Below, one piece after another: positions 1-64,000 of a stretch of DNA of 64,000 bases (position 1 is its first letter; each line of letters starts with the position of its first letter). The notes under the pieces are model-generated. The model was not told the origin of the DNA. It searched no databases and worked only from the letters and a program-made list of their open reading frames with translations. Source of the DNA: Eledone cirrhosa (lineage: Eukaryota). Position numbers and translations under genes: made by a program. The DNA lies in NCBI GenBank assembly GCA_964016885.1, contig OZ024748.1:35712001-35776000 (forward strand), in the 5' to 3' direction.

Positions 1-1137
1 TTATTCTCAATAACAATAATATTATTATTATTATTAATTATATGTTGGTTATAACTAAGAATTCTGCTATTTATTTTTGCAACATTTTGAGCCATATTCA
101 TAGTTGTTGAGTAAGATAGTTTAACTGTGTGTCTATTGAAGATAGAATAATATTTACGTGTTCTAGGGAAACATTTATCTAATGCTTTAAAAAATAATTG
201 TGCTAAAGGTGTTTTAATAGCTAAAGATGCAGGTGGGGCATACCAAATAATAGATCTAGTTCTAATTTTTTTCCCTGATTTATTCTCGAAATTGGTATTT
301 TTATTTATATTTTTTATTATTTTTATTTTTATTTTTATTTTTACAGTCTGTTTTATTTATATTATTCCTATTATTATGAATATTTAGTTTATAATTACAA
401 TTATTATTTTCTACATATTCAATATTATTTTTATATCCTGCTTTATGTAACGCTTCATTATAATATCCAGCTTTACTATTAAAAATGGATTTGTTAGCAG
501 ATAATTTAGTTAAACGTTGTTGAACACTATTGACTATTGCATTTTTAACACATTTAGGATGATTGGAATAAAAACTAACATAATTTAGGTTTTCATTGGG
601 TTTATGGAAGAGGTAATATAGGCCTTAGTTTAAATAAAGGGTTACGACTAGGAAGTTAACTATTTTACTGTTACTTTCTACTTCTAATTTCAGGTCGCAT
701 TTTTAAAGAATTCTATAATTATTTTCTTTACTCTATTTAATTCATTATTGCTATGTCTAACTACAGTAAATAATATATCATCTCTATATAAACCACCGGT
801 AATCTCCGGCAGTTTTCTATTTATCATATTAAGGATAAAAATTCCCAGAAGATCGGTAAACTGCGCAGAATCGGACGATCCCATGGTAATGTCGAAATTC
901 TTCTGCCTATCCGAACGAGTCCAAAAATCATTATTAAAGTTAATCAAGGTTCGCGTAGCCGCTAAATAATATTAATCTCCTCACTAGATAGATCAGTGTG
1001 TTTATATGCGTATGATTTTGCTTTATTCAAAAGGTTAGGAGTTATTGAGGTGAAGTAACTCGCTATGTCCATTTGAATAAATTTATGATTTTTCTTATTT
1101 TCAATGTTCTTAAACCAATCTATGACTTCACTAGGTT
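1..1137 (-). mobile_element. Decayed Penelope-like element (Hydra-clade-like) RT region
   Basis: ORF 690..947: FDITMGSSDSAQFTDLLG...GGLYRDD (RT motifs B/C); downstream KLSYSTTMN remnant near 70-125; same motifs as the elements at 32044 and 39253; abuts (TA)n. Confidence 0.85.
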
Positions 1138-1320
1138 ATATATATATATATATATATATAAATTGGAATAAATGCTCTGAAATAGCGATATATATGTGAA
1201 TATAGACATAGAATATTCGAAAATATTCTGTATGTTTATAATAAACATTTTGAAGACCTAATCGCTATAGAATAGAATACGTCACGTATTACAATTAGAT
1301 TCTCGATAAAAGCAAGGGAA

Positions 1321-1363
1321 GTAATCTACGCGTTTCATTCTTGTTAGAAATCATCAGGACTAC
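1321..1363 (-). ncRNA. Type I hammerhead ribozyme (family A)
   Basis: GTAGTC-CTGATGA-TTTCT aaca AGAAT-GAAA-CGCG-TA-GATTAC; stem I extended by TTCTCGATAAAAGCA/TGCTTTTATCGAGAA. Confidence 0.9.
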
Positions 1364-1630
1364 ATATCCAGTGCTTTTATCGAGAATGACACAGCTAGAG
1401 ACTTATAGAATACTTAGCTGTGTACAGGAACTGGTTTGAAAGAGCGGTTGCCGGTCCGGCAGAAATTAGAAATTGGAATAAATGCTCTGAAATAGCGATA
1501 TATATGTGAATATAGACATAGAATATTCGAAAATATTCTGTATGTTTATAATAAACATTTTGAAGACCTAATCGCTATAGAATAGAATACGTCACGTATT
1601 ACAATTAGATTCTCGATAAAAGCAAGGGAA

Positions 1631-1673
1631 GTAATCTACGCGTTTCATTCTTGTTAGAAATCATCAGGACTAC
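1631..1673 (-). ncRNA. Type I hammerhead ribozyme (family A)
   Basis: Same motif as 1321..1363. Confidence 0.9.
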
Positions 1674-1940
1674 ATATCCAGTGCTTTTATCGAGAATGAC
1701 ACAGCTAGAGACTTATAGAATACTTAGCTGTGTACAGGAACTGGTTTGAAAGAGCGGTTGCCGGTCCGGCAGAAATTAGAAATTGGAATAAATGCTCTGA
1801 AATAGCGATATATATGTGAATATAGACATAGAATATTCGAAAATATTCTGTATGTTTATAATAAACATTTTGAAGACCTAATCGCTATAGAATAGAATAC
1901 GTCACGTATTACAATTAGATTCTCGATAAAAGCAAGGGAA

Positions 1941-1983
1941 GTAATCTACGCGTTTCATTCTTGTTAGAAATCATCAGGACTAC
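1941..1983 (-). ncRNA. Type I hammerhead ribozyme (family A)
   Basis: Same motif as 1321..1363. Confidence 0.9.
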
Positions 1984-2250
1984 ATATCCAGTGCTTTTAT
2001 CGAGAATGACACAGCTAGAGACTTATAGAATACTTAGCTGTGTACAGGAACTGGTTTGAAAGAGCGGTTGCCGGTCCGGCAGAAATTAGAAATTGGAATA
2101 AATGCTCTGAAATAGCGATATATATGTGAATATAGACATAGAATATTCGAAAATATTCTGTATGTTTATAATAAACATTTTGAAGACCTAATCGCTATAG
2201 AATAGAATACGTCACGTATTACAATTAGATTCTCGATAAAAGCAAGGGAA

Positions 2251-2293
2251 GTAATCTACGCGTTTCATTCTTGTTAGAAATCATCAGGACTAC
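2251..2293 (-). ncRNA. Type I hammerhead ribozyme (family A)
   Basis: Same motif as 1321..1363. Confidence 0.9.
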
Positions 2294-2560
2294 ATATCCA
2301 GTGCTTTTATCGAGAATGACACAGCTAGAGACTTATAGAATACTTAGCTGTGTACAGGAACTGGTTTGAAAGAGCGGTTGCCGGTCCGGCAGAAATTAGA
2401 AATTGGAATAAATGCTCTGAAATAGCGATATATATGTGAATATAGACATAGAATATTCGAAAATATTCTGTATGTTTATAATAAACATTTTGAAGACCTA
2501 ATCGCTATAGAATAGAATACGTCACGTATTACAATTAGATTCTCGATAAAAGCAAGGGAA

Positions 2561-2603
2561 GTAATCTACGCGTTTCATTCTTGTTAGAAATCATCAGGAC
2601 TAC
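2561..2603 (-). ncRNA. Type I hammerhead ribozyme (family A)
   Basis: Same motif as 1321..1363. Confidence 0.9.
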
Positions 2604-2872
2604 ATATCCAGTGCTTTTATCGAGAATGACACAGCTAGAGACTTATAGAATACTTAGCTGTGTACAGGAACTGGTTTGAAAGAGCGGTTGCCGGTCCGGC
2701 AGAAATTGAATATTCTATGTCTATATTCACATATATATCGCTATTTCAGAGCATTTATTCCAATTTCTAATTTCTGCCGGACCGGCAACCGCTCTTTCAA
2801 ACCAGTTCCTGTACACAGCTAAGTATTCTATAAGTCTCTAGCTGTGTCATTCTCGATAAAAGCACTGGATAT

Positions 2873-2915
2873 GTAGTCCTGATGATTTCTAACAAGAATG
2901 AAACGCGTAGATTAC
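2873..2915 (+). ncRNA. Type I hammerhead ribozyme (family A, inverted arm)
   Basis: gtagtc ctgatga tttctaacaagaat gaaa cgcg ta gattac. Confidence 0.9.
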
Positions 2916-3182
2916 TTCCCTTGCTTTTATCGAGAATCTAATTGTAATACGTGACGTATTCTATTCTATAGCGATTAGGTCTTCAAAATGTTTATTATAA
3001 ACATACAGAATATTTTCGAATATTCTATGTCTATATTCACATATATATCGCTATTTCAGAGCATTTATTCCAATTTCTAATTTCTGCCGGACCGGCAACC
3101 GCTCTTTCAAACCAGTTCCTGTACACAGCTAAGTATTCTATAAGTCTCTAGCTGTGTCATTCTCGATAAAAGCACTGGATAT

Positions 3183-3225
3183 GTAGTCCTGATGATTTCT
3201 AACAAGAATGAAACGCGTAGATTAC
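3183..3225 (+). ncRNA. Type I hammerhead ribozyme (family A, inverted arm)
   Basis: Same motif as 2873..2915. Confidence 0.9.
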
Positions 3226-3492
3226 TTCCCTTGCTTTTATCGAGAATCTAATTGTAATACGTGACGTATTCTATTCTATAGCGATTAGGTCTTCAAAATG
3301 TTTATTATAAACATACAGAATATTTTCGAATATTCTATGTCTATATTCACATATATATCGCTATTTCAGAGCATTTATTCCAATTTCTAATTTCTGCCGG
3401 ACCGGCAACCGCTCTTTCAAACCAGTTCCTGTACACAGCTAAGTATTCTATAAGTCTCTAGCTGTGTCATTCTCGATAAAAGCACTGGATAT

Positions 3493-3535
3493 GTAGTCCT
3501 GATGATTTCTAACAAGAATGAAACGCGTAGATTAC
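3493..3535 (+). ncRNA. Type I hammerhead ribozyme (family A, inverted arm)
   Basis: Same motif as 2873..2915. Confidence 0.9.
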
Positions 3536-3647
3536 TTCCCTTGCTTTTATCGAGAATCTAATTGTAATACGTGACGTATTCTATTCTATAGCGATTAGGT
3601 CTTCAAAATGTTTATTATAAACATACAGAATATTTTCGAATATTCTA

Positions 3648-3678
<31 letters not shown>

Positions 3679-3685
<7 letters not shown>

Positions 3686-3910
3686 TAACAGATTAAAGTT
3701 TAAGCAAAGAATCGCTGTTTTCACCCTTAACGGGATCTTCTGAAACTAACCCTTAGTTTCAGAAGATCCCGTTAAGGGTGAAATCAGCGATTCTTTGCTT
3801 AAACTTTAATCTGTTATTTTAATAAATATTTGCTCTACGGTTCTTATATATTTGATATATATATTTATCCTTATCGAGCCCTCTTTGAATTTTAGTCTCC
3901 AAATTTATTA
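3679..3910. repeat. Family G fold-back insertion (pLTR-like) with variant HHRs at 3697..3747(-) and 3755..3805(+)
   Basis: ~70-bp inverted arms centred near 3751; AGTTT-CAGAAGA-TCCC gttaa GGGT-GAAA...TTGC-TT-AAACT; related copies at ~13400, ~29970, ~60770. Confidence 0.75.
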
Positions 3911-3914
3911 TTAT

Positions 3915-3962
<48 letters not shown>

Positions 3963-3965
<3 letters not shown>

Positions 3966-4871
3966 AGTGGTTACACAACAGTTAGTTCACCATGCCGAGA
4001 ACAATTATTTCACCTTAGCGGATCCTCAGCTTGTAATGGACATGGTTTTACGGAACAGGAAGGACAACCGTACGAACGCGCATGCGCAGAAACGATCACT
4101 TCACACAGGCAATACCAGGGTGCTCTTGCCGTAAGCCCGAAGCTTGTTCCCTTCAACAGCAATGCAACACACCCGCTGTAGTGTATGAAGCTGTGGTCAC
4201 TTCCAACCGACCAAATCAACCACAGGAGGTCAAATCCTATGTGGGTATGGCGGAGGGCCGATTTAAGGAACGCTTCCTGAACCACCAATCGACCTTTAGG
4301 TACCCGGACAGACGTTCATCCACGAAACTCGCGAGCCACGTATGGTCCCTCAAGGACTCAAGTATAGACTACGCCATTCAATGGAAAGCCATTACTAAGT
4401 CCAAGCAATACGCAAGGGGCAATCTGTCATGTGGACTATGTATTGATGAACGAATAAATATTCTAAAGAGATTACGCAATAGTGATTGCCTAAACACGAG
4501 AAATGAATTCTTCACACGTTGTCTCCACACGTCTGGAAACACCTTACATCACTACGAAGCTCCGGATTGAATTACAACACCATCCTAATTGTCTTATCAA
4601 CCAGAAACATTCGGAATTTCGCAGTTATCTCCCTTACAGTTGTCGCACGCAATTCAGTATTGCCTGTGTGAAGTGATCGTTTCTGTGCATGCGCGTTCGT
4701 ACGGTTGTCCTTCCTGTTCCGTATAACCATGTCCATTACGAGCTGAGGAACCGCTAAGGTGAAACAATTGTTCTCGGTATGGTGAACTAACTGTTGTGTA
4801 ACAACTTCTACCTAATTCGTCCCATGGACTGAGTGCTCTACCACTACGGATATTACCTTCCAGTGTTCTAC

Positions 4872-4875
<4 letters not shown>
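3963..4875 (+). mobile_element. PLE 3' fragment (GIY-YIG endonuclease, Hydra-clade-like) with an inverted partial copy at 4654-4875
   Basis: ORF 4082..4570: CSCRKPEAC..C, VVYEA...YVGMAEGRFKERFLNH, CGLC, RCLH; 4654-4805 is the reverse complement of ~3969-4117. Confidence 0.88.
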
Positions 4876-4934
<59 letters not shown>

Positions 4935-4939
<5 letters not shown>

Positions 4940-4992
4940 GTAAGTATGTATGTATACGTACATACATATATGTATACAGACGTACAGTAGCA

Positions 4993-5071
<79 letters not shown>

Positions 5072-5477
5072 GCATACAGGTACACATACATATATGCACG
5101 CATCAGTTTAGCCGACGTTTATTATAACGCAGCTTTGTTCGCTTGTTTCTCAACAAACAGAACAGCCTGAATTTATGCCATACGGTGTTAAGGCAACCAC
5201 GTCACCTTTTTGTTCAACACTGACACAGGAACGATGTACTAGTTTCAAGCTTGTTAGCTATCATCAGATGGGTAAACGGTGCTGATGATAGCTAACAAGC
5301 TTGAAACTAGTACATCGTTCCTGTGTCAGTGTTGAACAAAAAGGTGACGTGGTTGCCTTAACACCGTATGGCATAAATTCAGGCTGTTCTGTTTGTTGAG
5401 AAACAAGCGAACAAAGCTGCGTTATAATAAACGTCGGCTAAACTGATGCGTGCATATATGTATGTGTACCTGTATGC

Positions 5478-5536
<59 letters not shown>

Positions 5537-5630
5537 TGCTACTGTACGTCTGTATACATATATGTATGTACGTATACATACATACTTACATTTAAGTAAG
5601 TGCCATACTAAGAGTGAGAAATGAAATTTC
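4935..5630. repeat. Family C fold-back insertion (long inverted arms centred near 5274)
   Basis: 4935-5267 is the reverse complement of 5282-~5592; further copies at 7373-8040, ~34060-34150, 58893-59150. Confidence 0.9.
5275..5319 (+). ncRNA. Type I hammerhead ribozyme (family C)
   Basis: AACGGTG-CTGATGA-TAGCT aaca AGCTT-GAAA-CTAG-TA-CATCGTT. Confidence 0.88.
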
Positions 5631-5658
5631 GTTTTCATTTTTTTCAACTTATATATAT

Positions 5659-5747
<89 letters not shown>

Positions 5748-5964
5748 CAAATAACGAAACGAAATTAAATTTCGTTTCGTTTGTAACTCACTTTTGTATG
5801 ACTGACGCTTAAACAATTAAGTTAAAAATGTACATCTACATATGCATACTGAAATACTAGTGTGTATATGAATACACACACGTATACATATGTAGGTGTA
5901 CCAAGTCTGTCACTGGTTTTTCGGGGGAACACCTTCCCCCTATTCTCCAGAAAGCCAGACAAGG

Positions 5965-6008
5965 AATATTGAACTAGTTTCGTTGTTGTTACAACTCATC
6001 AGCAATAT
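5965..6008 (-). ncRNA. Type I hammerhead ribozyme (family B)
   Basis: Reverse complement of the motif at 6463. Confidence 0.8.
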
Positions 6009-6462
6009 ATTGTTACAACAAAGAAACTAGTTCAATATTCCTTGTCTGGCTTTCTGGAGAATAGGGGGAAGGTGTTCCCGCGAAAAACCAGTATGACTCT
6101 AAAAACCGGTTTGTCTGTGTGTTTACATACAGAATAGCTGGGCCGCTCACTGTAAAGCGACCAGTGAAAGACTTGGTACACCTACATATGTATACGTGTG
6201 TGTATTCATATACACACTAGTATTTCAGTATGCATATGTAGATGTACATTTTTAACTTAATTGTTTAAGCGTCAGTCATACAAAAGTGAGTTACAAACGA
6301 AACGAAATTTAATTTCGTTTCGTTATTTGTTTTTATCGTCTCCGCTGAACCGGTGCGTACTCACACTCTATGCAAATTAGTCTGCCCACTACTAATTTTC
6401 ATAGAAAAAGCATATAACGATATGTGCTTTTACAATTCTCCAGAAAGGCCGGTAGATAGGTA

Positions 6463-6507
6463 AATATTGCTGATGAGTTGTAACAACAACGAAACTAGTT
6501 CAATATT
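6463..6507 (+). ncRNA. Type I hammerhead ribozyme (family B)
   Basis: AATATTG-CTGATGA-GTTGT aaca ACAAC-GAAA-CTAG-TT-CAATATT. Confidence 0.87.
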
Positions 6508-6930
6508 CCTTGTCTGGCTTTCTGGAGAATAGGGGGAAGGTGTTCCACCGAAAAACCAGTATGACTCTAAAAACCGGTTTGTCTGTGTGTTTACATACAG
6601 AATAGCTGGGCCGCTCACTGTAAAGCGACCAGTGAAAGACTTGGTACACCTACATATGTATACGTGTGTGTATTCATATACACACTAGTATTTCAGTATG
6701 CATATGTAGATGTACATTTTTAACTTAATTGTTTAAGCGTCAGTCATACAAAAGTGAGTTACAAACGAAACGAAATTTAATTTCGTTTCGTTATTTGTTT
6801 TTATCGTCTCCGCTGAACCGGTGCGTACTCACACTCTATGCAAATTAGTCTGCCCACTACTAATTTTCATAGAAAAAGCATATAACGATATGTGCTTTTA
6901 CAATTCTCCAGAAAGGCCGGTAGATAGGTA

Positions 6931-6975
6931 AATATTGCTGATGAGTTGTAACAACAACGAAACTAGTTCAATATT
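6931..6975 (+). ncRNA. Type I hammerhead ribozyme (family B)
   Basis: Same motif as 6463..6507. Confidence 0.87.
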
Positions 6976-7198
6976 CCTTGTCTGGCTTTCTGGAGAATAG
7001 GGGGAAGGTGTTCCCCCGAAAAACCAGTATGACTCTAAAAACCGGTTTGTCTGTGTGTTTACATACAGAATAGCTGGGCCGCTCACTGTAAAGCGACCAG
7101 TGAAAGACTTGGTACACCTACATATGTATACGTGTGTGTATTCATATACACACTAGTATTTCAGTATGCATATGTAGATGTACATTTTTAACTTAATT

Positions 7199-7257
<59 letters not shown>

Positions 7258-7260
7258 AAC

Positions 7261-7294
<34 letters not shown>

Positions 7295-7307
7295 ATATAT
7301 ATACATA

Positions 7308-7355
<48 letters not shown>

Positions 7356-7372
7356 TACATATAAATATATAT

Positions 7373-8040
7373 GTCAGTGTTGAACAAACGAGCAACGATG
7401 GTTGCTGGGCACTACTGTTTACAAACACACCGAGCATTATAATAAATGTTCGGTGAATCCATACGTACATATATATATATGTGTGCATGTATGTATATAT
7501 ATATATATATACTACTGTACGTCTGTATACATATATGTATGTACGTATACATACTTATATTTAAGTAACAGCCGTACTAAGAGTGGGAAATGAAATTTCG
7601 TTTCATTTTTCCGTTTATCGTTTTCGGTGCACCCGGCCGATTAACCCACTCGATATGCAAATTCGGCTACTCAGCCGTTAATATGCATAAGGTAAGTATA
7701 TACGTTCAGCAATCTGGCAGGAAGGTATACGTTGCTGACGATAGCTAATAAGCTTGAAACTAGTACAGCGTTCCTTTGTCAGTGTTGAACAAACGAGCAA
7801 CGATGGTTGCTGGACACTACGGCTTAATACGGGATGTTTGTTTACAAACACACCGAGCATTATAATAAATGTTCGGTGAATCCATACGTACATATATATA
7901 TGTGTGCATGTATGTATATATATATATACATACTACTGTACGTCTGTATACATATATGTATGTACGTGTACATATTTATATTTAAGTAACAGCCGTACTA
8001 AGAGTGGGAAATTAAATTTCGTTTCATTTTTTCCGTTTAT
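7373..8040 (+). repeat. Family C-related partial tandem (pLTR-like direct repeat, 7373-7618 / ~7778-8040)
   Basis: Direct repeat of gtcagtgttgaacaaacgagc...ccgtttat around a unique core carrying the HHR. Confidence 0.85.
7729..7771 (+). ncRNA. Type I hammerhead ribozyme (family C variant)
   Basis: ACGTTG-CTGACGA-TAGCT aata AGCTT-GAAA-CTAG-TA-CAGCGT. Confidence 0.85.
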
Positions 8041-8110
8041 ATATACATAAAACATCTCACGCACACACTTATATATATATAGAATATATACACACATATT
8101 ATATATATGC

Positions 8111-8144
<34 letters not shown>

Positions 8145-8278
8145 ATGTATATATATATATCAATATATATATATTTATTAAAATAACAGGTTCAAATTCA
8201 AACAAAAACTATATTATATTATATTATATAAATATTATACTATATATATATATATTATATTATATATATATGTATATA

Positions 8279-8341
<63 letters not shown>

Positions 8342-8645
8342 ATATATATATACAGAGGAGAGAGAGAGAGGGGGGGGGGGGAGAAAGAGAGAGAGAGTGG
8401 GGTGGGGGGAGACTCATGCTTATGCTTACACAGATATAAATACCGCCATACTATTTGTGGAAGGAAAAATCACTAAGACACACATGTAAAATGTAATTTA
8501 TATTGTTTTTAATTTTACTGACTCTCATTAATATCGATTAATAATTACTTATTATGATCAAGCCAGCAGCTTCTTCGCTTCAATATATGTAAAATCTATT
8601 CATGTATTTATTTATCTGTATATATAGCAATCACCCTTTGAACAT

Positions 8646-8688
<43 letters not shown>

Positions 8689-8858
8689 TATAGATAGGTA
8701 AATATACACAGGTGTGTATGATTGTGTATAGAAGATTATATTAATAAGAGGAATTCCAACTTTGTCTGATTTACTCGTTTTATTTACAATCCTTTAAAAT
8801 ATATATAATGGTATTATAATGAAATAGTATGATAGAATATTAAATTCTAAGTGTTAAT

Positions 8859-8897
8859 TGAACAAGTACTTTCATGCTTTCGCAATCTTCAGGTTCA
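8859..8897 (-). ncRNA. Type I hammerhead ribozyme in the PLE 3' pseudo-LTR
   Basis: TGAAC-CTGAAGA-TTGC gaaa GCAT-GAAA-GTAC-TT-GTTCA, sense to the PLE ORF. Confidence 0.85.
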
Positions 8898-9271
8898 TGA
8901 TATGTGGTGACAGTCGAGTTTGCAATTTTCAACTGTAATGAGATGGGTAAATTTCCTACCTTTTATACATTTTATACAGAGAAAAGTGGCTCCAGAATGC
9001 AAAGCCCTGTAAACTGTATTTCGACCAATCAGTGTGTAGTTTCACTGAATTACTATAGCTGATTGGTTTAAGCGTCACGGCTGGTTGAGCATGCTAACGA
9101 CGAATAGTCATATCCAACGTATCAATTGTTTTGCTTTTTGAAATGATGAAAATAGCATTTTCTATTAATCATCACCATCAACATCACTTTTATTATTATT
9201 ATTATTGTTGTTGTTGTTGTTGTTAGTGGTCGTGGTCATAGTGGTAGTAGAAGTAATACCCCTAGGCGTTA

Positions 9272-11584
9272 TTATTGTTCATTTAGCTTGGGTTTGAATT
9301 TATCAATAAAATTCTTTTCTTTGATTTTTCTCTTGATTTCACTTGGGCTGTGTAATTTGTAGAATGGGAATATTATAAATATTCCCTGACCACATGTTGC
9401 CAGGTGGCCGCTTAGGGGTATCTGACGGACATTTGGGTCTCTGATTTGTTGACGGTGTACCCGTGCACGTTCCGATAGTGCATTTCCAGTTTGACCGACA
9501 TATAGTTCTTCACAATTCGGGCATTTAATGCAGTAAATTAGATTTCTGCTTTTGCTGTTCATATTTGCATTTGGGAATATTTTTCCAGTTTTTGTTTTCA
9601 TATATTGACCGGCGTGTATGGATTGACATGTGCCGCATCGATTATCATTGCATTTAGATACAGTGAATGATTGGTCTTTGTTGTTAAGGTCAAACTTTGC
9701 TTTTGTTAGCAATTGCTTCAAATTTTTTGGTTGTCTTTTACTAAGAGTCAAAGATCGATCTGTGATTAAGCCTTTTAATTCATTACTTTGAGCAATGATC
9801 GGTAGGTTTGCTTTGGCAGTGTTGAAGATATTCTGGTGACATGGGTTGTGTGTCATTATAAATGGTATGACCAGTTCTTGGTTTCTTCTTCCTTGGGTTG
9901 TTCTAAGTTGTTGTATAGGTATTTTTATAGCCCGCTGTATGCCATTTTCTATAAGTAGAGATGGGTATTTTTGTTTGAGCAAAAATTCTCTTAGTTCTGT
10001 TAGGCGTTTGTACCTGGTATTCGTATCTTCTACAATGGTACAAATTCTTCTGGCTAGGCAGTATGGGATGTTGCGTTTTGTATGAGGTGGATGGCACGAC
10101 TTAAAATTCAGATATTGATGGGTGTCTGTGTGTTTATAATATATATCCGTGGTAATGGTGGTGTCGTTTTTGATTATCATTATATCTAGGAATGGTAATT
10201 TGGTCCTACTCATCTCTTTTGTGAATTGGAGAGATGGGTGTAGGTTATTCAGGAGGATATTGAACTCATCCAGAGTATCTAGAGATTCTGTCCAGATGAT
10301 GAAACAGTCGTCAAGGTATCTCTTCCAAGATTTTTCAATGTACTTTCTAAAGTCAGTACTATATTTTTCCTCTATTTCTTGGTAGAGTTGTTGTTCTAAG
10401 TATCCCATTACAGAGTTCGCGTAAACGGGAGCAAACTTCGTTCCCATCGCTGTGCCTCTAATTTGGATGTAATTCTTTCCATTGAAGAAGAACGTGTTGT
10501 TTTCCAGAATAAGTTTAACTGCGTCTAATATAAATGGCGCTGTGAATCTAATGGGAATCACTTCTCTATGTTTTTCCACCCAGTATTTAACCGCCTTTAT
10601 TCCTAAATCATGTGTAATGTTGGTGTAAAGGCTTACCACATCAAAACTGAGTAGAAGTGAATTCGTTTCCGTGGTTTTGGGAAGATGGGACAGGAAGTCG
10701 ATATCATCGCGGATGAAACTGGGTATGTGAATACATAGTGGTTTCAAAATAATGTCAACAAAATTGCTTAGACGGTGAGTGGGGCATGTTGGACCAGCTA
10801 TAATAGGTCTAAGTTTTAAGTCTTTTGGGTGTAATAATTTAATGTACTCACTGTTTTGTTCTCTTACTGCCAGTTGTATTTCTTTTGACTTGTGAACTTT
10901 CGGTAGGCCATACAGGTTGCTGGGTTTCGGCTCAAAATTGGTGATGTAGTCTCTTTCCTTATCAGTAAATGAGTTGTGGTATTTTGAAGCCAGGTTGTTG
11001 ATCTTCTTCATGATGTTGTGGTCTATATTTGACGGTATTTCATGATAGAATGTTGTGTCTTTCAGTTGTTCCTCAACCAAATCCTTGTAGTATTCAGTAT
11101 CCATTATAACAACTGCACCCCCTTTATCTGCTTGTTTAATTATTATTGTTTTATCATTTTGTATACGTTTAAGTGCAGACATTTCTGATTTGTTAATGTT
11201 TGGTCTAACATTAGTATTATGTCTAAGAGGAAATTTAGACAGGATGTCAATGTATTGGTCGAGATAGATATTTCTTCCTTTTGGCGGAGTGAAATTTGAT
11301 TTATTCTTTACTAGTGATTCATCACTCTCATTATTTTTATCAGCGAAGAATTCTACAAGACGTAATTTTCGACAGAATTCTTGGGTATCCTCCTTCAGTT
11401 CTTGGTGGTTGACTGTTGGAGTCGGTGTGAATTTCAGTCCCTTTGACAGAATTTGCATTTCATCATTGTCAAGATCTCTTTTAGATAAATTAATTATTTT
11501 AGGATCTACGTGTACAGCTGTTTTGGGTATGTTTCCTCCTGGAGTTTTTCTTTTTCCGGTTTTTGTTGTCCTGACGTTAAAAAA
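9272..11584 (-). CDS. PLE reverse transcriptase + C-terminal GIY-YIG endonuclease (first Met at 11458; frame open to 11584)
   Basis: IINLS..LSKGLKFTP, ADKGGAVV, YGLPKVHK, LRPII, FDVVSLYTNI, GTAMGT, RYLDD, LPFLD, CNDNRCGTC linker, LIYCIKCPNCEELYVGQT; uninterrupted 728 aa. Confidence 0.95.
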   Translation of the reverse strand, partial: FFNVRTTKTGKRKTPGGNIPKTAVHVDPKIINLSKRDLDNDEMQILSKGLKFTPTPTVNHQELKEDTQEFCRKLRLVEFFADKNNESDESLVKNKSNFTPPKGRNIYLDQYIDILSKFPLRHNTNVRPNINKSEMSALKRIQNDKTIIIKQADKGGAVVIMDTEYYKDLVEEQLKDTTFYHEIPSNIDHNIMKKINNLASKYHNSFTDKERDYITNFEPKPSNLYGLPKVHKSKEIQLAVREQNSEYIKLLHPKDLKLRPIIAGPTCPTHRLSNFVDIILKPLCIHIPSFIRDDIDFLSHLPKTTETNSLLLSFDVVSLYTNITHDLGIKAVKYWVEKHREVIPIRFTAPFILDAVKLILENNTFFFNGKNYIQIRGTAMGTKFAPVYANSVMGYLEQQLYQEIEEKYSTDFRKYIEKSWKRYLDDCFIIWTESLDTLDEFNILLNNLHPSLQFTKEMSRTKLPFLDIMIIKNDTTITTDIYYKHTDTHQYLNFKSCHPPHTKRNIPYCLARRICTIVEDTNTRYKRLTELREFLLKQKYPSLLIENGIQRAIKIPIQQLRTTQGRRNQELVIPFIMTHNPCHQNIFNTAKANLPIIAQSNELKGLITDRSLTLSKRQPKNLKQLLTKAKFDLNNKDQSFTVSKCNDNRCGTCQSIHAGQYMKTKTGKIFPNANMNSKSRNLIYCIKCPNCEELYVGQTGNALSERARVHRQQIRDPNVRQIPLSGHLATCGQGIFIIFPFYKLHSPSEIKRKIKEKNFIDKFKPKLNEQ

Positions 11585-12398
11585 TTAATTTTTCTCTGTT
11601 CAGGATTTATATTCCTGTTGGTGTTCGCTTGATGAACTTTTGGTCGTGATATTATATTTGGTTTCGTTATGTATTTTGTCCTATTTTTGGTATTCTGTAT
11701 ATTATTTTTCTTCCTGTTAGCATTATTTTTAACAATCTGGGAAAATGACCTAGGTTTGCTTTCAGGTTTAGATCGTTTTTTCGTCCAGTTTCTTGTGGGC
11801 AATCTCTGTTGAGATCTTGAGAGTGATCTGGTTATTCTACGTTTTGTTTCCACATTCCTTGTTGGTAGTCTCTGTTGAGATCTTGAGAATGATCTCCTGG
11901 TTTTACTACTTCTCATGGTCTGGTCAAAGGAATACCTATCGTGTTTGTGCTTTTTGTTCATGTTGTGTGCGATAGGGTGTTTTTGTAGAAAAAGCGAAGA
12001 GTTATTACCGTAGTTCTTCTTTGATTCAAGGTAAGGTGAGTGTTTGTGTTGGCACGTGTTCTGGCGTATGTTGTGTTGATGAGATTGTCCACTTTTAATG
12101 CTTTTTCTCAGGGTTCCAGAGTCTTTACCGTAATTTGCAGCATATTCATCGAGAAATAATTGTTTCTGCTGCCATACCTTTCTTGATTTGTTTTCTTCTT
12201 TTGAGATATCTCCGATCCATAGTTCTCGTAGTTTTTCAGCTATAATACCAGTCGTTAGCTTTGAAATTTCAACTTCAATTTGGTCATCAATAGCTTCATA
12301 TTTGGCTTTGTAGCGGGATTGTTTACATTCAGAAATGGAGATGTCGGTCCTGAATTTTGGAGTTTTGTTTCTTCTCCTGGTTCTCCTGCAATTTCTGT
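11506..12398 (-). CDS. PLE ORF1-like basic/low-complexity protein, 5'-truncated
   Basis: ~300 open codons overlapping the RT frame by ~80 nt; 60-bp internal duplication (RSxSRSQQRLPTRN x2); the track's start in the TA/Helitron junction is spurious. Confidence 0.6.
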
Positions 12399-12433
12399 AT
12401 ATATATATATATATATATGTACACATATATATA

Positions 12434-13806
12434 CTAGCTGCACCGTCAGGCTGGTGCTCGGCTAGGTATACCGACATTTTATCTTTTCAGGAATCCCCCC
12501 TCCACTCCAGTGCAAAGATACCGCCCTCTCATGTCTGCGAGGTTGGGGTGGGGGGTTGGCGAGGGATTAACGTGCTCTGATGTTGGATTTGAATAGTTTT
12601 TAGGATTCCCCAGTTCAGCAGCCAGTACGTTAAAGATAATTGATAGTTACAACAATAAAGGCTGAACAGAGAACACATTTTTTAACAAACAATAATTTGT
12701 ACAACCATAATGGAAATTCAAAGTAACAGAAAATATTTAAATTACATTGTTAGAGCCTCAGAGTATACAATAGTTTTTGTTCGGCCCTCCGGAACAAAGA
12801 TGAAGAGATTGTTTGGCGAGCTCACCCTAGAGCATCCTACATACAATTGACCACGGGAGAAGCAGTGATCTCGTAGCTCGTCACGCGGAGAAGCTCTGTA
12901 GACGTTGACCTCTGGACACTCCTGTCAGGAGCAGGTAAGCTGTAATGACTTAGAGGCCTACCACCAATCTCCAGAACACTGTTTTCAAGACATTGAAATT
13001 GACATCGTATGTTACGTTCGGATTGTGTCTGTGTGTGCGGTGGAGGATGTCCGCAGCTAGACTTTCATGGTTGTTGTTCCACAGTGCGAGAGGGTCGGCG
13101 AGATCGCAATTGTGCAGCATAATAGCAAAAGGTTTTCGCAGCTGAGAAGAGACTTTAACAGTTGCTGCTTCTTGCAGGGTGAGGTGTCAATGGCTGTCAT
13201 CGTGTAACATACCACGCATCTGGCAAGCCAAACGGTAAGTGGAACATTGATGGCCATTGATGGTTCTCAGATCTTGGAAAGACTCTGGTCCTCTAACCTC
13301 GAACAGTAACAATGACGATAACCTGTCTGTGCTTTCGTGAAATAAATAGGGTTTTTGTTTTTGTGTAGGCAAAAATATCTGTACACGAATATATATATTA
13401 AAATAACAGATTAAAGTGTAAGCAAAGAATCGCTGCTTTCACCCTTAACGGGATATTCTGAAACTGAAAAAATCCGTCTTGAACGCAGAGTAAATATTTC
13501 GAAAAATGTTATCTAATGCAGACAGCCAGACATACAGAGACATAGAAAAAGAAGGGAATGTTGTGCGACGTCATAAGAAAAAGTGAGGAATGAAGTATAA
13601 CCGGAAGTGTTGACATTTGAAATTTTAAAGAAGTGAATATTTAAATAATGTCTTTAATATTTTAACAAAATTTAGTAGACAAAAATAGCCTCACTTTCTT
13701 ACTTGGAAAAAGTTATATCTATGGTGCAAATTAGGTGCTGTTTGGTCTAGCCGTTTGGCGGAAAGTTTGTTACCTATATACGGCCGTCAGCTTTATAGTA
13801 TATATA
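12434..13806 (-). mobile_element. Non-autonomous Helitron (internally deleted), copy 1
   Basis: 3' GC-rich hairpin + CTAG then T at 12434; RepHel remnants VRGPESFQDLRTING..YRLAC..GMLHDD and FSRGQLYVGCSRVSSPNNL (Pif1 C-terminus). Confidence 0.9.
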
Positions 13807-13807
13807 A

Positions 13808-13810
<3 letters not shown>

Positions 13811-13877
<67 letters not shown>

Positions 13878-13883
13878 TCTCAG

Positions 13884-13962
<79 letters not shown>
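13811..13962. repeat. (CT)n microsatellite
   Basis: Direct reading. Confidence 0.95.
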
Positions 13963-13964
<2 letters not shown>

Positions 13965-14036
13965 GTGTGTGTGTGTATATATATATATACCCCCCCTCTC
14001 TCTATATATATATATATAGAGAGTATATATATATAT

Positions 14037-14208
14037 ACAATGATATTAAATAAATGGAAACTATATTTATAAAACCATATTTAAATATAGTTTCCATTTA
14101 TTTAATATCATTGAATATTATACTCCAGAAGACTGTCGAGTGCTCTGAATCAGTTATAAACATTTATATTTGTTGAATTACCAACAAATTGAATATCCCT
14201 TCTGCTTA
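14037..14208. repeat. Family D short fold-back fragment (no HHR retained)
   Basis: Matches 47292- and 57808-58724 sequences; inverted arms centred near 14080. Confidence 0.8.
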
Positions 14209-14218
14209 TATATATATA

Positions 14219-14266
<48 letters not shown>

Positions 14267-14297
14267 AAATAAAGGGTAGATAGATGAAACGATATCT

Positions 14298-14461
14298 CTT
14301 GTTGCTGATGTTACTGTGTGGTTACTGTTGTTGTTATTGTTGTTGTTGTTGTTGTTGTTGTTATTGTTGTTGTTACTGTTGTGGTTACTGTTGGTGTTAT
14401 TGTTGTTGTTGTTGTTGTTGTTGTTATTGTTGTTGTTACTGTTGTGGATACTGTTGGTGTT

Positions 14462-14494
<33 letters not shown>

Positions 14495-14892
14495 ATTGTT
14501 GTTGTTACTGTTGTTATTGTTGTTGTTACTGTTGTGGTTACTGTTGTCGTTATTGTTATTGGTGTTGTTGTTGTTGTTATTGTTGTTGTTACTGTTGTGA
14601 TTACTGTTGTTGTTATTGTTGTTGTTGTTATTGTTGTTATTGTTGTTAGTGATGTCTGTAATATTGCTACTGATATTTGGTTTGATATGTCCCGAAGATG
14701 GGGGCATAAATTTAGTTTAATTATACCTTAATTAACACTGGCTAAACTAATTAATGTTAGAACAATGTCTGCTCATATATATGCCAGCAGACATACACAC
14801 ACACACACATACACACACAGACACAGACACACAGACACACATACAGACACACACACACATACAGACACACAGACACAGACACACAGACACAG

Positions 14893-14925
<33 letters not shown>

Positions 14926-15060
14926 TACACACACACACACACACATACAGACACACACACACAGACTCACACACACACACACACGCACACATACATATAT
15001 AATGTAAAGCATACATACATCTGCATGTATGTATTTATATGTCATCAGTACGTCATATGC

Positions 15061-15102
<42 letters not shown>

Positions 15103-15106
15103 CACA

Positions 15107-15144
<38 letters not shown>

Positions 15145-15374
15145 TACACACACACACACATACATACACCCACACACACACATATATATGTCTATGTAGG
15201 CGTAGCCACACATCTCTCCATCTCTCTAAACTTTTGAAAATCATGAAACTTTTGAAACCAGTAAATCATAAATTATTGTAAAAAAGACTCCAACTTCATT
15301 TTCAACTTCTTTTCCTTATATTTCTACTCGAGTGGCATACATTGAAATAATCTTACTCTCGACCCCCCCCCCCC

Positions 15375-15458
<84 letters not shown>

Positions 15459-15574
15459 ATACATATACATATATACATATACATATATATATATACATAC
15501 ATATACATATATATATATATACATATATATATATACATATATATATATATACATATATATATATACATACATAC

Positions 15575-15645
<71 letters not shown>
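14298..15645. repeat. Compound microsatellites (GTT)n, (CA)n, (TA)n
   Basis: Direct reading; source of the low-complexity ORFs. Confidence 0.95.
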
Positions 15646-15650
<5 letters not shown>

Positions 15651-15651
<1 letters not shown>

Positions 15652-15826
15652 GAGGCGCGTGGGTGAGTGGTTAGAGAATTGGATTAACAATCGTGAGGTC
15701 GGGAGTTCGATTCCCGAACCGGGGGATGCTCCTTCTACCTGGAGTTGCGACTGTATTAGCAATTGGAAAGACCAATGGAAACATTGTTTCCTCGGTCCGA
15801 TTTGACGAAAGTCGATCGACTGTCGA
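15651..15826 (+). mobile_element. tRNA-derived SINE (head with Pol III A/B boxes)
   Basis: GGAGGCGCG-TGGGTGAGTGG-TTAGA...GGAGTTCGATTCCC. Confidence 0.7.
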
Positions 15827-16079
15827 TATATATATATATATATGCACTCGCCAAATTTATTCCAAAGTCTGTTGAAAATATGGCAATGAAGTTCGATTGT
15901 ATGTATGAATATATGTTTGTATATATGTAATTCATTAGTAGAGAAAAGCAATGAAGAATGACATGATGCTGAATGAAAACAAAAGCACTATATATACAAA
16001 CACACACACAGACCTCAACTAAATATGGAATGATACGCGATGGGGCTCCGCCACAGTCCCGGCGGTCAGAATGTAGAAG

Positions 16080-16530
16080 GTGTTTCCCCGGGAAAGGGAA
16101 GCCTGCAGCGTCCAAGCCATGCTTTATGACCTCGTTGAGGGCAGCATGGCGTGGAAGGCGGCCGGCACTGTGGTAACAGGAAAGCGGGAGGAGGCCGAAA
16201 GAATCCACGGTGGATCCGCAACGAAATTGTTGTGGCTCGCAGATCCGGAGGTCGAGCCTCAAGGAAACACCAATGAGCAGGCTATTATTGTCTAGCTGCG
16301 TGCCAGTGGAGAAGGAGGGTAGGGCATGGAGCCAGGCACCACTGTGGCGTTTGGACGCCGCACGAAAACAGGCAAGGCGGTGCTGGTCGAGCTGGCGCGT
16401 AAGCCTGTCTGAAGCCAGGTTACACTGGATGGCATCCCAAGTGCTTTGGGGGGGGGGGACTTGACGTCAAGAAGGGGAGGAGGAGGAAGGACGTCTACTG
16501 GGCTGAGTCCCAGCCGGTCCCACGTCTCAC
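16080..16530 (-). mobile_element. RLE-type non-LTR retrotransposon fragment (CRE-like zinc knuckle/RH region)
   Basis: SGAWLHALP...LRLDLRICEPQQFRCGSTVDSFGLLPLSC..SAGRLPRHAALNEVIK. Confidence 0.7.
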
Positions 16531-19500
16531 AGGAGAAGGCATCTCAGGAAACTGGGTTAACTCCGACGTAAAACCTGCGGCTCAGTAGTTACCGATGATG
16601 TTGATCTTTTCTTTTTTTTCGGTTTATAGCTACTGTCGTGGGATTGGCTCAGTGCACAGTCTTTCCTCACTTTAAAAATATTCTTCACGCACAGGCATTG
16701 CATGATTAGATTAATTAATAATTATTAATAGTGTATTATTATTATTATTGTTACTATTATTATTACTTTTTTTTTCCCAATTCAATGATGTTCCAAAACA
16801 TTATAAAAGAGATAATTGGCAATAAGGGTTCTGGAACAAAAGAGATAATTGGTTATCACAGCTTGGGCCCGCTCGTCATCGTGCCACTGTAATAGAGCCA
16901 AACAAGGCATTTAGTCTTGGCTGTTGGAACGTACGGACGCTACTTGACAGGGATTCCTTGGAACGTCCTGAACGAAGGACCGCACTTGTTGCAAAGGAGC
17001 TTCGACGTTACGATCTTGACATCGTAGCTTTATCTGAGACGAGGTTAGCTGAAAATGGTCATCTTACAGAATTTTGTGGAGAATATACATTCTTCTGGAA
17101 AGGAAGAGATGAAGGAACCAGAAGAGAGGCTGGGGTAGCATTTGCTGTTAAGACGGCTCTTGTGGATACATTAGAAGAATTCCCAGTGGGGATTAGTGAG
17201 CGTCTTATGTCCATGACAATTCCGTTGGACAAAGGAAGATATGCGACCCTGGTGAGTGTGTATGCTCCAACTATGAATTCTGTCGATGAAGAAAATGTGT
17301 CCTTTTACCATGCTTTGAAAAGTGTTTTAAGAAATATCCCTCAGGCAGACAAAGTCATCGTGCTTGGTGACTTTAATGCTAGAGTGGGTAGGGATTTTAG
17401 TGATCGGAAGGCATGGTGTGGGAAAGTGTAATAACAATGGTATGCTCCTGCTGCAGACATGTGAGGAGCTGGATCTGTGTGTTACCAACACCATGTTCCA
17501 ACAAAAGAACAAATTTAAGACTACGTGGATGCATCCTGCATCTAAGGAATGGCATCTTTTGGACTACGTCCTTGTCAGGATGCGTGACAGACGGGATATG
17601 CAGTGTGTTCGTGCTCTTCGTGAAGCTGAGTGCTGGACGGAGCACCACCTGGTACGCGCAAAAGTAAATCACTAAACGTAAAATCCGGGCTCCTAGTGTT
17701 ACCCTGCCCAGAAGATTGAATGCTACTCGTCTTAGGGATACAAATATGAAGGGAACATTGCGAGAAGAGATGCAGGTTGCAGATCTTGGTGAGGATTGGC
17801 CGACCCTTAAAAAGTCGGTTTATGATGTAGGCAGGCGTGTTCTGGGATTGGTGCAGAGAAAACATCAAGACTGGTTTAATGAGAATGATGAACATATAGA
17901 AGGCTTGTTGGCTGATAAGAGGCGTGCCCTGTCACGCCACTTGACAGCAAAACCACAGGAGAAGAATATGTTGCATAAGCAACTCAAGGATGTGAAATCA
18001 CGTGTTAGGCGGAGTCTTTCTCACATGAAGGATCAGTGGTGGAGTGAGAAGGCTGATGAGATACAAGCTGCGCCAGATTCCAATAACACAGAGCTGTTGT
18101 ACAGTCTCTTGCGTGAAGTTTATGGACCGTCTTCTTCTCTGGTGACACCCCTTCGCAGCAGGGATGGCAAAGAACTTCTTCGTGACTCACAAGGAATTCT
18201 ACGAAGGTAGCGAGAGCACTTTCATGAACTTTTGAATCAGCTGTCTGTCGTCAATGAAGATTTCCTCAATCTCATTCCAGAAAAACGCTTGTGGATGTTG
18301 CAGTAGCTATTTCGAAGCTGAACAGTGGAAGGTCTCCAGGTATGGATGGCATACATCTAGAGCTCCTACAATATGGTGGTGAGAGACTTCTGCAACATCT
18401 TCACTCTTTGTTTGGCATGATATGGGTTAATGAATCCGTACCTGAGGACTGGAGAGATGCAGTAATGGTACAAGGGAAAGGGTAACAGGAATGATTGTGG
18501 GAACTACAGAGGTATATCATTGCTTTCTGTCGTAGGGAAAGTTTTATGTATGGTATTTCTGGACCGTCTGCTGACACATTGCAGATTGTGTTCTTCCTGA
18601 AAGTCAATCTGGTTTTCGTGCTGGACGCCGCACTACTGATATGATCTTCTCAGCTATACAGCTCCAGGAGAAGTGCATGGATCAAGGTTTGGATCTGTAT
18701 CAGGTTTTTGTCGATCTGACAAAAGCTTTCCATACTGTTAACAGAAATGCATTATGGAATCTTGGTTGCCCTGATAAGTTCCTTGCTTTGGTTAGGTCTT
18801 TCCATGACGACATGAAGGCTTGGGTTAATGTCGGAGGTAACATGTCGGAGCCTATCTCAGTAAAAAGTGGAGTGAAACAGGGGGATATTCCAGCACCGAC
18901 CCTGTTTGCCATATACTTTGCAATGGTTTCCTATATTGCATTCAGGAATTGCGAGCATGGTGTTTACATCCAATATCGAACCTCATGCAGCATATTTAAC
19001 ATCAGGCGCTTTGCTGTAAAAACAAAAGTATTTACATCAATCATAAGAGACCTCTTGTATGCAGATGATTGCGATCTTGTAACGCACACAGAGAGTAATA
19101 TGCAGCACATTGAATGCATTTGAATGCATTTTCTGATGCTTGCACTGCCCTAGGATTGACTGTCAGTCTCAAGAAAACCGTCGTCATGTACCAACCTGCC
19201 CCTGGTAAGCAGTACAGTGATCCAAGTAACTATGTGTATGGTCGACTTGGAGTGGTTGATCAGTTTGTCTACCTGGGAAGCACTGTCAATCGATACAGCA
19301 ACCTTGATAATGAAATCCCACTCAGGATTAGGAAAGCAAGTGATGCTTTTGGAAAGCTAGAAAGGCGACCCTGGGGTCGGCGAGACATATGCAAGAAGAC
19401 AAAGGTAAAGGTGTATAAGGCATGTGTGCTCTCTTCTCTTCTGTATGCCTGCGAGACCTGGGTCACATATCGACACCACCTTAAGCAATTGGAGCGTTTC

Positions 19501-20190
19501 CATCAGATGTGTCTCAGACGGATCCATGGCGTTCACTGGAGGGACCACATCAGTGATGTCGAGATTTTGGAAAGCTCTCTGTGTGACAGTATGGAAGCTC
19601 TTGTGCTTAAGCAAAGACTCCGTTGGAGAGGTCACCTTGCCAGGATGAAGGATTCTACAATACCAAAACAACTCTTTTAAAGAGGTATAAGGATTCCTTG
19701 AAAGCCTATTTGAAAGACGCTAACATCTCTGCTGATACATAGGAAAATGTTGCTGCTGATCGTAATAAATGGAGAAAGACTGTATATGAAGGGAAAGTTG
19801 CCTTTGAGGCATCTCGAATCGCATACGAGAAAGTAAAGTGGGGTGTGAGGAAGGGCATTGCTGTTGCACTTCCAGACGGCGCTGACATGTAGCGTCTGTA
19901 CGAGACTCTGCCTAAGCAAAGCTGGACTCGAAAGTCATCTGCGCAGTCATAAAGTAAGACCAGTGGTTGACTACCAGGCCGCTGTTGGAGATGCTACTCA
20001 CCATGCTTGCCAAGCATGTGGTAGAGAATGTAAATCAGCAGGAGAGCTCAAACGACATGCAAAAGTAGACGAACTCCAACCACAACCGGCTATTCCCAGT
20101 TAATGTTTTGGTTGCCAACTCTGTACAAGATATTTTAGATCATTAGCTGGACTAAAAAGCCAAATTGGATCGCAGCGCTGTTAATTGCTA
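16531..20190 (+). mobile_element. RTE-clade LINE (APE endonuclease + RT + C-terminal C2H2 fingers), multiply frameshifted
   Basis: WNVRTL/ERRTALVAKEL/ALSETR/GDFNARVG (APE); SPGMDGI, FVDLTKAF, GVKQGD, LYADD, YLGS (RT); CSVC..GLESHLRSH; 5' UTR matches 27120-27320. Confidence 0.93.
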
Positions 20191-20225
20191 TCGTGTGTGT
20201 GTGTGTGAGTGTGTGTAGATATGTT

Positions 20226-20274
<49 letters not shown>

Positions 20275-20356
20275 ATTGTTGTTGTTGTCGTCGTTATTAT
20301 TATTTTTGTCATTTTCTTTTTCATATTTTTTGTTTTCTTTTTCTCGTGCAATGGCC

Positions 20357-20387
<31 letters not shown>

Positions 20388-20426
20388 TGTATGTATGTAT
20401 GTATGTATGTATGTATGTATGTATGT

Positions 20427-21946
20427 TTTCTCTTTCTCTTAATTTTGAGTATATTTTTTTGACCGGCCACCTTCCTGGTGGCAAGGTTGTAAAAGAAAAG
20501 AAATTGTCATCCCTTGAATCGCAAGAATGCCTTGCAAACCCTGAAGGCGCCAGCTATCGTAGCCACCCGTAGACTATGAATTAGGGAGCTGCGCTTTTTG
20601 TCCGCAAATCCAAGTTCAGTCATACTTTGGTCCAAGCGGGTTGGTATATAACCCGTAGCACCAATAATGATGGGTATGAAGCTAAAGGTGTATCTTGGAT
20701 ACTGGATTTGTAAACTCCTCATCAATGGTCCGCAGATGTCCTCCTTCTCCTGTATTTTTCTGACAACGTTTACATCAAGTGGGCAGCTGATCTCCACAAC
20801 AGAACACGTTTTCAATGTGTGGTCCCAAACTACAATATCAGGCCGGTTGTGCTTTAATTTGGTGGCAGTTTTTATTTTCAGGTTCCACCAGTATTCCTTA
20901 GTGCCATCTGTCACAATATATTCTTCCTCGTTTGTTGTTAATTTTGTTTTCCGAAGTGCGTTCCAGATGGTTCTAGCTATCCCATCGTGTCTCATGGGGA
21001 GGTAGTAGCGAGATGACATTCTTTCGCAGCTGGCAACAATGTGGCTTACACCCTCGATCTTTGTTTTACATAGCCTACATTTATTGCCAGCTGCTGGCCC
21101 TCCTCTTTAGTGCAGCAGATATTTGGTAGGGAGTTCTTGTTCCTGTATTGCATAGAGATATCCCTCAAGGTGTGATGTCATAAACTTGTCGGAACTCCAT
21201 GCCAGGCTTTTTGAATGGTTTATCCCCTCTATGGTCTGTGTTTTACGCCTCAAGTATCCATGCACAACTTTTTCTGTAAATTGGTCAATTTTTTTTATCT
21301 TGTTTGAACATTGAATAGGATCTTCCGATTTCTCTGGGTGAGAGATTTATATCAGGCTTTATTCCATATCTCTCCTCCAGATCAGTCGCTATTCTAATGA
21401 TATTTCTTTTTTCATGGTCATAAACCTGGGCAAGATGGTTGCCAACCTTTTTCCTCTGTTGAAGGTGTTGCTTCAGTGTTACTATCCGGGTCTCATATGT
21501 TGTTAATATTGATTTTAGACCCCGGCCACCTTCCTTGCGTGAGAAGTATAGCCTATCCACATCACCATTGATGTTAAAGTTCCCAGTAACACCGAGAAGT
21601 TTTCGAGTTCTAACATCCATCTCACTTAGTTCTTGCAATGACCAGTTCAGTAGGCCAAATGTTGGCGTTAGAATTGGCACAGCATAAGTATTGTGGGCAA
21701 TGTATTTGTTGTATGCTGACAGTTCTGATGACCATATTTTCTTTACTCTTCTGCGGTATTCAGTTCTGGTTCTCTCCTTATTTATGGGTCCATCATATCT
21801 GACATTCTCATCCTGTCCAAGATATCTGTAGTTGTCACCTGACTGCAGAGGTTGTATTGTCAGGCCGTTCATCTCTAGATTTCTAGAGGAGGGCACAGCT
21901 CTTCCACGTTTTACTGCCAAATATGCACACTTGGACTCACTTGGAC
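20427..21946 (-). mobile_element. R4-clade (Dong/Rex6-like) LINE, 5'-truncated, in (CATA)n
   Basis: YRYLG, RLYFSRKEGGRGL, CRLC..SHIVASC, RHD, NRPDIVVWD..VVEISCP (PD-(D/E)xK RLE); (TATG)n on both sides. Confidence 0.88.
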
Positions 21947-22066
21947 TATGTATGTATGTATGTATGTATGTATGTATGTATGTATGTATGTATGTATGTA
22001 TGTATGTATGTATGTATGTATGTACGTATGCATGTATGTATGTATGTATGCATGTATGTATGTATG

Positions 22067-25000
22067 TTCTTTTGGTTTTATAATTTCACAAAGTTTTACC
22101 AATAGAGAGAGAGAGTCGGTTTCTAACATAGACACAAGACTCTCTCATTGGAATTTACACAACATCAACTAGGTAGATATGTCTGCATGCATACATGTGT
22201 AGATATGGATGTTATTGTATGTGTGGATGTGTATGTTTTGAGTTGTATGTGTGCATGTATATATGCTTTGTATCTGTACATGTGTATATGGAGTTATTAG
22301 ATGCAACATTTTTGGAATGTTTTACATATTTTTACTGTTCCATTTGTAATTCCCTAACTAGTTGTGTTCTTTCTGTTCCTGTGAAGTCTAGCTTCTCAAG
22401 ATTTGTATTGAGGCAGTTACTAGCATACCCCAGTGCCCCAATAATCACAGGCATAAATCTGAAAGTGTAATCAGGGTGGAGTATCTGCAGATTTCTCATT
22501 AGTTCTGCATAAATATTCTCCTTTTCGCTAATCTTTGATATTATATTGGCATCTGCTGGGCAGCTAATTTCCATTACTGTGCATGCTTTCTTCTCCCTGT
22601 CCCATATCATAATATCTGGTCTGTTATGCCTGCATTTTATTGGGTTTTTTACTGGAACATTCCACCAGTACTCTTTCATTTTATGTCCATGGATGTCTTC
22701 GACATTGCTGTAGCTTTTAATGTGTTTATTATCGGGGCTATCTTTTTTACGAACTGCATTGTACAGTGTTTTAGCCACTACATCATGCCTCATAGGTAGA
22801 TAGTACCGCGATGACATCCTTGGACAGCTGCTGATGACATGGGTGACATCCTCGATGTTAGTTCTGCAGAGTCTCTACTTGTTATCACAGCTAGGTGTTT
22901 TGCCTGCATCTCTATCTCTTTTGTGAATCAGGTATTTCGTGTTAATCTCCTGTTCTTGGATTGCAAAAACGTATCCTTCAAAGTGGGAGCCAATATAGCG
23001 GTTGTTGGTCCAAGATAGACTACTTTCCTTATCTATATTACTCTCACTCTGGAGCTTCCTGGCAACATATCCATGCATGATTTTTTGCTGATAAGCATGC
23101 AGTTTTTCATCCATGGATTCACTGCGATACTGCTGAGCGACTTTCCTGGGTGTGAGTTTTTGATTATCACACAGGGAATATCTCTCGAGGAGTTCCTTCC
23201 CAACTCTCAAGATCTTATCTGTTTCATGCAGATAGACTTGCTTGAGAAACGGGCTCCTACGCTTCGAGGTTCGTAGATGTTGTCGGAGAGATATGATGCG
23301 ACATTCAAATGTTGTCTGGACTGATGTTAGGCCTCTGCCTCCCTGCTTACGTTTCAAGTAAAGGCGGTCTATGTCACTGTTGATGTGGAAGTTTCCGGTG
23401 TTGTTCAGTATTTTTAGAGTTCCAACATCAACTGCTCGGATTTCGTCTATCGTCCAAGTGAGTATTCCAAACTTTGGTGTTAGGACAGGCAAAGCAAACA
23501 CATTGTGAGCCACTGTTTTGTTTTGCGCAGAGAGTTCCGATGACCATATCTTTCTTAATCGGGTGTAGTATTCCCTGGTTACGCGTTCCTTATTACAGAT
23601 ACCATTACAGGATATGTTCTCATCTATCCCCAGGTATCTGTAGCAGTCCTCATCAGATATCGGTGAAACAGTTAGGCCATTGATCACAATGTTGCTAGAT
23701 TGGGTTGTTGTTTTTCCCCGCTTTACAGTCATGTATGAGCATTTATCTTGGCCAAACTCCATTCCTATACCCTTTGAGAACGTTGTAACCAGGTCAAGAT
23801 TTTTCTTCATCCCATCCATGTTCTTGGCATAGAGTTTCAGATCGTCCACAAAGAAATTATGGGTTAGGTTCGTATTTCTGTCCTCCTGTGAGCCAATGAT
23901 GTATCCCTCACATTTTTTGAGCAGAAAGAACAAGGGATTTAATGACAAGATGAATAATATCACAGAGAGACTGTCCCCCTGAAATATACCCCTGCAATAT
24001 TTTATTTTATCAGTGAAAATAGAGTCCTCCCTCTCTGTCTTTAACCTTAAGATAGTAGCCCTAGAAGAAGACAGCCTCTCTATGGCTCTGACAATAATGT
24101 CTGGGACTTTAGCAAGTTGGAGGGCCTCTATCATCCAAGAGTAGGGAACAGAATCGAAAGCTTTCCTGTAGTCCAGCCAGACTGTAGTCATATTCCTCCT
24201 AAGTTGTCGCACCTCCGGCATCGCAGTTTTGTTGATTAGGAGTTGTTCAGCACATCCCCAAACCCCTTTCTTTCCAGCTGCTTGTTCATCTGTGATGATG
24301 TTATTATTTTCACAGTGGTCTTGGGGGAATAGGTTCAGACAGGCTGTATACATGTTATACATCAGGTTCTGGCTTGCAATGGGTCTGTAGTTTTTTGCCA
24401 AGTGGGTGTCTTTGTTCTTGGGGATCAGTAATGATTGTGCTAATGTCAACCATTCTGGTATAAGTGTATCTCCCTTAACAACTTATTTGTAGAGGTCAGT
24501 AAGATACCTCCGATAGAATATCAGTTTTTTGTTCCAGTAGTCGACAATCATGTCTCTTCCTGGTGTTTTCTTATCTTGGAGTTTTCCTATCACAGTCTCA
24601 AGGGACCCTCACTTATTTCGTATGTTTTTGTTGTAGTGTAGGAGCAATAGTTCTTTCGGATTTCTCTTAGCCACACTGCATCTTGGTTGAAATTCTTCTT
24701 TTCACCCCATATTTTGCTCCAAAAGGAATCTATGTCTTTCTGGCACGGGGCCTCAGTGACACTTATTATTTTGTTCTTTATATCTCTATAGATTGATGTT
24801 TGGTTTCGTCTGAATCTTTTATTAAGCACTTTTCTGTCATCTACCATCTTCAGGTATCGGCGTTTTTCGCTAACAGCTCTCAATTCTTGTTTGAGGGTGA
24901 TCAGCTTATATTGGAGAGTTCTGGTTCTACTGTTACCAAACATCGTCTCTATTTTATTTTTCACTCTTTGTTGGTGAGGAGTGAGGTTTTTTGGGGTTTG

Positions 25001-26187
25001 TTTGCATGTAAGGAGCATTGTCACATATCCTATGTTTTTTCGTAGGTCAGCACTCTTTTTTTCTATTTTAGTTATATATGATGGTATTGTTGGTGGTGTT
25101 TTGTTCTTGTTAATATCTCTGCTATCACCAAGATAATGCTTCACTGTCGTTGCTAAGACATATAAACAGGCGCTGATTTGCCAAAATGTTGGGGTTTTTA
25201 TCCGTCGTAAATATTCATCCCCTATTTCGTCAATAACACGTAGTATTTCATTATTTGGTTTTTTTTATTCACCATTGTCATTTTAACACCTTCAGCCAGA
25301 GAGATATTTATACATGAGTTAATTTCTCTCTGGAAGATTTCGTTGAGGGAAATTTTCAATTGTTTATACTTTCGATTATTATCATTATCGATAGTATTTT
25401 CCACAACAGTCGAAGTAGACTCGGATGGTACACGTGGTGTCAAATTTCTTCGATTATTATTATTATTTCTTCGATTATTATTATTATCGATACTGTCTTC
25501 CCTTGCATTCGAGGTAGACTTAGATGGTACAGGTGGTGTCAAGTTTCTTACAGGCATAGTTGTTTCAAGGCACTGTTCGACCTGGCTGCTAGGAAGTCTA
25601 GTAGCATGACGACCTGTAGCACGTGCTGTTCATCCCATGTTTGTTGTGGGGGACCTACAATTAATAATATTTATCTTATTTTTACGTTCAACAAACGTTG
25701 CTTGTTGGCGTAATTGTTTCGCTGTGAAATAATTTAGCTCTGGGTGCATTTCGTCCCAGTGTAGCTTCATTCTGTTCATATAGCCAATGGAGAGATTGTT
25801 TTTTGCCATTTTATAACAATTAAATAAATCAAGATTAAGTTCGCAACTCCAAGAGAAATGCCATTTATAATTTCGGTTTCTTCTGTAGCTACAACTGAAT
25901 AAAGTTTGTTTACTCTTCTTGTTTGTCATCGATACTTCCTTAATTTTGTTGTTGATGTTGTGTTCAGCCATGCTGTTTGCAGCAAATCCTTGTAAAATGA
26001 ATTATGTATTTAGTCGGATATCTCTACGAATTCGAATAAAAGGTGTCTGCAGAAGATATAGTTAGAAGAATAACCAGTTATTCAACATGGCTGTAGTTGT
26101 GGCATTACTGTCGGAGATAGTATTCATCTTAAATTTAATAAATAGTCTCCCACGCCAAAATATGCGACTGATAGCGTTGACTGTGTT
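22067..26187 (-). mobile_element. R4-clade LINE, near full length but decayed, in (CATA)n
   Basis: N-terminal Myb-like KW..ELN..CY..GY..RM..W..HPE; RT NYRPI, WLDYRKAFDSV, GIFQGDSLS, FVDDLKLY; RHD and NRPDI..EISCP RLE. Confidence 0.92.
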
Positions 26188-26256
26188 GTATGTATGTATG
26201 TATGTATGTATGTATGTATGTATGTATGTATGTATGTATGTATGTATGTATGTATA

Positions 26257-26747
26257 TTTGGACATCCTGCAGGACTAAAAACAAAACCTGTCAAAGAGCA
26301 AAGGAGCTCTTAAGAGTCAATGGCCATCCAAAATCACCGGGAGAGATGACCCCTTAGCCTTTGTCAAGGCAGAATTCTAGGAGAAGGAAAACTCTGATAT
26401 AACACCTGCAACCCTGATGGTATCCAATGATGTTGACTTGTTCTTCTTTTTGGTAAATATCATCTTGGTTAAGAGAGTGGGACTGGCTTTGTGCAGTGCC
26501 TTTGCTCACTATAAAAGCTTCACGACACAGGCATTGCTTTATATCTGGAGATCTCTCTGCACTTGTCGTCACATGGTACCATGGGCCCAGCACTATGTGT
26601 CAATAATTGTCACAAGTGTAGTGTTTGTACCAGAGTTTTCAAGTCGCTGGCTGGACTAAAAAGTCAGTCGTTCAGCGCATCGGTAGGGGTTCTCCTACAT
26701 GGATATAAAGTAGTGGCCGTACTCGAAAACGAGTTGGCAGCCACCAT
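26257..26747 (+). mobile_element. Non-autonomous bipartite RTE derivative (5' UTR + 3' end + (TATG)n tail)
   Basis: ctaggagaaggaaaactctga 5' motif; CSVCTRVFKSLAGLKS remnant matching ~20110-20165; terminal hairpin ggccgtactcgaaaacgag..gcagccacc. Confidence 0.75.
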
Positions 26748-26840
26748 GTATGTATGTATGTATGTATGTATGTATGTATGTATGTATGTATGTATGTATG
26801 TATGTATGTATGTATGTATGTATGTATGTATGTATGTATG

Positions 26841-27378
26841 TTGGGTCACTCTTGAGTGCTACTGGTAACATGTAACCTAGTACAACCTGTCGCATGGTCG
26901 GGTCGTCGGCGACTAAACCGGCAACCCCACCAAGTTTACTTGGTGAGGAGGGTGTTTTTGGACACCCTGCAGGACGAAAAACAAAACGTGACAAAGGGCG
27001 GAAGAACTCATAAGAGTCAACGGCCATCCAAAAGTCTGTAAATATGTATATATATACATGTACCACGCGGTTAAACCACTGGGAGTGAAGGACCCCCTAG
27101 CCTTTGTCTGGGCATTCCTCTAGGAGAAGGCAACTCAGGAAACTGGGATAACTCCGATATAAAATCTGCGGCTCAGTAGTTATCGATGATGTTGATCTTT
27201 TCTTCTTTTCGGGTTATAACTACTATCGCTCAGAGAGTGGGATTGGCTCAGTGCACAGTCTTTCCTCAATTTAAAAAATACCTTCACGCACAAGCATTGC
27301 ATGATAGAATTAATTAATAATTATTAATGATGGTATATTGTGCTATGGCCATACTCGATAACGAGGGGGCAGCCATCA
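26841..27378 (+). mobile_element. Non-autonomous bipartite RTE derivative (5' UTR + 3' hairpin + (TATG)n tail)
   Basis: 27120-27320 closely matches 16531-16725; ends ggccatactcgataacgag..gcagccatc then (ATGT)n. Confidence 0.78.
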
Positions 27379-28027
27379 TGTATGTATGTATGTATGTATG
27401 TATGTATGTATGTATGTATGTATGTATGTATGTATGTATGTATGTATGTATGTGTGCTAGTATGTACATACATGTATACCATTGGTTATGTACTCTATAT
27501 AGTTTGACATATATACATATACATATACACATACATATATTTCTGAATCTACTCCACTGTAGGCTAAACCTCAGGAATATTTTACATATTTTTACAGTTA
27601 GATTTATTATTTCTAATTGTGATTTCGTAATTAGCCATATCATTTCTGCTAATCAAGATGGGTGCCGAGGCAGTTATATAATAAAAGAACCTCCAATAAT
27701 TACTGATTTAAATCTAAGAGTTGAATCTTTGTGTAATATCTACAAATTCCTCATTAGGTTGCCATAGATGTTTATGAGATATATTTTATTTTCAAAATTA
27801 ACCCTTTTGAAACATAGACAGCGAGTCTGTTAAGACATTTTCTCAAGCTGTCATATGAAGAAATGTGGATCGTTATTAAAAATGGCAGAGCAACACCTGA
27901 ACAGGAACTGTTTACAGGTAGAAATAACCGTGTAAAGGTAGAAAAATAATTAGAATATTTGAGAGAACATCTCACAGTAAGAAATATGTAGAGGTTGTGT
28001 AAATGTATAATCAAGCCTAATAGTGCT

Positions 28028-28152
<125 letters not shown>

Positions 28153-28253
28153 TATATATAAGCGATAAATATATTATGCATGAGGTACGATTATTACCAT
28201 ATATATATGTATATATATATGTATACACATATATATATATATATATATATATA

Positions 28254-28921
28254 GAGGAATTTAGGAACAGTTTAGGTATGATACATTTTATTACTAATTA
28301 TATCTAAATGTTTCTTCTCTCTTCATAATGTATTTTTAACTCTGATACTGGTTCAGTCTGGTTCAAACTGAATTGGTCTGTCCCAGTCATTCATTGAGCA
28401 ACATCGGTGAAGTTGGCACCCTTAACTCACAGTTGGGTGCGGATGCATTCATGTATATATGTGTGTGTCCGCATGTATCTGTGTGTTTCTAAATGTATTA
28501 ATAACTCCCTCTGGTCGAGCAATCTTTGAAGTGTGGGGACAACTGGAAAGCTTCCATTACTCATACTTCTCGCCTTCTTCACTACCTCTTCTACGGCCTC
28601 GATATGAATACCCCCTCCGCCTCCGTGGTATTTTTTTCGTGGTTATAAGAGGCTTAGCTCTGTTTCTCGACCGTTGTATCGCGTGACTATCTCCCCCTCC
28701 GCCTTTTGGGATTCTTTCTCACGTCGTGTAGACGCGTTCTTGAGACTAGTAAAATGAGGTATCCTCTTGATAAGTCGGCAGACCTCGCAAGGACTCTATA
28801 TCTTTGATATATTGTTTTTGTTTATGCCACGAAACTACGTAGTCGAGGAATTTAGGAACAGTTTAGGTATGATACATTTTATTACTAATTATATCTAAAT
28901 GTTTCTTCTCTCTTCATAATG

Positions 28922-28925
<4 letters not shown>
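28254..28925 (+). repeat. Family E: 591-bp unit plus ~80-bp direct terminal redundancy (pLTR/retrozyme-like)
   Basis: 28254-28334 repeated at 28845-28925; (TA)n flanks; rearranged fragment at 57638-57760. Confidence 0.88.
28762..28849 (+). ncRNA. Hammerhead ribozyme with U3-A8 core (family E)
   Basis: TCCTC-TTGATAA-GTcGGCA...TGCCAC-GAAA-CTACGTAG-TC-GAGGA. Confidence 0.75.
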
Positions 28926-31531
<2,606 letters not shown>

Positions 31532-31559
31532 CTATGTATATATATGTATATATATATAC

Positions 31560-31665
<106 letters not shown>

Positions 31666-31687
31666 TTTTTTATAGGAACAAGTATGA

Positions 31688-31781
31688 CGCCGACGGCAGA
31701 GCTCAAGCCGTTTCGATGGCTATTTCTGGACTAAATAACAATTTTTAGCCTGGTAAATAAATAGCCAAACTTCTCAAGGGG
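31688..31781 (-). ncRNA. Hammerhead-like motif with U3-A8 core (family H)
   Basis: CCCC-TTGAGAA-gttTGGCTATTT...AAATAGCCAtc-GAAA-CGGC..GCCG-TC-GG; 3' halves at ~58775-58830 and ~62290-62344 read GTC-GGGG. Confidence 0.6.
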
Positions 31782-32043
31782 AATTTCCTTATATGGGAAG
31801 ATAGTAATTGTCAAGATGGTTGGTTAAAATTTGTTATAAAGATAGATTAATCTATCATGGCATTTGTGGTGGGTAGGGGTGGCTGAACTTGCCGGTAGAA
31901 CAAAGAGGGAGTGGGGAAAGCCAGTCAGGCGTTGAAAGTGAAATCTATACACAAGATTCTAAGGATAGTGTATAAAAGGTCGAAGAATTGTACTGAAGAA
32001 AAGGAGGGGGGAGGGTGAAAGAATAGGTAGGTCGGAAGGGAGT

Positions 32044-34030
32044 ATGGCTAACCATTCATGTATCGAGGACATAAATCGAGATGGACAACACATTATCTCC
32101 AGCCTCGGGGTCGCCGACCACACTGAACCCCTAGACCCACGGACTCCCTACTTTATACTGAAGGACCACAAATCCGACTTCGACTGCAAACCATCCATCA
32201 GGCTTATAAACCCAACGAAGTCCGACACAGGGAGAATCAGTAAAAAAAATCCTAGACCGCGTTATACCAAAAGTTAAGCAAATCGCGAGACTTAGCCTAT
32301 GGGTCAACACCCAGGAAGTAATCTCATGGTTCAGCAATATGGACGAGAAACGAGACACAAAATTCATCCAATTTGACATAGAGAATTACTATGCATCAAT
32401 TACCTTACCGCTCCTTACGGCCGCCTTGGACTTTGCCGAAACACTCACGCCCATCACCGACCAGGAAAGAAATATCATCCTCAGCGCCAGGAAGACAGTC
32501 CTACTTTTCGACAACTCCAAATGGATAAAGAGAGCTCCTGACTCCCCCGTCGACGTCAGTATGGGCGTAACGGATTCGGCCGAGTTCACAGATCTTATAG
32601 GTTTATTCCTACTATTTAAACTCACCGAAATGTTTCCTGCATTGGGCGGTGGATTGTACCGAAATGATGGGCTCCTCACCCTCAACGGGTACTACTCCAG
32701 TAGTACAGACCGGGTCCATAAACAACTATTCAGCTTCTTCCGGGACTGGGGATTTAAAATAACCCTATAAACGTCCCTAACCCGAGTAAACTACCTGGAC
32801 GTTACCCCCAACCTCGAAAATGATCTGTACTACCCATACAGGAAACCAAACGGCAACCTGCATTACATCCACCGCCGCTCTAACCACCCAAGAAACATCA
32901 CAAATAACCTGGTTAAAAACATCTCCCTCCGCATATCTCGTTTGTCCGCTAATGAGCAGATATTCGACGAACATACGCCTCATTACAACCAGGCCCTCAA
33001 GCGGAGTGGCTTCCGGGAGGAAATATCCTATTATCCAGCTTCCATTAGCAGAACCAGCAGGCGACACCACCGCTCACGCAACGTAACATGGTTCAATCCT
33101 CTCCACAATGCCGAGGTGGCAACACCTATCAGGAAGATCTTCTTTAGGCTCCTCGAAAAACACTTCACACTACAACACCGCTACCACAACATAATCAACA
33201 AAAACACCATCAAACTCTCCTATAGCACCACACCTAACTTCACACAAAACATCGTCTCCTCTAACAACAAAAAACTCAACCCCTATGGAAGAAAATCCTA
33301 GACTTCAGTGGAGAGCCGACCAGGAGGTGTAACTCTCCTGATAGATCCATGTGCCCCCTCAACAACAGATGCCGAGAACGTAATGTGATCTACCAATGCA
33401 ACGTGAGGACGGACACCTCCAACAAAGCTTATATAGGATTAACCGCTTGTGACTTCAAGACCCGGCTCTACCAACACCGACATACTTTCCGAAACCCGGT
33501 CCGGCGACATGCCACTACACTTTCGGTCCACATCTGGGACCTCAAAGATAATAATATAACCTACAATCTCACTTGGAGCTTACTGTCCAGAGCTAACTCT
33601 TATACGGGAGACGCCATCCGTGTAACTTATGCTCGGAGGAAACATTACAAATGCTATTTTCTAAGGACAAACTCCTAAACAAGAAAGACGAACTGGTAAC
33701 CGCATGCAAATACAGATTGCGTAGGACGCATCTCGCCCTCAAACCCCATAACGACCCGGGTGGGTAGACAAGGGCTGATACCCCCACTTGCCGATTTTGT
33801 AAGGGGAAACCCCTGCTTACATAGGTAGAAGTAACCTTTTTTCTTTTCCTCTAAGTTCCCTTCTCCCCCCCCCCATCTCATCCTATTCCTTCCACCCCCG
33901 ATCTCCTTCCTCGTCTGTCTTTCACCTTTCGCCTACCCCGATGCAGCCCATCGGTCCTCTGTAGCCTCAGTACCCCCTCTCCCGTAATTTTAAGATAGAA
34001 TTGGCCTATTACGCTTTTTATAGCAGATGT
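32044..34030 (+). mobile_element. Decayed Hydra-clade-like PLE (RT + GIY-YIG), frameshifted
   Basis: LKDHK..RLINPTKSD, QFDIENYYASI, DVSMG..DSAE, GLYRND, KLSYSTTPN, CPLNNRC..VIYQC..YIGLT..FKTR..H. Confidence 0.9.
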
Positions 34031-34150
34031 GTTAGACCCCGTAATTTTTTGTTACTACTCCATACGTACATATATATATATGTGTGCAAGTATGTATGTA
34101 TATACATACTACTGTACGTCTGTATACATATATGTATATACGTATACATA

Positions 34151-34194
<44 letters not shown>

Positions 34195-34619
34195 GTGTGT
34201 TACTGCAATTTCAAAATATATTAAATATATAAAATCAGAAATCTCTCCCTTTTGTTTATTAACTGTAGAGACTGAAAGGTGGGTGTATGTGGGCAGATGT
34301 AAGCAATTGGTTGGGATAATTGCTGGCCTTGTACCAAAAGTAGAAACAATTATGTATTTCATTACACTTGGGTCTCGCCCCTGCCCCCACTCTTATTCCA
34401 CCCCACCTAGCATTTATTTAAATTTGCTGATCTATATCTGGCAAAAGTTTGGTTTAAAAAAAAAAAATCAACCTAGAAAAATTACAGTTTTTCCAACACC
34501 TCCGCTTATTCTAATCCCCACCACTTCTTCTATCCTCGCCCTATTATTTGGGATCCGAGAGTATTTGTTTCAGTCATTTGATCGCGGCTATTCTGGGGCA
34601 CCACCTTGAAAATTAAATT

Positions 34620-34691
34620 TGATCCCGACGTCATTCGAACACGCAGTCTTCTGAACTGGAGTCAGATGTGTTACCATTGCATCACATAGCC
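34620..34691 (-). pseudogene. tRNA-Trp(CCA) pseudogene
   Basis: 72 nt: ggctatgtgatgcaatggtaacacatCTGACTCCAgttCAGAagactGCGTGTTCGAATgACGTCGGGatca; anticodon arm and T-loop match eukaryotic tRNA-Trp, acceptor and D stems mismatched. Confidence 0.8.
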
Positions 34692-35321
34692 TAATTCTAT
34701 GTGTATAAAAGACTTTCCTCATTGACTACCCCCGTTCTTCAATAATTTCATTATTGAATACTTTCGTTGTTTATTATTTGAGAAAAACAGTGAATTGTTT
34801 CAAAGCCGCTAGTTTCCACATTTCTCCTCTGTTTATTTAAATAATTTCTAAAGACATATTAGATTTTTAAAATTAAACTTACGAAATATGGACAACGAGT
34901 CTCTTAAGAACGTTTCTTAGTTATCTTATGAAGAAACGTGGAATGTTATTAAAAATTGCAGAACACTTGAAGAGAAAGAGCTTCAACTGTGTAAAGGTAG
35001 AGAAATAAGGAGAATAATTGAAAGGTAGAACAAGGAGTAAATGTGTAGGTGGTGTTACATCATACATCAGATGTGTTGTGTTACATCATACATTATATGT
35101 GTGGTGTTACTTCATATATTAGACTCTTGTGGATTCTATGGAGCAAATGAAGGGAAGACAACTTTTATGAGATTTAAATAATTTGTTTAATACTTTCAAT
35201 GATAAGATTTTTGTAGAGTCTTTATCTTATTACTGTTTACTAAATACCCTGAGTATATACTCATGGCACAGGTATTTATATTTGTATATATTGTATATAT
35301 ATATATATATACACACACACG

Positions 35322-35369
<48 letters not shown>

Positions 35370-35370
35370 G

Positions 35371-35422
<52 letters not shown>

Positions 35423-35454
35423 AAATGTGTGTAATCCTTGGTACAGTTAGGTAT

Positions 35455-35678
35455 ATTAAGATAGGGGGGAAGAAAAAATGGCTTCACTTGTGCTTTCAAC
35501 AAATTTATTTTCTTCACAAAATCCCAAAAGAATTTTTCTTAAAAAATATTATTTTATAAATTAAGTTGTTAATTTATAAAATAATTTTTTTTAAGAAAAA
35601 TTCTTTTTGGATTTTGTGAAGAAAATAAATTTGTTGAAAGCACAAGTGAAGCCATTTTTTCTTCCCCCCTATCTTAAT
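35455..35678. repeat. ~110-bp inverted repeat between (TA)n tracts
   Basis: Arms centred near 35566 with a few mismatches. Confidence 0.85.
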
Positions 35679-35702
35679 ATATATATATATATATATATAC
35701 AC

Positions 35703-35804
<102 letters not shown>

Positions 35805-35858
35805 ATTGAAAAAGTGGAGAAAAACATGGTCAACAGTACAAAAAAGGGGATTTATTTG

Positions 35859-35968
35859 CAATCTAACAATTGTTTCACTGATAAAGTTGTCTAAAAATTG
35901 CTGAACACTAAAATCAGTGCCACTCAATTTTAAATACGATGTTAGCTCGATCAGATCATCGGAAACTG
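35859..35968 (-). ncRNA. Hammerhead-like motif (CCGAUGA core, long stem II)
   Basis: CAGTTT-CCGATGA-tCTGAT...ATCAGt-GAAA-CAATTG-TT-AGATTG. Confidence 0.6.
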
Positions 35969-36535
35969 TTAAAAAAATATATATGTAACCGGCAAATTTA
36001 CAAATTCAAATTACATCATCAATAATAATATTAATATTAAAGATATAGAGAGAAAAGGAGGAAGAAAGGGAGATAGATACAGTAAAGAAAGAAAGGAAAA
36101 GAAGGAGAAAGAAGAAGAAGGAAAAAGAAAAAGAAAAATAGAAAGAAGAAAAAGGAGAAATTATTATCGATAAAAATATAAAGAGAAGATATATAGAAGA
36201 TGATTGTAGACAGAAGAGAGACAAACATAAGTAGAAATAACGTAGGATAGAAAGAAGAATAGAAGGACAAATAAATGAATAAACGTTAATACATGAATAA
36301 ACGTAAATAAAAATAAATATAGATATATAAAAAATATTTGAAAAATATATAAAAAATTGATAAATAAATAAATAAATAAATTACATCTAATGTGATATAA
36401 AATGGTATAAAAGGTGAAAAATGAAGAATAAAAATAAATACGTAAAAGAAGTAAAAATGTGCGAAGAATATTTAAACATTAAAATTATTAAGAATGGTTT
36501 TTGGGAATTGTTAAAATATATGGAGAGATATATGA

Positions 36536-36712
36536 TAATTGTTTCTACTTTAGGCACAAGGCCAGCAATTACCCAGTGCATTACTGGTACTTTATTTTAT
36601 CGACCCCGTAAGGATGAAAGGCAAAGTCAACCTCGGCGGGATTTGAACTCAGATCGTAAAGGGACGTAACTATACTGGAAAGCATGGCGTCCGACCCTCC
36701 ACCGATACTGCA
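36536..36712 (-). mobile_element. tRNA-derived SINE
   Basis: B box GAGTTCAAATCCCGCCGAGG + CTTTGCCTTTCATCCTTACGGGGTCGATAAAATAAAGTACCAG body; same family as 48052-49014. Confidence 0.82.
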
Positions 36713-37520
36713 ATGTTAAATACGACATATGATAATGTTAAATATGATAATGTTAAATATATTTATGTGTGTATTGGTTATTTTAATAAATAAATTGATT
36801 AATTAGTTTTAAGTTATATTATATGATAAAATAAAATGACAGCGATGAAATAAATTTAGGGAGAGAAATATAAAGATAGCGAGTGAAAGATAGAGATATA
36901 TAAAATAAGAATGTAAATATAAGAGGTTTTGATGTTGTTCTTTGATAGATGATGACAATTATAATTATAATCATAATTATAATGATGATGATGCTGATAA
37001 TGTGATATCATAATAGACCTAAGTGGTACAATCTGGGCTATGGAATAGATAAGATGGAAATAAACTGGTCTAAAGTTCTCAAATTTAGTCGCCGATTTAT
37101 GTCGACAAAAATCTCTACCGATACTGCCAATATGATATACATATAAGTACGTATACACATGTGTGCGAATATATATATACGTATATGCGCGAGTGTGCGT
37201 GTGTGTCTGTTTACATCTACGTGTAGTGAAATATGTGCATCAAACGTACTACAGTATTCAATTAAGACCCCACACGCCATTTTCGTATCTTACAAGGACC
37301 CTGTAAAAAGTCTGTAAAAAGAGATGATATAATCAGCTTAAGGCCCCAGAAGTTGTCGTCCGAGATTGACCTCAGTATATTTACTGAGACCAGTAAAACC
37401 GGAGAGGCATTAATGATGTCACTTCCTGAAGAAATGCTATATAATGATTCCTATCAGGACTGTTAAGTTATGTGTATGTTTCTGTGTGTGCATATATATA
37501 TATATGTACGTGTGTGATAG

Positions 37521-37581
<61 letters not shown>

Positions 37582-37586
37582 CATCA

Positions 37587-37638
<52 letters not shown>

Positions 37639-38250
37639 TGTGTGTATCTATCACACACGTACATATATATATGCACACACAGAAACACGCACATAACTAT
37701 AGGCACACACACAAACACACATTCTTTTATAAACATACATAAAATCACACACACATACAGCCTTATGACTACATACACACGCATATATATCCTTACCACT
37801 ATATACACACACACACATATATCCTTACCACTATATATACACACATATACACACTTATGAATATATATATAAATATATACACCCTTATGACTATATATAT
37901 ATATACATACATTCATACAAATAAATATAAACTGATTCATATGGTTAATGTGAATATTTACTTTTATTTGTTGGGATCAATAACTATCTAGTAGTGATTG
38001 ATTAGGTATTGACTTTAGGGAAGATATCAATAACTATCTAATAGTGATTGATTAGCTCCCTGTTGACTTTAGGGGAGAGAAAATACCAGGGGGGACATTC
38101 ATGTCTTTTCTAAGTATATTTACATAAAATGGTGTCATACCATACAGCCGAATACTGGGTCTTCGGTTTGGCTGTTGCCAGACACCAAGGAATTTTTAAA
38201 TGATTTTGCAACTAAAAGGTGTCGTCTGCTTCAACTGAACAGAAACTTGG

Positions 38251-41838
<3,588 letters not shown>

Positions 41839-44196
41839 GACCTTGGTTTATATAGAACGAGGGAGAGGATCGAAGTATTACCACTCAACTATCTGACATA
41901 CAGTTACTCACAGATACACTCCAGTTTCTGGCCCATAGATTTGCTGTTCCCTCTCTCTGCTATTTTTACCGCTACTAAAATGATCACTGGTCGCAGGATC
42001 TGGCTGATTTCGTGTCACCTTTATTTAACGAGCTACTGACTTACTCTTCTCATTACCCAACCCTTCCTACCCAGAACTATGAAGCACCCTCTCTGTTCAT
42101 CACTTCTCTATATGTGTTGGATTGTTGTACTTTAAGCAGAGCATCAATGATGTGAAACCGCACCAGTCTTGGAGAGCCCTGAAACTCACATGGGCACTGT
42201 CCCTTCTTCCAGACCTTGCAATAAAACAAAAAACAAAAGGGAGACTGTATACTAATGTCAGGTTGATATTAGGATTGCTGTTGTTGATGATGATGACGAT
42301 GATGATGATGATTATGACGACGCTGACGACAATGATGATGATATGTATTAAGTAAGATATATTAAACGTGAATTGAAGCTGGTTATAATCCACATGCCAT
42401 CTCCTCCACACCAGAACAGTTAGTCTTAACAGTACTAATAAAACTAAACAGTTACAATGAGAATCATAGGTAGTTTTCATTATATTAATAGAATATTATG
42501 TTCTGTGTCAAGTATCGATTTCCACACCCAGCATCTCGTAGTAAATGTTTCGGAAATACTCTGAAAAGTAAAAAGAAAGCACTCGGAGATATTCCTGCTC
42601 TTACAGTATTTTAAATTTATTCTCTTGTGTTTTACATAAATACTATTGTTGACCTTCGAAACACAAGTAGTCCTGTGAAACATCAGAACATAAAGAATCT
42701 TAACTCTACTACTTTCGATTTCTAAGTGGAATTCTTCTCAAAGACCGTTTATTCCCCCACCTCCTCCACACAGCTCTCTGACAAGTTACTTTATAGGCTT
42801 ACCAAATATGGTAATATCAGTAAATTGGAAATTCTAATTTGCGTTGTGCCTGAGCTTGTGTTGTGCACATAGCAAATTCAATTGGATATTAAATTGTGCT
42901 GTAAACAGCTGGGATATACAATAGATATATTTCTGTATAGAAGCTTTGGTATAAGATTTAACCGAAGCTGCGTACAACTGTAAATACGTAGAAAGGTATG
43001 TACAGAATCGAAATAAGGTTTTTTCTTTTTTGTCTGGCCATAGTTTTATTGAGATTTCAAAGATCAATTGAAAGAGGATTTCCTTAATATGTAACCATAC
43101 TAAATACACATTTCCGTTCTTGGAGGTTTATTTCTGACTGAAAACAACTGAAGCTAAACTGCGACAAATTCAAGATTGAGTAAAATAATTTCTAACATCT
43201 TAGCCCGAAGAAGAAGGAGAAGAAATACAGTAAGCTGGAAAATTTCACACACCCTTATTGATTTAAATAATTAAAAACAAGATCATTGGTAAAAAGTGGG
43301 TAAAATTCGGCCAATTCAAAGATCAAGACATGATCACAGCTCGCAATATTCATCCCAATACTTATGTATATTGTATATAAACATATCGTATATAATTGTA
43401 TTATGAATTACAATATGTGCACACATACACATATATATATATATATATGTTAGACATGTAGTGACTAACAACAGAATGTTTTAAGTCTGCGTGTTTCTGA
43501 CATATATGCGTAGCTTGTGAATAAAATATTCAAGGGGTTTCGCTGGCCGTGGTGATACCTTTCAAACATGTTTTGTAATGTATCGTCTTATTGGCTCATC
43601 TCACCGTCTTATTGGCTAATCAACCAATGAGAGTAATTGTTGCTCAAAAGCATCCGCCACTTTGTTTGCACGTTTATTTATCGTTTCGGTTTCGAATCTT
43701 CCTCCTGTATTTCGTCGTTTATCATCAAACTATTTTTCTCGTTTTGGTAAGTTATATTGTTAATTTATATATGATTTTTTAAATTTATATTAACTATTTT
43801 TTTCAGTTCGTTATAACATGCTTATAATATTGGTTGTATCATATTTACTTGTATATTTGTCCATATTATTGTTAATTTTATGTTAGATTATTTTATTATT
43901 ATTATGTTAGATTATTTGTTTAGTATTATGTTGGACTATTTGTATGTAATATTTAATTTTTATTAATTCAACTATAACAATTATTATGTAAAATATATTT
44001 ATTTAATATTGATTGTTTTTTGTAGTTGTTTATATTGAAAGTCTGAAAATATTTTTATACATCTTACAATAATATATATAAGATCATTTATAAAATAACA
44101 ATTATATAATCTAATTACATTACAACCATAATTTATTATTAATATATATCATGTTTAACTAGAGTTATTACAAGCGTTGCCTTAAAAAAAATTAAA

Positions 44197-44640
44197 CTAG
44201 ACCTGAAAAATTCGGAAGCTCAAAAGAGTCACAGAATGTTATAATAAACCTTCAAAAGTGTGGGAATAGAGTTGTTGCTAAAAAATATTGTAATCATTAT
44301 CTATCGTACACTCTGTGGCATCCTTTTATAAAAAAGAAACTCAAAACGAACTCAAGACGACACGATAATTATTTAAGTGAATTTATAATATAGAATTCGG
44401 TTTAAGTGCATTTCGTATTAATCATTACTAAACATCTAATATGAGATATTGAACATTAGCTTAAATAATTATCGTGTCGTCTTGAGTTTGTTATGAGTCT
44501 CTTTTTTATAAAAGGATGCCACAGAGTGTACGATAGATAATGATTACAATATTTTTGAGCAACAACTTTAGTCCCACACTTTTGAAGGTTTATTATAACA
44601 TTCTGTGGCTCTTTTGAGCTTGCGCATTTTTCAGGTCTAG
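44197..44640. repeat. ~180-bp imperfect inverted repeat
   Basis: 44197-44377 vs 44458-44640; followed by (CA)n at 44644-44951. Confidence 0.85.
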
Positions 44641-44847
<207 letters not shown>

Positions 44848-44878
44848 GCACACACACACACGCACGCACACACACACA

Positions 44879-44968
<90 letters not shown>

Positions 44969-44977
44969 CATATATAT

Positions 44978-45926
44978 AATAAATTAGACAATTATCAAAG
45001 TTGTGTTCAAATCATTTAATAGCTGACAATCGTTTCTTCCAAACTTTCGTTTGGGGTCATCGGAGCATTATCAATGTTTGTACATATAATTAACCTCCTA
45101 TTCAACTGAACAATCATATAGATACATATATATTGATGTTGTGAGCAACAGTTTCGTATTTACAGGGTGTACTGGATGCGACATATATTATACGAGAATT
45201 GTACAATAATTCAAATTAAAAGCACAGAGTGGAATACATGCAACAGATAATACAAGAGAATAGTCTAATAATTAAAGAGTCATTGAGAAAGAAGCATTGA
45301 AAGAGGAACAGTACATATGCAAGCGTGTAGAAAGTGCACATGCGTTAGTCATATATATGAGAAGGAAATAAGCAAAGGTATTATGCATATATAGATAAAT
45401 AAATACTGTATGGTAAGCAACACACACAAATTCGAACACTATCAACATATTACATCCGCCATAGATTTTAATACATTAACATATTTGCTTACCATACAGT
45501 ATTTATTTATCTATATATGCATAATACCTTTGTTTATTTCCTTCTCATATATATGACTAACGCATATGCACTTTCTACACGCTTGCATATGTACTGTTCC
45601 TCTCTCAATGCTTCTTTCTCAATGACTCTTTAATTATTAGACTATTCTCTTGTATTATCTGTTGCATGTATTCCACTCTATGCTTTTAATTTGAATTATT
45701 GTACAATTCTCGTATAATATATGTCGCATCCAGTACACACTGTAAATACGAAACTGTTGCTCACAACATCAATATATATGTATCTATATGATTGTTCAGT
45801 TGAATAGGAGGTTAATTATATGTACAAACATTGATAATGCTCCGATGACCCCAAACGAAAGTTTGGAAGAAACGATTGTCAGCTATTAAATGATTTGAAC
45901 ACAACTTTGATAATTGTCTAATTTAT
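44978..45926. repeat. ~440-bp fold-back insertion with HHR-like motifs at 45020..45068(-) and 45836..45886(+)
   Basis: Near-perfect arms; GCT-CCGATGA-ccCCAAAC gaaa GTTTGGaa-GAAA-CGATTG-TC-AGC. Confidence 0.85.
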
Positions 45927-46070
45927 TTTCCTGCTCTGTAAAACACCTGATGTTCTTACATTGAGCTATTTCTCTTACTGGTAATAAGGTAATAGGAGAT
46001 TACTGACCTTTCCTGTTTATAGTTGTTTATAGTATATACATAACTATAAATAGTATTATTATTATATATA

Positions 46071-47196
46071 TTTGTTTTGCGAAGTTTTTGATATGAAATC
46101 GTGTGTCGAAACAAATATTGTTATACTTGGGGAGGGTCATATTGTGGTAATAATATTGCCAGAAATAATAACAGAACACACTCACTGTTTGGTTGGTTTT
46201 CGCTTCTGTATCTTTTATATCTCCACAGTTAATTTATTTGGTCCTCAATGTTTACCATTGACTGACCAACGGTCAAAAATACAGATATAATATAGATATA
46301 CACACATATATATAGCCTAACAAAGTTCTTTCGTTGCTATAGACTACATTTCTAGTTTTACAGTTTATCTGGGGGTTTACTTTACATATAACACATTTCC
46401 TATTAGTACAGTGGGTTTTCTTAAAAGGGTATATTTTGCTGATCAGGGATTTTATTGTAGTCCCTGATCAGCAAAACATAGATAGACCAAGACTGGGGGG
46501 CAATTAAAAGGACGAAAAAACGGTTAAGTACTATACGAACACGCCAGACAACAACATGACGGTAACATAGGCAACATAGAAATTAAAATAATATCTAAAC
46601 ATAGAAAGGACCCAGTAGATAGGCAAATCAGAGAGGCAAGCAAATAAAGCTTAGAAGGCCAATGAATGGAATAACAACAACACCCAAACAAACAATACTG
46701 ACTTAAGAGAAATATAAATAAATAAATAAATAAATAAATATATACACAAGCACAATAACAATAAAACATATAAACACACACTAGTAAACTAAGATAGAAT
46801 ACACTAACCAAAACATAGTCACCCAAACGCGAACACACACATCAAACACTATACACACACGCAAACGCATGCGCAGAGAAGAAGACAAAAATAAATAAAT
46901 AAATAAATAAATAAACAGATAAAATAAAAATGGCGTAAACATACAATACAACAGGAGGAACATAATAGTACCATTGATGATGTTGCGCATGTGCAACGAA
47001 AGAACTTTGTTAGACTATATATATCTGTTTATATCTGTATTTTTGATCGTTGGTCAGTCAATAATAAACATTGAGGACCAAATGAATTGACTGTGGAGAT
47101 ATAAAAGATATAGAAGCGAAAACCAACCAAACAGTGAGTGTGTTCTGTTATTATTTCTGGCAATATTATTACAACAATATGACCCTCCCTAAGTAT

Positions 47197-47201
<5 letters not shown>
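46071..47201. repeat. Composite inverted structure (family F arms ~46115-46338 / 46993-47201; central hairpin 46433-46480)
   Basis: Arms diverge by several substitutions; the left arm begins with an HHR 3'-half-like GAAACAAATATTGTT. Confidence 0.75.
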
Positions 47202-47295
<94 letters not shown>

Positions 47296-47337
47296 ATGAT
47301 ATTAAATAAATGGAAACTATATTTATAAAACCATATT

Positions 47338-47400
47338 TATTTTATTATATATATTTCAAAGGTACCAAAGGACTTTGGTACGCTTTCTTCAGATAAAATA
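47338..47400 (-). ncRNA. Type I hammerhead ribozyme (family D)
   Basis: TATTTTAT-CTGAAGA-AAGcGTACCAAAG tc CTTTGGTACCTTt-GAAA-TATATA-TA-ATAAAATA. Confidence 0.85.
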
Positions 47401-47470
47401 CAAAGTTTGTTTTTTAAATAGAGACATACCCAGGAAAATAATACCTTATCAGTTGGATATTCTCTGGATA

Positions 47471-47512
<42 letters not shown>

Positions 47513-47514
<2 letters not shown>

Positions 47515-48016
47515 TAGCCACGGAGTAGGCAGACCCAGACAAACCTGGGACGACTTGATAAATTCCGACCTCACACACTTACACCTCTCCAAGACAATGT
47601 CATTGGACCGAGATCTTTGGCGCTACACAGTTATAGAGAAGACCCGCCTTGCCTAAGTACAAAGCGAAACCTACAGTCAGTAGGCACCTCTAACAAAATA
47701 CACCCCCGTCCCACTACCCCCACACCACCCCTTTCAATGTGAAGTTATGTTGGTACCACAACATCCAGTCCGAAACAAATGAGGTCGTGTAGGTGTCACG
47801 ACAAAAAAACACACACCACGCTGTAATGTGGCCGTGTAGGTAACACGGTAAAAACCTCCCAGTCCACACTGTAAACGTGGTTGGTGTTAGGAAGGGCATC
47901 CAGCCGTAGAAAACCCACCAGACAGTCCTATACGAGCAAGACAACCAATCTTGCCTCAAGTGGGAAAACTCCCGTCCAAACCCATGCAAGCGTGGAAGAT
48001 GGACGTTAAACGATGG

Positions 48017-48048
<32 letters not shown>
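47513..48048 (+). mobile_element. RTE LINE 3' remnant plus RTE-related short repeat ending in (GAT)n
   Basis: GRPRQTWDDLINSDL..DRDLWR; ggttggtgttaggaagggcatccagccgtagaaa...ggacgttaaacgat(gat)n. Confidence 0.65.
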
Positions 48049-48050
<2 letters not shown>

Positions 48051-48051
48051 G

Positions 48052-49014
48052 GGAAGGAATATGACTCTCTGAGTTCAAATCCCGCTGAGGTCAACTTTGG
48101 CTTTCATCTATTCGAGGTCGATAAAAAAGTACCAGTCAAGTTCTGGGGCCAATTCTTGCTTTATATCTCCTTCTCAATTCTATTCTTTTACTCTCTCTCA
48201 CTCTGGAAGAAATCTGCTGTGTTCAAACCTAGAGTGGGATGGACTCCACCAGGTTTAAAAGGGCCCTAGAAACGCTTATGTCAATACAACATCCCTACGA
48301 CTCTCTCAGCAATTACTGGACCATTTATACATAATATGTATTATTTTTAACATTCTATATATAATATATTATATTTAACGTGTGGTATATAGTATTATAT
48401 AGTATTATATTTAACCGCTCGAATGGCAGTATCAATAGAGGGTCAGACGCCATGCTTTGACGCATAGAGTTACGGCCTTTGCCATTCTGAGTTCAAATCC
48501 CGCCGAGGTTAACTTTGCCTTTCATCCTTACGGGGTCGATAAAATAAAGTACCAGTAATTGCTGGTCTTGTGCCAAAAGTAGAAACAATTATATTTAACA
48601 TGTTATTTATAGTATATTATATTTAACATGCTATATATAGTATATTATATTCAACATGCTATATGTAGTATTATATTTAATGTGTTATATACAGTATATT
48701 ACATTGGCCCTTGCCATTCTGAGTTCGAATCCCGCCGAGGTTAACTTTGCCTTTCATCCTTACGGGGTCGATAAAATAAAGTACCAGTAATGCACTGGGA
48801 TAATTGCTGGCCTTGTGCCAAAAAGTAGAAACAATTTATTAGGGCGACGATTTAGCAGTATCGGTCTGCTTTCTAGTATAGTTACGTCCTATTGCGGTCT
48901 GAGTTCAAATCCCGTCGAGGTTAACTTTGCCTTTCATCCTTACGGGGTCGATAAAATAAAGTACCAGTAATGTACTGGGTATTTGCTGGCCTTGTGCCAG
49001 AAGTAGAAACAATT
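48052..49014 (+). mobile_element. Cluster of four tRNA-derived SINE copies (48052-48150, 48420-48592, 48708-48836, 48842-49014)
   Basis: Repeated GAGTTC(A/G)AATCCCG..GAGGT(T/C)AACTTTG.CTTTCATC..GGTCGATAAA..GTACCAGT, interspersed with a ~27-bp AT minisatellite. Confidence 0.85.
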
Positions 49015-49772
49015 ATATTTAACATTATATAGTATTATATTTAACATGCTATGTATAGAATATTATATTTAACATGCTATATATAGTATATTATATTTAA
49101 CATGCTATATATAGTATATTATATTTAACATGTAATGTAAAATGTTTTATATTTAAAATCAGATTCAATGAAAAACGTGTTGTAACCTGTCTCCCTTCTC
49201 TGTCAGACGATAGCTTGATTCGTTTCTGGAAGTTTCGATCAATAAACGAGCATAGTTTCACTAATGGATTGTACCCCATCTGTCTCGGGTGTTCACTACA
49301 TATACACATTAAATAGCGTGTAGAAATATGCACATCACTAAATGTGTAGAATTATACACATCCAGTAGGATGTAGAAATATACACATCAAATAGAGTGTA
49401 GAAATATATACAACATTAAATGTGTAGATATATATATATATACATAATTAAATGTGTAGATATATATACACATCAAGTAACGTGGAGAAATCTGGAAACC
49501 AGATCATTTTGGGAACAGAAAAAAATGGAGAAAAGAATTGTCAGGGAAGAGAATGAGAGATGGAATTGTAATCAGTGAAACTGAAGTTAAATAGAAATAA
49601 CGACAGTGGGAATAGATAAACAAATCCCTGCCTTGTCTTGACAATATTGTTATTATTATTGTTATTTTATGATCAAAGGTGTTCAAGACGAGATCAGGTG
49701 ATGAGAGTTCTTGCTTTTGTAGAAGGCTTTCATCATATTGGTTTCCGTTGAGCATTCTATCGTACTACAGAG

Positions 49773-49929
<157 letters not shown>

Positions 49930-50089
49930 GGGATACTGTCTAGTATAAGCTAGCAGATGAAAAGTGTGGTTTTCGCCCCGGACGCAGCCCAGCTAACCAA
50001 TAATTGCACTGTAGCAAATCTCTCAGAGAATTTGTGTGAGTATTGCCAAGATTTGCTCGTTTCGTGGACCTCGTAATGACATACGTAAT

Positions 50090-50440
50090 GGCATACGACT
50101 TCTATACGACTTCTACAGGACACTTCTTATGGAAGGATGTGAAGGAGTATGAGTCGATGGACAGCTTCTTGTGACTTGGCTGTCCCGGATAACTGGTGCT
50201 AAGTCGAAGACATTCAATGTCAGTGTCGGACTTCGCCAATGGTGTGTACTGTCGCCTTCCCTGTGGATTTCAGATTACTCGGGTTCGTTTTCACAAGTGA
50301 TGGAAGACAGGAGGGTGAATTAAATACAAGATCTGTAGAAGCTAATGCAGTAATGAACCAGTGTCAGCACTCGGTCACCAGAAGGGAGGTTGATATAAAA
50401 ATCAAATTCTGTGTTCCTACCTATGAATTTTTATATCAAT
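50090..50440 (+). mobile_element. Highly decayed RTE-like RT fragment
   Basis: VSVGLRQ(W/G)C..., FRLLGFVFTSDGRQEGELNTR..ANAVM. Confidence 0.5.
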
Positions 50441-50534
50441 TATTCACTGTTGATAGTTTTGTTATTTTATCATATTACACTAATTAACTCTCTCTATTCT
50501 ATCGCACTATCTTTCTCCCGTCCCTCTCTCTCCC

Positions 50535-50606
<72 letters not shown>

Positions 50607-51039
50607 GTCTCTCATCACCGCTACTTCTCCCTCCCATTGTGTTTTCTCTCTTTTTCTATATTTAATTATCTGCTAATGACTTTCTATCTCACAAGTTACT
50701 AACTCACAGCCGCCCACTCTCCCATCTATTTAAGTATCTCTGTAATTTACCATATAGTTTTTGTTGTTGTATAGTACATCCTTTCTTTCACTTTTATTTA
50801 ACTTTCTCAGCACAGCTACTGCTTTCTCCTTTGTGACAGAAACAGTGAAGACAACCAAGAAAACCGCCTGACACGCGAGCTAACGTTTTATATATTAAGA
50901 TATGTATTATTTAAGGTAGGAATCTATCCATAAATATAACAATTGGGTGTGTTGATAAATATTTTATAATATCGTGTTGATGGCATTTGATGAGCGAGAA
51001 CTCTATACTGTGTTAACCTTGTTACGTAAACTAGCGCCT

Positions 51040-51872
<833 letters not shown>

Positions 51873-52339
51873 AGTCATTTCAATCCTTTTCCATTCCTCC
51901 CACATTCCTTTTCATTTTCCTCTTTTCATCTACATTACTCTCTCCCTCTCTCCCATTCCCCCCTCCCTCTTACACATTTTAGCATTACAATAGAAAACCC
52001 ACCGAAAACTTGAGTGTGGTGGTGGTAGTGTGGTGATGATAGTAGTAGTGGTAGTGGTGGTCGTGGTAGTGGTAGTAGTAGTGGTGGTGGTGGTGGTAGT
52101 GTGGTGTTGATAGTAGTAGTGGTAGTGGTGGTGGTGGTAGTGGTAGTAGTAGTGGTGGTGGTGATAGTACTGGTGGTAGTGGTAGCAGTAGTGGTGGTGG
52201 TGGTGGTAGTGTGGTGATTATAGTAGTAGTGGTAGTGGTGGTAGTGGTAGCAGTAGTGGTGGTGGTGCCAATAACGTGGTAAGCGTTAGTATATCGATTA
52301 TGTTAAAGTATTACTTAACACAGTTCAATCACAATATAG

Positions 52340-54303
52340 GTTGCTACTGCTACTACTACTACTACTGCTACAGCTACTACTGTTACTACTACTACTACTG
52401 CTACAGCTACTACTACTACTACTACTGCTACTGCTACTACTACTACTGCTACAGCTACTGCTACTACTACTACTACTACTGCTACTGCTATTACTACTAC
52501 TGCTACAGCTACTACTACTACTACTACTACTACTGCTACTGCTACTACTGCTACTGCTACTACTACTACTACTACTGCTACTGCTACTACTACTACTGCT
52601 ACAGCTACTACTACTACTACTACTACTACTACTGCTACTGTTACTACTACTACTGCTACTGCTACTACTACTACTACTACTGCTACTACTACTACTACTA
52701 CTGCTACTGCTACTACTACTACTGCTACAGCTACTACTACTATAACTACTGCTACTACTACTGTTACTACTACTACTGCTACAGCTACTACTACTACTAC
52801 TACTGCTACTACTACTACTACTACTGCTACTGCTACTACTACTACTGCTACAGCTACTACTACTACTACTACTACTGCTACTACTACTGTTACTACTACT
52901 ACTGCTACTGCTACTACTACTACTGCTACAGCTACTACTACTACTACTACTGCTACTACTACTGCTACTACTGCTACTACTACTGTTACTACTACTACTA
53001 CTACTGCTACTACTACTGTTACTACTACTACTACTGCTACAGCTACTACTGTTACTACTACTACTGCTACTACTACTGTTACTACTACTACTACTGCTAC
53101 AGCTACTACTGTTACTACTACTACTACTGCTACAGCTACTACTGTTACTACTACTACTACTGCTACTACTACTGTTACTACTACTACTACTGCTACAGCT
53201 ACTACTGTTACTACTACTACTACTGCTACTACTACTGTTACTACTACTACTACTGCTACAGCTACTACTGTTACTACTACTACTACTGCTACTACTACTA
53301 CAACTACTACTACTGTTACTACTACTACTACTGCTACTACTACTGTTACTACTACTACTACTGCTACAGCTACTACTGTTACTACTACTACTGCTACTAC
53401 TACTGTTACTACTACTACTACTGCTACAGCTACTACTGTTACTACTACTACTACTGCTACAGCTACTACTGTTACTACTACTACTACTGCTACAGCTACT
53501 ACTGTTACTACTACTACTACTGCTACTACTACTACTACAACTACTACTACTGTTACTACTACTACTACTGCTACTACTACTGTTACTACTACTACTACTG
53601 CTACAGCTACTACTGTTACTACTACTACTGCTACTACTACTGTTACTACTACTACTACTGCTACAGCTACTACTGTTACTACTACTACTACTGCTACAGC
53701 TACTACTGTTACTACTACTACTACTGCTACAGCTACTACTGTTACTACTACTACTACTGCTACTACTACTGTTACTACTACTACTACTGCTACAGCTACT
53801 ACTGTTACTACTACTACTACTGCTACTACTACTGTTACTACTACTACTACTGCTACAGCTACTACTGTTACTACTACTACTACTGCTACTACTACTGTTA
53901 CTACTACTACTACTGCTACAGCTACTACTGTTACTACTACTACTGCTACTACTACTGTTACTACTACTACTACTGCTACAGCTACTACTGTTACTACTAC
54001 TACTACTGCTACTACTACTGTTACTTCTACTACTACTGCTACAGCTACTACTGTTACTACTACTACTACTGTTACTACTACTGTTACTACTACTACTACT
54101 GCTACAGCTACTACTGTTACTACTACTACTACTGCTACTACTACTGTTACTACTACTACTACTGCTACAGCTACTACTGTTACTACTACTACTGCTACTA
54201 CTACTGTTACTACTACTACTACTGCTACAGCTACTACTGTTACTACTACTACTACTGCTACTACTACTGTTACTACTACTACTACTGCTACAGCTACTAC
54301 TGT

Positions 54304-54339
<36 letters not shown>

Positions 54340-54354
54340 AACTACTACTACTGT

Positions 54355-54389
<35 letters not shown>

Positions 54390-54390
54390 T

Positions 54391-54424
<34 letters not shown>

Positions 54425-55277
54425 GCTGCTGCTGCTGTTGCTGTAATGACGACAATCATCATAAATAATGATGACGATGATCATGATAGTTGTTATGATT
54501 ATTAACCTCCCCCTCCCCCTCCTCCTCACCCACCACCACCATCACCATCACCATCATCACCACCACCATCACCATCATCACCACCACCACCATCATCATC
54601 ACCACCATCACCACCACCACAATCACCACCATCATCACCATCATCACCACCACCATCACCACCACCATCACCACCATCATCACCACCATCATCACCATCA
54701 CCATCATCACCACCACCATCACCATCATCACCACCATCATCACCACCACCATCATCACCACCATCACCATCATCATCACCACCACCACCACCATCACCAC
54801 CACCACCATCACCACCACCACCATCATCAACACCATCACCACCACCACCACCACCACCATCACCATCATCACCACCACCATCATCACCACCATCACCACC
54901 ATCATCATCATCATCACCACCATCATCACCACCATCATCATCATCACCATCAGCACCACCATCACCATCATTATCACCACCACCACCACCACCACCACCA
55001 CCATCACCACCATCACCATCACCATCATCATCATCGTCGTTGTTGCTGTTGTTGTTACCAATGGTAATGTTCGATCTATCTTCTGTTGTTGAAGCTGTGG
55101 AGTTCATCCCATTCCTCCCATCTCAACAACAAACGCCAGTATTTCTTCGGCCACCACTAATTACTTCCACTGATAATGAGCAAGACATTTTAACTATTTT
55201 CTCTCTTTCTCTTTCTTTCCCTGTCATTCACCAGTTGATTCTCTACCACTACTACTACCACCACTACTACTACTACA

Positions 55278-55373
<96 letters not shown>

Positions 55374-55569
55374 ACTACTACTACTACTACGACTACTACT
55401 ACTACTACTACTACCACTACTACTACTACTACAACTGCTGCTGCTGCTGCTACTACTACTACTACTGCTGCTGCTACTACTGCTGCTGTTACTACTACTA
55501 CTACTCCTACTCCTACTACTACTACTACTACTGCTGCTACTACTACTACTACTACTACTCCTACTCCTC

Positions 55570-55610
<41 letters not shown>

Positions 55611-55647
55611 GCTGCTACTACTACTACTACTACTCCTACTCCTACTC

Positions 55648-55709
<62 letters not shown>

Positions 55710-55713
55710 GCTG

Positions 55714-55746
<33 letters not shown>

Positions 55747-55782
55747 CTACTCCTACTACTACTACTACTACTACTACTACTA
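52340..55782. repeat. Trinucleotide satellite block: (CTA)n variants 52340-54445, (CAC/CAT)n 54528-55035, (CTA)n 55245-55782
   Basis: Direct reading; generates the poly-Y/V/S/H ORFs. Confidence 0.95.
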
Positions 55783-56099
55783 TTAGTGTCATTGCAGCTC
55801 TTGTGTTCTACATGCACCCCCCCCTCTACCCATTTCTCTTCAGATTCTTCCACCGCAGTATTGCCACTACGACAACTCTCCCCGCCACATACACACAGAC
55901 ACACACGTACACACACACACATGAATACACATGCATACACGGACACACACACATATACACACGCACACGGGCACACGTGCACACACACATATACACGTAA
56001 ACACGCACGGACACACAGACACACACATACGTGCACCTGTCCACACCCCTCCTACAGTAGACACAGATATCTGTACTCTCTCTCAACACACATAACATC

Positions 56100-57290
56100 T
56101 CCCCTCCACCCCTAACCCTCACCCTCCTAACGACACTTCCCCCTTTACATACTCCCGCTCCCCCGACTATAACCCCACGCCTCCCCCACTACAACACCCC
56201 ATCTACAACCCCACACTTCCCCCTTTACATACTCCCCCCCCAATATAATCCCCCACCACTATAACACCCCCTCTACAACCCCACACTTCCCCCTTTACAT
56301 ACTCCCGCTCCCCCGACTATAACCCCACGCCTCCCCCACTATAACACCCCCTCTACAACCCCTACACGTCCCCCCTTTACATACTCCCGCTCCCCCACTA
56401 CAACGCTCCCCTCTATAACCCCACCTCCACCTCTACACCCCTTCGCCCCCACTACATCCCCATTACACCCCCCCCCCCCTGTACATCCCCCACCCTGTCA
56501 CATTAACCCACCCCTGGCTAATGTGACGTAATTATACCAACTTTCTCACCATTGCTCTCTCTCCTCCCAGACTCACCTTTTCAATCCACCAATCACTTAT
56601 TAATCAAACAACTTTATTGATCTCAGCTAGAGAATATTGATCCCCCCTAACACACTTCATTTTTTGTCATTTTATATCCACTTGCTCACCTTTCTCTCAC
56701 CTGTCTCCCCCTCTCTCACCTGTCTCCCCCTCTCTCACCTGTTTCCCCCTCTCTCACCGGTCACCTTTCTCTCACCTGTCCCCCCCTCTCTCACCTGTCT
56801 CCCCCTCTCTCACCTGTCTCTCCCTCTCTCACCTGTTTTCCCCCTCTCTCACCGGTCACCTTTCTCTCACCTGTCTCCCCCTCTCTCACCTGTCTCCCCC
56901 TCTCTCACCTGTCTCTCCCTCTCTCACCTGTTTCCCCCTCTCTCACCGGTCACCTTTCTCTCACCTGTCCCCCCTCTCTCACCTGTTTCCCCCTCTCTCA
57001 CCGGTCACCTTTCTCTCACCTGTCTCCCCCTCTCTCACCTGTTTCCACCTCTCTCACCGGTCACCTTTCTCTCACCTGTCTCCCCCTCTTACACCTGTTT
57101 CCCCCTCTCTCACCTGTCTCCCCCTCTTACACCTGTTTCCCCCTCTCTCACCTGTCTCCCCCTCTCTCACCTGTCACCCCCTCTCTCATCTGTTTCCCCC
57201 TCTCTCACCTGTTTACCCCTCTCTCATCGGTCACCTTTCTCTCACCTGTCTCCCCCTCTTACACCTGTCTCCCCTTTCTCACTTGTCACC
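56100..57290. repeat. C-rich minisatellites (56100-56480; ~19-bp cacctgtctccccctctct unit at 56685-57290)
   Basis: Direct reading. Confidence 0.9.
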
Positions 57291-57536
57291 CTCTCTGTCA
57301 TTCTCAATATTACTCCCTACCTTCTCTTTCTTTCTCTCCTTCTTGCTCTATCTCTAGCTTCTTTCCTTTCCCAATATCTATCTCTCTATCTATCTACATA
57401 TCACTCTCTCCCTCTCTCTCCCTCTCCCCCTCTCTCTATTTCTCTCTGATACAATAGCTGGAGACCATAAATTCTATTCACAGTTCATGAATCAATTGCA
57501 TTGGATTTTCAAAACACATACACAGGTCTCTCTCTC

Positions 57537-57640
<104 letters not shown>

Positions 57641-57756
57641 GAAGAGAGAAGAAACATTTAGATATAATTAGTAATAAAATGAGGTTGGCACCCTTAACTC
57701 AGGGTTGGGTGTGGATGCATTCATGTATATGTGTGTCCCCGCATGTATCTGTGTGT

Positions 57757-57810
<54 letters not shown>

Positions 57811-57849
57811 GATATTAACAAATGGAAACTATATTTATAAAATCATATC

Positions 57850-57914
57850 TATTTTATTATACATATTTCAAGGATACCATGTTAAATTATGGTATGCTTT
57901 CATCAGACAAAATA
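57850..57914 (-). ncRNA. Type I hammerhead ribozyme (family D)
   Basis: Reverse complement of the motif at 58043. Confidence 0.8.
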
Positions 57915-58042
57915 CAATATATACCAGTTTTATAAATAAATATTGACATACTCTTTCAAAATGCAACCGTTACTTTTGGAAGACATTTGGTTGCATTTTG
58001 AAAGGGTATGTCAATATTTATTTATAAAACTGGTATATATTG

Positions 58043-58107
58043 TATTTTGTCTGATGAAAGCATACCATAATTTAACATGGTATCCTTGAAATATGTATAA
58101 TGAAATA
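58043..58107 (+). ncRNA. Type I hammerhead ribozyme (family D)
   Basis: TATTTTGT-CTGATGA-AAGcATACCAT..ATGGTATcCTT-GAAA-TATGTA-TA-ATGAAATA. Confidence 0.82.
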
Positions 58108-58394
58108 GATATGGTTTTATAAATATAGTTTCCATTTGTTAATATCGTATATTTACTCCAAATACTTGTCGAGTGCTTTTTATCAGTTATAAAAATATTT
58201 GCTTGTTGTATCCCAACAATTTAAATAGAACTTTTGCATATATATATATATATATATATATATGCAAAAGTTTTATTTAAGATTGTTGGGTTACAACGAG
58301 TAAATATTTTATAACTGATATAAAAGCATTCAACAGTTTCTGGAGTAGGTTTACGATATTAAACAAATGGAAACTATATTTATAAAACCATATT

Positions 58395-58460
58395 TATTTC
58401 GTTATATATATTTCTGGGATATCATATTAAAAATATGGTATGCCTTCCTCAGACAAAATA
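58395..58460 (-). ncRNA. Type I hammerhead ribozyme (family D)
   Basis: Reverse complement of the motif at 58617. Confidence 0.78.
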
Positions 58461-58616
58461 CAATACATAAGCTGTTTTATAAATAATTATTGACATACCT
58501 TATAATAATGGAACTTCCATTTAAAAAGTTGATTTGGTACCAAATCAACTTTTTAAATGGAAGTTCCATTATTATAAGGTATGTCAATAATTATTTATAA
58601 AACAGCTTATGTATTG

Positions 58617-58682
58617 TATTTTGTCTGAGGAAGGCATACCATATTTTTAATATGATATCCCAGAAATATATATAACGAAATA
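58617..58682 (+). ncRNA. Type I hammerhead ribozyme (family D)
   Basis: TATTTTGT-CTGAGGA-aGG..CATATT ttt AATATG..CCa-GAAA-TATATA-TA-ACGAAATA. Confidence 0.78.
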
Positions 58683-58722
58683 AATATGGTTTTATAAATA
58701 TAGTTTCCATTTGTTTAATATC

Positions 58723-58777
<55 letters not shown>

Positions 58778-59006
58778 CGAGTAGGACCCCGACGGCTGAG
58801 CTCAAGCCGTTTCGACGGCTAATTCTGGACGTTATGGTCCACCTTGTTCCTTACCACATTTCCTTCGTTATATATATATATATATATATATAAGTTGAAA
58901 AAAAATGAAAACGAAATTTCATTTCTCACTCTTAGTATGGCACTTACTTAAATGTAAGTATGTATGTATACGTACATACATATATGTATACAGACGTACA
59001 GTAGCA

Positions 59007-59078
<72 letters not shown>

Positions 59079-59170
59079 CAAACGAACAAAGCGGCGTTAT
59101 AATAAGCGTCCGCTAAACTGATGCGTGCATATATGTATGTGTACCTGTATGTATATATATATATATATAT

Positions 59171-59878
59171 AAACAATTAAGTTAAAAATGTACATCCACA
59201 TATGTATACTGAAATACTAGTATGCATATGAATACACACACGTGTACATATGTAGATGTACCGAGTTTTTCACTGGACACTTTACTGTGAGTGTCCAGCT
59301 ATTCTGTATGTAAACACACAGACAAACCGGTTTTTAGAGTCATACTGGTTTTCGAGGAAACACCTTTCCTCTATTCTCCAGAAAGCCAGACAAGGAATAT
59401 TGGACTAGTTTCGATGTTGTTACATCTCATCAGCAATATTTACCTATCTTCCGGCCTTTCTAGAGAATCGTAAAAGCACATATCGTTATATGCTTTTTCT
59501 ATGAAAATTAGTAGTGGGCAGACTAATTTGCATAGAGCGTGAGTACGTACCGGTTCAGCGGAGACGATAAAAACAAATAACGAAACGAAATTAAATTTCG
59601 TTTCGTTTGTAACTCACTTTTGTATGACTGACGCTTAAACAATTAAGTTAAAAATGTACATCCACATATGTATACTGAAATACTAGTATGCATATGAATA
59701 CACACACGTGTACATATGTAGATGTACCGAGTTTTTCACTGGACACTTTACTGTGAGTGTCCAGCTATTCTGTATGTAAACACACAGACAAACCGGTTTT
59801 TAGAGTCATACTGGTTTTCGAGGAAACACCTTTCCTCTATTCTCCAGAAAGCCAGACAAGGAATATTGGACTAGTTTC
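59171..59878 (-). repeat. Family B diverged copy, ~1.5 tandem units
   Basis: Similar to 6011-7202; 59171-59410 repeated at ~59637-59878. Confidence 0.9.
59396..59440 (-). ncRNA. Type I hammerhead ribozyme (family B variant)
   Basis: AATATTG-CTGATGA-GATGT aaca ACATC-GAAA-CTAG-TC-CAATATT; compensatory stem II change relative to 6463. Confidence 0.9.
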
Positions 59879-60098
59879 ATAAATACTTACATATATATAT
59901 ATATTCAGGTTTGAGGTTCACCACTGGATAGAGCTGGTCAATTCCGTATGGTCAATCTTAATGTAATAATATGGAGAGTACTCAACGTAAAGCAGTTCAA
60001 CCGTCTCTGTTTTTGTAGCTGGTGGTGCTAGTACGGAGTTAAATATTATAATGAAATAACAGGAGGCTGGACTTGTGTAAATCCTTGAAAGGTTTATT

Positions 60099-60156
60099 AT
60101 ACTATGATCATTTCAATGACCGGGTTCCGTATGAATCCGGTGATATCATCAGGTAT
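60099..60156 (-). ncRNA. Type I hammerhead ribozyme (single-copy family)
   Basis: ATAC-CTGATGA-tatcACCGG..CCGGTcatt-GAAA-TGATCA-TA-GTAT, within a TA-flanked segment at 59904-60176. Confidence 0.75.
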
Positions 60157-60195
60157 TCGAAATATAATAAGTGAATGTATATATATATATATATA

Positions 60196-60530
60196 TTCTT
60201 AAAGACCTGAAAATCCTCCTCTTCATTGCTGTAGTGGAGTCTGTGCTGCTGTACGGGTCTGAGACTTGGACACTGACCAAGAAACTCACTCAGATGGTGG
60301 ATGGGTGCTACACGAGAATGCTGAGGATGGCTCTGAACATTAATCAGTATACACTGAGGATGAAAATCTCAGATGAAAAACTGGAAGAGGAAGACCGAGG
60401 TTAACGTATGTTGATGCCCTAAGGACAGACACTGGTCTGTTGGAGATGCAGGACATGGCAGCGATAATGAGGGACACAGACTGCTGGAGAGAACTCGTCC
60501 ATGGATCTCGGCAATTTTACCCGCCCTAGA
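60196..60530 (+). mobile_element. RTE-like LINE 3' fragment
   Basis: VESVLLYGSETWTLTKK..VDGCYTRMLRMALNI..RGRPR. Confidence 0.75.
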
Positions 60531-60545
60531 TAGATATATATATCG

Positions 60546-60725
<180 letters not shown>

Positions 60726-60765
60726 GTATATAAATTTTCTTCTGCGTTCACAGATTGATTTTTTT

Positions 60766-60816
60766 AGTTTCAGAAGATCCCGTTAAGGGTGAAAGCAGCG
60801 ATTTTTTGCTTAAACT
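60766..60816 (+). ncRNA. Variant hammerhead (CAGAAGA core, family G)
   Basis: AGTTT-CAGAAGA-TCCC gttaa GGGT-GAAA-GCAG..TTGC-TT-AAACT. Confidence 0.6.
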
Positions 60817-60827
60817 TTAATCTGTTA

Positions 60828-60904
<77 letters not shown>

Positions 60905-61329
60905 AGTTTATTAATGTTTATACAAGGACCAAAAGTGCTACCAAAGGTTTCAAGGCCCAATTCTGACCCTCTCCACATATTATAAGAGCGATCAAATTTG
61001 TGACCTAGTCGTTAGGCGCTTGGGCGAGTTTGAAGAAACAGTTAGACATTTAGCGAAATAAAACGTCTTTAGGAAAAGGTATTATAACCAAAGGAAATAA
61101 CTGAGAGATGTAAATTTGAAATGGTAATGTAGTTTTTAGGTGTGTGAGAGTGTGAGCAATATAGCAATGTATGGTATAATGTGGTGGTATGTAATATAGA
61201 GAGGTTTATATTAAACTATGGAGTTGATAAGTATAGCAGGTGTACTGTATTATGTGTGGAAGAAGGAAAGGTAAGAAAGTATAGAGATCTATATTAAGAA
61301 GTTGAAACTCAGTTGAATTCATTGTTTCC

Positions 61330-61500
61330 AAGGAGTTGACTTATGAGATGTAGACTTCCTCAAGACATTTCTTTCTTAGAATTCAAATAATTATTGTTCG
61401 GAGACGACAAACTTTGTAATATAATAAATTTTTCACTGAGGCAGAGACAATATCTATTGGTACCGTCCGACTCTGGAATCGATAGCTCATCAATCACGTG
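61330..61500 (-). mobile_element. PLE GIY-YIG C-terminal remnant
   Basis: NRYCLCLSEKFIIL...YLNSKKEM, like the CGLCIDERINIL..LNTRNE tail of the ORF at 4082. Confidence 0.55.
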
Positions 61501-61739
61501 TGAATAAACATAATGATGTTACATTGATACTTCGTTCCTGCTCATTATTATCATTATTATTTTCATTATTATTATCATTATTATTATTATCATCATTATT
61601 AACACTCTGCTTCTTAAGGCTATCGACAATGGTGAAACACCGAATGTAGAATCCCACATTGGTAGTCAGACCCAGATATTTGCATTGGAATCACTACTCT
61701 ATAGTTTGAACAGTTTTGTGAACACTCGGCGTAGTTTGT

Positions 61740-61792
<53 letters not shown>

Positions 61793-62341
61793 TCTATCTC
61801 CCTCTCTCTCTCTCCCTCTCCCCTTCTCTCTCTATCCACAGTTCTGTCTTTTGTCATCATCAATTGCTATGTCTTCTGTGTTAGGGAAACCATGAGCATC
61901 TCAATTCCACGTTCAAATGAAATTATAATCAGACGGGTTCTAATCTCAAATAGAATTATTCTCCAACACATCCCAAATGGTTTCCCCAAGGACAACACTT
62001 CGATCTAAAGAACTCTAATTGCATAACAATATAGCTCAGGAGACAACAAACAATATTCTACCATACACACACATACACATAGAGACACACACACATATAT
62101 ACACACATACAAACATATATACGCCATACACATGTGTATACGCACAAACACGCATATAAACATATATGCGCACATACACACACATGTATATATACACACA
62201 TAAACACACTCATGTATATATATATATATAACGAAGGAAATGTGGTAAGGAAGCAGATGGACCATAACGCACCAAAGTACTCAATACTGTCCAGAATTAG
62301 CCGTCGAAACGGCTTGAGCTCAGCCGTCGGGGTCCTACTCG

Positions 62342-62399
<58 letters not shown>

Positions 62400-62659
62400 A
62401 ACACAAATACACGAGTGTACACATAATGGTAAATGCCCCGAGCAAACGAGGGGTCATCTAGGTGGTAGTTTGTCATGCTAGAAATAGCAACCACATTTCC
62501 CTCAATGCTGTCTTTGAAAAAAGGGAAGAGTATATTGGACAATGTAATTCCTGACATACAAAAAGACAGTATGGTCATAGATGGAGCGTCTTTGACCATA
62601 GTTGCTGATGCAACGTTGGCTTAGGTTTAAATAACAGCAACAATAGAGTTTAGGGGAGC

Positions 62660-62787
62660 TTTTTATGATGATGATGACGATGGGGACGAGGATAAGAATG
62701 ATGAAGATGATAATAACGATGATGATGGTGATGACAATGATGATGACAATGATGATGATAAGGAAGATGAGACGATGATGATAACGG

Positions 62788-62819
<32 letters not shown>

Positions 62820-63215
62820 TTGTTGTGATAATGATAAGGATGATGATAATGATGATGATGGGTTCTCCGTCGGTTTCGAGAATCAACATTCAGTTGTTAG
62901 ATCAACAACGACGAGAACAACTACAAGAACAACAACAAGAACAACAACGAGAACAACAACGAGAACAACAACGAGAACAACAACGAGAACAACAACGATA
63001 ACAACAACAACCACAATAACAATGATGATAACAACCACAAAAAGAACAACAACAACAACAACAACAACAACTACAACAATCACAACAAGAACTACAAGAA
63101 CAACAACAACAACGACGACGACAACAACCTAATCAACAACAACAACCACAAGAAGAAGAAGAAGAAGAAGAAGAAGAAGAAGAAGAAGAAGAAGAAGAAG
63201 AAGAAGAAAAAGAAA
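62660..63215. repeat. (GAT)n, (AAC)n, (AAG)n microsatellites
   Basis: Direct reading. Confidence 0.93.
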
Positions 63216-63390
63216 TGTTATTATCAGATAAAAGAGATGAAAGAATATGTCTAGAATGTTCCTTGTGAGAAGACCTCAAACAAGACATAAGCCAATAGAT
63301 TGAAGCAATCGTAATATCTCGCTTTAGCTGATTATATCATTATAAAATTCCAGATTATTAAAGTAATCTTGAAAGTGTATATTACAATAC

Positions 63391-63421
<31 letters not shown>

Positions 63422-64000
63422 AGTGGAAGCTTAGTAAAATCGAAGCTTTGGCTGTGGCCAAGCTAACGACCTACAATTAGGAATGAGCAGCAAAGCACTC
63501 AATAAGATAGTAGGCCTTAGAGTAATAACATACGTTTAGACAGCTTGACAAATTGAAGATTGCAGCAGGCAGACCTAACCACACAATACCAAAAAGATCG
63601 AAAAAAATAATCAGGTTAGACAACTGACTTGGACATTTCGAACTGGACATATCGAACGATATTTTGCAATACGTCCGATAGGTTTCTATGAAACCGATAT
63701 CATCCATCCAGCTTACGTAATATGTAAGCCTGTGATATTTTATGATCGAACAGAGGATTCACATCGGCAACAGGAATTTTGTTCTATGCCTCAAGCCGAT
63801 GTGGACTGGAGCACTGAACTGCTATCGTTAGCAGCCCCCAGTGTTTCACTGTCACGTGTTATTTCCAACAAGGGAAGTAATCCCCGGTTTTTGCCGGGTA
63901 AATCCAAAGTGTGAACAATGGGAATCAATTCTGTTCCACATTCCGAATAAAAAGCTCTCGACTAGACGTTATTAAACAAACATAAATAATTAACCAATCA

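Follow-up and report, generated by a model that had tools for sequence, protein, structure and literature searches.

Near one end of the window (the whole 64,000-nt stretch of DNA analysed here) lie two adjoining tandem arrays of a single 310-nt sequence, facing in opposite directions, and the question they raise is by what process many copies of a short, non-coding, ribozyme-bearing unit could be laid down in both orientations at one site. TRF reported a repeat of period 310 at 1160-2707 (5.0 copies) and at 2708-3668 (3.1 copies), and comparison of one 310-nt unit with both arms gave 0 mismatches across 1548 (left) and 949 (right) bases, bearing out the original prediction of eight identical units, five running one way and three the other. 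The description of the array as non-coding likewise stands: no ORF of ≥80 aa overlaps positions 1160-3656. The unit (G+C 106/310) has no LTR structure, occurring as pure tandem copies bounded by TA tracts. Both arms face outwards and run out into (TA)n, and they meet at 2707/2708 with zero overlap and zero added bases. Numbering the unit from the first base 3′ of the predicted ribozyme cut (r1, window position 2910), the left arm has its outer (3′) end at r167, the long, tailed end, and its inner (5′) end at r170, while the right arm has its inner end at r109 and its outer end at r127, the short end. Coordinates of these and other features are collected in Table 1.

Table 1. Positions in the window of the two-armed array, of landmarks within one unit and of related elements
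Feature	Positions	Strand	Remark
(TA)n target tract, left flank	1137-1160	.	From sequence
Left arm, 4.99 units	1160-2707	-	Ribozyme-sense on minus strand
Right arm, 3.06 units	2708-3656	+	
(TA)n target tract, right flank	3652-3680	.	
One hammerhead, type I	2873-2915	+	From sequence; predicted cut between 2909 and 2910
Predicted cut-to-cut monomer, 310 nt, 34% G+C	2910-3219	+	Candidate circular RNA
r13-28, one strand of the 16-bp stem extending helix I	2922-2937	+	Partner r250-265, at 3159-3174
Short 3′ end zone, r126-139	3035-3048	+	Terminates in the unit's own ATATATAT; putative RT start site 1
Long 3′ end, r165-167	3074-3076	+	Putative RT start site 2
PLE with RT and GIY-YIG	9272-11584		Used as in-genome control
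Short two-armed copy of the retrozyme family, in a (TA)n tract	30511-30746	.	No hammerhead

Eight hammerhead cores are present in the array (five on the minus strand, three on the plus strand), one per full unit. Helix I is GUAGUC/GAUUAC, the core CUGAUGA lies at 2879-2885, helix II consists of a U.U followed by 4 bp and an AACA loop, with GAAA next, and helix III is the palindrome ACGCGU. Cutting is predicted between GUA and GAUUAC, on the plus strand at 2909/2910, 3219/3220 and 3529/3530 and at five further sites on the minus strand. The canonical metazoan type I hammerhead is described in PMC4209133 as having a helix III of 1–2 bp with a palindrome, which it folds using a second copy, and the minimal hammerhead (min-HHR) of Penelope-like elements (PLEs) as having no helix III, a helix II of 7–8 bp and a helix I of 4–5 bp. 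With a helix I of 6 bp plus a long extension, a helix II of 4 bp and a palindromic helix III, the window ribozyme is, on its sequence and by those definitions, canonical metazoan and dimer-type, not a PLE min-HHR; the ‘complete minimal type I’ motif called initially is therefore type I in 8/8 full units, but not minimal. Rfam gave no hammerhead match to the unit at gathering score, nor any among 150 of the 171 matches at E≤5. Closing helix III inside one copy has a modelled cost of 5.2 kcal/mol, against −7.5 kcal/mol for the two-copy duplex, and predicted self-cleavage is correspondingly poor for a monomer and plausible for a dimer. The monomer fold was better than 100/100 shuffles (z −4.4 linear, −4.6 circular), and 60% of the circular fold is paired. 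All five pairs of complementary segments that had been listed for the unit are present, although the extension of stem I proved to be 16 bp rather than 15 bp.

The unit belongs to a large family. A 32-base core pattern had 4,584 exact matches in the 3.0-Gb assembly (reversed control, 0), a count that takes in some haplotypes only, and doubling the forward junction count suggests at least 1,300 loci. Approximately 85 of these were sampled, all but two on contig C1, where they were fetched by three routes: every cluster found in the first 100 core matches, places matching a long-end pattern taken in order along the contig, and eight short-end places without a listed partner. Arms were mapped to the unit by script. 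L061 (L060 again, across a gap), L033 (which contains a gap) and two inner L042 fragments were left out.

Outer 3′ ends occupied two fixed places in the unit. In the first batch of 92 arms, 48 ended at r118-139 and 44 at r165-170, with 0 elsewhere; genome-wide, TA junctions on the forward strand numbered 638 at r165-167 and 1,188 at r126-138 (a pattern that also picks up some internal r131 variants), compared with 4 and 2 matches in all for control 30-nt windows after r206 and r46. Reverse-strand counts were inflated by overlapping matches. Each of the 74 complete two-armed loci (43 + 24 + 7) had one short and one long end, and whereas 18 of them (L042-L059) had been fetched with both ends already listed, for the other 56 only one end was known in advance. 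The resulting tail measured 26–35 nt in most loci and was one-sided in 74/74. A further ten loci were single-armed (five with the short end, four with the long end and one ending at r120), and at L158/L193 one arm was still open past 35 units; L033 runs into its gap. The short copy at 30511 had been thought to use another register; its outer ends are in fact the family's usual two, short on the left and long on the right, and its two arms have in common the variant r126 A>C.

The inner 5′ ends of 156 arms, on the other hand, showed a uniform spread over the unit (chi-square p 0.35), with no pile-up at the ribozyme cut (4/156 within 5 nt of the site, 5.5 expected), and this scatter is ordinary 5′ truncation. 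Arm ends had originally been predicted to be permuted, with no fixed ends genome-wide, and this holds for the inner ends but not for the outer ends. Random permutation of the latter is ruled out by the two fixed end sites. Arm lengths fit an exponential distribution with a mean of 5 units (KS p 0.20). Where two arms meet, they mostly share 0–5 bases or are separated by a few added bases, and at L047, L049 and L171 the 16-bp stem r13-28/r250-265 serves as the joint. At nearly all loci the outer ends meet (TA)n; the L034 insertion lies in plain AT-rich DNA. A target-site duplication would be masked by a (TA)n target.

The two-armed insertions have the published footprint of PLE insertion, of which the inversion is a part and no peculiarity of the window locus. 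Insertions of EN+ PLEs are reported to carry an inverted, 5′-truncated copy and to target (TA)n (PMC8557442, including the legend to its Fig. 2), with a tail of 30–40 bp, often at one end only (PMC8557442), and a 31-bp tail has been described on one of two inverted pLTRs (PMC3846280). Purified PLE protein, a predicted dimer, cuts and extends both target strands; its two start sites lie next to each other inside the RNA and set the limits of the tail, and it can dispense with hammerhead cleavage (PMC11167929). The 26–35 nt separating putative start sites 1 and 2 of the unit is a tail of the PLE type. A control was available in the window itself, in the form of a PLE with a GIY-YIG domain above the Pfam cut-off and an RVT_1 domain just below it, tentatively assigned as Neptune-like from the CX4CXXC linker in its sequence. 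This element is young, its 150 best matches being 97–100% identical and many of them having 775-aa open frames. Fourteen two-armed copies were fetched, and one short and one long end, approximately 55 nt apart, were found in 13/13 of those with both ends visible. A BLAST search with the 310-nt unit, covering 872 kb of masked loci and 60 loci from two PLE families, showed no similarity to either family and no pLTR match, the only matches being to sister retrozyme families; the control PLE therefore demonstrates the end rule, not partnership. Movement of the retrozyme by PLE machinery is nevertheless regarded as very probable. One sister family, older than that in the window (~320 nt, copies 94–96% alike), can be aligned to the whole 310-nt unit, best over r128-200, and it too terminates at both homologous end sites (its end calls are noisy and were left uncounted), so that r128-200 is likely, from these alignments, to be the region recognised by the enzyme.

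As the family is young, numerous and marked by haplotypes, each locus reports the template copied by each of its arms. Among 71 loci of ≥3 units there were 31 haplotypes, 24 of them seen once, and nearly every locus carried a single haplotype through all units of both arms. The arms of one locus shared their haplotype in 32/35 loci whose arms each comprised one unit or more, compared with 10.6% of between-locus pairs. Moreover, 16 variant columns, in 14 loci, were fixed in every unit of exactly one sampled locus (‘private’ is used here for variants private within the ~85 loci sampled); L036, for example, has a 2-bp deletion in 22/22 units, and L067 has r210 C>A in 17/17. A new change could have entered all units of both arms only by repeated reading of a single monomer. 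At L176/L192, both arms carry two units of one haplotype followed by another, which fits both primers having followed one series of templates, whether by a joint template switch or on a chimeric linear RNA, and L070 is unmirrored, with AAAAGG at r276 in one arm and seven G in the other. Minority variants were largely confined to one unit (53 single-unit variants against 10 common to several units in the first batch), and this predominance argues against gradual expansion at the DNA level. Some DNA-level duplication does follow insertion, as seen in the periodic shared variants of L036 (7 units apart), L037, L051 and L158.

The reading preferred here, and considered probable, is that a PLE enzyme copies one circular monomer by twin-primed rolling-circle synthesis from two neighbouring start sites. 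A retrozyme array would be transcribed as a multimer, which paired hammerheads are predicted to self-cleave into 310-nt monomers, and a monomer would be ligated into a circle. A Penelope-type enzyme would then cut a (TA)n tract on both strands, and the two DNA ends would be primed on the one circle, with starts 26–35 nt apart (r126-139 and r165). How many turns each primer made would be a matter of chance (mean 5, up to >35), after which the cDNA ends would meet and be joined at the centre of the insertion, often via 1–5 shared bases or the unit's 16-bp stem. Cleavage, circle, helper enzyme and twin priming would in this way lie behind the observed architecture, ends, haplotypes and target. 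The original prediction had likewise proposed a retrozyme mobilised by a PLE and copied round a circular monomer, and in this it is supported by the end rule, by the haplotypes and by the exactness with which the cut site is crossed: 452/455 crossings were exact, two of the remaining three representing one duplicated substitution and the third an arm end.

Against copying of a circle stand the mirrored mosaics (L176/L192 and L078), which suit a linear multimer equally well, the unmirrored L070, the weak monomer hammerhead, the failure of most frog retrozyme dimers to cleave (below) and the lack of similarity between the unit and the two PLE families searched. Were PLE twin priming to use as its template a long read-through transcript, linear and made from a master array in the genome, unit order would be mirrored in both arms, as it is at those loci, and the weakness of the monomer hammerhead and the dispensability of its cleavage in vitro (PMC11167929) would cause no difficulty. 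One would, however, expect approximately 19 mirrored single-unit variants under such a template, if its sources were average-mutated, and one was seen (L078) in addition to the L176 block. The columns fixed throughout all units of 14 loci and the lack of a 5′ pile-up at the cut site also weigh against it, as does the need for >35 consecutive uncleaved ribozymes at L158/L193, and a linear multimer is thus judged unlikely. Less likely still is a short PLE-type insertion, of 1–2 units per arm, that expanded later. Local DNA amplification is favoured for retrozyme tandems in the text of bioRxiv 10.64898/2026.07.22.740005, where unequal crossing-over or slippage is proposed, and the periodic variants noted above do show local duplication, yet later expansion would have to accommodate the excess of singletons, the smooth exponential arm lengths and arrays that are long but only ~0.03% diverged, and it leaves the mirrored switch at L176/L192 unexplained. 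If anything slightly more doubtful again is a template consisting of the cleaved linear monomer, with the enzyme jumping precisely from the 5′ end of that monomer to the 3′ end of the same molecule. Such jumping accounts for homogeneous arrays as well as a circle does, and the L176/L192 switch might be a jump onto a second molecule, but it would have to be made without gain or loss of bases at 452/455 junctions and without stops accumulating at the cut site, and circles are documented for coral, mussel and axolotl retrozymes (PMC7229834).

Self-priming has been proposed for PLE inversions (PMC3846280), and a second arm made by fold-back on the first cDNA would have its haplotype in common with that arm; the unit is self-complementary, and the joints that run through the 16-bp stem are of the kind expected. 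A copy cannot outgrow its template, though, and the long-end arm was the longer in only 23/43 loci, with arms of 3.2 and 18.9 units at L036. Because either arm may be the longer, fold-back is very improbable, and the arms are moreover joined at differing registers and form no perfect palindrome. An artefact of assembly or of chimeric reads is scarcely credible as the source of the array or of its inversion. Identical units do leave unit counts uncertain, through possible mis-assembly, but the 74 loci have distinct flanks, unequal arms, a fixed short/long rule and locus-specific haplotypes; the last cannot be made by polishing. In addition, the head-to-tail joint of the unit was present in contigs of 4/4 sequencing runs, from four studies, and run X2 contained a TA junction at r139 as well as hundreds of variant contigs. 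Six listed runs hold the unit, none of them on record as RNA; contigs of X1, X3 and X6 are single closed 340-nt loops, although tandem DNA would look alike. A metagenome scan for the core returned 0 stretches.

Judged by sequence, the family is a young non-LTR retrozyme, a known class, and agrees with metazoan non-LTR retrozymes in every sequence-level criterion by which these are recognised. Like those of coral, mussel and axolotl (PMC7229834, PMC7761336), it consists of ~300-bp, AT-rich, non-coding, self-paired tandems whose units each bear a canonical type I hammerhead, has thousands of copies and shares its genome with PLEs, and the 310-bp unit falls within the range of 150–450 bp and G+C <45%. 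Axolotl Amex1 is described as having a palindromic, weak helix III and Amex2 as having a basal U.U in helix II; the window unit has both. In the text available, the papers on those retrozymes describe head-to-tail tandems only, whereas here there are an inverted second arm, a tail, a target and per-locus haplotypes. In that text ‘inverted’ occurs 0 times in PMC7229834 and ‘tail’ 0 times in bioRxiv 10.64898/2026.07.22.740005, and no description of two-armed, tailed retrozyme insertions or of per-locus retrozyme haplotypes was found in the open-access main text searched. A sequence link to PLE pLTRs is reported for 24/57 Xenopus retrozyme families, in contrast to none here with the two PLE families examined. 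Of nine frog retrozyme dimers assayed in vitro, one cleaved and eight did not (bioRxiv 10.64898/2026.07.22.740005). Help from PLEs and circle-templated cDNA appear as hypotheses in the Discussion of PMC7229834, in PMC7761336 and in bioRxiv 10.64898/2026.07.22.740005.

With EN+ PLEs (Penelope/Poseidon, Neptune and Naiad) the family shares an inverted, 5′-truncated copy, a one-ended tail, an AT-rich or (TA)n target and two fixed internal 3′ ends, and it operates in the manner of a non-autonomous PLE; unlike them, it has no ORF, both of its arms are multimeric, reaching tens of units, and its hammerhead is canonical rather than minimal. Chlamys MRC1, a non-autonomous element treated in PMC8557442, comes from a green alga and has 3′ similarity to autonomous families, and the text there describes no hammerhead circle for it. 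The PLE papers, as far as their text goes, present the tail as optional or often one-sided, whereas a strict pairing of one short with one long end was counted here (74/74 for the retrozyme and 13/13 for the control). Inversion also arises in LINE-1 twin priming, in which a single RNA is primed by both target strands, the second primer using a variable upstream site so that nothing is duplicated. Here, by contrast, both starts are fixed, 26–35 nt apart, and the arms repeat the same sequence.

How PLE copies come to be inverted, with a tail on one side, is treated as an unsettled question in PMC8557442 and PMC11167929. To that problem the present family brings a counted end rule, evidence for one template per two arms and a one-monomer bottleneck, and it preserves with unusual clarity, in the genome, the trace of a mechanism that has until now been a hypothesis. 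It would also illustrate rolling-circle gene insertion as it occurs in nature, and its 310-nt unit, on which both putative start sites are mapped, could serve as a defined substrate for purified PLE protein.

When 12 lineage-defining variants were set aside, 24 array-fixed substitution events on distinct backgrounds could be counted, with direction polarised by the window's allele: 14 were A>G, 2 were T>C and 8 were other changes. A>G was more frequent among array-fixed events than among singletons (14/24 versus 6/71, p 2e-6; nine loci affected by alignment noise, and calls ≤12 nt from arm ends, were excluded from the singletons), and its excess over T>C had p 6e-4 by events and 0.05 by sites. 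Two positions in UAG context, r20 and r276, each recurred on four backgrounds. Given this polarisation the bias is a lead; it possibly reflects A-to-I editing of paired RNA, and editing of mussel circles has been raised as a possibility (PMC7229834); tolerance of G-U pairs together with template switching would account for it in part. A more specific version of circle copying, to which we give somewhat less than even weight, is that a dimeric PLE holds both ends, starts them at the two fixed sites of a ribozyme-made circle and rolls both together, through a shared change of template in the case of L176/L192, writing A-to-I edits of the one circle into all units. If true, this would explain inverted PLE insertions and their one-ended tail in a single step, and would mean that edits made in RNA become heritable changes in a repeat family.

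Among array-fixed substitutions, pairing was kept in 10 and broken in 5, and the catalytic core was struck in 0, compared with 8, 31 and 3, respectively, for single-unit substitutions (p 0.002). Within the ribozyme, array-fixed changes were located at the free core position r284, in loop 2, at r287 and at wobble-compatible sites in helix I, the change at r287 converting the U.U to A-U.

The hammerhead repeats share the window with several Penelope-like elements (PLEs), one of them young and tentatively labelled Neptune-like. Its reverse transcriptase (RT) and GIY-YIG endonuclease are encoded in a single frame of 770 aa, upstream of which lies a frame of 326 aa broken by a TA run; a hammerhead of the minimal type is found within the element, at position 8892, and its 3′ ends are two in number, spaced about 55 nt apart. 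Many copies in the same genome keep open frames of 775 aa, and this coding capacity suggests that the element is probably active. Coordinates are collected in the table below.

Further features in the window and in stretches fetched from the same genome (L handles)
Feature	Location	Strand	Remarks
PLE RT and endonuclease fragments	1-1137	minus	frameshifted; …YRDD… motif
Short fold-back elements (two)	3680-3860; 30930-31350		inside (TA)n
PLE, 5′-truncated	3962-4870		GIY-YIG-like frame 4037-4570
Third hammerhead-bearing family	5060-5480; 7375-8040		core CTGATGATAGCTAACAAGCTTGAAAC; fold-back layout
Second retrozyme family	5744-7203		468-bp unit; two-armed, inside (TA)n
Neptune-like PLE (label tentative)	8690-12486	minus	young; RT+GIY-YIG
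tRNA-like sequence	34620-34691	minus	Rfam 31.5 bits, barely over cut-off
Sister of the 310-nt family, older	L186:170-980; L200-L229		unit ~320 nt

The 5′-truncated PLE belongs to an older family (top matches 78-90% identical in amino acid sequence) and is flanked on both sides by inverted pseudo-LTRs with hammerheads, with a tail at the right end; its GIY-YIG-like frame found no match in Pfam. The frameshifted fragments adjoin the 310-nt array, with a TA run in between, and comparison of the two found no similarity.

In the 468-bp family the outer ends lie about 68 nt apart, one per arm; its fold z is −11.4, and Hammerhead_HH9 of Rfam matches the unit only weakly (38.6 bits, against a cut-off of 52). 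A further copy was seen at about position 59433. The third family has a palindromic helix III and a loop 2 of the same type. Each of the two short fold-back elements has unequal ends, the excess being about 40 nt at 30930-31350, and these elements are the same PLE footprint on additional families. The sister family uses the same two 3′ end sites as the 310-nt unit; its ribozyme-like core reads UUGAUAA…GAAAC where the 310-nt unit has CUGAUGA, and positions 3 and 8, which pair, are occupied in the sister core by U and A.

The exact 310-nt unit was also present in three sequencing runs (X1, X3 and X6) bearing three other organism labels, in each as a single unbranched, closed contig of 340 nt at a depth of 10-15, which would fit traces of host DNA as well as a free circle. 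At L037 the two arms are separated by a captured, unrelated stretch of 272 bases (L037:2599-2870), which may reflect template switching or a repair patch. At L158/L193 (G000:C1:97461500-97472500) a single arm comprises >35 near-identical units over >11 kb, both lower bounds, since the arm has not ended where the fetched stretch stops. The tRNA-like sequence is perhaps a SINE head or a pseudogene.
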